DNA of 19,502 nucleotides from a virus (Duplodnaviria; Heunggongvirae; Uroviricota; Caudoviricetes). How positions within the stretch are numbered: the first letter of the stretch is position 1; every line of letters starts with the position of its first letter. Location of the stretch: the IMG/VR virus record IMGVR_UViG_2700989476_000014; one strand, written 5' to 3'. The notes beneath the pieces were generated by a model. That model searched no databases. It saw only the letters and a list, made by a program, of their open reading frames with translations, and had not been told where the DNA came from. Both the position numbers and the translations under genes were made by a program. This document shows, piece by piece, positions 1 through 19,502 of this stretch.

Positions 1-438
1 ACAGCCGTACTGCCCTTTGCTCAGGTCTGCCTTCGGATGATTCAGCGTACTCATATCCTGCACATCATGCAGACAGTGGTCAGCCGGGATGATGTCGTTA
101 TACGTACAACTCTCTCCCCCCGGAGTTACCGTGCTGCGGCGCGCCAGCTGTTTAATGCGCGGATCCGGAGCATCGTAAGAATCCGGTAACGGAAGCCCTT
201 CACCGTAGGCCATGCCGTTGGACTGTCCGGCAAGCACAACCACGTAGAACCAGTCCGGCTCAGATGAAGGGCCGACCTGTGGATCTCCTTCAATAGCCAC
301 CGCCTGCATCAGTGTGTACGGCGTAATGGCAACCGGTCCGCCATATGGCTGCCAGCCCTCTTTCAGTTTGTGTGTCAGCTTTTCCGCAAGGTCTGACGGC
401 GACGCCGCCCTGACAACATCATAGTGTTTAAATGCCAT
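1..438 (-). CDS. 5' portion of a NanS-p-like prophage esterase (DUF1737-like N-terminus, then SGNH/SASA-type sialate O-acetylesterase motif); gene runs off the left window edge
   Basis: Absent from the ORF track because the window edge cuts it. Reading the minus strand from ATG 438-436 (SD GGGAGG a few nt upstream) gives MAFKHYDVVRAASPSDLAEKLTHKLKEGWQPYGG...VVVLAGQSNGMAYGEGLPLPD..., open to position 1. GQSNxM is typical of SASA/SGNH esterases; the position downstream of phage tRNAs matches nanS-p of Stx-type lambdoid phages. Family assignment is from memory. Confidence 0.55.
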   Translation of the reverse strand, partial: MAFKHYDVVRAASPSDLAEKLTHKLKEGWQPYGGPVAITPYTLMQAVAIEGDPQVGPSSEPDWFYVVVLAGQSNGMAYGEGLPLPDSYDAPDPRIKQLARRSTVTPGGESCTYNDIIPADHCLHDVQDMSTLNHPKADLSKGQYGC

Positions 439-631
439 GAATCCTCCCGGCCGGGATAATATTGTGAGTAAAATGAGGAGCGGGCTGAAGTCCGGAAGTT
501 ACAGGACAATGGCAGAAGAGAGACAACAGCCCGCAATACGAAAAAGGCCGCGCTATTGCGCAGAGTGATTACTGTCGGATATTATTCGCCAGCTGAAATA
601 TTACTTCACGTTTTGTTGTTTATTCCTTGCC

Positions 632-661
632 GCCCGCGTCTCCCAGCGCGGGCTTTTTTTT
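632..661 (+). terminator. Rho-independent terminator, plus-strand orientation
   Basis: GCCCGCG (632-638) / CGCGGGC (647-653) 7-bp GC stem with 8-nt loop, followed directly by T8 (654-661). Confidence 0.55.
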
Positions 662-665
662 GTCC

Positions 666-691
666 ATAAGAAAGCCCCTCCGGAGAGGGGC
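666..691 (-). terminator. Rho-independent terminator, minus-strand orientation (likely end of the tRNA transcription unit)
   Basis: GCCCCTC (674-680) / GAGGGGC (685-691) 7-bp stem with 4-nt loop; on the minus strand it is followed by TTTCTTAT. With 632-661 it forms a back-to-back terminator pair. Confidence 0.45.
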
Positions 692-928
692 TGGAGAGTG
701 GCGCTATGTGCCATTGCATGGTGCCGGGTGCCTCCCGGTGAATTCAGTACCAGCACCTGAATCCGCGATTATCCCATATAACTACTCGCTGATTGCCCCT
801 CCGCACAGGGGGATTCACCATGCCAGTTTCTTTTAACAAACTCCCCGCAAAACAGACAACTGTCAACCGTCTGAATTGTGAGACATTTAAAAAAAAGGCC
901 CGCAAAAGCGAGCCGGGAAAAATAAGTC

Positions 929-1005
929 TGGCGCGTTGTACTGGATTCGAACCAGTGACCGATTGCTTAGAAGGCAATTGCTCTGTCCGGCTGAGCTAAC
1001 AACGC
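929..1005 (-). tRNA. argO: tRNA-Arg (anticodon UCU, reads AGA/AGG)
   Basis: Minus-strand sequence GCGTTGTTAGCTCAGCCGGACAGAGCAATTGCCTTCTAAGCAATCGGTCACTGGTTCGAATCCAGTACAACGCGCCA: 7-bp acceptor stem, D-arm AGCTCAGCCGGACAGAGC, anticodon stem ATTGC/GCAAT with loop CTTCTAA (anticodon TCT), T-loop GGTTCGAATCC, 3' CCA encoded. Cloverleaf folded by hand, not by tRNAscan. Confidence 0.8.
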
Positions 1006-1018
1006 AGGGTACAGATAA

Positions 1019-1095
1019 TGGACCGCCATCGAGGACTCGAACCCCGCGCAACCAGCTTCGAAGGCTGGCGCTCTATCCCGATGAGCTAATGGCGG
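1019..1095 (-). tRNA. argN: tRNA-Arg (anticodon UCG)
   Basis: Minus-strand sequence CCGCCATTAGCTCATCGGGATAGAGCGCCAGCCTTCGAAGCTGGTTGCGCGGGGTTCGAGTCCTCGATGGCGGTCCA: anticodon stem CCAGC/GCTGG with loop CTTCGAA (anticodon TCG), T-loop GGTTCGAGTCC, 3' CCA encoded. Exact 5' end is +/- 1 nt. Confidence 0.75.
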
Positions 1096-1105
1096 TATGT
1101 GATAT

Positions 1106-1180
1106 GGTGGCCCTTGCTGGATTTGAACCAGCGACCTGGCGATTATGAGTCGCTCGCTCTCACCACTGAGCTAAAGTGCC
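1106..1180 (-). tRNA. ileZ: tRNA with CAU anticodon (Ile2-type/Met-like, as ileZ of lambdoid Stx phages)
   Basis: Minus-strand sequence GGCACTTTAGCTCAGTGGTGAGAGCGAGCGACTCATAATCGCCAGGTCGCTGGTTCAAATCCAGCAAGGGCCACCA: anticodon loop CTCATAA (anticodon CAT), T-loop GGTTCAAATCC, 3' CCA. One A:G mismatch in the acceptor stem. Ile versus Met identity cannot be decided from sequence alone. Confidence 0.7.
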
Positions 1181-1229
1181 GCGCGCAGAATAATAACGTT
1201 ACGGAATTAATACTGCAATCTCATCCGTT

Positions 1230-2279
1230 TCAAACGATTAAATCCTGAACTTCCCTGACTGTCTGCTCAAAACGTCCGGTCTCCAGCTCAACACCAATCG
1301 CACGACGCCCCAGTGCCATCGCCGCTTTTACCGTTGAACCCGACCCCATGAAAAAATCCGCAACCAGATCACCAGGACGACTACTTGCGCTGATTATCTG
1401 CTGCAGCATTTCTGCCGGTTTTTCGCACGGATGTTTCCCTGGATAGTACTGCACCGGTTTATACGTCCACACATCGGTGTACGGCACCTGCACCGTCACA
1501 CCGAAATACCGCCGCAAATTTTTATATTCACTCAGCAGTTCCATATACTTCCGGTTCAGCTCACTGTATGTGCTGACCAGCTGGTGGTGTGGCTTTTCCA
1601 GTTCCCCGCGCTGATGTTTCTCTTCTGCCACCCGGGCAAACAGCGACTGTAATTTCAGATAATCGCTTTCGTTCGGTAGCTGCCACTGACTGGCACTGAA
1701 CCAGTGCGGCACCATGTTTTTCTTTCCTGTGGCATCTGCAATCTGTTTTGCCGTTATCCCCAGGGCAGCGCGCGCATCACGAAAGTAAGCAATCAGCGGG
1801 GCCATCACATGCTGTTTCAGTGCCCTGCCCTTCGCCTCATACCCGGCATCTTTCGGGCGATACGGCCCCTGATAATGTTCCGCGAACAGAATGCGCTCTG
1901 TGGCGGGGAAATACGCCCGCAGGCTTTCCTTGTTGCACCCGTTCCAGCGTCCGGACGGCTTTGCCCAGATAATATGGTTCAGCACACTGAAGCGTTCACG
2001 CATCATGATTTCAATGTCAGATGCCAGGCGATGGCCACAGAACAGGTAAAGACTTCCGGCAGGTTTCAGCACCCGCCAGAACTGCGCCAGACACTGGTCC
2101 AGCCACTTCAGGTAATCATCGTCGCCCTTCCACTGGTTATCCCAGCCCTCGGGCTTCACTTTAAAGTACGGCGGGTCCGTGACTATCAGGTCAACAGAAT
2201 TTTCGGGTAACGACCGGATAAATTCCAGGCAGTCGGCGTTGATTAACTCACAACTGGATATTTTTACAGTATTAAGCAT
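1230..2279 (-). CDS. DNA methyltransferase (N6-adenine/N4-cytosine class, DPPY motif; no cognate restriction enzyme seen)
   Basis: 349-aa ORF; N-terminal ...ELINADCLEFIRSLPENSVDLIVTDPPYF... (catalytic DPPY) and C-terminal ...DFFMGSGSTVKAAMALGRRAIGVE... (AdoMet-binding FxGxG) match the layout of DNA modification methylases. Confidence 0.85.
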   Translation of the reverse strand: MLNTVKISSCELINADCLEFIRSLPENSVDLIVTDPPYFKVKPEGWDNQWKGDDDYLKWLDQCLAQFWRVLKPAGSLYLFCGHRLASDIEIMMRERFSVLNHIIWAKPSGRWNGCNKESLRAYFPATERILFAEHYQGPYRPKDAGYEAKGRALKQHVMAPLIAYFRDARAALGITAKQIADATGKKNMVPHWFSASQWQLPNESDYLKLQSLFARVAEEKHQRGELEKPHHQLVSTYSELNRKYMELLSEYKNLRRYFGVTVQVPYTDVWTYKPVQYYPGKHPCEKPAEMLQQIISASSRPGDLVADFFMGSGSTVKAAMALGRRAIGVELETGRFEQTVREVQDLIV

Positions 2280-2311
2280 GGATCATTAAGCCTGTCTCTG
2301 ATAGGCTCATT

Positions 2312-2330
2312 CTGCTTTTGCGCAAAGCAG
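2312..2330. promoter_or_regulatory. Near-palindromic hairpin/binding-site candidate in the methylase leader
   Basis: CTGCTTTTGCGCAAAGCAG: 7-bp arms CTGCTTT/AAAGCAG around TGCGC; contains TTGCGCAA, the same palindromic core seen in the OR region (11603-11610). Confidence 0.25.
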
Positions 2331-2430
2331 ATGGGCCTGAGGTTTGCTTGTGACCCCAACGCATGAGCAGATGGCTGGCAGGTGCCGCTAACACCCACCA
2401 GCCGCCCATTTTCACAGCAGGAAACCGCCA

Positions 2431-2634
2431 TTACTGGCAGCGTCTGAATTTATTCCCGTACCCGCCGTTATCCTTCGCCAGACCCGCCAGAACTAACTGA
2501 GTCAGTATTAACTGGCACCGGGCTTCGCTTACTCCGGTAGTTCTCGTCATCATGCGTGGCGTTACCCACTTGTCAGCAGGTAAGAAATGAAGGACTGCGG
2601 CGGCGGTTTCTGTCATATCTTGCTGTTTTAGCAT
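2431..2634 (-). CDS. Hypothetical small protein (67 aa), first ORF after the putative late terminator
   Basis: Track ORF 2431..2742 (103 aa); I prefer the internal ATG at 2634-2632 (MLKQQDMTETAAAV...) because it has an SD-like AAGGGA ~7 nt upstream and the upstream 36 codons look non-protein-like. No family recognised. Confidence 0.4.
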   Translation of the reverse strand: MLKQQDMTETAAAVLHFLPADKWVTPRMMTRTTGVSEARCQLILTQLVLAGLAKDNGGYGNKFRRCQ

Positions 2635-2754
2635 GTCTTTTCCCTTCTGGTTAACATGACATACCAATAACTCTTGTCTAAAAAGCCAGCAAGATAAAAA
2701 GCCAGTATTCACGACCACCAGCGTGTTTACTGTACTGCACAAGGTTTACAGGTA

Positions 2755-2780
2755 CAAAAAAACCGCTCAGCGGCGGGTTT
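2755..2780 (-). terminator. Terminator-like hairpin with T7 tail on the minus strand (candidate tR'-like late terminator); weak in the plus orientation
   Basis: Minus strand reads ...CCGCCGCTGAGCGG TTTTTTT: short GC stem (CCGC/GCGG) followed by seven T; on the plus strand the same hairpin is preceded by A7. Confidence 0.4.
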
Positions 2781-2782
2781 AA

Positions 2783-2898
2783 GTTGTGTGGCGAAGTAAC
2801 CACTCTTAACACGATATAATACTTTTTGCGTACGCGTTAGGATTTTTATAAACTATGCGTCCCCATTCTCGCTATCTTTAGTCGGTCCTGGAATACAC
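2783..2898 (+). promoter_or_regulatory. Candidate promoter region for the AT-rich cassette (and, on the opposite strand, possible location of the late promoter/qut)
   Basis: Perfect -10 hexamer TATAAT at 2814-2819 with a weak -35 candidate upstream; a second TATAAA at 2846-2851; AT-rich tract right upstream of ATG 2899. The -35 elements are poor, so the assignment is tentative. Confidence 0.35.
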
Positions 2899-3825
2899 AT
2901 GAAAGTTAGAAGCATAGGATTTACAATAAATAACAATAACAAAAATATTAATACCGTTGACGTAATGAATGCTTTTATCAACGCATCAAACAGAGAACAC
3001 AGTCGCACAGACTATACTCGTAAAATTCTCATTTCGGATGTGAATGATTTCTATTATGGATTAGTTGTCACATTCAGAAACCAAAAAAAGAACTGTAAGT
3101 CGCAATTTGTTGATGGTAAATTCCAGCTTAAAATTGAAGATCTTCAAGGAAGTGACAAACTTGCTAATTTCAACTTTTTCTTAATTAAAAAATCTAATCT
3201 TTCTGGTCTCTATATGTATCACCACGGTTCATGCAGTCTGAACACTCTCTTTTCTCATTTAGAAACAATAAGTAATGAATTTATCAGAAATCAAAATAAA
3301 GAAGAAATAAAAAAACTTGGTGATAAACCAAAACAAAAAGAAGTAACTGCAATAAATAAAAAATACAAAGAAAGACTGACTTTCAGCCTTATGACAAATA
3401 AAAACAACATTCAGAGTGTTTTATGTCAATTCAAAGAGATTAAAAGCACAAGCTTTAAATTTAATTATATAGATTTTAAAGGTGGACCAATGACTGCGCT
3501 TGAACAATTTGTTAACACCACCACAATAGATATGAATTTTAATTCTAGCGACAGAACAAAAGTGCAACAACTATCTCAGAATCTTTCAAATATTTATAAT
3601 TCTATGAGTGGAGTTGCTAAAGCACAGGTTATTGCAGTAAACCATGCAGGAATAGAAAAAACCATTGATTTTATGAACTGCCCTGTTTTTTTTGAAACAT
3701 ACGATTTCGATATAATTGCCGATAAAGTCAATGGATTGACAAACGATAATTATACAACAAACCCTGTTTTTGATATGATAAAAGAAGAAATGCTGAACGG
3801 GACGAATAAAAATGCCTTTATATGA
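2899..3825 (+). CDS. Hypothetical protein, component A of an AT-rich two-gene cassette (308 aa, Asn/Lys-rich, no catalytic motif recognised)
   Basis: 308-aa ORF on the strand opposite to all neighbouring phage genes; strongly AT-rich codon usage; overlaps the start of the next ORF by 14 nt. No Walker A, HEPN, HNH, TIR or PD-(D/E)XK signature recognised by eye. Confidence 0.75.
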   Translation: MKVRSIGFTINNNNKNINTVDVMNAFINASNREHSRTDYTRKILISDVNDFYYGLVVTFRNQKKNCKSQFVDGKFQLKIEDLQGSDKLANFNFFLIKKSNLSGLYMYHHGSCSLNTLFSHLETISNEFIRNQNKEEIKKLGDKPKQKEVTAINKKYKERLTFSLMTNKNNIQSVLCQFKEIKSTSFKFNYIDFKGGPMTALEQFVNTTTIDMNFNSSDRTKVQQLSQNLSNIYNSMSGVAKAQVIAVNHAGIEKTIDFMNCPVFFETYDFDIIADKVNGLTNDNYTTNPVFDMIKEEMLNGTNKNAFI

Positions 3826-4360
3826 ATGGCTAATAAATAAAAGATTGAGGTATCAGTACCTTACACTGCTTGCATTCTCGATCCTGGCATTGCTTGCACT
3901 TTACCTATTGTACAGAAACACACCTAAAGTAAGTGTTAACTTTTTTGATTTTTATCATAAAAACTTACGAGGCTATCTCTTCTCCGGTTTTATTTCCGTG
4001 GGCTCATTTTTATTGAGCCTGCATACCTTTGTTATAATAAATTTACGCGATAAGGTTTTTGCAACTCAGGAATATAAGGAAATTTATAGCATTGCCACTG
4101 GTATACCTATTGACAAAATCAATGATAGTGTACTTTATAAACCTTTAGACAATTTATCCTCATTTATTAATACATCAATATTATGTTCTATCACAACAGC
4201 AATTGCACAATTCACTATTGGACTTTCAACTAATTTATATGCATGCTTATTTTGCGTATGGCTTGCAATACTAACGGTATTTCTTTTATTACATTGCCTC
4301 ATCATAATCAGACAAAATATTAAAATTTTATTAAAGCAACAGAGAAAAAAAGGGGGGTAA
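3812..4360 (+). CDS. Small multi-pass membrane protein, component B of the cassette (182 aa, 3-4 predicted TM helices, basic C-terminal tail)
   Basis: Hydrophobic stretches YLTLLAFSILALLALYLLY, GYLFSGFISVGSFLLSLHTFVIINL, FINTSILCSITTAIAQFTIGL and LYACLFCVWLAILTVFLLLHCLIII; C-terminus ...RQNIKILLKQQRKKGG. The start ATG overlaps the end of component A (ATGCCTTTATATGA). Confidence 0.75.
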   Translation: MPLYEWLINKRLRYQYLTLLAFSILALLALYLLYRNTPKVSVNFFDFYHKNLRGYLFSGFISVGSFLLSLHTFVIINLRDKVFATQEYKEIYSIATGIPIDKINDSVLYKPLDNLSSFINTSILCSITTAIAQFTIGLSTNLYACLFCVWLAILTVFLLLHCLIIIRQNIKILLKQQRKKGG

Positions 4361-4370
4361 TTCCCCCTAA
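4345..4370. terminator. Bidirectional terminator between the convergent cassette and Q (stronger in the minus orientation)
   Basis: A7-GGGGG(G)-TAATT-CCCCC-TAATATT: 5-bp G/C stem flanked by an A-run on one side and a U-rich tract on the other; the minus strand reads hairpin + TTTTTTT. It sits exactly between the stop of ORF 3812..4360 and the stop of Q (4373). Confidence 0.5.
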
Positions 4371-4372
4371 TA

Positions 4373-4729
4373 TTACAACATTGAAAGCACACCATCCAGA
4401 AAACCAAGAGCTGTTTGCAACTCTTTTCTTATTGTCCCATCAGAACACTTCTGCTTCTTTGCAATAGTTCTTAGTGAGATGCCGATAACAAAATGAGCAA
4501 TAACCAACTCATACTCTTCGGGCTTATATTTCCGCAATCGCGCAACACAGCTGTCAATCATGATTCCTTCATCATCATCGCATTGTTGGCGTGTTTTCTT
4601 TCCATGAGGTAGTAAACCTTTAAACCCTGCAGCAACAGGCTGCCAGTCCACACCACTGTTATCTGCTGCAGCCCATGCACCCCAGCGGTCCAATACTTCA
4701 TACATATCACGCATCAACTTTCTCCACAA
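4373..4729 (-). CDS. Late-gene antitermination protein Q (small phage 21/82-type Q family)
   Basis: 118 aa: ...VLDRWGAWAAADNSGVDWQPVAAGFKGLLP...QCDDDEGIMIDSCVARLRK...HFVIGISLRTIAKKQKCSDGTIRKELQTALGFLDGVLSML, the pattern I recognise for short Q antiterminators. Position (last gene of the early-right operon, ahead of the tRNA/late region) is as expected. Confidence 0.8.
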   Translation of the reverse strand: MWRKLMRDMYEVLDRWGAWAAADNSGVDWQPVAAGFKGLLPHGKKTRQQCDDDEGIMIDSCVARLRKYKPEEYELVIAHFVIGISLRTIAKKQKCSDGTIRKELQTALGFLDGVLSML

Positions 4730-4731
4730 AA

Positions 4732-5727
4732 TCAGGCCAGCACGCCAATTGCCAGTGCACGATCGATAAAACGAAATATCAGCTCCAGCTGGGAGCCATA
4801 CTTCTCTTCAAATGCCACGGTATCCGCATGCAGCTCGTCGTGATGCTTTCTGCACAAAGGCAACACAAAGAGGTCATGCGCTTTTGTAGCCATTCCACCC
4901 TGACCGTGACCTATCAGGTGGTGGGGATCATCAGCAGGTTTTCCACAACATGCGCACGGCTGCGTCTTAACCCAGCGCGTGTACTTTTCATTAACCCAGC
5001 GGCGACGTTTGGGGCGTAACATAAAAGACTCCGGCGACTCCGGATCCACTTTCAGCGCCAGCACCTTTTTCGCCTTATCCTGGATGATGCTGGTGGCAGG
5101 AACCGAAGGCACAAGGTCACTTTCCCGGGTAACAGACGGCACAACAGGCTTCGGTAATCTCAGTGCCTTACGGGCTGCACTTTCCGGTAAGGCATCCGCC
5201 AGATCATTACGAATCAGCCACCAGCACAGTTCCGGCATTGTCACAACATGACTGTCATCAAAACCGAGATCCCGACGCACAACAGACAACACCCAGCGGG
5301 CACTGTTATCCGTTGCCATTGATTCCAGCCGTTCCGTGAACTGATCGCGCAGCTGGTTATCGCAGTGCCAGCACAAACGGATTGCGCCCGGAGCGTGTCG
5401 CATTGTTGTCATGTTCTCGCTGTGCCAGTCGGAATGAGGCCACTGGCAGCCTTTTTCACGAAGTAACCAGCTTTCAAGACATTCCACGCCACCAGCACGA
5501 CGGATCACTGCCTCATTACGGAACACGGCCCGAACGGCAGGATCATCCGCCAGCGGTTGTGATGCCGCCGGAACGGCACCACTGGCGAAAGATGAATAAC
5601 GTTCCGGCTCAGGCTCCAGCAAGACACGCCCCTGCATAAACAAGGGCATCAGCTCTGAACCTGGTCTGAACAATACGATCCCCATACGCGGGGCAATTTC
5701 AGGGGTCAGTAGTGCTCTCACGGTCAC
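4732..5727 (-). CDS. DUF968-type protein with C-terminal HNH-like Cys/His motif (YdfU-like)
   Basis: 331 aa; C-terminus ...QPCACCGKPADDPHHLIGHGQGGMATKAHDLFVLPLCRKHHDELH... (CxxC...HH...C...HH). Immediately upstream of Q, as in nin-region HNH/NinG-like genes. Confidence 0.7.
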   Translation of the reverse strand: MTVRALLTPEIAPRMGIVLFRPGSELMPLFMQGRVLLEPEPERYSSFASGAVPAASQPLADDPAVRAVFRNEAVIRRAGGVECLESWLLREKGCQWPHSDWHSENMTTMRHAPGAIRLCWHCDNQLRDQFTERLESMATDNSARWVLSVVRRDLGFDDSHVVTMPELCWWLIRNDLADALPESAARKALRLPKPVVPSVTRESDLVPSVPATSIIQDKAKKVLALKVDPESPESFMLRPKRRRWVNEKYTRWVKTQPCACCGKPADDPHHLIGHGQGGMATKAHDLFVLPLCRKHHDELHADTVAFEEKYGSQLELIFRFIDRALAIGVLA

Positions 5728-5728
5728 C

Positions 5729-6556
5729 TCAATGAACGGTATCGAGCAGCTTTAACAGCTCAGGGAATCGGGATTCGAAGAAATGCGGCTGCGTCTCGCG
5801 CGGATTTGCGGGACTGGTGATGTTCTTGCCGAACATGCAGCCTTTCGCTGTCAGCGACCAGAATTTTTTGATGTTGTTAATCGCGGTACGGCTGTATCGT
5901 TCGCGCTGCTCGACGATCCCCAGCTTCACCATCTGGTGATATGCCTGATTAGCCGTCAGGCGGATACCATACTGCTTCAGCAGTGCACTCAGCGACAGCG
6001 TAGGGCGGCTTGAACCATCTGGCGCATCAGCAGGTGCATCAATGGCATAGATCGGCATAAGTTCAGGAAGACCAGCTACCTTTGATAATTTCTGGTATGC
6101 ACCAAGTTTCGAGGAGTTTGACAGATTTAGAGTCTTTGCTGCTGATTCAAGCAGAATGACCCCGGATTTAATTTTGTCGGATGTGGTTTCTTCTGGTGAT
6201 GAATTATGAAGCGCATCAAAAGTACGTATCACTTTTAAGCTGAATGCCGGGCTGATCCACATTGCATATGCATAGACCAGCTCTTTACAGACATACGTCC
6301 CACCATTGCGCCCCTGAATGGTGATGACAGGAATACTACGGGAATCTCCCGTAGTTTCTTCTTCCAATAATTCCACAAGAGCCTTCGTTTCAGGACGACG
6401 CATAAACTCGTGAACTTCCAGCGAACGGGAGGAGCGATTCTCACCAGCGGCAAGAAGAGCAGCTTTCTGAAGGTCGTTAAGACAGTAGTTAGATTCGAAG
6501 TACTGGCGCACAGAAACGCCATCAATTACAAGCAACTGATTCATTGGTTTCTCCAC
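5729..6556 (-). CDS. KilA-N domain protein (antirepressor-like)
   Basis: 275 aa; N-terminal ...LLVIDGVSVRQYFESNYCLNDLQKAALLAAG...IPVITIQGRNGGTYVCKELVYAYAMWISPAFSLKVIRTFD... matches the KilA-N/APSES pattern. Start could also be ATG 6544 (MNQLL...). Confidence 0.7.
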   Translation of the reverse strand: MEKPMNQLLVIDGVSVRQYFESNYCLNDLQKAALLAAGENRSSRSLEVHEFMRRPETKALVELLEEETTGDSRSIPVITIQGRNGGTYVCKELVYAYAMWISPAFSLKVIRTFDALHNSSPEETTSDKIKSGVILLESAAKTLNLSNSSKLGAYQKLSKVAGLPELMPIYAIDAPADAPDGSSRPTLSLSALLKQYGIRLTANQAYHQMVKLGIVEQRERYSRTAINNIKKFWSLTAKGCMFGKNITSPANPRETQPHFFESRFPELLKLLDTVH

Positions 6557-6706
6557 AAATTTTTATCCACGAGCGGGACTGCACTCCCTTTTCGTTGATG
6601 CAGGATGAACTTACTGCGATTTTTAATAGTTATCAAGGATACACTGTTCATAAATACAGTATCTTTAACGAGGTAATACCCAAATTTAGGGTGTTGCTCA
6701 ATTCCG

Positions 6707-7102
6707 TTACCGAGTTGCTAATTTGCAACTCGCTTTTTCGTACTTACTGATAGTGATCTCGACCTTCCCCTCCGGGATAACCGGTCCCCACTCCACCAGC
6801 ATTCTTTTCACCTGACTGTCGTCTTCCCACACACCCGCGTGGGTCAGGGCGTCAAACAGCGCCTTGTTATAGTTGTCCAGATCGCGGATCCGGTTATCCG
6901 GAGGAAACAACACGATCTCCACTGAAGCAGGTGCCGACGTTGGTTTCGGCAGACGACGTAACTGCTCAACTATTGCTGCACACGCCGCGCTCTGGAATTT
7001 TCGCCCCGCCGCGCTTATCAGGCTCTTACCAGCAAACGCCCCTTTGTTGGGGTGTCGCCAGTACGTGTTCACGCTGGGCGGAAAAGGCAGTATTAGCTTC
7101 AT
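6707..7102 (-). CDS. rusA: Holliday-junction resolvase RusA
   Basis: 131 aa beginning MKLILPFPPSVNTYW..., the characteristic RusA N-terminus; ATGA overlap with the upstream gene. Confidence 0.9.
   Translation of the reverse strand: MKLILPFPPSVNTYWRHPNKGAFAGKSLISAAGRKFQSAACAAIVEQLRRLPKPTSAPASVEIVLFPPDNRIRDLDNYNKALFDALTHAGVWEDDSQVKRMLVEWGPVIPEGKVEITISKYEKASCKLATR
6711..6740 (+). terminator. Plus-strand rho-independent terminator, convergent with and overlapping the 3' end of rusA
   Basis: CGAGTTGC (6711-6718) / GCAACTCG (6725-6732) 8-bp stem with TAATTT loop, followed by CTTTTTCG. In the minus orientation there is no T-tail. Confidence 0.4.
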
Positions 7103-7425
7103 ACTTTCAGGCCCCTCTCATGTAACCAGTGGGTTGCACGCAGCCTTGCGTTTTCCTCACCGGCAAGCAGTGCGCGGATAATCCCGACCGCCTCGCTGTC
7201 GTCGTCCTTCATCGCAGTATGAAGCGTTATCCCCCGGGCCACGCCACGCTTTATCGTGATGACGCCTTTTTTCTCCAGTGCGCGAAGATGCTCCACCGCT
7301 GCATTCACCGAACGGTATCCCAGCATGGTTGCCACCTCCTGATTGGTTGGCGGGAAGCCACGTTCTTTCTGATAAGAAATCAGCATATCCAGCACCTGCT
7401 GCTGGCATTGAGTTAACGTCGTCAT
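7099..7425 (-). CDS. LexA-like DNA-binding protein (LexA N-terminal winged-helix domain only, no S24 peptidase domain)
   Basis: 108 aa: MTTLTQCQQQVLDMLISYQKERGFPPTNQEVATMLGYRSVNAAVEHLRALEKKGVITIKRGVARGITL..., resembling the LexA DNA-binding domain; ATGA overlaps on both sides. Confidence 0.7.
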   Translation of the reverse strand: MTTLTQCQQQVLDMLISYQKERGFPPTNQEVATMLGYRSVNAAVEHLRALEKKGVITIKRGVARGITLHTAMKDDDSEAVGIIRALLAGEENARLRATHWLHERGLKV

Positions 7426-8075
7426 GCCGCCATCTCCCTGACCAGTTTTTCCGCCTGCTGGCGAACCTGCGCCAGAAACGCCTCACCACATGCCTCAAGT
7501 TCATCGCGCCCTATGTAGCTGATTGCCGGTCCCTTCCAGGTCTTGTCGAAAACAGCAATAGCACCAGCGAAGAAAGCACCTGTTGGCACCTGCTTTTCGT
7601 CTTTCGGGATAAACCAGGCAGGCAGTTCAAAACCAATACGCCCGCGAATAAAAGCAATATGGTCTGCATCTTCCGGCCACCACACTTCGCTGGTGGCAGC
7701 TTTGATCAGGAAAACATAGCGCCCGCCTTTATCACGCATAGCACTGGCATGTTTCATGATGTAACGCATGCCGGTGATGTATTGCCCCTCATGCTGACTG
7801 GCGCGGCTGTACGGGGGATTACCAAAGGCAGCACCTTTAAGCTCCGCAAGACGTTCTGACCAGTCATGCGCCAGCGCATTGTCTTCCGCAGTGTAATAAG
7901 CGGCACATTTGGCGTTATCACCATCAGTGAACAGATCCAGAACAAACGGGCCAAACAGGGTGTTAATTCCCCAGAAAATGTTGTCCGGCGTGCGCCACTG
8001 ATCGCCCACTTCCTTCAGTTCATGGGCTGGTTTGTTCCGCAGCTCCACCAGCGCCTGGCAATATTTATTACTCAT
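7422..8075 (-). CDS. Phage Dam-like N6-adenine DNA methyltransferase
   Basis: Track ORF 7422..8108; I prefer ATG 8075-8073 (MSNKYCQ...), which overlaps the upstream stop as TAATG. The sequence contains the NPPY catalytic motif (GNPPYS). Confidence 0.8.
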   Translation of the reverse strand: MSNKYCQALVELRNKPAHELKEVGDQWRTPDNIFWGINTLFGPFVLDLFTDGDNAKCAAYYTAEDNALAHDWSERLAELKGAAFGNPPYSRASQHEGQYITGMRYIMKHASAMRDKGGRYVFLIKAATSEVWWPEDADHIAFIRGRIGFELPAWFIPKDEKQVPTGAFFAGAIAVFDKTWKGPAISYIGRDELEACGEAFLAQVRQQAEKLVREMAA

Positions 8076-8569
8076 TAAGCCCCCACGTAATTCCCTGACA
8101 GATACCACTCTTCACCCGATGCAGCGCGCTTGCTGCTTTTCCGTAAGCACCGCTCACGATGCGCCAGAAAATTGTTTCGTTCTGGCTGGGAGTGGCTTTC
8201 ACGGAATGCCTCCATCCACACCGTTGCAGCTCGACGGAATAAGCCCCTGGACTCCAGTTCTTCCGCCTGGCGAGTCAGGCACAAAATCACCTGCGGGTCG
8301 TTAGTGCCGACACAGAAATTGCGCACAGGTCTGGTTTCACGAACTGGTTGTGGTTCCGGCTCCTGTGCTCTCTCAGTCAGGCGCGGGAAATGTCTGCGTG
8401 TATCTCCTTCACAACGGTGAGCCACACGCCCACTCTGACGTAACTTGCTTGCTGACTGCAGAACGCGCTGCCGTGAGTAACCTGCAAAAGCATCCGCAAT
8501 GTCTCCGGAAGTACACCCCGGATGGGCTTCAATGAATTTCTGAACTTCATTCAAAAGACTCATGATCAC
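8075..8569 (-). CDS. Hypothetical protein (164 aa; same size and position as YfdN of CPS-53; C-terminus resembles PerC/ANR-type small regulators)
   Basis: 164-aa ORF, translationally coupled (ATGA) to the replication gene. C-terminal ...LTRQAEELESRGLFRRAATVWMEAF...HRERCLRKS... resembles PerC-like motifs as I remember them (uncertain). Confidence 0.6.
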   Translation of the reverse strand: MIMSLLNEVQKFIEAHPGCTSGDIADAFAGYSRQRVLQSASKLRQSGRVAHRCEGDTRRHFPRLTERAQEPEPQPVRETRPVRNFCVGTNDPQVILCLTRQAEELESRGLFRRAATVWMEAFRESHSQPERNNFLAHRERCLRKSSKRAASGEEWYLSGNYVGA

Positions 8570-9384
8570 CCCCTGAATCCTGCCGGGATCTGGCTGTAGT
8601 CCACGTTGTCGTAACTGGCTTTGAAGTACGGGTCCTCGCGTCTGGCTGCAGATACCGCAGGAACTTCCCAGGATTCTTCGAAATGACGATCCGGACCAAA
8701 GAACGTGACAGCCTGTTTCACAAATTGTGTGCCGCTGTTACCCATCGCAGATACCCAGCCCGCGTAGCGTTTCACACCTTCCAGCATGGTTTCGGGTTTT
8801 ACCCCCTCATTCAAACGGGCTTTCCAGGCTTTGAAGGCTGCAGATTTTGAATTGCCACCAGCACGTTTGGGGTATGCCAGCCATGCCTGCTCAAACTCCG
8901 GAGAGTATTCCGGTCGGTTTGAACGAACTCGCACAGACTCATCAGCAGATGCACCAACAGCTATTGGTTCATTGACTGGTTCTTTGACTGGTTCAAAAGA
9001 GTGACTGGTTCTGGGTGAATCTCCTGCACCACCCCCTGGTGCAACTCCTGCACTACCTGGTGAATTTGCTGCACCAGATAGTGAATTATTTGCACTACCC
9101 CCTAGTGAATCTCCTGCACCATCAAGATGAAGGAGATAGATATTACTTGAGTTACCTTTTTCACCTTTCCGGGTGACTTTTTTTACCAGCCCGGACTCAC
9201 AAAGGGCCGCAATATGATTCATCACAGAACGTTTGCTAATCTCGCACTGGTCAGCAATATGCTGGTAGCTGGGCCAGCACTCACCCTGATCGCTGGCATT
9301 ATCAGCCAGCTTGATCAGAACCAGTTTTCGCAATGGATTACCCACTCGAATTTTCATCGCTTTAACCATCAGCTCCATACTCAT
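8566..9384 (-). CDS. Replication initiator, lambda O-like (N-terminal HTH domain, Gly/Ser/Ala-rich linker encoded by iterons, C-terminal domain)
   Basis: Track ORF 8566..9423; I prefer ATG 9384-9382 (MSMELMVKAMKIRVGNPLRKLVLIKLADNASDQGECWPSYQHIADQCEISKRSVMNHIAALCESGLV...), which overlaps the stop of the 74-aa ORF as ATGA. The middle of the gene carries DNA iterons, as in lambda O. Confidence 0.8.
   Translation of the reverse strand: MSMELMVKAMKIRVGNPLRKLVLIKLADNASDQGECWPSYQHIADQCEISKRSVMNHIAALCESGLVKKVTRKGEKGNSSNIYLLHLDGAGDSLGGSANNSLSGAANSPGSAGVAPGGGAGDSPRTSHSFEPVKEPVNEPIAVGASADESVRVRSNRPEYSPEFEQAWLAYPKRAGGNSKSAAFKAWKARLNEGVKPETMLEGVKRYAGWVSAMGNSGTQFVKQAVTFFGPDRHFEESWEVPAVSAARREDPYFKASYDNVDYSQIPAGFRG
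8973..9121. repeat. Iteron array inside the O-like gene (candidate phage origin of replication)
   Basis: Three copies of TGACTGGTTC (8973-8995 and ~9003), then five ~18-bp iterons with consensus (G/A)GTGAAT(C/T)T(C/G)CTGCAC(C/T)A starting near 9014, 9038, 9059, 9080 and 9104 (21-24-bp spacing), followed by a more AT-rich stretch at 9121-9170. Confidence 0.55.
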
Positions 9385-9605
9385 GCTGCACCTCCGAGAT
9401 GCTTCATGTTTTTTCCGGAGCAAAAGGCTATAAGCGGCATACTGATGCGGTAATTACGGCCCAGCGGTTCACAAATCACCTTCTGACATTCACGGTCAAC
9501 CAGGCTAACACGTAGAACATGCCCTGCAGGCGTGGTGTACCACTGACCCGGACGAGGACAACGGAAAGTATGATTGGTAAACCGTTTGAAAATATTCCGG
9601 ATCAT
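9381..9605 (-). CDS. Hypothetical small protein (74 aa)
   Basis: ORF with ATGA overlaps to both the upstream Rha gene and the downstream O-like gene, which suggests it is translated. No family recognised. Confidence 0.4.
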   Translation of the reverse strand: MIRNIFKRFTNHTFRCPRPGQWYTTPAGHVLRVSLVDRECQKVICEPLGRNYRISMPLIAFCSGKNMKHLGGAA

Positions 9606-10147
9606 TTGCGCCCCCTTACCTCTGAAGGGTTCAGCGACAAATTTATGAGACTGGCCAGTAGCGCCGCGTCGTTGATGCGGTCATACAGACTTACAGCCAG
9701 CGGGGATTCGGCTTTTGCCAACATGGGATAAAGCTGCTGCAGCCAGACCTGATGAATTGATGAAATGTAGGAATAGAGAACGCTGGCGTTATGTGCAACG
9801 TCGCTCAGTACAGAGGGATTTGAAAGCTGTTTCTCCATCTGGTTAAAGGCATTGATGTATGCCTCTTTGAACCGGGCAGCACGTTTCCCCGTGAAGCCCA
9901 TGGCAAGAAACGCAAAACCGTCGCGGGTGATTTGGTAACAAGGGAGTTTGCGGCCTGTGCAATCGGTGTAATCACTGGGCTGAAAATTCAGCTCAGTGAA
10001 TTCAACAGAGCACTCAAGCGTCTGGATTTTTTGAATAACGTTTTTGTGCTGCTTGCAGAAATATTCGGCAACGGCCAAAGAAGAGGTAACAGCCTTCCCA
10101 TGGATAACATCAATTTTAGGGTGAGTTTGGGTAGGGGTGGTTGCCAT
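9602..10147 (-). CDS. Phage regulatory protein Rha (antirepressor-type)
   Basis: From the internal ATG at 10147-10145 (SD GAGGA 7 nt upstream): MATTPTQTHPKIDVIHGKAVTSSLAVAEYFCKQHKNVIQKIQTLE...YQITRDGFAFLAMGFTGKRAARFKEAYINAFNQMEKQL..., a typical Rha-domain sequence. The track ORF extends in frame to 10747 (381 aa). Confidence 0.75.
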   Translation of the reverse strand: MATTPTQTHPKIDVIHGKAVTSSLAVAEYFCKQHKNVIQKIQTLECSVEFTELNFQPSDYTDCTGRKLPCYQITRDGFAFLAMGFTGKRAARFKEAYINAFNQMEKQLSNPSVLSDVAHNASVLYSYISSIHQVWLQQLYPMLAKAESPLAVSLYDRINDAALLASLINLSLNPSEVRGRK

Positions 10148-10747
10148 AGTGACATCCTCATGTGCGAATTTTGAAAACTCACCACATGGGACGCCAATCA
10201 CAGAGGTGGTGAGACGTACAGGGTTGGCGTAACCGGTCGCACATGACCCCGGCGCATCTTTCGATGCCCCTGCACGCCCCACCATAATTTGGATGTGAGG
10301 AAACGTGCGCAAAAAAACCGCTGAAGCGCGGTTATGCGCATGTGCGAATTTCAGGACGCCAATCCCGGCACCCGCTTTATAAGGTGCCTGAACAGTGTAA
10401 CGTCCCGGAATTGCAGAATCAATATGCTGGTGGTCCTTCACACTCAACAAAATCACGCCTGAATTTCCACAAAGGACTAAAGCACTCATGCGGGTAGTCT
10501 TTGCGAAGATAGATAACGCGCTGTGTTTCTGGCTCCCAACGAATAACATGGACATAAAGCCCTCTTCCGTCACGAAACCAGCGGTTAAGTTCCTGCACAA
10601 CTCGCCCCCCACAGTCAGGTAAAGTTCTCTGTGGTTACTTACAGCCAGGTGATTTGGTAATCTGCATTCATGCCGTAACAACAGGTGTTCAGCGACGCTG
10701 ACCACCAGCTGTTGCGACAAACGGTTATTTGCCGTTAAACTATTCAT
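10148..10747 (-). other. In-frame 200-codon extension upstream of rha: either a fused N-terminal domain or a gene remnant; contains a terminator-like hairpin and a duplicated segment
   Basis: No stop codon over 200 codons; ATG 10747 overlaps the stop of the upstream gene (ATGA). It also contains a hairpin + T7 (minus-strand reading, ~10306-10330) and two copies of GATTGGCGTC...AAATTCGCACATG (10339-10364 and 10159-10199). The GNSG/DHQH/AHAH spacing is reminiscent of a degenerate metallophosphoesterase (weak). Confidence 0.3.
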
Positions 10748-11301
10748 GCGTTAGTTTCTCCACAACCAGAAGCAATCGACGCCACGACGCCCGGAGCTGC
10801 ACACTCGCGGGCGTTACTCTTTTCTGGAGCGCAGAAGATTTTGTAGACCAGTGCTGCATGCTCCTGGAGCTTCGAAATTGAAAGATACAGTTCGTCGTTA
10901 ATTGCTGTCTTCTCATGCGGTTCCACTACACCGTCTTCGATTGCTGAACGAATCTGTCTGGAATAACTGCCGATCTGTTCAATGACTTCCAGCAGGCGCT
11001 GGTTTATATCGGCGTTCTCTACTGCCTCAATTTCAGGAAGCGATACGAACACCCCACCAGCAGACTGTGCGACAGCATCCGCAATGTAGTGAGTGCCAGC
11101 CGCACGCTGTAAAACCATTGCCCATCCCAGCGGGAAAATCTGATCGCCATCTGCACGAAGGCGGTTGAATAATGCGTTCTCTGTTACATCCAGCCACTCA
11201 GCAGCTTCAGCGTAACCCCCCGGCAACGCCGCGATAGTTTTTCTGACAGCTTTCACGTACCACTCAGGCTGTTTTTCCACTTTCCAGTGATGATTACCCA
11301 C
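10744..11301 (-). CDS. Regulatory protein in the cII position (CII/CP76-like or YdaT-like; family not resolved)
   Basis: 185-aa ORF immediately downstream of cro with an 8-nt overlap; MGNHHWKVEKQPEWYVKAVRKTIAALPGGYAEAAEWLDVTENALFNRLR... Assignment rests on position and a loose recollection of the family. Confidence 0.55.
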   Translation of the reverse strand: MGNHHWKVEKQPEWYVKAVRKTIAALPGGYAEAAEWLDVTENALFNRLRADGDQIFPLGWAMVLQRAAGTHYIADAVAQSAGGVFVSLPEIEAVENADINQRLLEVIEQIGSYSRQIRSAIEDGVVEPHEKTAINDELYLSISKLQEHAALVYKIFCAPEKSNARECAAPGVVASIASGCGETNA

Positions 11302-11554
11302 GGCTTACCTCCTGTTCCTGTGGTTTAAACCCATTCTGGTTTTGGCTAGATTGAAAACGTGCCGGATAAAGAATCTGCATTTCGCTGATTTCACCCTTAA
11401 AAAAATTGGCCAGACGTTCTGCAAGATCGATAGATGGAATTTGTTCCAGTCTTTCAATACGACTCAGCGTCGCTGGATTGACCTGAACGCCCGCAGCAAC
11501 ATGCTGCAAAGTAAATCCGTGCGCCTTACGCACATTCCGTAATGGTGATTGCAT
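11294..11554 (-). CDS. Cro-like HTH repressor
   Basis: 86 aa: ...RKAHGFTLQHVAAGVQVNPATLSRIERLEQIPSIDLAERLANFF... (XRE-type HTH); strong SD GGAGG upstream of ATG 11554; transcribed divergently from the CI gene. Confidence 0.75.
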   Translation of the reverse strand: MQSPLRNVRKAHGFTLQHVAAGVQVNPATLSRIERLEQIPSIDLAERLANFFKGEISEMQILYPARFQSSQNQNGFKPQEQEVSRG

Positions 11555-11651
11555 ATAACCTCCACATATTGCGTGATGAGCATATTATTTCACGCAAATA
11601 TTTTGCGCAAGTTGATTTGCTTAACGCGCAATAAAGAAATGTAATAAACGC
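11555..11651. promoter_or_regulatory. Divergent PR/PRM-type promoter region with operator repeats (OR)
   Basis: 97-bp gap between divergent cro (-) and cI (+). Contains TTGCGTGA...TCACGCAA (11569-11597), the palindrome TTGCGCAA (11603-11610) and TTGC-N7-GCAA (11617-11631). The cI ATG at 11652 has no SD, consistent with a leaderless PRM-type transcript. Confidence 0.6.
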
Positions 11652-12344
11652 ATGAACATAGGAAACCGAGTCAGACAACTTCGCCAGGCGAAGAACATGA
11701 AAATCGCCGATCTCGCTGAAGCAATAGGAGTGGATGCGGCGAATATCTCACGCCTGGAAACAGGTAAGCAGAAACAATTCACTGAACAAGCCCTGAGTAA
11801 TATTGCCAGGAGCTTAGGTGTTGATATCGCTGATCTCTTTACCTCAGACGTCAAAAGTAATACTGTATGTAAAAACAGTATTGGTGAGGATGTTGCGCAG
11901 GTGAAGGATGTATTCCGTATTGAAATGCTGGATGTCAGTGCCAGTGCGGGAAATGGCCTTATCCAGGGCGGTGATGTCATTGATGTGATTCATGCCATTG
12001 AATACAGAACTGATAATGCTGTATCGATGTTTGGCGGACGGCCAGCCAATCACATTAAAGTTATCAACGTTCGTGGGGACAGTATGTGTCCAACCATTGA
12101 GCCAGGAGATCTCATCTTCGTTGATATCAGTATCAATCAGTTTGATGGGGATGGTATATATGTATTTGGTTTTGATGATAAAATTTACGTCAAACGACTG
12201 CAAATGATACCTGATAAACTGCTGGTAATTTCTGATAATCAGATTTACCGCGAATGGGGAATTACCAGCGAAAACGAACATCGGTTTATGGTCTTTGGAA
12301 AGGTCTTAATCAGTCAGTCACAAACCCTTAAGCGACACAATTAA
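11652..12344 (+). CDS. CI-type prophage repressor (XRE HTH + LexA/S24-like autopeptidase domain)
   Basis: 230 aa; N-terminal ...RVRQLRQAKNMKIADLAEAIGVDAANISRLETGKQ... (HTH) and C-terminal ...RGDSMCPTIEPGDLIFVD...KIYVKRLQM... (S24 Ser/Lys peptidase pattern). Confidence 0.9.
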   Translation: MNIGNRVRQLRQAKNMKIADLAEAIGVDAANISRLETGKQKQFTEQALSNIARSLGVDIADLFTSDVKSNTVCKNSIGEDVAQVKDVFRIEMLDVSASAGNGLIQGGDVIDVIHAIEYRTDNAVSMFGGRPANHIKVINVRGDSMCPTIEPGDLIFVDISINQFDGDGIYVFGFDDKIYVKRLQMIPDKLLVISDNQIYREWGITSENEHRFMVFGKVLISQSQTLKRHN

Positions 12345-12364
12345 CCCCTACCTCAACATCAATT

Positions 12365-12388
12365 AGCCACCAGAAGGTGGCTTTTCAT
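12365..12388 (+). terminator. Rho-independent terminator after cI
   Basis: AGCCACC-AGAA-GGTGGCT 7-bp stem followed by TTTTCATTA. Confidence 0.5.
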
Positions 12389-12399
12389 TACCCACCAAA

Positions 12400-12438
12400 T
12401 TGCATATCTCGCAATAAAAACACTTGCATAATGCGCAA
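12400..12438. promoter_or_regulatory. Candidate OL operators / pL region
   Basis: Two perfect TTGC-N7-GCAA sites (12400-12414 TTGCATATCTCGCAA; 12424-12438 TTGCATAATGCGCAA) 24 bp apart, the same motif as at 11617-11631 in OR; located just upstream of the plus-strand early-left genes. Confidence 0.5.
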
Positions 12439-12899
12439 CTTCATTTTATCTTTCTTTCCAGACATACAAACAAGGTACTAACAAAATTTGGTTGTAACAC
12501 GGCGTATGGCACATGCGTCGTTAGCGGTCTGGTGACGTTAAAGGGGACAATCCACTCCTTGCTCGGGCAAACAAACCAGGTAGCCGGAATGTGCAAGTCA
12601 ATGATGATGCTGATAAGACGCCTAACCAGCGTGGCGATCCGGTTTGACGCCTGGGAAGAGACCAGGGTGCAACGATGAGGGCATTTATGGAACCGCGACA
12701 AAGTGTGGTGCCGTAACTGGCTAAGTGCTCTCAGCGTTGTGGTAATCCGCGAAATGGCGCGGCGGTAAGTATGGCGGGGTTACTCTTTCCCCGTTGAGGA
12801 CACCGGATTGTCAGGTTGACCATACGCCTGAGTGACAACCCCACCACAACAGCCACTGCTTTGGCGGTACCAGTTTGTACCCTTGCTTCCGGCTGGTAC

Positions 12900-13026
12900 C
12901 GCTCTTTTTACAAAACAGAGAAGAGCATCACCGGACGACGGGCTCATAACCCAATCCATCCGGGCGGCTGTCACCGCAGGTGTTCTTCTCTGTTTTGTGG
13001 AGAAACCAACCGACCTTGCAGGGTCG
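12900..13026 (+). promoter_or_regulatory. Structured leader of the early-left operon: boxA-like element plus long inverted repeat and second hairpin (candidate nutL-like/antitermination or attenuator RNA)
   Basis: CGCTCTTTTTACAA (12900-12913) resembles boxA (GCTCTTTAACAA). A 15-bp perfect inverted repeat ACAAAACAGAGAAGA (12910-12924) / TCTTCTCTGTTTTGT (12984-12998) is followed by the hairpin CCGACC-TTGCAG-GGTCGG (13009-13026) just before the SD of the next gene. Confidence 0.35.
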
Positions 13027-13046
13027 GTATGATGAGGAGCAGCAAA

Positions 13047-13409
13047 ATGGCTAGCGTACGCAGTACTGATGTGCAGGTATTTATCGTAGAACTGGACGGC
13101 GGCGTATTTGAAACCAAACTCGGCGCAGTTCTCAGTGAAGTCGCTTCCGGTGTGATGAACACGAAAAACAAAGGTAAAGTCTCGGTCAATCTGGACATCG
13201 AACCGTTTGATGAGAACCGTGTGAAAATCAAACACAAACTCTCATATGTTCGCCCGACTAACCGCGGGAAAATCTCCGAAGAAGACACCACCGAAACGCC
13301 GATGTATGTCAATCGAGGTGGTCGCCTGACTATTCTGCAGGAAGACCAGGGACAATTACTGACTCTTGCCGGTGAACCTGACGGAAAACTCCGCGCAGCA
13401 GGTCATTAA
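13047..13409 (+). CDS. Hypothetical early-left protein (120 aa; YfdP-sized)
   Basis: Track ORF 12816..13409; I prefer ATG 13047 (MASVRSTDVQVFIVELDGG...) with SD GAGGAG 7 nt upstream, because the upstream part of the long ORF overlaps the structured leader and looks non-coding. Confidence 0.6.
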   Translation: MASVRSTDVQVFIVELDGGVFETKLGAVLSEVASGVMNTKNKGKVSVNLDIEPFDENRVKIKHKLSYVRPTNRGKISEEDTTETPMYVNRGGRLTILQEDQGQLLTLAGEPDGKLRAAGH

Positions 13410-13474
13410 TATCGTTCTTAATTAACTGATTATTTATCTCATCACTGAATATCTTAATATAGTGAGGACTTATT

Positions 13475-14299
13475 ATGTCTCAGAACTTAGACGCAACCGC
13501 AATTAATCAAATCCATGCCCTTATTTCTGCTCAGGGTGTTAATGAAATTATCAGTAAGATTGGTGCCGATGCTGTGGCATTGCCTGAGAATTTCCGCATT
13601 CATGATCTGGAAAAATTTAATTTAAATCGCTTCCGTTTCCGTGGTGCGCTTTCCACTGCCAGCATCGATGACTTTACCCGTTATTCTAAAGATCTTGCAG
13701 ATGAAGGCACCCGCTGCTTTATCGATGCCGATAATATGCGTGCCGTCAGTGTGCTTAACCTGGGTACTATTGGTGAACCAGGTCACGCAGATAACACCGC
13801 CACACTCAAACTGAAAAAGACAGCACCGTTCTCTGCTCTGTTGTCTGTTAACGGCGAGCGTAACTCCCAGAAGTCACTGGCAGAATGGATTGAAGACTGG
13901 GCCGACTATCTTGTGGGCTTTGATGCTAATGGTGACGCTATTAAGGCAACAAAAGCGGCTGCGGCAGTCCGTAAAATCACGATTGAAGCAAACCAGACCG
14001 CTGATTTTGAAGATAATGACTTCAGCGGCAAACGCTCTTTGATGGAGTCTGTCGAAGCGAAAACCAAAGACATTATGCCAGTAGCATTTGAGTTTAAATG
14101 CGTTCCGTTTGAAGGCCTGAAAGAACGTCCGTTTAAATTACGCCTCAGCATTATCACTGGTGATCGCCCTGTACTGGTTCTGCGCATTATTCAGCTGGAA
14201 GCGGTGCAGGAAGATATGGCTAACGAATTTCGTGATCTGCTTGTTGAGAAATTCAAAGACAGCAAAGTAGAAACCTTTATTGGTACTTTCACCGCCTGA
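13475..14299 (+). CDS. yfdQ: YfdQ-like protein (DUF2303 family)
   Basis: 274-aa ORF with an SD (GTGAGGA) upstream; length and gene context (followed by HD-domain and DUF551 genes) match yfdQ of the CPS-53/KplE1 prophage as I recall it. Confidence 0.7.
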
Positions 14300-14312
14300 T
14301 TTCATTACTGCA

Positions 14313-14335
14313 AATGCCCCTGCGGGGGCATTTAT
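14313..14335. terminator. Hairpin/terminator-like element between the yfdQ-like and yfdR-like genes
   Basis: AAATGCCCC-TGC-GGGGGCATTT near-perfect hairpin, A-run 5' and T-run 3'; the U-tract is short, so it may be a weak terminator or a processing/stability element. Confidence 0.35.
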
Positions 14336-14426
14336 GGAAACGTAATTAACTCAATAATCACCGGATGGTGAGGGCTTCCTTTTACCCAAATTCAGCGCGG
14401 TGCAGCGCATATACGTGGAGAACAAA

Positions 14427-14963
14427 ATGTCATTTATTAAAACTTTTTCCGGGAAGCATTTTTATTATGACAAGATAAATAAAGATGACATCGTTATTAA
14501 CGATATCGCGGTTTCCCTTTCAAATATCTGTCGCTTTGCCGGTCATCTTTCTCACTTCTACAGCGTCGCCCAACATGCGGTGCTTTGCAGCCAGCTGGTG
14601 CCGCAGGAATTTGCTTTTGAAGCGTTAATGCATGATGCAACAGAAGCGTATTGCCAGGACATCCCAGCTCCACTGAAACGCCTTCTTCCTGACTATAAAC
14701 GGATGGAAGAAAAAATAGACGCCGTAATCCGTGAGAAATACGGGTTACCTCCTGTTATGAGCACGCCAGTGAAATATGCCGATCTCATTATGCTGGCAAC
14801 CGAACGTCGCGATCTCGGGCTTGATGATGGCTCTTTCTGGCCTGTACTGGAAGGTATCCCGGCGACAGAGATGTTCAAAGTTATTCCACTGTCACCAGGC
14901 CATGCCTACGGGATGTTTATGGAACGTTTTAACGAGTTATCGGAGTTACGCAAATGCGCATGA
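14427..14963 (+). CDS. yfdR: HD-domain phosphohydrolase, YfdR-like (5'-deoxynucleotidase family)
   Basis: Track ORF starts at an alternative codon at 14400; the ATG at 14427 (MSFIKTFSGKHFYYDKINKDD...) gives 178 aa. ...HLSHFYSVAQHAVLCSQL...EALMHDATEAYCQDIP... carries the H...HD metal-binding residues of YfbR/YfdR-type HD-domain enzymes. Confidence 0.8.
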   Translation: MSFIKTFSGKHFYYDKINKDDIVINDIAVSLSNICRFAGHLSHFYSVAQHAVLCSQLVPQEFAFEALMHDATEAYCQDIPAPLKRLLPDYKRMEEKIDAVIREKYGLPPVMSTPVKYADLIMLATERRDLGLDDGSFWPVLEGIPATEMFKVIPLSPGHAYGMFMERFNELSELRKCA

Positions 14964-15316
14964 ATGTTTTCGAAATGGAAGGGTTTCTTCGCGGGAAATG
15001 TGTACCACGAGATCTGAAAGTGAATGAAACAAATGCTGAGTACCTGGTACGTAAATTCGATGCGCTTGAAGCTAAATGTGCGGCACTGGAAAACAAAATA
15101 ATACCAGTGTCAGCTGAACTGCCGCCAGCAAATGAAAGTGTTCTGTTATTTGATGCTAACGGAGAAGGCTGGCTAATTGGCTGGCGTTCTCTCTGGTACA
15201 CCTGGGGACAAAAAGAAACCGGAGAATGGCTGTGGACATTTCAGGTCGGGGACCTTGAAAACGTCAATATCACTCACTGGGCAGTAATGCCGAAAGCACC
15301 GAAGAATAAAAAATGA
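14954..15316 (+). CDS. yfdS: DUF551-type protein, YfdS-like
   Basis: 120 aa; C-terminal ...NVNITHWAVMPKAPK... resembles the DUF551 signature; overlaps the yfdR-like stop. Confidence 0.65.
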   Translation: MRMNVFEMEGFLRGKCVPRDLKVNETNAEYLVRKFDALEAKCAALENKIIPVSAELPPANESVLLFDANGEGWLIGWRSLWYTWGQKETGEWLWTFQVGDLENVNITHWAVMPKAPKNKK

Positions 15317-15516
15317 GCGTGATAAAAACTCATACAGGAATTGTTATCACCCGAGACGGTCCGCAGGTAAAAAAACTGCACCAGACAAAGCGGATGTGGG
15401 TCGTCGGAAAAAACGAGTTTTACCACAAAGAAACCGGACGCCGCCACTTTGCAGAAAATACTCGCCGCCGACTGCTGATCGATACCATCAAGCCTATCGA
15501 GGTGAAGCATGTTTAA
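15313..15516 (+). CDS. Hypothetical small protein (67 aa)
   Basis: ORF translationally coupled (ATGA overlap at 15313-15316) to the preceding gene; basic. Confidence 0.5.
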   Translation: MSVIKTHTGIVITRDGPQVKKLHQTKRMWVVGKNEFYHKETGRRHFAENTRRRLLIDTIKPIEVKHV

Positions 15517-15748
15517 ACAGAACGAAAAATCTATCGCTCAAATTGCTGAGTATATCCCGCGTGCGTGCCGGGATATGCAGTTGCAGGAAGCCAAAGCACG
15601 CCTGGAGAAAAAAATTGCGCTCTATATCGATGACGGCTGTGATGCCGTCGTTCTTAACGCGGCGTTCGCGCCAGCTCTTAACAGTCATACGCGAAAGTCT
15701 TTTTTTTCGTGCATCGCAGCGCAGATCCGTAAAGGAGGCAACCAGTGA
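15509..15748 (+). CDS. Hypothetical small protein (79 aa)
   Basis: ORF overlapping both neighbours by 8 nt and 4 nt, in an operon-like arrangement. Confidence 0.45.
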   Translation: MFKQNEKSIAQIAEYIPRACRDMQLQEAKARLEKKIALYIDDGCDAVVLNAAFAPALNSHTRKSFFSCIAAQIRKGGNQ

Positions 15749-16293
15749 GCAACATTAACTATCAGGTACTGCGTGAAAAGGCAGAGAAAGCAACTAAAGG
15801 AAGCTACATCGTAGGGCATACATCTGTTAACCAACACGGCAATTTAACAGGAGTTTTTGTTTGTCAAAAATGGAAAGGAGAACCCGGTGGCGTGATTGCG
15901 GAATGTCATGTTAACTGCCTGATTGAATCAGATGCTCAGGCTTATGCAAACGCTGAATTCATAGCAGAGGCTAACCCGGCTACCGTGCTGGCACTGCTGG
16001 ATGAACGGGAAAGAAACCAGCAATACATCAAACGCCGTGACCAGGAGAACGAGGATATTGCGCTAACGGTAGGGAAGCTGCGTGTTGAGCTTGAAGCAGA
16101 AAAACAGCGGGCAAAAGTTCTATTTATGGAAAATGCTCGGCTTAAGTCAGGCATAGCCGGTCTGATACACCTCGGTATTCGATATGCAGATGTTGAGGTC
16201 ATGAAAATTGCTGGAGATGCCCAGCTTTCTACCCCATGCACTGACAGCATCATAAACAGCATTGCAACAGGCATTCGCATCAAAGGAGAGTGA
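15745..16293 (+). CDS. Ead/Ea22-like protein
   Basis: 182 aa beginning MSNINYQVLREKAEKATKGSY..., with a coiled-coil-like middle (…ALTVGKLRVELEAEKQRAKVLFMENARLK…); an N-terminus of this type is characteristic of Ea22-like proteins of lambdoid early-left regions. Start is a GTG with SD AGGAGG 6 nt upstream. Confidence 0.65.
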   Translation: MSNINYQVLREKAEKATKGSYIVGHTSVNQHGNLTGVFVCQKWKGEPGGVIAECHVNCLIESDAQAYANAEFIAEANPATVLALLDERERNQQYIKRRDQENEDIALTVGKLRVELEAEKQRAKVLFMENARLKSGIAGLIHLGIRYADVEVMKIAGDAQLSTPCTDSIINSIATGIRIKGE

Positions 16294-16294
16294 T

Positions 16295-16810
16295 ATGGCG
16301 TTAACACACCACGAACTCTGTCAGATTGCGTACAAGTTCCTTAAGCGCAACGGGTTCAAGGTTTGCTTTCATGACCGCTTTGTTGCTGTAACCAGTACCG
16401 GAGAACAGCCAGATGCTATGGGATTCAGAAATTCAGCATCATGCCTGATAGAGGCGAAGTGTTCTCGTGCTGACTTGTTGGCAGATAGAAAAAAGCGTTT
16501 CCGTAAAAATCCCTCACTTGGCATGGGCGACTGGCGATTCTTTATTAGTGAGCCGGAAATTATTTCAGTTGAGGATTTACCTCCCGGCTGGGGATTACTT
16601 CACGTTGTTAACGGAAGAGTACGGAAAGTACATGGATGGCCCAGGGGTAATTGCTGTTGGGGTAATCCTGACGATAAGCCATTTACTGGGAATAAGCAGG
16701 TTGAATGCGATTACATGTTATCTGCATTAAGGCGCATGGAGTTGAGAGGGCACCTTAATGAAATATATGACGGTGTGATTGTTAATAAGAAAGAAGGAAA
16801 CGCGGCATGA
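16295..16810 (+). CDS. Hypothetical protein with PD-(D/E)XK-like nuclease signature (MmcB-like?)
   Basis: Track ORF 16262..16810; I prefer ATG 16295 (MALTHHELCQIAYKFLKRNGF...) with SD AGGAGAG upstream. ...DAMGF...CLIEAKC... fits a D...(E)xK arrangement. Fold assignment is tentative. Confidence 0.55.
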   Translation: MALTHHELCQIAYKFLKRNGFKVCFHDRFVAVTSTGEQPDAMGFRNSASCLIEAKCSRADLLADRKKRFRKNPSLGMGDWRFFISEPEIISVEDLPPGWGLLHVVNGRVRKVHGWPRGNCCWGNPDDKPFTGNKQVECDYMLSALRRMELRGHLNEIYDGVIVNKKEGNAA

Positions 16811-17304
16811 TCACTATTACCAAAGGGCGACTGCTGACAATCAAGCAGTGGCGCGAAACATACGGACCGGGTAGCAACGTTGTACTGCCAGCAGAAGAAG
16901 CGGAAGAACTGGCACGAATTGCACTGATATCGCTGGAAGCAGAGCCGGTGGCAAAGATTATAGCTCATTACCCATTAGGAGTTGACGTAGGCAAACAAAA
17001 GTTCGTGCAGGCCATTGGAGAGCTTCCTGACTTTGGCGGATATCTATTTGCCGCCCCGCCAGCGCCGGTAGTGCCGGAAGAAGCAACTCCGGAAAACGTA
17101 GAAATGCTCTCTGGCTATGTTTCCACGTACAAATTAACCGATAGCGAGCGCGATATTGCTGCCGAAATATGGAACGCCTGCCGCACAGCCATGCTTCAGT
17201 CCGGAAACTTTCGGGAAAGCAAGAATTCGTCAACCAATAATTTTCGGGAAATCCCGGAAGCGTCAACCAGCTCTCCGGTAACTCCGGCTCTTCAAGGTTT
17301 GTAA
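16807..17304 (+). CDS. Hypothetical protein (165 aa) with repetitive C-terminus
   Basis: ORF with ATGA overlap to the upstream gene. The C-terminal ...NFRESKNSSTNNFREIPEASTSSPVTPALQGL is encoded by ~33-bp DNA repeats. Confidence 0.55.
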   Translation: MITITKGRLLTIKQWRETYGPGSNVVLPAEEAEELARIALISLEAEPVAKIIAHYPLGVDVGKQKFVQAIGELPDFGGYLFAAPPAPVVPEEATPENVEMLSGYVSTYKLTDSERDIAAEIWNACRTAMLQSGNFRESKNSSTNNFREIPEASTSSPVTPALQGL

Positions 17305-17355
17305 AAGCATCACTGGAGCAGAATGCACTATCGGGCAACTCTCCGGTAACTCCGG
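17201..17355. repeat. Short direct-repeat cluster (~33-34-bp period) spanning the 3' end of ORF 16807..17304 and the downstream intergenic region
   Basis: TTTCGGGAAA at 17209 and 17242; CGTCAACCA at 17228 and 17261; CTCTCCGGTAACTCCGG at 17271-17287 and 17339-17355. Confidence 0.5.
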
Positions 17356-17410
17356 ATGGTTGGATAACCTGTAGTGAGCGAATGCCGGACGACAGGCAGG
17401 AGGTGAATCA

Positions 17411-17494
17411 ATGAGCTGGCCTGATGCAATCGTAACTCTGGGGGTGGTATTCGCAGCAGCGTTTGTTGTGTTCTCGATTTGTCGATGGGGATAA
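17411..17494 (+). CDS. Candidate small hydrophobic peptide (27 aa, single predicted TM segment)
   Basis: Not in the ORF track (too short). ATG 17411 is preceded by a strong SD AGGAGGTG; it encodes MSWPDAIVTLGVVFAAAFVVFSICRWG and ends 5 nt before the next gene's ATG. Confidence 0.35.
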   Translation: MSWPDAIVTLGVVFAAAFVVFSICRWG

Positions 17495-17498
17495 CCAC

Positions 17499-17741
17499 AT
17501 GTTCGCTTTGATTCAACGCGGTCAGATATACACGGACAGAGCCGGATACCCCGTGGTGATTACTCGCATCACTGAGCACTCAGTGTTCTTTCGACGGATG
17601 GACGGACGATCCGGGCGGGTACGCATTGGTGAGTTAAACTGCCTGTTCGAACATATTGACCACCAGGAGTACCGCAAAATTCTCGCGGACACTGAGCAGG
17701 AAAAGCACCTGAAAAAATTACGAGCCATAAAAAGGAAGTAA
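17499..17741 (+). CDS. Small prophage protein (80 aa; DUF4222-like)
   Basis: Track ORF 17463..17741; I prefer ATG 17499 (MFALIQRGQIYTDRAGYPVVITRITEHSVFF...). Small proteins of this kind commonly sit upstream of xis/int in enterobacterial prophages. Confidence 0.55.
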   Translation: MFALIQRGQIYTDRAGYPVVITRITEHSVFFRRMDGRSGRVRIGELNCLFEHIDHQEYRKILADTEQEKHLKKLRAIKRK

Positions 17742-17745
17742 AGAA

Positions 17746-17892
17746 TGAATAAAGCATTTGAACGATGGGTCCACCAGCGTTACGGCAATCGCTATGACCT
17801 GACGCGAGATGTTGACGGCTTCTACTGTCGTGAAGTTGTGAAGCGAATGTTTGAAGTGTGTTGCCACTGCCGTGGGCTGAGTGTTGTGTGAG
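17746..17892 (+). CDS. Candidate small Cys-rich protein (48 aa)
   Basis: Not in the ORF track. ATG 17746 with SD AAGGAAG upstream; encodes MNKAFERWVHQRYGNRYDLTRDVDGFYCREVVKRMFEVCCHCRGLSVV; ends 8 nt before xis. Confidence 0.35.
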
Positions 17893-17899
17893 GTAATAC

Positions 17900-18136
17900 A
17901 TGGGCAATGTGATTCAACTGGCTCCCAATGAATGGGTTTGTGAAAGCGTTCTTATCGCAATTACCGGGCTCAAACCAGGCACAATTCTTCGGGCCCGGAA
18001 AGAATGCTGGATGGTTGGAAGAGAGTATATTCACGTATCACCAGACGGTAATCCAAAGCCTTCCAGTGAATGTATGTATAACAGAAAAGCAATAGATGCC
18101 TGGGTCGCCTCAATGAAAAACAAACAACCCAGGTGA
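17900..18136 (+). CDS. xis: Excisionase (Xis-type recombination directionality factor)
   Basis: 78-aa ORF directly upstream of int; ...ITGLKPGTILRARKECWMVGREYIHVSPDGNPKPSSECMYNRKAIDAWV... resembles HTH excisionases; SD GAGGT upstream. Confidence 0.65.
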   Translation: MGNVIQLAPNEWVCESVLIAITGLKPGTILRARKECWMVGREYIHVSPDGNPKPSSECMYNRKAIDAWVASMKNKQPR

Positions 18137-18191
18137 TTTAATATCATGAAATATGTAAGCTCGTATCGCTCTTGGGCGTCTGGAGGTATCG

Positions 18192-19502
18192 ATGGATAAA
18201 GTCAAATATCCAACAGGCGTCGAAAACCACGGCGGCACATTACGCATCTGGTTTAATTTTAAAGGTAAACGTGTCAGGGAAAATCTTGGTGTCCCTGACA
18301 CTGCCAAGAACAGGAAGATCGCCGGGGAACTGCGGACATCAGTATGTTTTGCCATCCGCACAGGAAGCTTTGATTATGCTGCACAGTTCCCTGACTCCCC
18401 CAACCTTCAGGCTTTTGGGGTAAGTAAAAAAGAAATTACGGTGAAGGAACTTGAAGAAAAGTGGCTGGATCTGAAACGAATGGAAATCTCTGCAAATGCA
18501 TTCAATCGCTATGAATCCGTTGCAAGAACGATGGTTCCGAAAATTGGAGGCAGTAGACTGGTGTCATCGGTAACCAAAGAGGAATTGCTGTATATCAGGA
18601 AAGATTTGCTGACCGGGTATCAGAATTCAATGAAAAACAAAGCAGCAAAAGGACGGAGCGTTGTTACTGTAAATTATTACATGACGACAATCGCTGGAAT
18701 GTTTCAGTTTGCTGCAGATCACGGTTACTTAGAAGCAAATCCCTTCCAAGGAATTAAGCCTCTTAAAAGAGCCAGGGCAGAGCCAGATCCGCTAACTCGT
18801 GACGAATTTATTCGCCTGATAGATGCTTGCCGACATCAGCAGACGAAAAACCTGTGGTCATTGGCTGTGTACACAGGAATGCGTCACGGTGAACTGGTCT
18901 CCCTGGCCTGGGAAGATATCGATCTGAAGGCAGGAACAATTACCATCAGGCGCAATTATACGAAACTTGGTGAGTTCACTCTACCGAAAACTGAAGCAAG
19001 CACAAACAGGGTTGTGCACCTTATCCAGCCCGCTATCAGTGTCCTGAAAAATCAGGCTGAAATGACAAGACTGGGTAAGCAGTACAACATCAAGGTGCAA
19101 CTACGTGAATATGGACGTTCAGTGAACCATGAATGTACTTTCGTGTTTAACCCTCAAGTGGTTAGAAAAAGCGAACAGGTAGGTTTTGTCTACAAAGTCG
19201 ATTCTGTAGGTGACTCATGGGAAACAGCCATTAAGCGTGCAGGGATCAGGCATCGAAAGGCATACCAGTCACGACACACTTATGCGTGCTGGTCATTATC
19301 TGCCGGAGCAAACCCAAGCTTCATTGCCAGCCAGATGGGCCATGCAAGTGCCCAGATGGTATTCAATGTATACGGAGCATGGATGACTGACAGCAATGCA
19401 GAACAGATCGCAATGCTGAATCAGAAGCTGACAGATTATGTCCCAATGATGCCCCATAGTCACCAAAGTGACACCAGAGGCTTATTAAAATCAGTAAGTT
19501 AA
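18192..19502 (+). CDS. int: Tyrosine site-specific integrase (phage integrase family)
   Basis: 436 aa; SD GGAGGT upstream; catalytic-domain pattern ...AVYTGMRHGELVSLAWEDID... (Arg), ...YQSRHTYACW... (His/Arg box) and ...VFNVYGAWM (Tyr-containing C-terminal box). The stop codon TAA is the last 3 nt of the window. Confidence 0.9.
   Translation: MDKVKYPTGVENHGGTLRIWFNFKGKRVRENLGVPDTAKNRKIAGELRTSVCFAIRTGSFDYAAQFPDSPNLQAFGVSKKEITVKELEEKWLDLKRMEISANAFNRYESVARTMVPKIGGSRLVSSVTKEELLYIRKDLLTGYQNSMKNKAAKGRSVVTVNYYMTTIAGMFQFAADHGYLEANPFQGIKPLKRARAEPDPLTRDEFIRLIDACRHQQTKNLWSLAVYTGMRHGELVSLAWEDIDLKAGTITIRRNYTKLGEFTLPKTEASTNRVVHLIQPAISVLKNQAEMTRLGKQYNIKVQLREYGRSVNHECTFVFNPQVVRKSEQVGFVYKVDSVGDSWETAIKRAGIRHRKAYQSRHTYACWSLSAGANPSFIASQMGHASAQMVFNVYGAWMTDSNAEQIAMLNQKLTDYVPMMPHSHQSDTRGLLKSVS

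Follow-up and report, generated by a model that had tools for sequence, protein, structure and literature searches.

An stx-negative lambdoid prophage locus of Escherichia coli O104:H4 with a cargo insertion point and a predicted convergent pair of small-RNA genes

Does a phage locus that carries the late-region flanks of Stx-converting phages, and lacks the toxin genes between them, record the loss of stx, or is it something more ordinary? The question is raised by a window of 19,502 nucleotides (the whole stretch of viral DNA analysed here; IMG/VR record IMGVR_UViG_2700989476_000014), in which three tRNA genes are followed by the start of an esterase gene. A sequence-only reading had taken the interval of about 490 bp between them to be an empty toxin slot. 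We find instead an stx-negative lambdoid prophage with a 2-bp cargo point near one edge of this interval and a convergent pair of small-RNA genes in the remainder, and consider that this reading, including the mechanism proposed below, is very probably the best explanation of the locus.

Prophage context

Positions 1-2800 of the window are 100% identical to the chromosomes of E. coli O104:H4 outbreak isolates, among them 2011C-3493, C227-11 and HUSEC2011, and the matching O104:H4 prophage, likewise at 100% identity, is lambdoid and non-Stx. Across the whole window, the RefSeq annotation begins, at the far end, with a tyrosine integrase and continues through early genes, a Q-family antiterminator, a DNA methyltransferase and three tRNAs to the start of a SASA-family esterase; from this order, we read the window as the left half (early and late-regulatory regions) of a lambdoid prophage with its late genes on the minus strand. 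The Q antiterminator gene (4373-4714, minus strand; Pfam Phage_antitermQ, 154 bits) lies upstream of the late operon. Downstream of Q and the promoter PR' follow, in order, the DNA methylase gene (1230-2279; N6/N4 DNA methylase in Pfam), the ileZ-argN-argO tRNA cluster and the terminator that belongs to it, the cargo point, the convergent small-RNA pair, nanS-p and the lysis genes. Two opposite-strand ORFs between Q and PR' have no match in PADLOC or Pfam.

The ileZ-argN-argO-type tRNAs proposed by the sequence-only reading are all recovered on the minus strand by ARAGORN and Rfam (56-70 bits). They comprise an argO-type tRNA-Arg (TCT) at 929-1005 and an argN-type tRNA-Arg (TCG) at 1019-1095, both assigned to Arg in RefSeq as well, and an ileZ-type tRNA with a CAT anticodon at 1105-1180, which ARAGORN labels Met and RefSeq tRNA-Ile. 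The names ileZ, argN and argO are those of the homologous genes in strain Sakai, and the cluster is 92% identical to the tRNA region of the Sakai prophage Sp5. Directly 3' of argO lies an intrinsic terminator (889-914, minus strand; stem 914-897, then T8) with the sequence GGCTCGCTTTTGCGGGCC, which is kept in an Stx2d phage and in phage Nil3.

On the other side of the interval, RefSeq and Pfam agree with the earlier description of a nanS-p-like esterase gene starting at 438. The window holds the 5' part of this gene (1-438, minus strand; 146 codons; WP_000874354.1, labelled 'SASA family carbohydrate esterase' in RefSeq), with its ATG at 438-436 and, in the minus-strand reading, a GGAGG Shine-Dalgarno sequence at 444-448. 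The full-length protein of 617 aa, of which the window covers codons 1-146 only, contains DUF1737, SASA and DUF6645 domains in Pfam, a combination that is the NanS-p architecture of Stx-phage esterases (PMC10462455). With an N-terminal DUF1737, a catalytic SASA domain and a C-terminal carbohydrate-binding region, the product is by domain architecture a predicted NanS-p sialate O-acetylesterase. Beyond the window, the genome record shows a class II holin gene 3' of the esterase.

The cargo point and the absence of stx

The locus therefore presents a Q gene, an ileZ-argN-argO cluster upstream of the toxin site and nanS-p followed by holin and lysis genes, all of which belong to the late region of Stx-converting phages, but it has neither stxA nor stxB. 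The absence of toxin genes noted by the sequence-only reading extends to remnants: tblastn searches of the whole window with Stx1A/B and Stx2A/B returned nothing better than E=0.7. The flanks are nonetheless related to those of the toxin genes, as had been supposed. Positions 341-885 and 888-1298 of the window are collinear with the Stx2 phages LC645409, LC567830, Sakai Sp5 and P13374, and the sole break in collinearity is a 1,332-bp stx2AB cassette of the same length in all four (BLAST breakpoints 885|888); it is in this sense that the window is an stx-less relative. Aligned with the Stx2d phage LC567830, the window is collinear except for a single large block that it lacks and the phage has; in Sp5 the cassette begins 50 bp ahead of stx2A and ends 41 bp after the stop codon of stx2B.

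Because the breakpoints fall at 885|888, with exactly 1,332 bp between them in four independent Stx2 phages, the true slot for cargo (the moron slot, 885-888) is a 2-bp point adjoining the argO terminator, where bases 886-887 replace the stx2AB cassette. The interval of about 490 bp is not an empty toxin slot: most of it (439-885, 447 of the 490 bp) is retained in Stx phages as well, between stxB and nanS-p. The proposal that the interval is a site of cargo exchange thus fails for the interval itself and stands for the point near its edge, where the occupants vary. In addition to stx2, a human isolate carries there a 642-bp insert with a DUF3927 ORF that replaces window positions 894-915, Sp9 carries a 38-bp spacer, and in an APEC strain the adjacent RNA module is present in two tandem copies. 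The stretch that holds the cargo can be delimited by the argO terminator on one side and a TCACAATTCAG box on the other.

A break this clean might suggest a decayed toxin locus, in which a former Stx2 phage lost stx2AB by precise deletion. The exact collinearity and the shared breakpoints in four Stx2 phages are consistent with such an event, and Stx2 phages with the same methylase-tRNA backbone do exist (91-92% identity); yet the window holds no stx remnants, and no transposon- or integron-like repeats are found at the boundaries of the stx2 cassette to bracket it for excision. The stx-less junction is, moreover, common: of 5,426 complete E. coli genomes, about 941 have it (O157:H7, O55:H7, UPEC and APEC strains among them), as do phage Nil3 and the O157 prophage Sp4. 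When the empty slot of O104:H4 is compared with the slot occupied in its resident Stx2a phage, P13374, identity is 92% on the tRNA side and only 73-74% on the small-RNA side, which also speaks against derivation by deletion. We judge precise deletion to be improbable, and nothing in the data indicates toxin loss. Since the stx-less junction is abundant and both remnants and boundary repeats are lacking, we favour a slot that was never occupied, or one exchanged by recombination, over a private deletion. The stx-less module from the tRNAs to nanS-p is, on this evidence, a common state of the phage region and not evidence that a toxin was lost.

Small-RNA genes between the cargo point and nanS-p

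If the slot is a 2-bp point, what fills the interval? The sequence-only reading had described back-to-back terminators in otherwise non-coding DNA. A terminator scan of the first 3 kb of the window, compared with shuffled sequence, gave 9 terminator-like sites (3.8 +/- 1.8 in shuffles), including plus-strand and minus-strand stems at 632-653 and 692-673. These two back-to-back terminators are the 3' ends of two convergent small-RNA genes, one each, so that 'non-coding' holds insofar as there is no credible protein gene and fails insofar as two small-RNA genes occupy 439-885. The plus-strand element (632-661) is an intrinsic terminator with a stem of 8 pairs, 7 of them G-C, and a T8 tract at 654-661; its hairpin dominates the fold of the region (z = -3.49), and none of 200 shuffles folded equally well. 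The minus-strand stem likewise has 8 pairs.

The minus-strand gene, which begins immediately beyond the cargo point, encodes a small RNA of the STnc100 family (662-885). The Rfam family RF02076 matches at 852-662 over the full model (positions 1-206) (140 bits; gathering score 47; E=2.5e-31), and the 5' limit near 885 is estimated from published Northern sizes of about 222-247 nt: about 222 nt for EcOnc05 in Sp4 and about 235/247 nt for EcOnc27 in Sp5, the latter known as sRNA103 in EDL933 (PMC7873438). The window RNA is homologous to these RNAs and to PasD of EPEC; elsewhere, members of the family are found directly after stx2B of Sp5 (208 bits) and after stx1B of Sp15 (177 bits). An alignment of 10 phage copies shows compensatory changes in 7 of 33 consensus pairs (columns 156:178, for example, are divided evenly between AU and GC, 5 copies each), and the folding energy of the RNA has a z-score of -2.89. 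The published EcOnc05 Northern probe matches the window at 760-794, on the expected strand, with 1 mismatch. Eleven STnc100 copies are transcribed in EDL933 (PMC5331693). By transfer from the Sp4, Sp5 and EDL933 copies, the window RNA is probably expressed, associated with Hfq and about 220-250 nt long.

This structural conservation bears on whether the interval might encode small proteins. ORFs that start with TTG or GTG and span 51-77 aa can be drawn in it, the plus strand bears a partial 'hypothetical protein' in RefSeq (708-833), and ORF45 and ORF46 are annotated in the homologous region of P13374. These ORFs, however, overlap the structured RNA in which covariation is seen, RefSeq itself flags its CDS as an incomplete pseudogene, and alignments of the homologues contain indels whose lengths are not divisible by three. 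We consider a coding role for the interval most implausible.

The plus-strand terminator had been noted as lacking an obvious upstream gene, with the suggestion that a small RNA be sought there, and the suggestion proves correct. By homology, an RNA of the EcOnc08/21/42 type, antisense to late transcription, ends at this terminator, because both the published Northern probe and the Hfq-CRAC peaks of Sakai prophage Sp4 map to the stretch that it closes; probe and peaks support a minimum extent of 495-661 on the plus strand. Sp4 is 97.3% identical to window 1-1196; for the Sp15 region, identity is 87%. Window 552-586 is matched in full (35/35, 0 mismatches) by the reverse complement of the EcOnc08/21/42 probe. 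On the strand opposite EcOnc05, Sp4 carries the Hfq-crosslinking peaks EcOnc08 and EcOnc21 (Tree et al. 2014), and its peaks at 1179938-1180010 and 1180016-1180101 correspond to window 586-658 and 495-580, a mapping that assumes zero offset between two Sakai genome versions at Sp4, as the position of the EcOnc05 probe supports. A homologue, EcOnc42, lies 3' of stx1 in Sp15 (PMC7547250) and is flagged as having a Rho-independent terminator (Tree et al. Table S2); the window element shares both this kind of 3' end and the orientation convergent with an STnc100-type RNA. A Northern band of about 271 nt is reported for EcOnc08/21/42 (Tree et al. 2014). For O104:H4, Hfq binding and a transcript of about 271 nt are accordingly predictions, carried over from the 97%-identical Sakai locus.

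Could the back-to-back hairpins be a mere bidirectional insulator between the tRNA unit and nanS-p, with no functional plus-strand RNA gene? That the plus strand has neither a strong promoter consensus nor a match to an Rfam family is compatible with this view; a search for a strong sigma-70 consensus found none for either small RNA. An insulator does not, however, account for the Hfq-CRAC peaks and the Northern band of the 97%-identical Sp4/Sp15 RNA, whose probe sequence is intact in the window, or for the conservation of the segment, which is kept at at least 95% identity in about 990 complete genomes (992 by count). It also occurs in phages (58 records), among them Stx1, Stx2a and Stx2d phages. 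We regard the insulator reading as very unlikely and retain the plus-strand RNA gene.

The extent of this RNA affects what it could do. Ending at 661, an RNA of about 271 nt would start near 391 and would overlap, in antisense, the first codons of nanS-p and its ribosome-binding site; a promoter-like site at 432-460 would, as an alternative, give an RNA of about 195 nt. If the longer form is the true one, the RNA could act in the lysogen as a brake on nanS-p and on late-operon read-through. A short plus-strand RNA of 52-70 nt was also considered, from promoter candidates suggested by alignment with the AsxR promoter (TTGCGC at 556-561 with TATTAT at 580-585, or TG-n-AATATT at 594-602), and was set aside as unsupported, the published probe at 552-586 lying upstream of the putative starts. 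The GU-rich sequence at 611-622 was examined as a mimic of the GcvB seed or a site of pairing with AgvB; it shares only a 7-mer with GcvB, and its duplex energies are no better than those of shuffles (fractions 0.26 and 0.49).

A further minus-strand element, a terminator-like hairpin at 548-563 (CUGCGC-AAUA-GCGCGG, then CCUUUUUCG), adjoins the nanS-p leader on its upstream side; a portion of the plus-strand RNA is complementary to it. It is present in 9 of 10 aligned loci, missing only in the truncated Sp12 segment; with a folding z-score of only -1.06, it is a putative terminator.

Known relatives and a proposed mechanism

Convergent pairs of Hfq-binding small RNAs, termed a 'dyad', occur 3' of PR' at the moron site in at least eight Sakai prophages (PMC4104026), with the late promoter on one side and the lysis genes on the other (PMC4104026, PMC7873438), and one such pair lies 3' of stx2B in Sp5 (PMC7873438). 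The pairing in the window is this published dyad. The closest characterized example is Sakai Sp4, which shares the stx-less junction and the order ileZ1-argN1-argO1, EcOnc05, EcOnc08/21 and the ECs1088 esterase, and in which Hfq-CRAC and Northern blotting located the RNAs; it differs in having genes for an AraC-family regulator and a CAAX protease at the methylase position and in residing in an O157:H7 rather than an O104:H4 host. The pair of EcOnc08/21/42-type and STnc100-type RNAs at an stx-less locus was thus already described for Sp4 in 2014. Phage Nil3 (AM051322, from bovine O157:H7; deposited as a partial sequence) is also stx-less with the same junction and is 98.2% identical over 485-927, but has another Q region with an annotated tR' and lacks the methylase.

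Toxin-bearing relatives fall on either side of a difference in the plus-strand RNA. The Stx2a phages 933W, Sp5 and P13374 resemble the window in gene order, in cassette breakpoints and in having an STnc100-family RNA right after the slot, but they contain the 1,332-bp stx2AB cassette, and the sponge AsxR, of 53 nt, takes the place of the EcOnc08/21/42-type RNA on the antisense strand. Their flanks are 92% identical to those of the window on the tRNA side and only 73-74% on the small-RNA side. By contrast, LC567830 (Stx2d_112808), LC645409 (O145 Stx2a) and the Stx1 prophage Sp15 have the plus-strand segment in common with the window (95-97%), together with an STnc100-family RNA downstream of the toxin genes; all three bear toxin genes, unlike the window, and Sp15 further differs in lacking the tRNA cluster and in its toxin-side junction. 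Plus-strand sequence of this second type is common to Nil3, O157 MB41-1, an APEC strain, the O145 Stx2a phage, the Stx2d phage and Sp15.

The sponges AsxR, AgvB and EcOnc03 agree with the plus-strand RNA in position, orientation, intrinsic terminator and convergence with an STnc100-type RNA, and the upstream sequence is shared up to TTGCGCAG. Their conserved 3' region of about 42 nt is missing in the window, however, and they are 51-60 nt long, against about 271 nt for the homologous Sakai RNA. The window has no match to AsxR or AgvB (RF02703, RF02702) at E<=10, and blastn-short searches with AgvB, AsxR and EcOnc03 match other loci (L005, L006 and L011) and not the window; membership of the plus-strand element in the AsxR/AgvB group was accordingly rejected. 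A more tentative idea, to which we give a rather low probability, is that the RNA could be a functional alternative allele to these sponges, combining a cis-antisense brake with a trans-acting, Hfq-dependent regulator or sponge. Text searches with the terminator and seed sequences as strings had no match in the full-text papers covered.

We propose the following mechanism for the locus. The tRNAs and both small RNAs would be made constitutively in the lysogen from promoters of their own, such a promoter being reported for the tRNAs (PMC7547250), and the small RNAs would act through Hfq on host or phage mRNAs. PR' transcripts end early unless Q acts (PMC7547250). After induction, Q-modified polymerase from PR' may read past the argO and STnc100 terminators and the hairpin at 563-548 into nanS-p and the lysis genes. 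Cargo at 885-888, which is stx2AB in relatives, would ride on this late transcript, and if the mechanism is true, any gene inserted at the point falls under late-promoter control. The conserved flanks, the tRNAs on one side and the small-RNA pair with nanS-p on the other, could let co-resident prophages exchange cargo by homologous recombination. For Q read-through and cargo exchange, the proposal draws on general lambdoid biology and on the mosaic pattern of these loci.

The outbreak strain carries both an occupied slot, in P13374, and an empty slot with homologous flanks, which is the type of substrate that would serve the movement of stx between phage backbones. That stx moves by way of homologous flanks is itself a well-established idea and not new here. 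More broadly, the locus is real and ordinary: its arrangement, both RNAs included, is widespread and already published for a 97%-identical locus. The analysis does bear on annotation, since RefSeq leaves both small RNAs unmarked in the O104:H4 outbreak genome, where a pseudo-CDS covers one of them.

Tandem modules and alternative cargo at the argO site

The cargo slot beside the argO terminator is variable in related prophages. In APEC E18006 (NZ_CP126942; L010), two STnc100 modules lie in tandem 3' of the tRNAs (2120-2801 and 3058-3684), one sharing 96% and the other 81% identity with the window, and these tandem copies provide evidence that the STnc100 module itself recombines or duplicates. 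In another locus (NZ_CP095137; L009), the argO terminator region of the window (894-915) is replaced by 642 bp of inserted DNA (2728-3369) containing a DUF3927 ORF of 43 aa, and further downstream iraM takes the position occupied by nanS-p in the window. The cargo carried at this site therefore differs as a set from that of the window.

Shared words and protein annotations in the small-RNA genes

In the Stx2a prophage Sakai Sp5 (L006), two short words in stx2B (2761-2787), TCAGTTGACAG and TGTCACAAT, have exact second copies, with their order exchanged, in the STnc100-type RNA (2892-2915, corresponding to about 860-883 in the window). These second copies lie in the conserved 5' block of the RNA, immediately after the end of the stx2AB cassette. 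The same 11-mer has already been pointed out as a match between STnc100 and stxB (PMC12370729). The recurrence could reflect chance, recombination microhomology, or a pairing site.

Protein-coding annotations also overlie these RNA genes. RefSeq places an incomplete pseudogene for a 'hypothetical protein' at 708-833 on the plus strand, antisense to and inside the STnc100 RNA, and in the Stx2a phage P13374, ORF45 and ORF46 are annotated across the homologous small-RNA pair. These are probably spurious protein calls on RNA genes.

The region between Q and the PR'-like segment

On the minus strand, a 67-bp segment (2751-2817) shows 82-84% identity to sequence just 3' of Q in Sp5, Sp15, Nil3, and P13374, where the region just downstream of Q is PR'/qut. 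Because a minus-strand terminator, a GC hairpin with a T7 tract (2774-2762), lies within or just past this PR'/qut-like segment, our analysis suggests that the PR' transcript here is very short and terminated, in the position of StxS or the lambda 6S RNA.

While Q directly adjoins the PR'-like region in LC567830 and other related phages, in the window the two are separated by an insertion of two overlapping plus-strand ORFs, opposite in strand to Q (4373-4714, minus). The first (2899-3825, 308 aa) matches phrog_2802, of unknown function; searches of Pfam, PHROG, and PADLOC returned zero matches for the second (3812-4360, 182 aa). The pair (2899-4360) may represent a moron or a defence pair of unknown function.

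C4 and isrK matches within a Rha-family gene

Two adjoining minus-strand Rfam matches at gathering score, a C4 antisense RNA (10202-10289, 75 bits) and isrK (10311-10387, 62 bits), both fall within 9602-10747 on the minus strand, where the annotation places a gene for a Rha-family regulator. This arrangement in a lambdoid prophage resembles the C4-controlled antirepressor module of the P1/P7 type.

Follow-up and report, generated by a model that had tools for sequence, protein, structure and literature searches.

A probable cargo slot between the antiterminator gene Q and the late promoter of a lambdoid prophage

How are the late genes of a prophage controlled when a cassette read in the opposite direction separates the antiterminator gene Q from the late promoter pR'? 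This question is raised by the stretch of DNA analysed here (19,502 nt in all, the window), which matches an E. coli O104:H4 prophage at 100% identity and phage mEp460_4F5 at 99.3%. Along the minus strand, the order is Q, a hairpin followed by seven T residues (T7), an AT-rich cassette encoded on the plus strand, pR', and a second hairpin with T7. The GC content of the cassette is 27-34%, versus 50-57% in the flanks. On the late side, the first ORF (2431-2634, minus strand; 67 aa, phrog_331, function not assigned) is followed by a DNA methylase gene (1230-2279) and three tRNA genes (929-1180).

An earlier note on this DNA had described Q, both hairpin-T7 sites and the plus-strand cassette, all of which are in place. 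It had then left two options, both of which it called unusual: either the minus strand of 2783-2898 contains pR'/qut, or the insertion displaced the late control region. We consider it probable that the region represents the junction between Q and the late promoter of a lambdoid prophage, and that a counter-oriented cargo cassette fills a standard slot there. This judgement covers the best explanation as a whole, that is, pR', tR', the Q operator, the cargo slot, the junction promoter and the Rex-like pair.

The late promoter and its leader

Sequence comparison strongly supports a late promoter pR' on the minus strand at 2811-2847, with a predicted start at about A2804. The element consists of an A-tract (2847-2843), a -35-like hexamer CTAACG (2840-2835), an 18-nt spacer and the -10 TATCGT (2816-2811), and is collinear with TTTACG-16-TATCAT of Sp5/933W. 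The 15-mer AACGCGTACGCAAAA, used as a query, retrieved 120 IMG/VR loci, and 118 of these share the same layout of operator, -10, leader and terminator. Moreover, positions 1, 2 and 6 of the -10 (T22, A23 and T27) are invariant in 93/93 distinct sequences. The start site was transferred from dRNA-seq of Sakai Sp5, where transcription starts at an A that aligns with window position 2804 (PMC7547250); the transfer applies a +142 coordinate offset, and the source homologue has a different operator. The +1 predicted in this way falls 7 nt past the -10, and nt 1-54 of StxS_L align to 2804->2751 of the window (E 1.5e-8).

Another assignment, in which TATTAT (positions 17-22) would be the -10 and TAAGAGT a lambda-style pause, was dropped for TATCGT because of the invariant T, A and T (93/93) and because the Sakai start lies 7 nt past the aligned hexamer. 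TAAGAGT itself is nearly invariant and spans +1. Downstream of +1, the sole candidate for a sigma-dependent pause element, TACTTC (+7 to +12), lacks the final T and is not convincing; its 933W counterpart is TACATT.

The first of the two options therefore holds, given the homology to the transcript-mapped pR' of Sp5/933W, the invariant -10 and the co-variation of the operator with Q (see below), and it can be narrowed to 2803-2850. As had been proposed, the cassette lies between Q and the late promoter: pR' is not directly downstream of Q but lies 1534 nt from its stop. The earlier note had suggested both an alignment and a promoter prediction. The former matched the window element with 933W/Sp5 pR'. 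In the latter, a consensus scan of 2200-5000, no site was returned within 2755-2898 on either strand, and pR' (CTAACG-18-TATCGT) falls below its threshold.

This negative scan, together with the poor consensus of the -35 and -10, the short stem of tR' and the frequency of defective prophages in E. coli, could be taken to mean that the cassette insertion displaced or inactivated late control. In that case 2803-2850 would be a remnant in a possibly defective prophage, and the working late promoter would have to be elsewhere, for example closer to the lysis genes or beyond the window. We find this extremely improbable, since the key -10 positions are invariant in 93 distinct sequences and the element is kept across Enterobacterales and co-varies with Q. 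It is also present, with the same cassette, in the viable isolated phages mEp460_4F5 and vB_EcoS-569R4. In addition, a like layout drives the lysis operon of DLP12, reported (through references 27 and 28 of PMC7918800) to be Q-dependent with a promoter just upstream of essD. Displacement as damage is thus not what happened here: the control region appears intact, 1.5 kb from Q.

Transcripts from pR' would begin with a 5'-terminal hairpin, GUGG-N8-CCAC (2788-2803, minus strand), predicted by RNA folding. It is 81% paired over 89 distinct leaders, with some compensatory changes, and the leader matches no Rfam family at E<=10. An inverted repeat at pR', TTAAG...CTTAA, was rejected as a leader RNA hairpin because its 5' arm lies upstream of the predicted +1.

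The hairpin with T7 at 2756-2776 (minus strand; stem 2776-2763, T7 2762-2756) closes the pR' leader of about 50 nt, and we therefore take it to be tR', the first late-leader terminator. It stands about 30-50 nt past +1, ahead of the late genes, and the hairpin is kept in more than 150 related loci, in nearly all of them after the leader. In phage Ayreon, which has a different Q family, homology to the window stops at 2779, with the terminator included, so that it ends exactly at tR'; in PhiR40_1, which has a different Q C-terminus, it stops at 2830. A second terminator-like hairpin with T5 (2696-2722, minus strand; hairpin proper 2722-2701) was found by the terminator scan before the first late ORF. 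In the proposed mechanism, Q-modified RNA polymerase would read through tR' into the methylase, tRNA, nanS-p and lysis genes. The stem of tR' is weak in the window (4-5 bp, with GCGG versus GCGGG in most relatives). Its efficiency is uncertain, because the stem is short and because the homologous Sakai hairpin is evidently read through to yield the 258-nt StxS_L.

Q, its terminator and the palindromic operator

The Q gene (4373-4714, minus strand) encodes a 113-aa antiterminator of the Q21/Q933W family, starting at the RefSeq ATG at 4714; the mechanically called ORF is longer (4373-4729) and starts with TTG at 4729. The protein matches PF06530 over its full length (Pfam, E 2.5e-45) and the Q21 structures 6P18/6JNX at E 3e-4 (phmmer).

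Four bases past the Q stop (4375-4373) begins the right-hand hairpin (4345-4368, minus strand), with a 6-bp G/C stem (4368-4351), T7 at 4351-4345 and a folding energy of -11.4 kcal/mol. The TAA stop of the 182-aa plus-strand ORF (4358-4360) falls in its loop, so that the hairpin also closes the plus-strand cassette, with a poor U-tract on that strand. Both this hairpin and tR' rank among the best of 13 terminator-like sites in a scan of 2200-5000, versus 2.1 +/- 1.7 sites in shuffled sequence. Hairpins at the Q junction differ by cargo type; under strict criteria, they are present on the Q strand in 35/79 related loci and on the cargo strand in 25/79. We propose that the hairpin with T7 adjoining Q is part of the cargo module. 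It would end the early (Q) transcript before this enters the cassette in antisense, and the same stem would close the cassette transcript. The idea that the cassette is insulated by terminators can thus be kept for the right-hand hairpin, a convergent terminator between Q and the cassette. It does not extend to the left-hand one: as tR' of the late leader, this lies upstream of the cassette promoter and stops transcripts heading away from the cassette.

If Q is encoded at such a distance, what does it recognize at pR'? An 8-bp palindrome, GCGTACGC (2828-2835), lies within TAACGCGTACGCAAAA (2824-2839), in the -35/spacer region of pR', and is likely a Q-subtype-specific, putative Q-binding element. 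When Q proteins are clustered at 70% identity, the clusters map one-to-one onto five operator classes (82/82, 17/17, 30/30, 5/5 and 4/4), all of them palindromic. The operator palindrome of 933W/Sp5 is TACGATCGTA. The operator 15-mer is found across Enterobacterales. Physical linkage could partly explain the co-variation of Q and operator. Since the palindrome is the probable site of this Q subtype, Q would act in trans over 1.5 kb.

The solved Q-binding element (QBE) of Q21 consists of two 8-bp subsites in direct repeat and is not a palindrome. One could accordingly argue that the palindrome is bound by another phage or host regulator, such as a repressor of the late genes or of the cassette, and that Q recognizes a different element. 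However, the operator class changes exactly when the Q cluster does, whereas the leader on the downstream side and the cargo on the upstream side vary independently; the palindrome lies within -40 to -1, the interval that holds the QBE in PR'21, and no alternative regulator gene is consistently linked. We thus hold another regulator to be improbable and retain Q as the likely ligand.

For annotation, this means that a late promoter of the Q933W/Q21 type need not adjoin Q, and that it can be found by its signature of palindrome, A-tract, TAnnnT, TGTTAAGAGTGG and terminator. Q specificity classes, too, can be predicted from the signature; this is relevant to Stx expression, in which the matching of Q and pR' counts.

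The cargo slot and its promoter

Is the separation of Q from pR' peculiar to this prophage? In 98/98 IMG/VR loci, 607-3562 nt separate the Q stop from the operator, and in 39/41 species-representative Enterobacterales genomes this spacing is no shorter than 602 nt; the GC content of the gap is 29-44% across loci. The layout that had seemed unusual is therefore the rule for this Q class, and it is also found in E. coli K-12 DLP12. Because it recurs in hundreds of related phages, the gap is a regular slot for cargo rather than a control region that has been disrupted. Cargo in the slot comprises 56 protein families in about 32 architectures, and the slot is empty in loci L241, L248 and L196. Several features of morons and prophage cargo hotspots were found here: the cargo is replaced or absent between homologues, differs in GC content, has its own terminator and is enriched in known defence systems.

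A PADLOC scan of 20 family representatives of the cargo detected KwaA/KwaB (Kiwa), type II methyltransferases (R-M) and NsnA/PD-T4-2-like proteins, as well as PDC-S42, PDC-M53A/B and PDC-S33. Taken together, the slot is strongly supported as a defence-gene hotspot, and it also holds many unknown families. It permits guilt by association, in the manner of the P2/P4 hotspots, for lambdoid prophages across Enterobacterales. A literature search found no described defence hotspot between Q and pR', which does not exclude that one has been reported.

In the lysogen, the cassette (2899-4360, plus strand) would be transcribed from a promoter at the junction itself (2826-2854, plus strand). Its putative -35, TTGCGT (2826-2831), lies inside the operator, and a 17-nt T-rich spacer leads to a -10, TAAACT (2849-2854), at the cargo boundary. 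Transcription is predicted to start near 2861, ahead of the ATG at 2899, and would begin about 57 bp from the divergent pR' start, so that the two promoters would overlap. This TTGCGT-17-TAAACT pair was missed by the consensus promoter scan. Among 76 distinct cargo-bearing loci of this operator class, TAnnnT occurs at the exact register in 47 and within -1 to +2 of it in 60. The fixed-register motif is found in 22/32 cargo architectures versus 0/11 loci without cargo.

Alternatively, the cassette may be a self-contained moron with its own promoter in the cargo-specific 2855-2898; the overlap of the -35/-10-like pair with the operator would then be coincidental, with no coupling to Q or pR'. 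A -10-like TATCTT does occur at 2873-2878, every cargo brings its own terminator, and the register -10 is absent in 16/76 loci of this class. Furthermore, cargo of the other operator classes lacks a fixed-register junction -10, so that cargo-borne promoters are possible. Against this, the conserved boundary lies only 20-80 nt from the cargo start codons, and TAnnnT stands 17 nt from TTGCGT in 47/76 cargo loci, across 22/32 unrelated architectures, versus 0/11 empty ones. The orientation of the cargo is also nearly fixed, with its 5' end at the operator side. Since all but 6 of 203 cargo ORFs lie on the strand opposite to Q, this orientation makes more sense if part of the promoter comes with the slot. 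We regard a self-contained moron as possible but doubtful, and continue with the junction promoter.

A bolder extension, which we think unlikely, is that the Q/pR' junction is a promoter-equipped cassette-exchange site whose operator lends a -35 to any defence cargo. One site would then be both the late-gene switch and a self-immunity switch. Because the -35 lies inside the palindrome and the promoters overlap, Q binding (and pR' firing) would shut the cargo off. If true, a prophage's abortive-infection cargo would be silenced at the onset of the late phase, just when it would otherwise sense the replication of its own phage. With over half of the 56 families lacking a match, the slot would then also yield new defence systems systematically. 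The question raised by the locus is whether cargo expression is coupled to Q or pR' activity.

The cassette itself is probably anti-phage. Gene 1 (2899-3825, plus strand) encodes a 308-aa protein with a RexA/RdgC fold, consisting of a split globular domain and a dimerisation domain as in RdgC; the match is by fold only. Gene 2 (3812-4360, plus strand), which overlaps gene 1 by 14 nt, encodes a 182-aa membrane protein whose hydropathy profile shows about four hydrophobic helices, and is RexB-like in architecture only. Searches of both proteins against Pfam, PADLOC and PHROGs gave nothing or function-less families only. The gene 2 product had no match in any of the three, and its homologues are confined to Enterobacterales. 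Profile-profile comparison (hhalign) of the two families with lambda RexA and RexB detected no similarity (probability 0.3 and 0.1, respectively). We suggest that the cassette is a Rex-like exclusion pair, in which a RexA-fold protein would act as the DNA-binding sensor and the membrane protein as its partner. Such a pair would extend Rex-like systems past the homologues detectable by sequence.

Comparison with known systems

Lambda RexA/RexB is likewise prophage-borne and has the same gene order, with the gene of a soluble, roughly 300-aa RexA/RdgC-fold protein preceding, and overlapping, that of a small multi-pass membrane protein. It differs in that neither cassette protein shows detectable sequence similarity to it, and in that the cassette lies outside the immunity region and does not share a transcript with the repressor.

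The layout as such is already present in E. coli K-12 DLP12/phage PA-2 (quuD - nmpC/lc porin - late promoter - essD). There, a PF06530-family Q gene is directly followed by a bidirectional terminator, then by an opposite-strand lysogenic-conversion gene, and then by operator, pR', leader and tR', with the shared leader TGTTAAGAGTGGTTACTTCG...CTTAAACCCGCC..., before the late genes. DLP12 differs in Q allele and operator class (TTTACGTACGTAAA versus TAACGCGTACGCAA). Its cargo is one porin gene with its own 340-nt upstream region, versus a two-gene Rex-like cassette adjoining the operator here, and it lacks the fixed-register junction -10.

The pR'-tR' region of 933W/Sp5 (StxS leader) shares a homologous Q family, the -10, the +1 and the first 54 leader nt, hairpin and T7 included. 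In that system pR' is constitutive and terminated in lysogens (PMC7547250). Its promoter, however, overlaps the Q 3' end (-13 nt) with no cargo between, its operator palindrome is of another class, and its leader extends as far as a second terminator at +258, giving rise to the 74-nt StxS sRNA. This 74-nt part (rpoS/stx1B seed) has no match in the window, where the alignment with the 258-nt StxS_L is limited to nt 1-54.

Q21 of phage 21 (6P18/6P1A) belongs to the same Pfam family. It loads at a QBE within -40 to -1 of pR', with a terminator after it, and this QBE is the direct repeat discussed above (bioRxiv 10.1101/651190). Q21 has 162 aa versus 113 aa here, and its direct repeat contrasts with the putative palindrome of the window, where the Q gene lies 1.5 kb from the putative site.

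Finally, the cassette resembles lambdoid morons (Hendrix/Juhala): it is a discrete AT-rich insert that carries a terminator of its own and is found in some but not others of otherwise homologous phages. The slot resembles the P2/P4 prophage defence hotspots (PMC9122126) in having conserved flanks around highly variable defence cargo. Unlike both, this slot is placed within a regulatory unit, with an activator gene on one side and the promoter which that activator targets on the other; its cargo orientation is almost fixed, and the conserved flank appears to supply part of the cargo promoter.

Gene order and terminators around the cassette

The region 2300-4800 matches a lambdoid prophage of E. 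coli O104:H4 (2011C-3493, C227-11 and others) at 100% identity and the isolated phage mEp460_4F5 at 99.3%; at least 80% of it is present in 218 complete E. coli genomes. The late genes read along the minus strand: DUF968 (4732-5727, minus) comes first, followed by the late antiterminator gene Q (4373-4714/4729, minus), the plus-strand cassette (2899-4360), a small ORF (2431-2634, minus), a DNA methylase (1230-2279, minus) and three tRNA genes (929-1180). The holin and lysozyme genes come later, outside the window, as does nanS-p, which lies beyond the tRNA genes (Arg-tct, Arg-tcg and a gene with a CAT anticodon, tRNA-Ile in RefSeq). Stx phages share this methylase-tRNA-nanS-p layout, yet the stx genes are absent here. 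The earlier note began Q at TTG 4729; RefSeq and related phage annotations use ATG 4714, giving a 113-aa protein (MRDMYEVLDRWGAW...) that agrees with the N-termini of homologues.

The hairpins described in the earlier note are where it placed them, on either side of the plus-strand cassette. Four bases past the Q stop is a minus-strand 6-bp G/C hairpin (4368-4351) with a T7 run (4351-4345), whose loop contains the TAA of the cassette's 182-aa ORF. The left terminator, also on the minus strand, consists of a hairpin (2776-2763) and a T7 run (2762-2756). Terminator-like sites show a sixfold excess in 2200-5000 (13 vs 2.1 +/- 1.7 in shuffles), and GC content is 27-34% in the cassette and 50-57% in its flanks.

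Position of the late promoter

Homology breakpoints gave the first clue to the position of the late promoter, pR'. In phage Ayreon, which has a different Q family, the match to the window ends at 2779 (left terminator included) and resumes from 4720; in PhiR40_1, whose Q is related at the N-terminus and different at the C-terminus, it extends up to 2830. Ayreon carries a textbook promoter, TTGCAT-17-TAAGAT, directly after its Q. In PhiR40_1, Stx1_699 and a Klebsiella phage, Q is followed by opposite-strand ORFs and only then by a common element, which reads on the window's minus strand TATAAAAATCC TAACGCGTACGCAAAAAG TATTATATCG TGTTAAGAGTGGTTACTTCGCCACACAACTTAA ACCCGCCGCTGAGCGGTTTTTTT.

Scanning IMG/VR with the 15-mer AACGCGTACGCAAAA returned 120 loci, 118 of them with the same layout. 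At 22-27 nt from the 15-mer start is a TAnnnT hexamer whose T, A and T are invariant among 93 distinct sequences. Such invariance is the hallmark of a sigma-70 -10 element, which places the predicted pR' -10 at TATCGT (2816-2811, minus). The Stx phages 933W, Min27 and Sp5 have a collinear pR' (TTTACG-16-TATCAT-GATAAGAGTGGTTAC...). Both transcript ends are known for pR' of Sp5, the Stx phage of E. coli Sakai: Sy et al. determined the primary 5' end with dRNA-seq and the 3' end with Term-seq (PMC7547250). We moved their NC_002695.1 coordinates by +142, whereupon the reported 3' end coincides with the final T of the terminator's T-run. The same offset fits the stx2A start in NC_002695.2 against what we take to be its position in NC_002695.1. 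The shifted start is the A of GATAAG-A-GTGG, 7 nt past the -10; by alignment, the window's pR' would start at A2804. With blastn, nt 1-54 of the 258-nt Sp5 leader transcript StxS_L align exactly to 2804->2751 (E 1.5e-8). The earlier note had offered two options, a pR'/qut region beside the cassette promoter or a displaced late control region; the Sp5 alignment and the -10 invariance support the former.

Given this alignment, the hairpin at 2756-2776 would be tR', the first late-leader terminator, and no insulator of the cassette. Sp5 has a homologous hairpin + T7 at +25 to +50 of pR' (L129, 765-800), which must be leaky because the 258-nt StxS_L ends only at a second terminator beyond it. In the window this hairpin is weaker still than in Sakai (GCGG, not GCGGG), and the next terminator-like hairpin is at 2722-2701 (minus).

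Two further features surround the predicted start. A 4-5 bp inverted repeat, TTAAG...CTTAA (2809-2805 / 2783-2779, minus), brackets it, with third-arm-base changes compensated in 5/5 distinct leaders having them (TTAGG/CCTAA, TAGG/CCTA, TATG/CATA). Since its 5' arm lies upstream of +1, the pair should be absent from the pR' RNA; 933W-type leaders, unlike the window's, do not have the repeat. TAAGAGT (2808-2802, minus) is nearly invariant in all operator classes and straddles the predicted +1, whereas the lambda pause element lies at +1..+6.

Operator classes and a probable cassette promoter

A second scan used the leader TAAGAGTGGTYACTT as its anchor. The leader proved to be shared, and the 10-14 bp directly upstream of the A-tract fall into discrete operator classes (ACGCGTACGC, CGCGGTCCGC, TTACGTACGT, TTACGATCGT, TTCGTTACGA, GTGTTATAAC, TGGAATTCCA), each with an 8-11 bp palindrome. 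Q clusters (70% identity) correspond 1:1 to operator class (82/82, 17/17, 30/30, 5/5 and 4/4), and the match persists across 0.6-3.5 kb of unrelated cargo between Q and operator. Part of this correlation could come from physical linkage. We infer that the window's palindrome, GCGTACGC (2828-2835), is a putative Q-binding element; the solved Q21 site, by contrast, is a direct repeat with no palindrome (bioRxiv 10.1101/651190).

Upstream of the operator, sequence is conserved for ~17 nt, and the start codons of the cargo come within the next 20-80 nt. Read on the cargo strand, the operator gives TTGCGT. A TAnnnT lies exactly 17 nt past it in 47/76 distinct cargo-bearing loci (60/76 within -1..+2) and in 22/32 unrelated architectures, compared with 0/11 loci without cargo; the fixed register was not seen for cargo of other operator classes. 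In the window, the candidate promoter on the plus strand comprises -35 TTGCGT (2826-2831), a 17-nt spacer and -10 TAAACT (2849-2854). The cassette (ATG 2899) would thus be transcribed from a junction promoter with a predicted start near 2861, divergent from and overlapping pR', the starts ~57 bp apart and the cassette -35 inside the putative Q site. A consensus promoter scan of 2200-5000 called neither promoter.

The Q-to-pR' slot and its cargo

The earlier note considered the arrangement unusual; it turned out to be common. Q lies 607-3562 nt from the operator in 98/98 loci of the window's operator class in which Q was found. When one genome per species was scanned independently, the element was recovered in 53 stretches, from genera including Serratia, Yersinia, Xenorhabdus, Proteus, Providencia, Pantoea, Enterobacter, Kosakonia and Shigella; among the 41 with Q, the gap is filled (at least 602 nt) in 39 and nearly empty in two. 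In other operator classes Q may abut the promoter (-25 to +16 nt, e.g. 933W), presumably the ancestral state. Serratia grimesii NBRC 13537 (L248, oriented ~3550-3900) has three tandem operator/-10 copies (CTAACGCGTACGCAAAAA...TAnnCTGATA) in 350 nt, 122 nt past Q, each with a diverged leader and with no cargo ORF.

Slot content is AT-rich and spans 56 protein families in ~32 architectures, with all except 6 of 203 cargo ORFs on the strand opposite to Q. PADLOC, run on 20 family representatives, matched KwaA+KwaB (Kiwa), type II methyltransferases, an NsnA/PD-T4-2-like protein, PDC-S42, PDC-M53A/B and PDC-S33; the slot is a hotspot for defence genes. The few bases between the cargo 3' end and the Q stop hold a hairpin that differs from one cargo type to the next, and under strict criteria 35/79 distinct junctions carry a Q-strand terminator and 25/79 a cargo-strand one. 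The hairpin at 4345-4368 is thus part of the cargo module, where it serves two convergent transcripts, those of Q and of the cassette, so that the insulation by terminators claimed earlier holds at this end of the cassette only. Ayreon (L001) has near-identical tR' hairpin copies (AACCCGCCACTGAGCGGGTTTTTT) at 3449-3487 and 4123-4166, with a same-strand lipoprotein-like moron between them, downstream of pR'; this makes a second, different cargo position, apparently created with terminator duplication.

Both cassette proteins occur in Enterobacterales only and are annotated as hypothetical. The AlphaFold model of the 308-aa protein (pLDDT 83) has lambda RexA as its best Foldseek match (8TWQ, E 3.6e-5), followed by RdgC, CENP-N, Chl4 and Iml3, the fold set reported for RexA (PMC11077077). 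The 182-aa protein, whose gene overlaps the 308-aa gene, has ~4 hydrophobic helices, as does RexB. No sequence similarity to RexA or RexB was found for either, so we call the pair Rex-like in predicted fold and architecture only. Two near-identical copies of the cassette, in the IMG/VR loci L011 and L016, look degraded: the 308-aa ORF is cut to 271 aa, the hairpin and T-run carry single-base length variants, and in L011 no ORF of at least 60 aa was found for the membrane protein.

In the literature searched, the wide occurrence of the slot, its content of defence genes, the co-variation of operator and Q, and the proposed junction promoter are apparently undescribed. The Q-cargo-pR' layout itself is not new in kind, as DLP12 already has it. 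Specifically, the DLP12 region (E. coli K-12; 434B hybrid phage) runs quuD, bidirectional terminator, opposite-strand nmpC, GGTTTACGTACGTAAAAAATTGGTTATGCTGTTAAGAGTGGTTACTTCGTCACACAGCTTAAACCCGCCGTCGAGCGGGTTTTT, holin. PMC7918800 (refs 27, 28 therein) reports its lysis operon to be under a Q-type antiterminator, with a regulatory region just upstream of essD. In 434B (L282, 1500-1620), the same leader as in the window and a TTTACGTACGTAAA operator sit between nmpC and essD, which makes the classical nmpC/lc porin gene an occupant of the same slot.

What the first reader, a model, noticed from the sequence alone, without database searches (positions are those of the whole stretch)
10148..10747. 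Chimeric rha ORF: 200 in-frame upstream codons containing a terminator-like hairpin and a duplicated rha-leader segment
The Rha domain starts at an internal ATG (10147) with its own SD, yet the reading frame stays open for 200 more codons up to an ATG that overlaps the upstream gene's stop. Inside this extension is a hairpin + T7 on the coding strand (~10306-10330) and two copies of GATTGGCGTC…AAATTCGCACATG (10339-10364 and 10159-10199), the second forming the rha leader/RBS. This looks like the scar of a duplication or recombination that fused a degraded upstream gene (possibly metallophosphoesterase-like) to rha, or like an unusual two-start gene.
Basis: seen in the sequence. Interest (0 to 1): 0.45.

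Follow-up and report, generated by a model that had tools for sequence, protein, structure and literature searches.

The report
RNA switch nested in rha gene
The 200 "extra" codons in front of this prophage rha gene are not a degraded fused gene: they carry a known two-RNA switch (IsrK and C4 antisense RNA, with their matching target sites) that controls Rha, laid out like the phage P4 eta/kil genes and routinely mis-annotated as protein.

Summary
ORF 9602..10747(-) runs 200 codons beyond the Rha start (ATG 10147) to an ATG overlapping the ymfL stop, and it holds a hairpin+T7 and a two-part repeat. The "recombination scar" interpretation is wrong. The extension contains: a DUF4222 gene in another frame (10598..10419); a promoter-like site; the IsrK sRNA (10387..10311, ending at the hairpin+T7, carrying repeat copy 1); the C4 antisense RNA (10289..10202); and repeat copy 2, which abuts the rha Shine-Dalgarno. 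Both repeat halves are complementary to two C4 segments and co-vary with them across 59 sister modules (14 specificity combinations). This is the P1 c4 / P4 seqA-CI-seqC / Gifsy-1 IsrK-orf45-anrP system. Amino-acid constraint starts only at ATG 10147 (variable columns 24/30/77 of 90 by codon position in Rha, against 52/52/51 of 80 in the RNA module). Yet the frame through the module never acquires a stop (0 of 29 distinct stop sites; all indels 3n), and in other contexts it starts at an ATG coupled to the upstream gene. That matches P4's nested eta/kil genes, where translation of the long form overrides RNA immunity. Verdict: a new member of a known kind. The "two-start gene" alternative is partly right.

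The parts
10744..10747 (-). ATGA junction: stop (TGA 10746..10744) of the ymfL/cII-like gene overlaps the ATG (10747..10745) of the long ORF
   Evidence: YmfL NF041471, 169 bits. P4 has the same ACGCATGA junction between ORF88 and eta.
9602..10747 (-). Long open frame (381 codons), annotated in RefSeq as 'Rha family phage regulatory protein' WP_001087340.1; proposed eta-like long form
   Evidence: Pfam Phage_ASH at residues 117-211 plus Phage_pRha at 221-306.
10599..10743 (-). Segment A: between the ymfL stop and the DUF4222 start. No coding signature in the long frame.
   Evidence: Variable columns by long-frame codon position 12/18/15 of about 49 each; one relative has an in-frame stop here.
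10419..10598 (-). DUF4222 gene (59 aa, GTG start), in a different frame from the long ORF. This is the amino-acid-constrained frame here.
   Evidence: Pfam DUF4222 51 bits; phrog_1343; variable columns by DUF4222 codon position 25/25/43 of 59; annotated in FORC_043.
10394..10422 (-). Inferred IsrK promoter: -35 TTGATT (10422..10417), 17-nt spacer, -10 TACACT (10399..10394); start about 10387. The DUF4222 stop TGA lies inside the -35.
   Evidence: Read from the sequence. Nearly invariant behind different upstream genes. Only 8/12 to consensus, so not listed by the promoter scan. The start is inferred from Rfam model position 1, which equals the published Gifsy-1 +1.
10311..10387 (-). IsrK sRNA (P4 seqA / P1 a1b1 equivalent): 5' hairpin, a1 in the loop of hairpin 2, single-stranded b1, intrinsic terminator
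   Evidence: Rfam RF01394 62.3 bits (cutoff 50); fold.
10354..10364 (-). a1 target site (GATTGGCGTCC), repeat copy 1, first half
   Evidence: Complementary to C4 a' (I6). The homologous Gifsy-1 G28/G31 pair with C162/C159.
10339..10351 (-). b1 target site (AAATTCGCACATG), repeat copy 1, second half
   Evidence: Complementary to the C4 b' loop (I7).
10311..10333 (-).
   Evidence: Conserved, with altered stems, in all sister modules.
10202..10289 (-). C4 antisense RNA (P4 CI / Salmonella STnc1160 equivalent)
   Evidence: Rfam RF01695 75.1 bits (cutoff 45). Fold: 100% of cells paired, 12/27 pairs compensatory.
10283..10285 (-). ATG embedded at the 5' end of C4; equivalent to the first start of Gifsy-1 orf45 (A107). 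Here it is in frame with rha (138 nt upstream), giving a possible 227-aa form.
   Evidence: (in frame in 59/59).
10237..10246 (-). b' recognition loop of C4 (UCAUGUGCGA)
   Evidence: I2: 10 nt perfect with 10167..10158; I7: 9 nt with b1; co-variation.
10221..10230 (-). a' recognition segment of C4 (ACGCCAACCC)
   Evidence: I6; co-variation.
10189..10199 (-). a2 target site (GATTGGCGTCC), repeat copy 2, first half (P4 seqC equivalent)
10155..10171 (-). b2 target site (10171..10159), overlapping the rha Shine-Dalgarno GAGGA (10159..10155)
   Evidence: The 10-nt C4 b' duplex covers 10167..10158, including the first two bases of the SD.
9602..10147 (-). rha proper: 181-aa Rha-family regulator from the internal ATG 10147 (kil-like short form). 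The only part with amino-acid-level constraint.
   Evidence: Pfam Phage_pRha 113 bits, TIGR02681 116 bits. Variable columns by codon position 24/30/77 of 90.
9381..9605 (-). Downstream 74-aa ORF whose ATG overlaps the rha stop (ATGA); it leads into the replication gene 8566..9423
   Evidence: phrog_1153.

Best explanation
The 'extension' is a P4/P1-type RNA immunity module sitting inside, and in frame with, a two-start gene.

Shown:
- A promoter-like site at 10422..10394 precedes IsrK (10387..10311).
- IsrK ends at the hairpin+T7 and displays target sites a1/b1.
- Downstream lies the C4 antisense RNA (10289..10202). Its two exposed segments a'/b' are complementary to a1/b1 and to a second copy, a2/b2, that abuts and overlaps the Shine-Dalgarno of rha.

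Inferred from experiments on homologues (Gifsy-1, P4):
- In the lysogen the internal promoter makes mostly short IsrK plus some read-through RNA, from which C4 is released.
- C4 pairs with a2/b2 and keeps rha untranslated.
- Excess IsrK, which carries the same sites, acts as a decoy and switches Rha on.
- Translation can also enter at the ATG embedded at the 5' end of C4 (10285). In Gifsy-1 that ATG starts orf45 and is translationally coupled to the antirepressor gene. Here it is fused in frame to rha.

Inferred from comparative data plus the P4 precedent:
- When the region is transcribed from the early promoter upstream (cro, ymfL), ribosomes enter the long frame at ATG 10747, which is coupled to the ymfL stop.
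- They translate straight through terminator, C4 and target sites. This would override the RNA control and prevent termination or polarity on rha and the replication genes downstream.
- The upstream 200 codons would therefore serve as a ribosome track, not as a protein domain.
For: RNA identity: Rfam C4 75.1 bits and isrK 62.3 bits, both above their cutoffs. The same pair is found in all relatives, in Gifsy-1 and in P4.

C4 fold: 100% of cells paired, 12/27 pairs with compensatory changes, covariation 0.452 against <=0.087 for slid controls.

Targets: exact complementarity within the window. Across 59 distinct modules there are 11 b' loops x 6 a' segments in 14 combinations. Mean longest exact complementary run, cognate vs non-cognate: b':leader 9.2 vs 4.1 nt; b':IsrK 7.3 vs 4.0 nt.

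Experimental anchor: all 12 published Gifsy-1 positions map onto the homologous elements. G28/G31 lie in a1, C159/C162 in a', and A107 is the C4-embedded ATG (PMC4825925).

Coding tests (variable columns by codon position 1/2/3): Rha 24/30/77 of 90; DUF4222 25/25/43 of 59; RNA module 52/52/51 of 80; segment A 12/18/15.

Frame kept open: 59/59 modules have no stop in the rha frame from the promoter to the ATG, against means of 3.8 and 1.9 in the other frames. Distinct stop sites by phase are 0/14/15 (naive (2/3)^29, about 8e-6). All length differences are multiples of three (116/119 and 138/141 nt).

Broader sample: 96 open and 43 closed modules. In 59 of 84 assessable open modules the first in-frame ATG lies within 4 nt of the stop of an upstream ORF of >=50 codons, with >=6 different junction sequences. 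Most of the others have an ATG at a fixed -156..-162 nt.

P4 parallel: eta (199 aa) starts at an ATGA overlap with ORF88, contains isrK/seqA and C4/CI in frame, and Kil starts MATTLTPSHPE against MATTPTQTHPK here. Eta translation is reported to prevent termination (PMC10111431).
Against: - No expression data for this locus were available. The promoter matches consensus only 8/12 and was not flagged by the scan.
- The long frame overlaps the constrained DUF4222 gene out of frame for 60 codons. Upstream of the promoter it shows no coding signature, sequence diversity there is low, and one relative (L004 type) carries an in-frame stop in segment A.
- Gifsy-1 and 1717-type modules function (Gifsy-1) or exist without an open upstream frame. 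So translation from upstream is not required for the module as such.
- The stop-site statistics treat sites as independent, although the sequences are related and b1/b2 are copies in the same phase.
- Openness between 10285 and 10147 can be explained by the orf45-type uORF alone. The evidence that needs translation from further upstream is weaker: 0 of 12 stop sites (naive (2/3)^12, about 0.008) plus the ATG-coupling pattern.
- Rha's biochemical role as an antirepressor is assumed from family names only.
Confidence: 0.6

Rival explanations
1. The RNA module is real, but the long open frame is never translated and has no function. Only the 181-aa Rha (and perhaps the orf45-like uORF from 10285) is made. 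The 381-codon ORF is purely an annotation artefact that is open by descent.
For: No amino-acid-level constraint anywhere upstream of 10147. DUF4222 in another frame is the constrained gene. An in-frame stop occurs in segment A in one relative. Gifsy-1 and 1717-type modules lack an open frame. RefSeq itself annotates identical DNA in two ways.
Against: 0 of 29 distinct stop sites fall in this frame inside the module, although 14 and 15 fall in the other two. Only 3n indels occur. Behind unrelated upstream genes the frame begins at an ATG overlapping that gene's stop, or at a fixed position just upstream of the promoter. P4 eta is reported to be translated in the same arrangement.
Confidence: 0.3
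2. One reading: a duplication or recombination scar fused a degraded upstream gene (metallophosphoesterase-like) to rha. The repeats are the duplication remnants and the hairpin is a stranded terminator.
For: Direct repeats 165-180 nt apart and a terminator inside an ORF do look like a rearrangement. Recombination between module parts does occur in relatives: mosaic b1/b' combinations and tandem modules.
Against: Both repeat halves are complementary to C4 and co-vary with it. The same architecture is conserved in P4, Gifsy-1 and >140 distinct modules. No phosphoesterase or other degraded-gene signal was found. The hairpin+T7 is part of the Rfam isrK model.
Confidence: 0.03
3. A genuine two-domain protein: 'Ash' is a folded protein domain fused to Rha, and the RNA family hits are incidental.
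For: Pfam PF10554 matches (54.6 bits). There are >1,300 database homologues named 'ash family protein', some fused to Rha.
Against: Variability is flat across codon positions in the Ash region (52/52/51 of 80), against 24/30/77 of 90 in Rha. Helices change by compensatory base-pair substitutions that alter the encoded residues. The Pfam match covers exactly IsrK + C4 + targets, here and in P4. RNA function has been shown experimentally in Gifsy-1.
Confidence: 0.03

Closest known systems
Phage P4 immunity region: seqA - CI RNA - seqC nested in the eta/kil genes (Forti et al. 1999, as summarised in PMC10111431)
   Same: - The long ORF starts at an ATG overlapping the stop of the upstream regulator gene (ACGCATGA in both).
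- isrK/seqA and C4/CI lie inside the ORF and in frame.
- The ATG at the C4 5' end is in frame.
- The SD and internal start after seqC are nearly identical in the window's relatives (GGAGGCTGCCATCATGGCTAC).
- The short products start MATT...HP in both.
- Pfam Phage_ASH covers the module in both.

   Different: - The payload is a 181-aa Rha-family regulator, not the 65-aa Icd-like Kil.
- The host element is a lambdoid prophage, and the module sits in the early-right operon between ymfL (cII-like) and the replication genes.
- About 330 nt, including a DUF4222 gene in another frame, lie between the coupled ATG and the promoter. In P4 that distance is about 75 nt.
- P4 immunity works through Rho-dependent termination. 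Whether the same applies here is unknown.
Salmonella Gifsy-1 isrK - orf45 (STnc1160) - anrP locus (Hershko-Shalev et al. 2016, PMC4825925)
   Same: - Same order: promoter, IsrK with a leaky intrinsic terminator, C4-type RNA, second target copy, SD, regulator gene.
- All 12 published positions map to a1, a' and the C4-embedded ATG.
- The a1 sequence GATTGGCGTC and the a' sequence TTACGCCAAC are identical to the window's.
   Different: - In Gifsy-1, orf45 is out of frame and ends in an AUGA overlap with anrP. Here the same ATG is fused in frame to rha.
- In Gifsy-1 the payload frame is closed upstream, with no eta-like long ORF.
- AnrP is an ORF6N-domain protein with no detectable similarity to this Rha.
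- The Gifsy-1 locus lies after antQ in the late region, and its promoter sequence is different.
Phage P1/P7 immI: c4 antisense RNA - icd - ant (my own knowledge of Citron & Schuster 1990 and Biere et al. 1992; not read here)
   Same: A C4 RNA with two recognition segments complementary to a1/b1 upstream and a2/b2 at the ribosome-binding site of the first downstream gene. Specificity differences in these segments give heteroimmunity. The Rfam C4 family was defined on it.
   Different: P1 has a separate icd gene between c4 and ant. No IsrK-type terminated sRNA has been described for a1/b1.
Pfam PF10554 Phage_ASH / NCBI 'ash family protein'
   Same: The window's residues 117-211 match at 54.6 bits. 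The top homologues of residues 1-200 are named this way.
   Different: The family appears to be the conceptual translation of the RNA module, not a protein domain: there is no codon-position bias.

Membership tests
Rfam RF01695 C4 antisense RNA | Covariance-model score at or above the gathering cutoff (45 bits) over the full model | tested here: met
   75.1 bits, model positions 1-87 of 87, at 10289..10202(-).
Rfam RF01695 C4 antisense RNA | Long closing stem enclosing two hairpins, supported by compensatory changes | tested here: met
   17 sequences including P4, Gifsy-1 and 1717: 100% of cells paired, 12/27 pairs compensatory, covariation 0.452 vs 0.216 (shuffled) and <=0.087 (slid).
Rfam RF01695 C4 antisense RNA | Two exposed segments (a', b') complementary to two-part targets upstream (a1/b1) and at the RBS of the downstream gene (a2/b2) | tested here: met
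   Exact 9-10 nt complements in the window. Cognate vs non-cognate complementarity 9.2 vs 4.1 nt across 59 modules.
Rfam RF01695 C4 antisense RNA | Processed, stable ~80-nt RNA that represses the downstream gene in vivo | not testable with these tools
   No expression data for this locus. STnc1160 was detected in Gifsy-1.
Rfam RF01394 isrK | Covariance-model score at or above the gathering cutoff (50 bits) | tested here: met
   62.3 bits, model positions 1-77 of 77, at 10387..10311(-).
Rfam RF01394 isrK | Rho-independent terminator at the 3' end | tested here: met
   Stem 10333..10316 plus T7.
Rfam RF01394 isrK | Own promoter directly upstream | tested here: inconclusive
   TTGATT-17-TACACT lies 7 nt before model position 1 and is nearly invariant across contexts. 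It matches consensus only 8/12 and was not listed by the scan. No start-site data exist.
Rfam RF03163 c4-a1b1 | Covariance-model score at or above the gathering cutoff (46.7 bits) | tested here: not met
   21.6 bits, E = 0.0027, at 10400..10348. Gifsy-1 reaches 48.1 bits. The a1/b1 function is supported independently.
P4 eta/kil-type nested genes | Long ORF whose ATG overlaps the stop of the upstream gene | tested here: met
   ATGA at 10747..10744. P4 has ATGA at 8767..8764.
P4 eta/kil-type nested genes | seqA, CI and seqC lie inside the long ORF, whose frame continues into an internal SD+ATG giving a shorter product | tested here: met
   The frame is open in 59/59 sister modules.
P4 eta/kil-type nested genes | The long form is translated only from an upstream promoter, and its translation prevents immunity-specific termination | not testable with these tools
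   Only indirect support: stop-site depletion 0/14/15, 3n indels, and ATG coupling in >=6 contexts.
P4 eta/kil-type nested genes | Short product is an Icd/Kil-like cell-division inhibitor | tested here: not met
   The payload here is Rha (TIGR02681, 116 bits) with no phage_ICD_like hit. P4 Kil hits phage_ICD_like at 76 bits.
Pfam PF09669 Phage_pRha / TIGR02681 | Profile score above the curated cutoff | tested here: met
   113 bits (cutoff 29.9) and 116 bits (cutoff 45.95) for the 181-aa form.
Pfam PF10554 Phage_ASH | Profile score above the curated cutoff (26 bits) | tested here: met
   54.6 bits at residues 117-211. However, there is no amino-acid-level constraint.
   No such hit in Pfam, NCBIfam or PHROGs.

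The most novel reading that the evidence does not exclude
In a large class of lambdoid prophages, including this O104:H4 prophage and many Stx phages, the frame across the IsrK-C4 module may be maintained purely as a ribosome conduit: a stretch that must be translatable, while its encoded residues are free to vary. Early-promoter transcripts would then override a combinatorial (at least 11 x 6) RNA immunity code that gates Rha and the replication genes. On this reading, the thousands of database proteins called 'ash family protein' (Pfam PF10554) would be translations of RNA genes, not a protein family.
Probability: 0.4. Interest if true: 0.55.

Novelty: new member of a known kind. Interest (0 to 1): 0.35.

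Why it matters
1. **Annotation.** Identical DNA is annotated in RefSeq as a 381-aa Rha, or as a 295-aa Rha plus DUF4222. Phage records call it 'peptidase', 'antirepressor' or 'ash family protein'. None of these records annotates the two RNAs. The amino-acid-constrained product is the 181-aa Rha.
2. **Biology.** The locus places a P4/P1-type RNA control layer, with many interchangeable specificities, in the early operon of a prophage of the 2011 outbreak strain and of many Stx-converting phages. Co-resident prophages with matching or mismatching C4/IsrK specificities could cross-regulate each other's Rha/antirepressor expression and hence induction.
3. **General point.** It is a clear example of a reading frame kept open with no selection on the encoded residues. 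It is also a caution that a Pfam family can arise from conserved RNA.

Tried and rejected
- The promoter scan did not list the inferred IsrK promoter, because it matches consensus only 8/12. The promoter is therefore reported as inferred.
- A first attempt to analyse stop sites upstream of the promoter mixed non-homologous upstream genes and was uninformative (segments A/B, 42). It was redone on true DUF4222 homologues and on segment A.
- The primary P4 paper (PMC94026) is not held. I relied on the summary in PMC10111431.
- MFE folding of the read-through leader shows the C4 stem and a local hairpin over a2-b2-SD, but not the a1:a' 'structure A' reported for Gifsy-1. Nested MFE folding cannot represent loop-loop pairing, so nothing is concluded from this.
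- BLASTP of Rha against Gifsy-1 AnrP found no similarity, so the payloads are not homologous.
- The 77-aa payload of sister modules has no NCBIfam match, so I do not call it Icd-like.
- The 47-aa ORF 10198..10341 was considered as the orf45 equivalent and rejected. The Gifsy-1 numbering puts the orf45 start at the C4-embedded ATG, which corresponds to window 10285.
- P1 itself was not fetched. The comparison with P1 rests on my own knowledge.
Full report
**Observation**

On the minus strand, ORF 9602..10747 is 381 codons long. Pfam places the Rha domain at residues 221-306. The internal ATG at 10147 is preceded by GAGGA at 10159..10155. The upstream ATG (10747..10745) overlaps the TGA of the preceding ymfL/cII-like gene as ATGA.

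A hairpin (stem 10333..10316) followed by seven T (10317..10311) lies inside the ORF. The two-part repeat is exact. GATTGGCGTCC occurs at 10364..10354 and 10199..10189. AAATTCGCACATG occurs at 10351..10339 and 10171..10159. Each has 2 matches against 0.01 or fewer expected by chance.

**What the extension contains**

A scan of the window against Rfam finds two RNA families above their curated cutoffs inside the extension:
- C4 antisense RNA at 10289..10202 (75.1 bits, cutoff 45).
- isrK at 10387..10311 (62.3 bits, cutoff 50).

Repeat copy 1 (a1/b1) lies inside IsrK, with a1 in the loop of its second hairpin. Repeat copy 2 (a2/b2) lies between C4 and rha. The last base of b2 is the first base of the rha Shine-Dalgarno, and the 10-nt perfect duplex with the C4 loop covers 10167..10158.

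Further upstream, a 59-aa DUF4222 gene (10598..10419) occupies a different frame (Pfam 51 bits; phrog_1343). Its TGA lies inside the hexamer TTGATT. Together with TACACT 17 nt downstream, that hexamer forms a promoter-like site 7 nt before IsrK position 1. This promoter is inferred: it matches consensus only 8/12 and the scan did not list it.

**Genomic setting**

The window is 100% identical to a prophage of E. coli O104:H4. The gene order is: cI-like repressor, cro-like gene, ymfL, this locus, a 74-aa ORF, then a replication gene.

RefSeq annotates identical DNA in two ways: as a 381-aa Rha protein, or as DUF4222 plus a 295-aa Rha. Neither version annotates an RNA. Phage records call the homologous ORF 'putative antirepressor', 'peptidase' or 'Sb41, similar to P4 ORF199'.

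**Comparative evidence for the RNA mechanism**

I collected 120 viral contigs sharing a 19-nt motif at the IsrK 5' end. They gave 61 distinct modules, of which 59 could be parsed. Three results follow.

- *Co-variation of recognition sites.* The C4 recognition segments and both target copies co-vary. There are 11 distinct b' loops and 6 a' segments in 14 combinations. The mean longest exact complementary run is 9.2 nt (b' with its own leader) and 7.3 nt (b' with its own IsrK), against 4.1 and 4.0 nt for non-cognate pairs.
- *The C4 fold.* I tested it on 17 sequences that include P4, Gifsy-1 and phage 1717. All cells are paired, 12 of 27 pairs show compensatory changes, and the covariation score is 0.452, against 0.216 for shuffles and at most 0.087 for slid controls.
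- *Experimental anchor.* The published Gifsy-1 work (PMC4825925) shows several things. IsrK transcripts partly read through the terminator into orf45-anrP. The read-through RNA is translationally silent because the middle of IsrK pairs with orf45 sequences. IsrK supplied in trans activates translation more than 100-fold. A processed RNA (STnc1160) arises downstream of IsrK. Numbering Gifsy-1 from Rfam isrK position 1 reproduces all 12 published nucleotides. G28 and G31 fall in a1 (GATTGGCGTC, the same sequence as here). C159 and C162 fall in the C4 a' segment. A107, the orf45 start, is the ATG embedded at the 5' end of C4, which corresponds to window 10285.

The repeats are therefore C4 target sites, not duplication remnants.

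**Is the long frame coding?**

Counting variable alignment columns by codon position (1/2/3) separates the parts clearly.

| Region | Variable columns by codon position |
|---|---|
| Rha domain, downstream of ATG 10147 | 24/30/77 of 90 |
| DUF4222, in its own frame | 25/25/43 of 59 |
| RNA module 10387..10148, in the long frame | 52/52/51 of 80 |
| Segment A, 10750..10599, in the long frame | 12/18/15 of about 49 each |

So there is no amino-acid-level selection anywhere upstream of 10147 in the long frame.

The Pfam 'Phage_ASH' match to residues 117-211 covers exactly IsrK + C4 + targets. In P4 the same profile covers the seqA-CI-seqC stretch of Eta (82 bits). The more than 1,300 homologues of residues 1-200, mostly named 'ash family protein', are therefore best read as translations of a conserved RNA module.

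**But the frame is kept open**

Several observations argue that the frame is nevertheless maintained.

- In all 59 modules, the rha frame has no stop from 20 nt before the motif to the rha ATG. The other two frames average 3.8 and 1.9 stops.
- Distinct stop sites between 10418 and 10148 number 0, 14 and 15 in the three phases. A naive (2/3)^29 is about 8e-6. The sites are not fully independent, so this figure overstates the significance.
- All length differences are multiples of three (116/119 nt and 138/141 nt).
- The C4-embedded ATG is in frame with the rha ATG in 59 of 59 modules.
- A broader, promoter-independent sample of 148 distinct C4 modules is bimodal. In 96 the frame is open through the whole module and the uORF is fused in frame. 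In 43 the frame is closed, as in Gifsy-1 and phage 1717.
- In the open class, 59 of 84 assessable modules begin at an ATG within 4 nt of the stop of an upstream ORF of at least 50 codons, with at least six different junction sequences. Most of the rest have an ATG at a fixed -156..-162 nt from the C4 ATG, often behind a Shine-Dalgarno-like purine run.

**The P4 parallel**

This is the architecture of phage P4.
- Rfam finds isrK (8692..8615) and C4 (8507..8420) inside the eta frame.
- Eta (199 aa) starts at an ATG overlapping the ORF88 stop. The junction reads ACGCATGA, the same as in the window.
- The C4-embedded ATG is in frame with eta.
- The nested Kil product starts MATTLTPSHPE, against MATTPTQTHPK here.

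According to PMC10111431 (citing Forti et al. 1999), eta has an internal constitutive promoter. Kil is the truncated form made on read-through. Full-length Eta is made only from an upstream promoter, coupled to the upstream gene. Its translation prevents termination.

**Most likely mechanism**

*In the lysogen.* This part is shown for the sequence features and inferred for the activity. The internal promoter makes IsrK and some read-through RNA that yields C4. C4 pairs with a2/b2 at the rha ribosome-binding site and keeps Rha off. IsrK carries the same sites and acts as a decoy that can switch Rha on.

*On early-promoter transcription.* This part is inferred. Ribosomes coupled from ymfL would translate through the terminator, C4 and target sites. 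That would make expression of rha and the downstream replication genes insensitive to the RNA control.

Three products are possible: 381, 227 and 181 aa.

The weakest link is the first 116 codons. They overlap DUF4222 out of frame, they show no coding signature, and one relative has an in-frame stop there. My confidence is about 0.95 for the RNA module and its targets, and about 0.5 for translation of the long form.

**Comparison and novelty**

The locus is a member of Rfam C4 and isrK by every testable criterion. It falls below threshold for RF03163, c4-a1b1 (21.6 against 46.7 bits).

It works like P4 eta/kil but differs in three ways. The payload is Rha rather than an Icd-like Kil. The host element is a lambdoid early operon. 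A DUF4222 gene is inserted between the coupled start and the promoter.

It differs from Gifsy-1 in that the orf45-type uORF is fused in frame and the upstream frame is open.

RNA genes embedded in Bro-network genes have already been noted for P4 and for satellites. This is therefore a new member of a known kind. It is useful mainly as an annotation correction and as a clean example of a frame kept open without selection on the encoded residues.

Noticed in passing
window 662..852(-) and 929..1180(-): An STnc100 sRNA (140 bits) lies next to a cluster of three tRNA genes: Arg-tct, Arg-tcg and Met-cat.
   Followed up: no
L160 (three copies 656 nt apart); L043, L052, L086, L145, L146, L207, L223 (two copies): Some viral contigs carry tandem arrays of IsrK-C4-payload modules. 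In L043 the second module's frame starts at the ATGA overlapping the stop of the first module's Rha.
   Followed up: partly
L029-type, L004/L007-type and L010 modules: In these mosaic modules, the b1 site in IsrK does not match the b' loop of the module's own C4 (4-5 nt), although b2 does (8-10 nt). This suggests recombination between isrK and C4, or an IsrK that acts as decoy for a different C4.
   Followed up: partly
L064:8738-9270: Two isrK copies lie 238 nt apart with no C4 after them, apparently a rearranged or decayed locus.
   Followed up: no
window 9602..10747; L001 and L002: RefSeq annotates identical DNA differently: WP_001087340.1 (381 aa) versus WP_225375535.1 (295 aa) plus DUF4222 WP_001379286.1. 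Neither record annotates IsrK or C4. Phage records name the ORF 'peptidase' or 'putative antirepressor'.
   Followed up: yes
Pfam PF10554 / NCBI 'ash family protein' (P0005-P0120): The Ash family appears to be the conceptual translation of the seqA-CI-seqC RNA module. Variability is flat across codon positions, and the profile spans exactly the RNA elements, both here and in P4.
   Followed up: yes
L132:8168-8365(-) (P4 kil): P4 Kil (65 aa) matches NCBIfam phage_ICD_like at 76 bits. This links the P4 kil payload to P1 icd. The 77-aa payload common in sister modules of the window has no NCBIfam match.
   Followed up: partly
L007 (Salmonella phage ST64B sb41 region): Owen et al. 2020 (PMC7067206) report an uncharacterised ncRNA, STnc1310, and two genes downstream of the ST64B repressor that are induced by peroxide and nitric oxide. 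This may be the ST64B homologue of this module. I did not verify the coordinates.
   Followed up: no
window 9381..9605(-) and 8566..9423(-): The genes after rha are chained by overlapping stop/start codons: the rha stop overlaps the ATG of a 74-aa ORF (phrog_1153), which in turn overlaps the start region of the HTH_36/DnaD_N replication gene. Control at the module could therefore propagate to replication.
   Followed up: no

Follow-up and report, generated by a model that had tools for sequence, protein, structure and literature searches.

Four conserved folded RNA modules, and not a lambda-style nut/N site, make up the untranslated stretch 3' of a prophage repressor gene

The window analyzed in this work is the whole 19,502-nt stretch of Caudoviricetes DNA deposited as IMG/VR record IMGVR_UViG_2700989476_000014. 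Its immunity region is marked by a CI-type prophage repressor gene, whose product is described in RefSeq as an XRE family regulator and falls among the transcriptional repressors/CI-like repressors of PHROG (E 2e-62). The following features were located at and downstream of this gene:

11652–12344, + strand: CI-type prophage repressor gene (230-aa ORF)
12365–12382, + strand: intrinsic terminator-like hairpin ending the repressor transcript (7-pair stem, 4-nt loop, then TTTTCATT)
12400–12438, + strand: putative OL operators, the palindromes TTGCATATCTCGCAA (12400–12414) and TTGCATAATGCGCAA (12424–12438), which form a direct repeat family
12424–12429 and 12447–12452, + strand: −35 (TTGCAT) and −10 (TATCTT) of the putative pL, with a predicted start near 12459
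13047–13409, + strand: first early-left gene, YfdP-type
13475–14299, + strand: yfdQ, the next gene (Pfam DUF2303)

Further copies of the operator motif TTGC-N7-GCAA lie between cro and cI, at 11569 and 11617 and close to them. A consensus promoter scan did not list pL, and both its assignment and the start near 12459 are inferred from the sequence. It should be mentioned that in the annotation of phage SfII a terminator stands at the place matching the 12365–12382 hairpin. The YfdP-type gene begins at the same ATG (13047) in the RefSeq annotation of the identical FORC_069 prophage; YfdP and YfdQ correspond to PHROG 204 and 210, both annotated as function unknown.

The leader was defined as the interval from pL/OL to the ATG at 13047. 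An initial annotation of this DNA had noticed a gap of about 600 nt between the candidate pL/OL and this ATG, and the gap is real: with the operators at 12400–12438 and the −10 at 12447 it amounts to ~590 nt, and a start at ~12459 would leave ~588 nt untranslated. That annotation could not find an Arg-rich N-like ORF, and neither could we, since none of the frames of 12380–13060 contained five or more Arg residues per 15 aa. The interval had been taken as one leader. Instead, it is a mosaic of four modules (A, C, T, and D), each of which is conserved separately and supported by compensatory changes of its own:

12493–12679, + strand: core of module A, a conserved pseudoknotted RNA that helix H extends to 12739
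12500–12507/12513–12520 (P1), 12528–12532/12576–12580 (P2), 12618–12621/12629–12632 (P4), and 12650–12654/12662–12666 (P5), + strand: helices of module A
12624–12627 with 12641–12644, + strand: pseudoknot of module A, formed by the P4 loop
12579–12597, + strand: invariant stretch of module A, GGUAGCCGGAAUGUGCAAG, 19 bases
12669–12739, + strand: helix H, with the 5' strand GCAACGAUGAGGGCA (12669–12683), a variable insert (12684–12725), and the 3' strand UGCUCUCAGCGUUG (12726–12739)
12736–12850, + strand: module C, cloverleaf-like, with the closing helix GUUGUGGU/ACCACAAC (12736–12743/12843–12850)
12747–12762, 12775–12793, and 12805–12841, + strand: hairpins of module C, the last one with a conserved 19-nt loop, GGUUGACCAUACGCCUGAG
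12851–12909, + strand: module T, single-stranded AGCCACUGCUUU followed by a predicted intrinsic terminator
12864–12873/12893–12902, + strand: terminator stem GCGGUACCAG/CUGGUACCGC, with the U-tract at 12903–12909
12735–12908, + strand: local equivalent of sRNA-17 (C + T)
12910–13046, + strand: module D, a long hairpin and a small hairpin ahead of the Shine-Dalgarno (SD) sequence
12910–12998, + strand: long hairpin of module D, 18 bp at 12910–12927/12981–12998, reaching ~25 bp, with a branched apical region
12999–13010, + strand: conserved GGAGAAACYAAC, 5' of the small hairpin
13011–13026, + strand: small hairpin with a UGCAG loop (13009–13028 in an earlier note), ahead of the SD GAGGAG at 13034–13039

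Folding and covariation analysis, which had been proposed as a check of the initial annotation, revealed that the leader folds beyond chance and that its helices are kept in relatives through compensatory changes. The z-score of 12450–13050 was −5.1 for the + strand and −4.6 for the − strand. Since both strands fold similarly well, the strand cannot be told from folding energy alone; G-U pairs and covariance model matches identify it as the + strand. A "closing helix" of the minimum free energy (MFE) fold, GGCGUAUGG/CCAUACGCC (12501–12509/12820–12828), was rejected as unsupported. It competes with the covarying helix P1 and shows no covariation in phage P1, and Qin prophages lacking module A conserve its loop just as well; by our own estimate, about 0.7 complements of 9 nt are expected by chance within 600 nt. 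Rfam searches of the window and of seven loci at gathering thresholds, and of the leader and the Qin-like locus up to E = 10, returned nothing for modules A, C, or D. Parts of the leader are present in 4856 out of 5426 complete Escherichia coli genomes, with separate sub-matches for each module. At least 80% of the leader is present in 1130 of these genomes (about a fifth), including Stx2a, Stx2c, and cdt phages.

In an alignment of 38 sequences of module A, 95.4% of the cells are paired and 12 pairs have changed on both sides. The covariation reached 0.272 as compared with 0.124 in shuffles (none of 500 attained the observed value) and no more than 0.077 in slid controls, and the pseudoknot covaries from A-U to C-G. 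The covariance model of module A (R1) found a single copy in the window, on the + strand only, at 150 bits. RNAalifold additionally proposed a long-range pairing, GCACAU/AUGUGC, which was kept only as a possible second pseudoknot with the P1 loop, because both sides are invariant and covariation is uninformative. No antisense targets of the invariant segments were found within the window.

Module A is found in very different surroundings. In at least seven immunity groups with unrelated repressor cassettes it lies directly 3' of promoters/CI-type repressor genes, and its own 3' neighbor varies by phage, being a tRNA, a cloverleaf module, an ORF, or a terminator. In phage P1 it is located between trnI and ban, in sequence left unannotated there, and a literature search on RNA between these two genes gave no relevant description. 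Its boundary is formed by tRNA-Ile in phage P1 and by tRNA-Arg in epsilon15-like phages, where it ends at tRNA-Arg +1. A covariance-model search of 27 sources, 12 of them loci from a 15-mer scan of genome contigs, revealed true copies only in five enterobacterial loci, from Kosakonia (two), Phytobacter, Superficieibacter, and E. whittamii; the 15-mer was too short a query, and the other loci it returned came mostly from unrelated taxa. We regard module A, with 19 invariant bases and a pseudoknot that covaries, as a candidate for a new RNA family.

The two strands of helix H change jointly across types (CAACAGGUAAGAGCA/UGCUCUUUCCGUUG, CAACAUGAGAGCGCA/UGCGCUCCCAGUUG, and CAAUCAAAGAGCG/CGCUCUUUUUGAUUG), and the mean duplex energy was −21.7 kcal/mol for matched strands vs. 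−15.9 kcal/mol for mismatched ones. In epsilon15-like phages the helix stops at the first base of tRNA-Arg. In the window, helix H (3' strand) and the closing helix of module C (5' strand) share the bases GUUG at 12736–12739. A suspected likeness of helix H to the specificity domain of RNase P RNA was discarded, as the local alignment scores of four variants against E. coli rnpB were no better than those of shuffles.

Homologues of module C are located just 5' of DicF in Qin-like prophages and in the annotated "dicF-like region" of phage P1. Although 94% of the cells are paired, covariation in this module is thin, the four pairs changed on both sides being matched in number by 57 of 500 shuffles. 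The MFE fold of module C is a four-way junction, and the module stands precisely where epsilon15-like phages have tRNA-Arg; neither ARAGORN nor the Rfam tRNA model detected a tRNA in the leader. In module T, a perfect 10-bp GC-rich stem stands directly before the U-tract UCUUUUU (fold −21.5 kcal/mol, z = −3.2), as would be expected of an intrinsic terminator. A terminator scan missed it because the 19-nt loop is long. Alignment with DicF revealed a common UUUGGCGGUAYCAGUUU, a common start of the hairpin, and a common position of the terminator. The Rfam DicF model (RF00039) scored 76.9 bits on the Qin-like locus and gave no match in 12300–13150 up to E = 10; the 5' seed of DicF, which pairs with ftsZ, xylR, and others, is deleted or replaced here (AGCCACUGCUUU vs. 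UUCUGGUGACAUUU).

The option of a riboregulator or small RNA, mentioned in the initial annotation, gains support from the published sRNA-17, which was detected by RACE and Northern blotting in E. coli K1 RS218 (PMC7719688): the segment 12735–12908 is the local version of this sRNA and a relative of the DicF precursor. The published primers map to 12735 (CGTTGTGG...) and 12908 (...CTCTTTT), and enclose 194 nt in mEp460, the length reported being 193 nt. The + strand is the one to which the Northern probe is antisense, and a sequence of the window type is among the "degenerative sRNA-17" rows of the authors' supplementary alignment (PMC7719688). The authors took the 5' end of sRNA-17 for a transcription start with an ArcA-bound promoter upstream (PMC7719688). 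This promoter falls inside module A, and the RACE performed there did not separate primary from processed ends. The published qRT-PCR amplicon maps to 12486–12861 (PMC7719688), which indicates that module A is transcribed in one piece with module C. The published 5' end is probably a processing site; against this, it falls 4 nt upstream of where an RNase P-type cut would be expected. As read here, the sRNA-17 "promoter" is itself a conserved structured RNA.

Published data also bear on the terminator. In RS218 (one strain), the leader RNA was detected, sRNA-17 was visible, and yfdP counts were near zero (PMC7719688); the latter two observations fit efficient termination and argue, indirectly, against constitutive read-through. 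That yfdP rose when sRNA-17 was deleted is uninterpretable because the chloramphenicol cassette was left in place (PMC7719688). The Qin DicF locus yields a terminated 53-nt form and a read-through form of 72 nt cut by RNase III (PMC5069750). Since the covariance model finds no module A at this locus, read-through does not need module A. No relevant literature on tRNA-like processing of DicF was found.

Module D begins with the 15-bp perfect inverted repeat already recognized in the initial annotation (12910–12924/12984–12998, 59 nt between the arms), which extends to 25-nt arms with 84% complementarity. Its loss in related phages had been named as grounds for abandoning that annotation; the repeat is kept in them and covaries. 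In 13 sequences, 96.6% of the long helix is paired and four pairs have changed on both sides; for the whole module, with a fold z-score of −6.6, the number is eight, matched by none of 500 shuffles. A GC hairpin abutting the SD had been described as well and is present at 13009–13028. Its stem differs in sequence from one relative to another, but pairing persists and the loop is always UGCAG; four of its five pairs have changed on both sides. The first gene after module D differs between phages.

Taken together, we consider it somewhat more probable than not that the interval, as the non-coding and promoter-proximal portion of the early-left RNA of an SfV/mEp460-type lambdoid prophage without N, is a processed multi-RNA precursor with a leaky attenuator. 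Transcription would start at pL near 12459, possibly supplemented in the lysogen by read-through of the repressor transcript, and would yield, in this order, module A (core and helix H), module C, and the DicF-like terminator hairpin, with most transcripts stopping near 12909. The precursor would be cut at the A/C boundary, 12735–12739, which coincides with the published 5' end of sRNA-17 and, in epsilon15-like phages, with the +1 nucleotide of the tRNA. The expected products are an A+H RNA of ~250–280 nt, a C+T RNA of ~175 nt (sRNA-17 type), and maybe a 3' fragment of DicF size. A minority of transcripts would pass the presumably leaky terminator, which has a 19-nt loop and an interrupted U-tract. 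The read-through RNA would carry module D, with the long hairpin serving as an RNase III-type processing site and the small one adjoining the SD, so that the two could jointly determine how stable the message of the first gene is and how well it is translated.

This scheme builds on the modules, helices, and covariation, on the homology to sRNA-17 and DicF, and on the terminator anatomy, all of which were observed in this work. The accumulation of the C+T RNA and the existence of both terminated and read-through products at the DicF terminator are taken from the literature (PMC7719688; PMC5069750). The nucleases involved, the leakiness of the terminator, and any function of module A are our inferences. 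Our leading guess is that module A is an autonomous stable RNA, or a domain of the leader working independently of any phage-specific partner. It counts against the processed-precursor explanation that it offers module A no mechanism, although a specific partner is indicated by the pseudoknot and the 19 invariant bases.

Two kinds of antitermination have to be weighed against this explanation. The initial annotation had suggested a nutL-type site serving a divergent N. In the form of a lambda-type nutL site (boxA and boxB) for an N encoded elsewhere, this reading is already largely refuted and we regard it as very improbable. Its basis, the boxA-like string CGCTCTTTTTACAA, does exist at 12900–12913, and its first eight bases resemble the boxA consensus; however, it consists of the 3' arm of the terminator and the U-tract and is unconserved, relatives carrying CGCCC, CGTCC, CGACC, or CGCTA before the T-run. 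No boxB follows it, because the next bases are the 5' arm of the 18–25 bp stem of module D. The P5 hairpin CCUGG-GAAGAGA-CCAGG (12650–12666) has a boxB-like shape, comparable to that in lambda nutL, but its loop is 7 nt long and it lies 250 nt upstream of the boxA-like string, so that the order of the two is wrong. Furthermore, the leader has no Arg-rich ORF and the early-left genes are of the YfdP/YfdQ/YfdR type. A second reading, in line with the put-like element that the initial annotation also considered, is that module A is an RNA-only, put-like processive antiterminator that replaces N in these phages, which we consider possible and rather unlikely. The nascent core might then bind the transcribing RNA polymerase in cis and carry it past the DicF-type terminator and Rho-dependent stops in the long leader, a mechanism to which we give the same low credence. 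Several observations speak for it. The core is promoter-proximal, 5–60 nt after the predicted start (~35–40 nt here), and, in no fewer than seven immunity groups, stands directly 3' of a CI-type repressor gene; an intrinsic terminator (12864–12909 in the window) separates it from the first ORF in most contexts; no N gene is seen in the early-left operon of phages carrying it. It contains long invariant single-stranded stretches and a pseudoknot, and its contexts have no common phage protein, which makes a host partner such as RNA polymerase plausible. Against this, the DicF-type terminator of phage P1 is located ~2 kb upstream of the core and not downstream, an SD and an ORF follow the core directly in phage P1 and in locus L070, and the homologous terminator is read through in Qin-like prophages without the core. 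In addition, SfII has lost the core yet keeps the operon, yfdP of RS218 is silent though core-containing transcripts were amplified (PMC7719688), and model R1 has no match in the immunity region of HK022 (22.5–34 kb). The broader proposal that module A represents a new class of host-directed phage RNAs, acting as an RNA-only processive antiterminator or as some other modifier of RNA polymerase or the ribosome, is likewise doubtful. If it were true, module A would stand in for N in a large N-less lambdoid group, would also serve phage P1 (ban operon) and epsilon15-like phages (tRNA-Arg moron), and would work via the invariant GGUAGCCGGAAUGUGCAAG segment and the pseudoknot.

The remaining alternatives concern the nature of the upstream half of the leader and its coding potential. 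It is improbable, in our opinion, that 12486–12739 matters only as DNA, supplying a separate sRNA-17 gene with its promoter and ArcA-binding site as published (PMC7719688), and that its RNA structure is incidental. This is what ArcA-P EMSA on the fragment, 2–3-fold effects of arcA and oxygen, and complementation by a plasmid with the equivalent of 12536–12908 would suggest (PMC7719688), but the EMSA took 20–80 µM protein and the published qRT-PCR amplicon starts at 12486, so this DNA is transcribed. Compensatory changes, G-U pairs, and a covarying pseudoknot across phage P1, epsilon15-like, and lambdoid contexts are inexplicable by a promoter, and the core also occurs where no sRNA-17 follows (P1 ban, L070). 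An internal promoter could coexist with the RNA structure. Still less probable is a riboswitch-like sensor in module A governing the downstream terminator. A complex, pseudoknotted, highly conserved 5' leader domain ahead of a terminator would suit such a role, and the overlap of helix H and the closing helix of module C at GUUG (12736–12739) makes alternative pairings possible. Yet there are no Rfam aptamer matches, the core is followed by no constant expression platform (a tRNA, cloverleaf module, ORF, or terminator), and the terminator lies 185 nt past the core, from which it is separated by a module that folds independently. Finally, we find it hardly credible that the interval codes for small proteins. 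The 66-codon ORF at 12832–13032 matches PHROG 33599 (E 6e-18) and its frame is open in most variants; however, this family is without a known function, and automatic ORF calls are its probable source. The GTG start lies inside a hairpin of module C, the ORF crosses the terminator, and the stem changes are compensatory. Insertions of non-multiples of three in loci L079 and L159 shift the frame of the C-terminal half with the RNA stem kept, and the ORF was rejected as coding on these grounds.

The processed-precursor explanation clarifies the early-left organization of a very common E. coli prophage family, which would have no N and no nut site and would carry a chain of RNAs with an embedded DicF-type terminator. 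Module A is common to three phage groups that differ widely, among them the model phage P1, so that its function is open to direct tests in P1 or mEp460. The virulence-linked sRNA-17 can be reinterpreted, as its reported "targets" yfdP and yfdR are the genes directly downstream of the inserted cassette.

Comparison with known systems revealed both common and distinct features. The lambda pL leader has the same order of repressor gene, OL/pL, long structured leader, and first early-left gene, and module D has its counterpart there in a large hairpin, sensitive to RNase III, that lies immediately 5' of the SD. The window differs in having no conserved boxA, following boxB, or N, and in its embedded intrinsic terminator and sRNA modules. 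HK022 put, which consists of two stem-loops of ~70 nt, is similar in position only, being a cis RNA element just past an early promoter of a lambdoid phage without functional N and with terminators ahead; module A is larger (~175–250 nt) and has four helices and a pseudoknot. The C4 RNA of P1/P7 and the CI RNA of P4 (Rfam RF01695 clan) are regulatory RNAs cut by RNase P from a leader at tRNA-like helices, and the A/C junction falls at a real tRNA 5' end in epsilon15-like phages. Modules A and C have no sequence or model match to them; Rfam found C4 RNA and isrK elsewhere in the prophage. STnc100 (RF02076) resembles module C in architecture only, as a phage-borne multi-hairpin RNA with a ...GGUG/CACC... 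closing helix near tRNAs, and its model does not match module C; a copy of STnc100 is present in the window at 662–852 (− strand), and a sub-threshold relative follows DicF in Qin-like prophages.

The closest relatives are sRNA-17 and DicF. sRNA-17 of E. coli K1 RS218 (Sun et al., 2020; PMC7719688) shares with the window the locus in a mEp460-type prophage (the repressor gene-yfdP interval), the strand, the 5' sequence CGTTGTGG, and the terminator hairpin. The body is different, with a Qin-type cloverleaf module in the window and another module in RS218/mEp460 (174 nt vs. 193), so the two are not identical over the full 193 nt. The 250 bp upstream, a promoter for the authors, are a conserved structured RNA here. 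In the DicF/dicBF leader of Qin (RF00039; PMC5069750), an sRNA hairpin with a terminator is also located in the untranslated early-left part and is preceded by a matching cloverleaf module (~90% identical), so that genomic position and precursor agree. The 5' seed of DicF, UUCUGGUGAC, is replaced by AGCCACUGC in the window, which has a perfect 10-bp stem and a 19-nt loop; Qin has ydfABC upstream and lacks module A. DicF, sRNA-17, the P1 "dicF-like region", and STnc100-like elements may be joined in one modular phage RNA system set off by tRNAs or tRNA-shaped modules.

The leader between the repressor gene and yfdP is a real and conserved feature. Part of it is already known, as sRNA-17 (the RNA published in PMC7719688) and as the DicF precursor; it also includes a pseudoknotted RNA that is widely distributed and undescribed, and the function of this RNA is directly testable in P1 or mEp460. 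The layout of the region is lambdoid, with repressor, leader interval, yfdP, yfdQ, yfdR, more genes, xis and int following one another from left to right on the + strand. The + strand thus matches the leftward direction of lambda, and 'early-left leader', the term of the initial annotation, is the correct frame.

Features of the repressor–yfdP region (window coordinates)
left of the repressor, − strand: cro-like gene and ymfL/Rha genes
11652-12344, + strand: CI-type repressor
12365-12382: terminator-like hairpin after the repressor gene
12400 and 12424: two TTGC-N7-GCAA palindromes (repeat search), present also in the cro-cI spacer
12447-12452: −10 TATCTT, with −35 TTGCAT; putative pL
12493-12679: module A
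12669-83 / 12726-39: helix H, an irregular stem of ~15 bp
12736-12850: module C
12851-12909: module T
12910-13046: module D
ATG 13047, + strand: yfdP, the first gene

Judging from the sequence, transcription would start near 12459, 588 nt ahead of the ATG, in agreement with the leader of about 600 nt proposed initially. Leader and flanks were found with 100% identity in a prophage of E. coli FORC_069, with 98.5% identity in phages PhiR47_1, PhiR40_1 and PhiR55_1, and with ~90% identity in mEp460.

Other structured RNAs were revealed in the same prophage. Rfam matches to C4 antisense RNA (75 bits, 10202-10289, − strand) and isrK (62 bits, 10311-10387, −) adjoin, just upstream, a Rha-family antirepressor-like gene (9602-10747, −); therefore, the rightward arm appears to carry an RNA-controlled antirepressor module of the P1/P7 immI type. 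The same C4/isrK pair is present in mEp460. Three tRNA genes, Met-CAT, Arg-TCG and Arg-TCT (929-1180, −), are directly followed on their downstream side by an STnc100 RNA (140 bits, 662-852, −), which is thus a tRNA-attached structured RNA.

BLAST comparison of the interval with phages, plasmids and 5426 complete E. coli genomes revealed that it breaks into blocks with differing distributions. The block 12486-12745 occurs, unannotated in every case, in phage P1, P1-like plasmids, Klebsiella phages and Uetakeviruses (the epsilon15-like phiV10, SPN1S and Tyrion). The block 12736-12858 is found in Qin-like prophages, and the block 12842-13060 ahead of yfdP and of other genes, as well as in e14, under the annotated 'ymfH'. 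Some part of the leader is present in 4856 of the 5426 genomes, and at least 80% of it in 1130.

A scan of IMG/VR with an invariant 18-mer pattern yielded 120 loci, and 38 module A sequences of at most 93% identity were aligned. The alignment retains four hairpins, plus a pseudoknot in which the P4 loop pairs with a GGUK segment further downstream: 95.4% of cells are paired, 12 pairs show two-sided changes, and the covariation score is 0.272 against 0.124 for shuffled alignments (0/500 shuffles reach 0.272; slid controls ≤0.077). The pseudoknot pair swaps from A-U to C-G with no exceptions. Both the covariance model of the module core (150 bits, + only, single copy) and G-U pairs assign module A to the + strand. 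It has no match in Rfam, even at E = 10.

In P1-like elements tRNA-Ile(CAU) immediately precedes module A, and ban comes after it; in P1 itself the module was detected with 140 bits in the 280 bp of unannotated sequence separating trnI from ban (AF234173 70698-70891; 2501-2701 of locus L007). Outside the P1-like elements and the epsilon15-like phages, the terminator of a CI-type repressor gene is followed by a promoter, and module A lies 5-60 nt beyond this promoter. In seven unrelated contexts checked, the neighbours had HTH and Peptidase_S24 domains (five) or HTH only (two). Module A was also found in Kosakonia, Phytobacter, Superficieibacter and E. whittamii genomes. A similarity to RNase P RNA was pursued and failed. 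The MFE fold also uses a 9-nt long-range pairing, but this is no more than chance would give, and a covarying hairpin competes with it. No antisense targets were found within the window, and the HK022 immunity region gave no match.

The strands of helix H co-vary between types and enclose inserts of 40 to ~190 nt. Some inserts (L009, about 2120-2225; L100; L104) contain T-arm-like motifs, GGTTCAATTCC and GGTTCGATTCC, adjoining the 3′ strand of the helix; ARAGORN called no tRNA in them, and these modules may have a tRNA origin or be tRNA mimics. The place of module C is occupied in epsilon15-like phages by a real tRNA-Arg, whose first base is the exact end of helix H. The 3′ strand of helix H (CGUUG) and the 5′ strand of the module C closing helix share four bases (12736-12739), and the two helices either compete or stack end to end. 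This overlap is exactly where the published sRNA-17 has its 5′ end.

Using RACE and Northern hybridization, Sun et al. (2020; PMC7719688) described the 193-nt sRNA-17 in an mEp460-type prophage of E. coli K1 RS218 and placed the window's sequence among its 'degenerative' copies. Their primers (CGTTGTGG...CTCTTTT) span 194 nt in mEp460 and map to 12735-12908 in the window; the Northern probe used is antisense to the + strand. The sRNA-17 'promoter' fragment corresponds to 12486-12735, that is, module A, and the qRT-PCR amplicon covers 12486-12861; therefore, modules A and C are transcribed in one piece. In the deletion strain yfdP was up 95-fold and yfdR was also up. Because the strain retained its chloramphenicol cassette and both genes lie immediately downstream of the locus, this rise is most simply a polar effect.

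Module C folds into a four-way junction closed by GUUGUGGU/ACCACAAC. In Qin-like prophages the sequence immediately 5′ of DicF shares ~90% identity with it, and the Rfam DicF match starts 10 nt past the end of the module C match. Module C is also recognisable in the annotated 'dicF-like region' of P1, which consists of module C and a terminator (AF234173 68472-68573; L007 282-383). With module A located between trnI and ban, the P1 ban operon thus holds both module A and module C with terminator, in an order opposite to that in the window. Across phages the position of module T is held by a family of segments that are single-stranded and variable, with a GGCGG...CCGCC-U terminator behind them. 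In E. coli O157 AR-0430 the Qin-like prophage has a sub-threshold STnc100 relative (33.6 bits, E 1.3e-5) in its untranslated DicF-dicB stretch (L004 3198-3347). As this relative follows DicF, the dicBF leader is also a module chain (P5-like hairpin, H-like helix, C, DicF, STnc100-like). Qin DicF is reported to exist as a 53-nt terminated form and a 72-nt read-through form cut by RNase III, its 5′ end being made by RNase E (PMC5069750).

The initially noticed 15-bp perfect inverted repeat (12910-24 / 12984-98, 59-nt spacer) forms the stem of module D, and a GC hairpin is indeed located at 13009-13028. The stem is conserved in relatives: among 13 sequences the long stem and small hairpin show eight pairs with two-sided changes and 95.6% of cells paired, and 0/500 shuffles reach the observed score. 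GGAGAAACYAAC and a UGCAG loop are constant. At least five different first genes follow the module. Relative to shuffles, the folding check proposed at the outset gave z = −5.1 over the full leader and z = −6.6 over the final 150 nt. A boxA-like string is present at 12900-12913 (+), but it represents the 3′ arm and U-tract of the module T terminator; the boxA reading was rejected, as relatives show CGCCC, CGTCC, CGACC or CGCTA there.

No N-like gene was found, as in the initial annotation, Arg-rich stretches being absent from all frames of the leader; its small ORFs gave no meaningful family match except one PHROG without known function. The 66-codon ORF over module D (PHROG 33599) was rejected as coding because its frame is lost in variants keeping the stem. 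ORF calls overlapping modules T and D include PHROG 33599 at 12832-13032 (+) and 'hypothetical protein' entries in mEp460, cdtI and STEC phages, and K-12 e14 'ymfH' probably overlaps them too; all these are likely ORF calls on structured RNA.

On balance, we lean towards reading the leader as a precursor of several RNAs that has a leaky attenuator built in. Transcripts from pL, possibly also repressor read-through in lysogens, would comprise A, C and T and in most cases end at ~12909, and cleavage at the A/C junction would free stable RNAs, C+T being of the sRNA-17 type. Read-through transcripts would include module D, which would be processed and control translation of the first gene. The anatomy and homologies of the leader are observed; the literature provides the accumulation of C+T (PMC7719688) and, for the Qin homologue, the occurrence of both termination and read-through (PMC5069750), and the start site, nucleases and leakiness are predicted.

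It seems unlikely that module A is instead a put-like element, although in N-less phages it comes after the repressor gene and before a terminator. Such a general explanation fits poorly with P1, where the terminator lies upstream of the core, with the ORF directly after the core in P1 and L070, with Qin read-through, which occurs without the core, and with RS218, where yfdP is silent (counts about zero in the wild-type lysogen; PMC7719688). Moreover, the core has been lost from phage SfII (L006 2540-3320), which retains operators, promoter, about the first 60 nt of the leader and modules T and D, most of A and C being replaced by unrelated DNA with an opposite-strand ORF. Thus, the core is dispensable for at least one functional phage of the group.

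The P5 hairpin of module A (CCUGG-GAAGAGA-CCAGG, 12650-12666), with its almost invariant purine-rich loop, looks similar in shape to the lambda boxB hairpin, GCCCU-GAAGA-AGGGC; Qin-like prophages have CCCUG-AAAAGU-CAGGG at the equivalent place. Module T and DicF have in common UUUGGCGGUAYCAGUUU and the same end point, a hairpin with U-tract, but T does not contain the DicF seed, and the Rfam DicF model does not match it. Module D presumably has a counterpart, in position and shape, in the lambda N leader with its RNase III hairpin.
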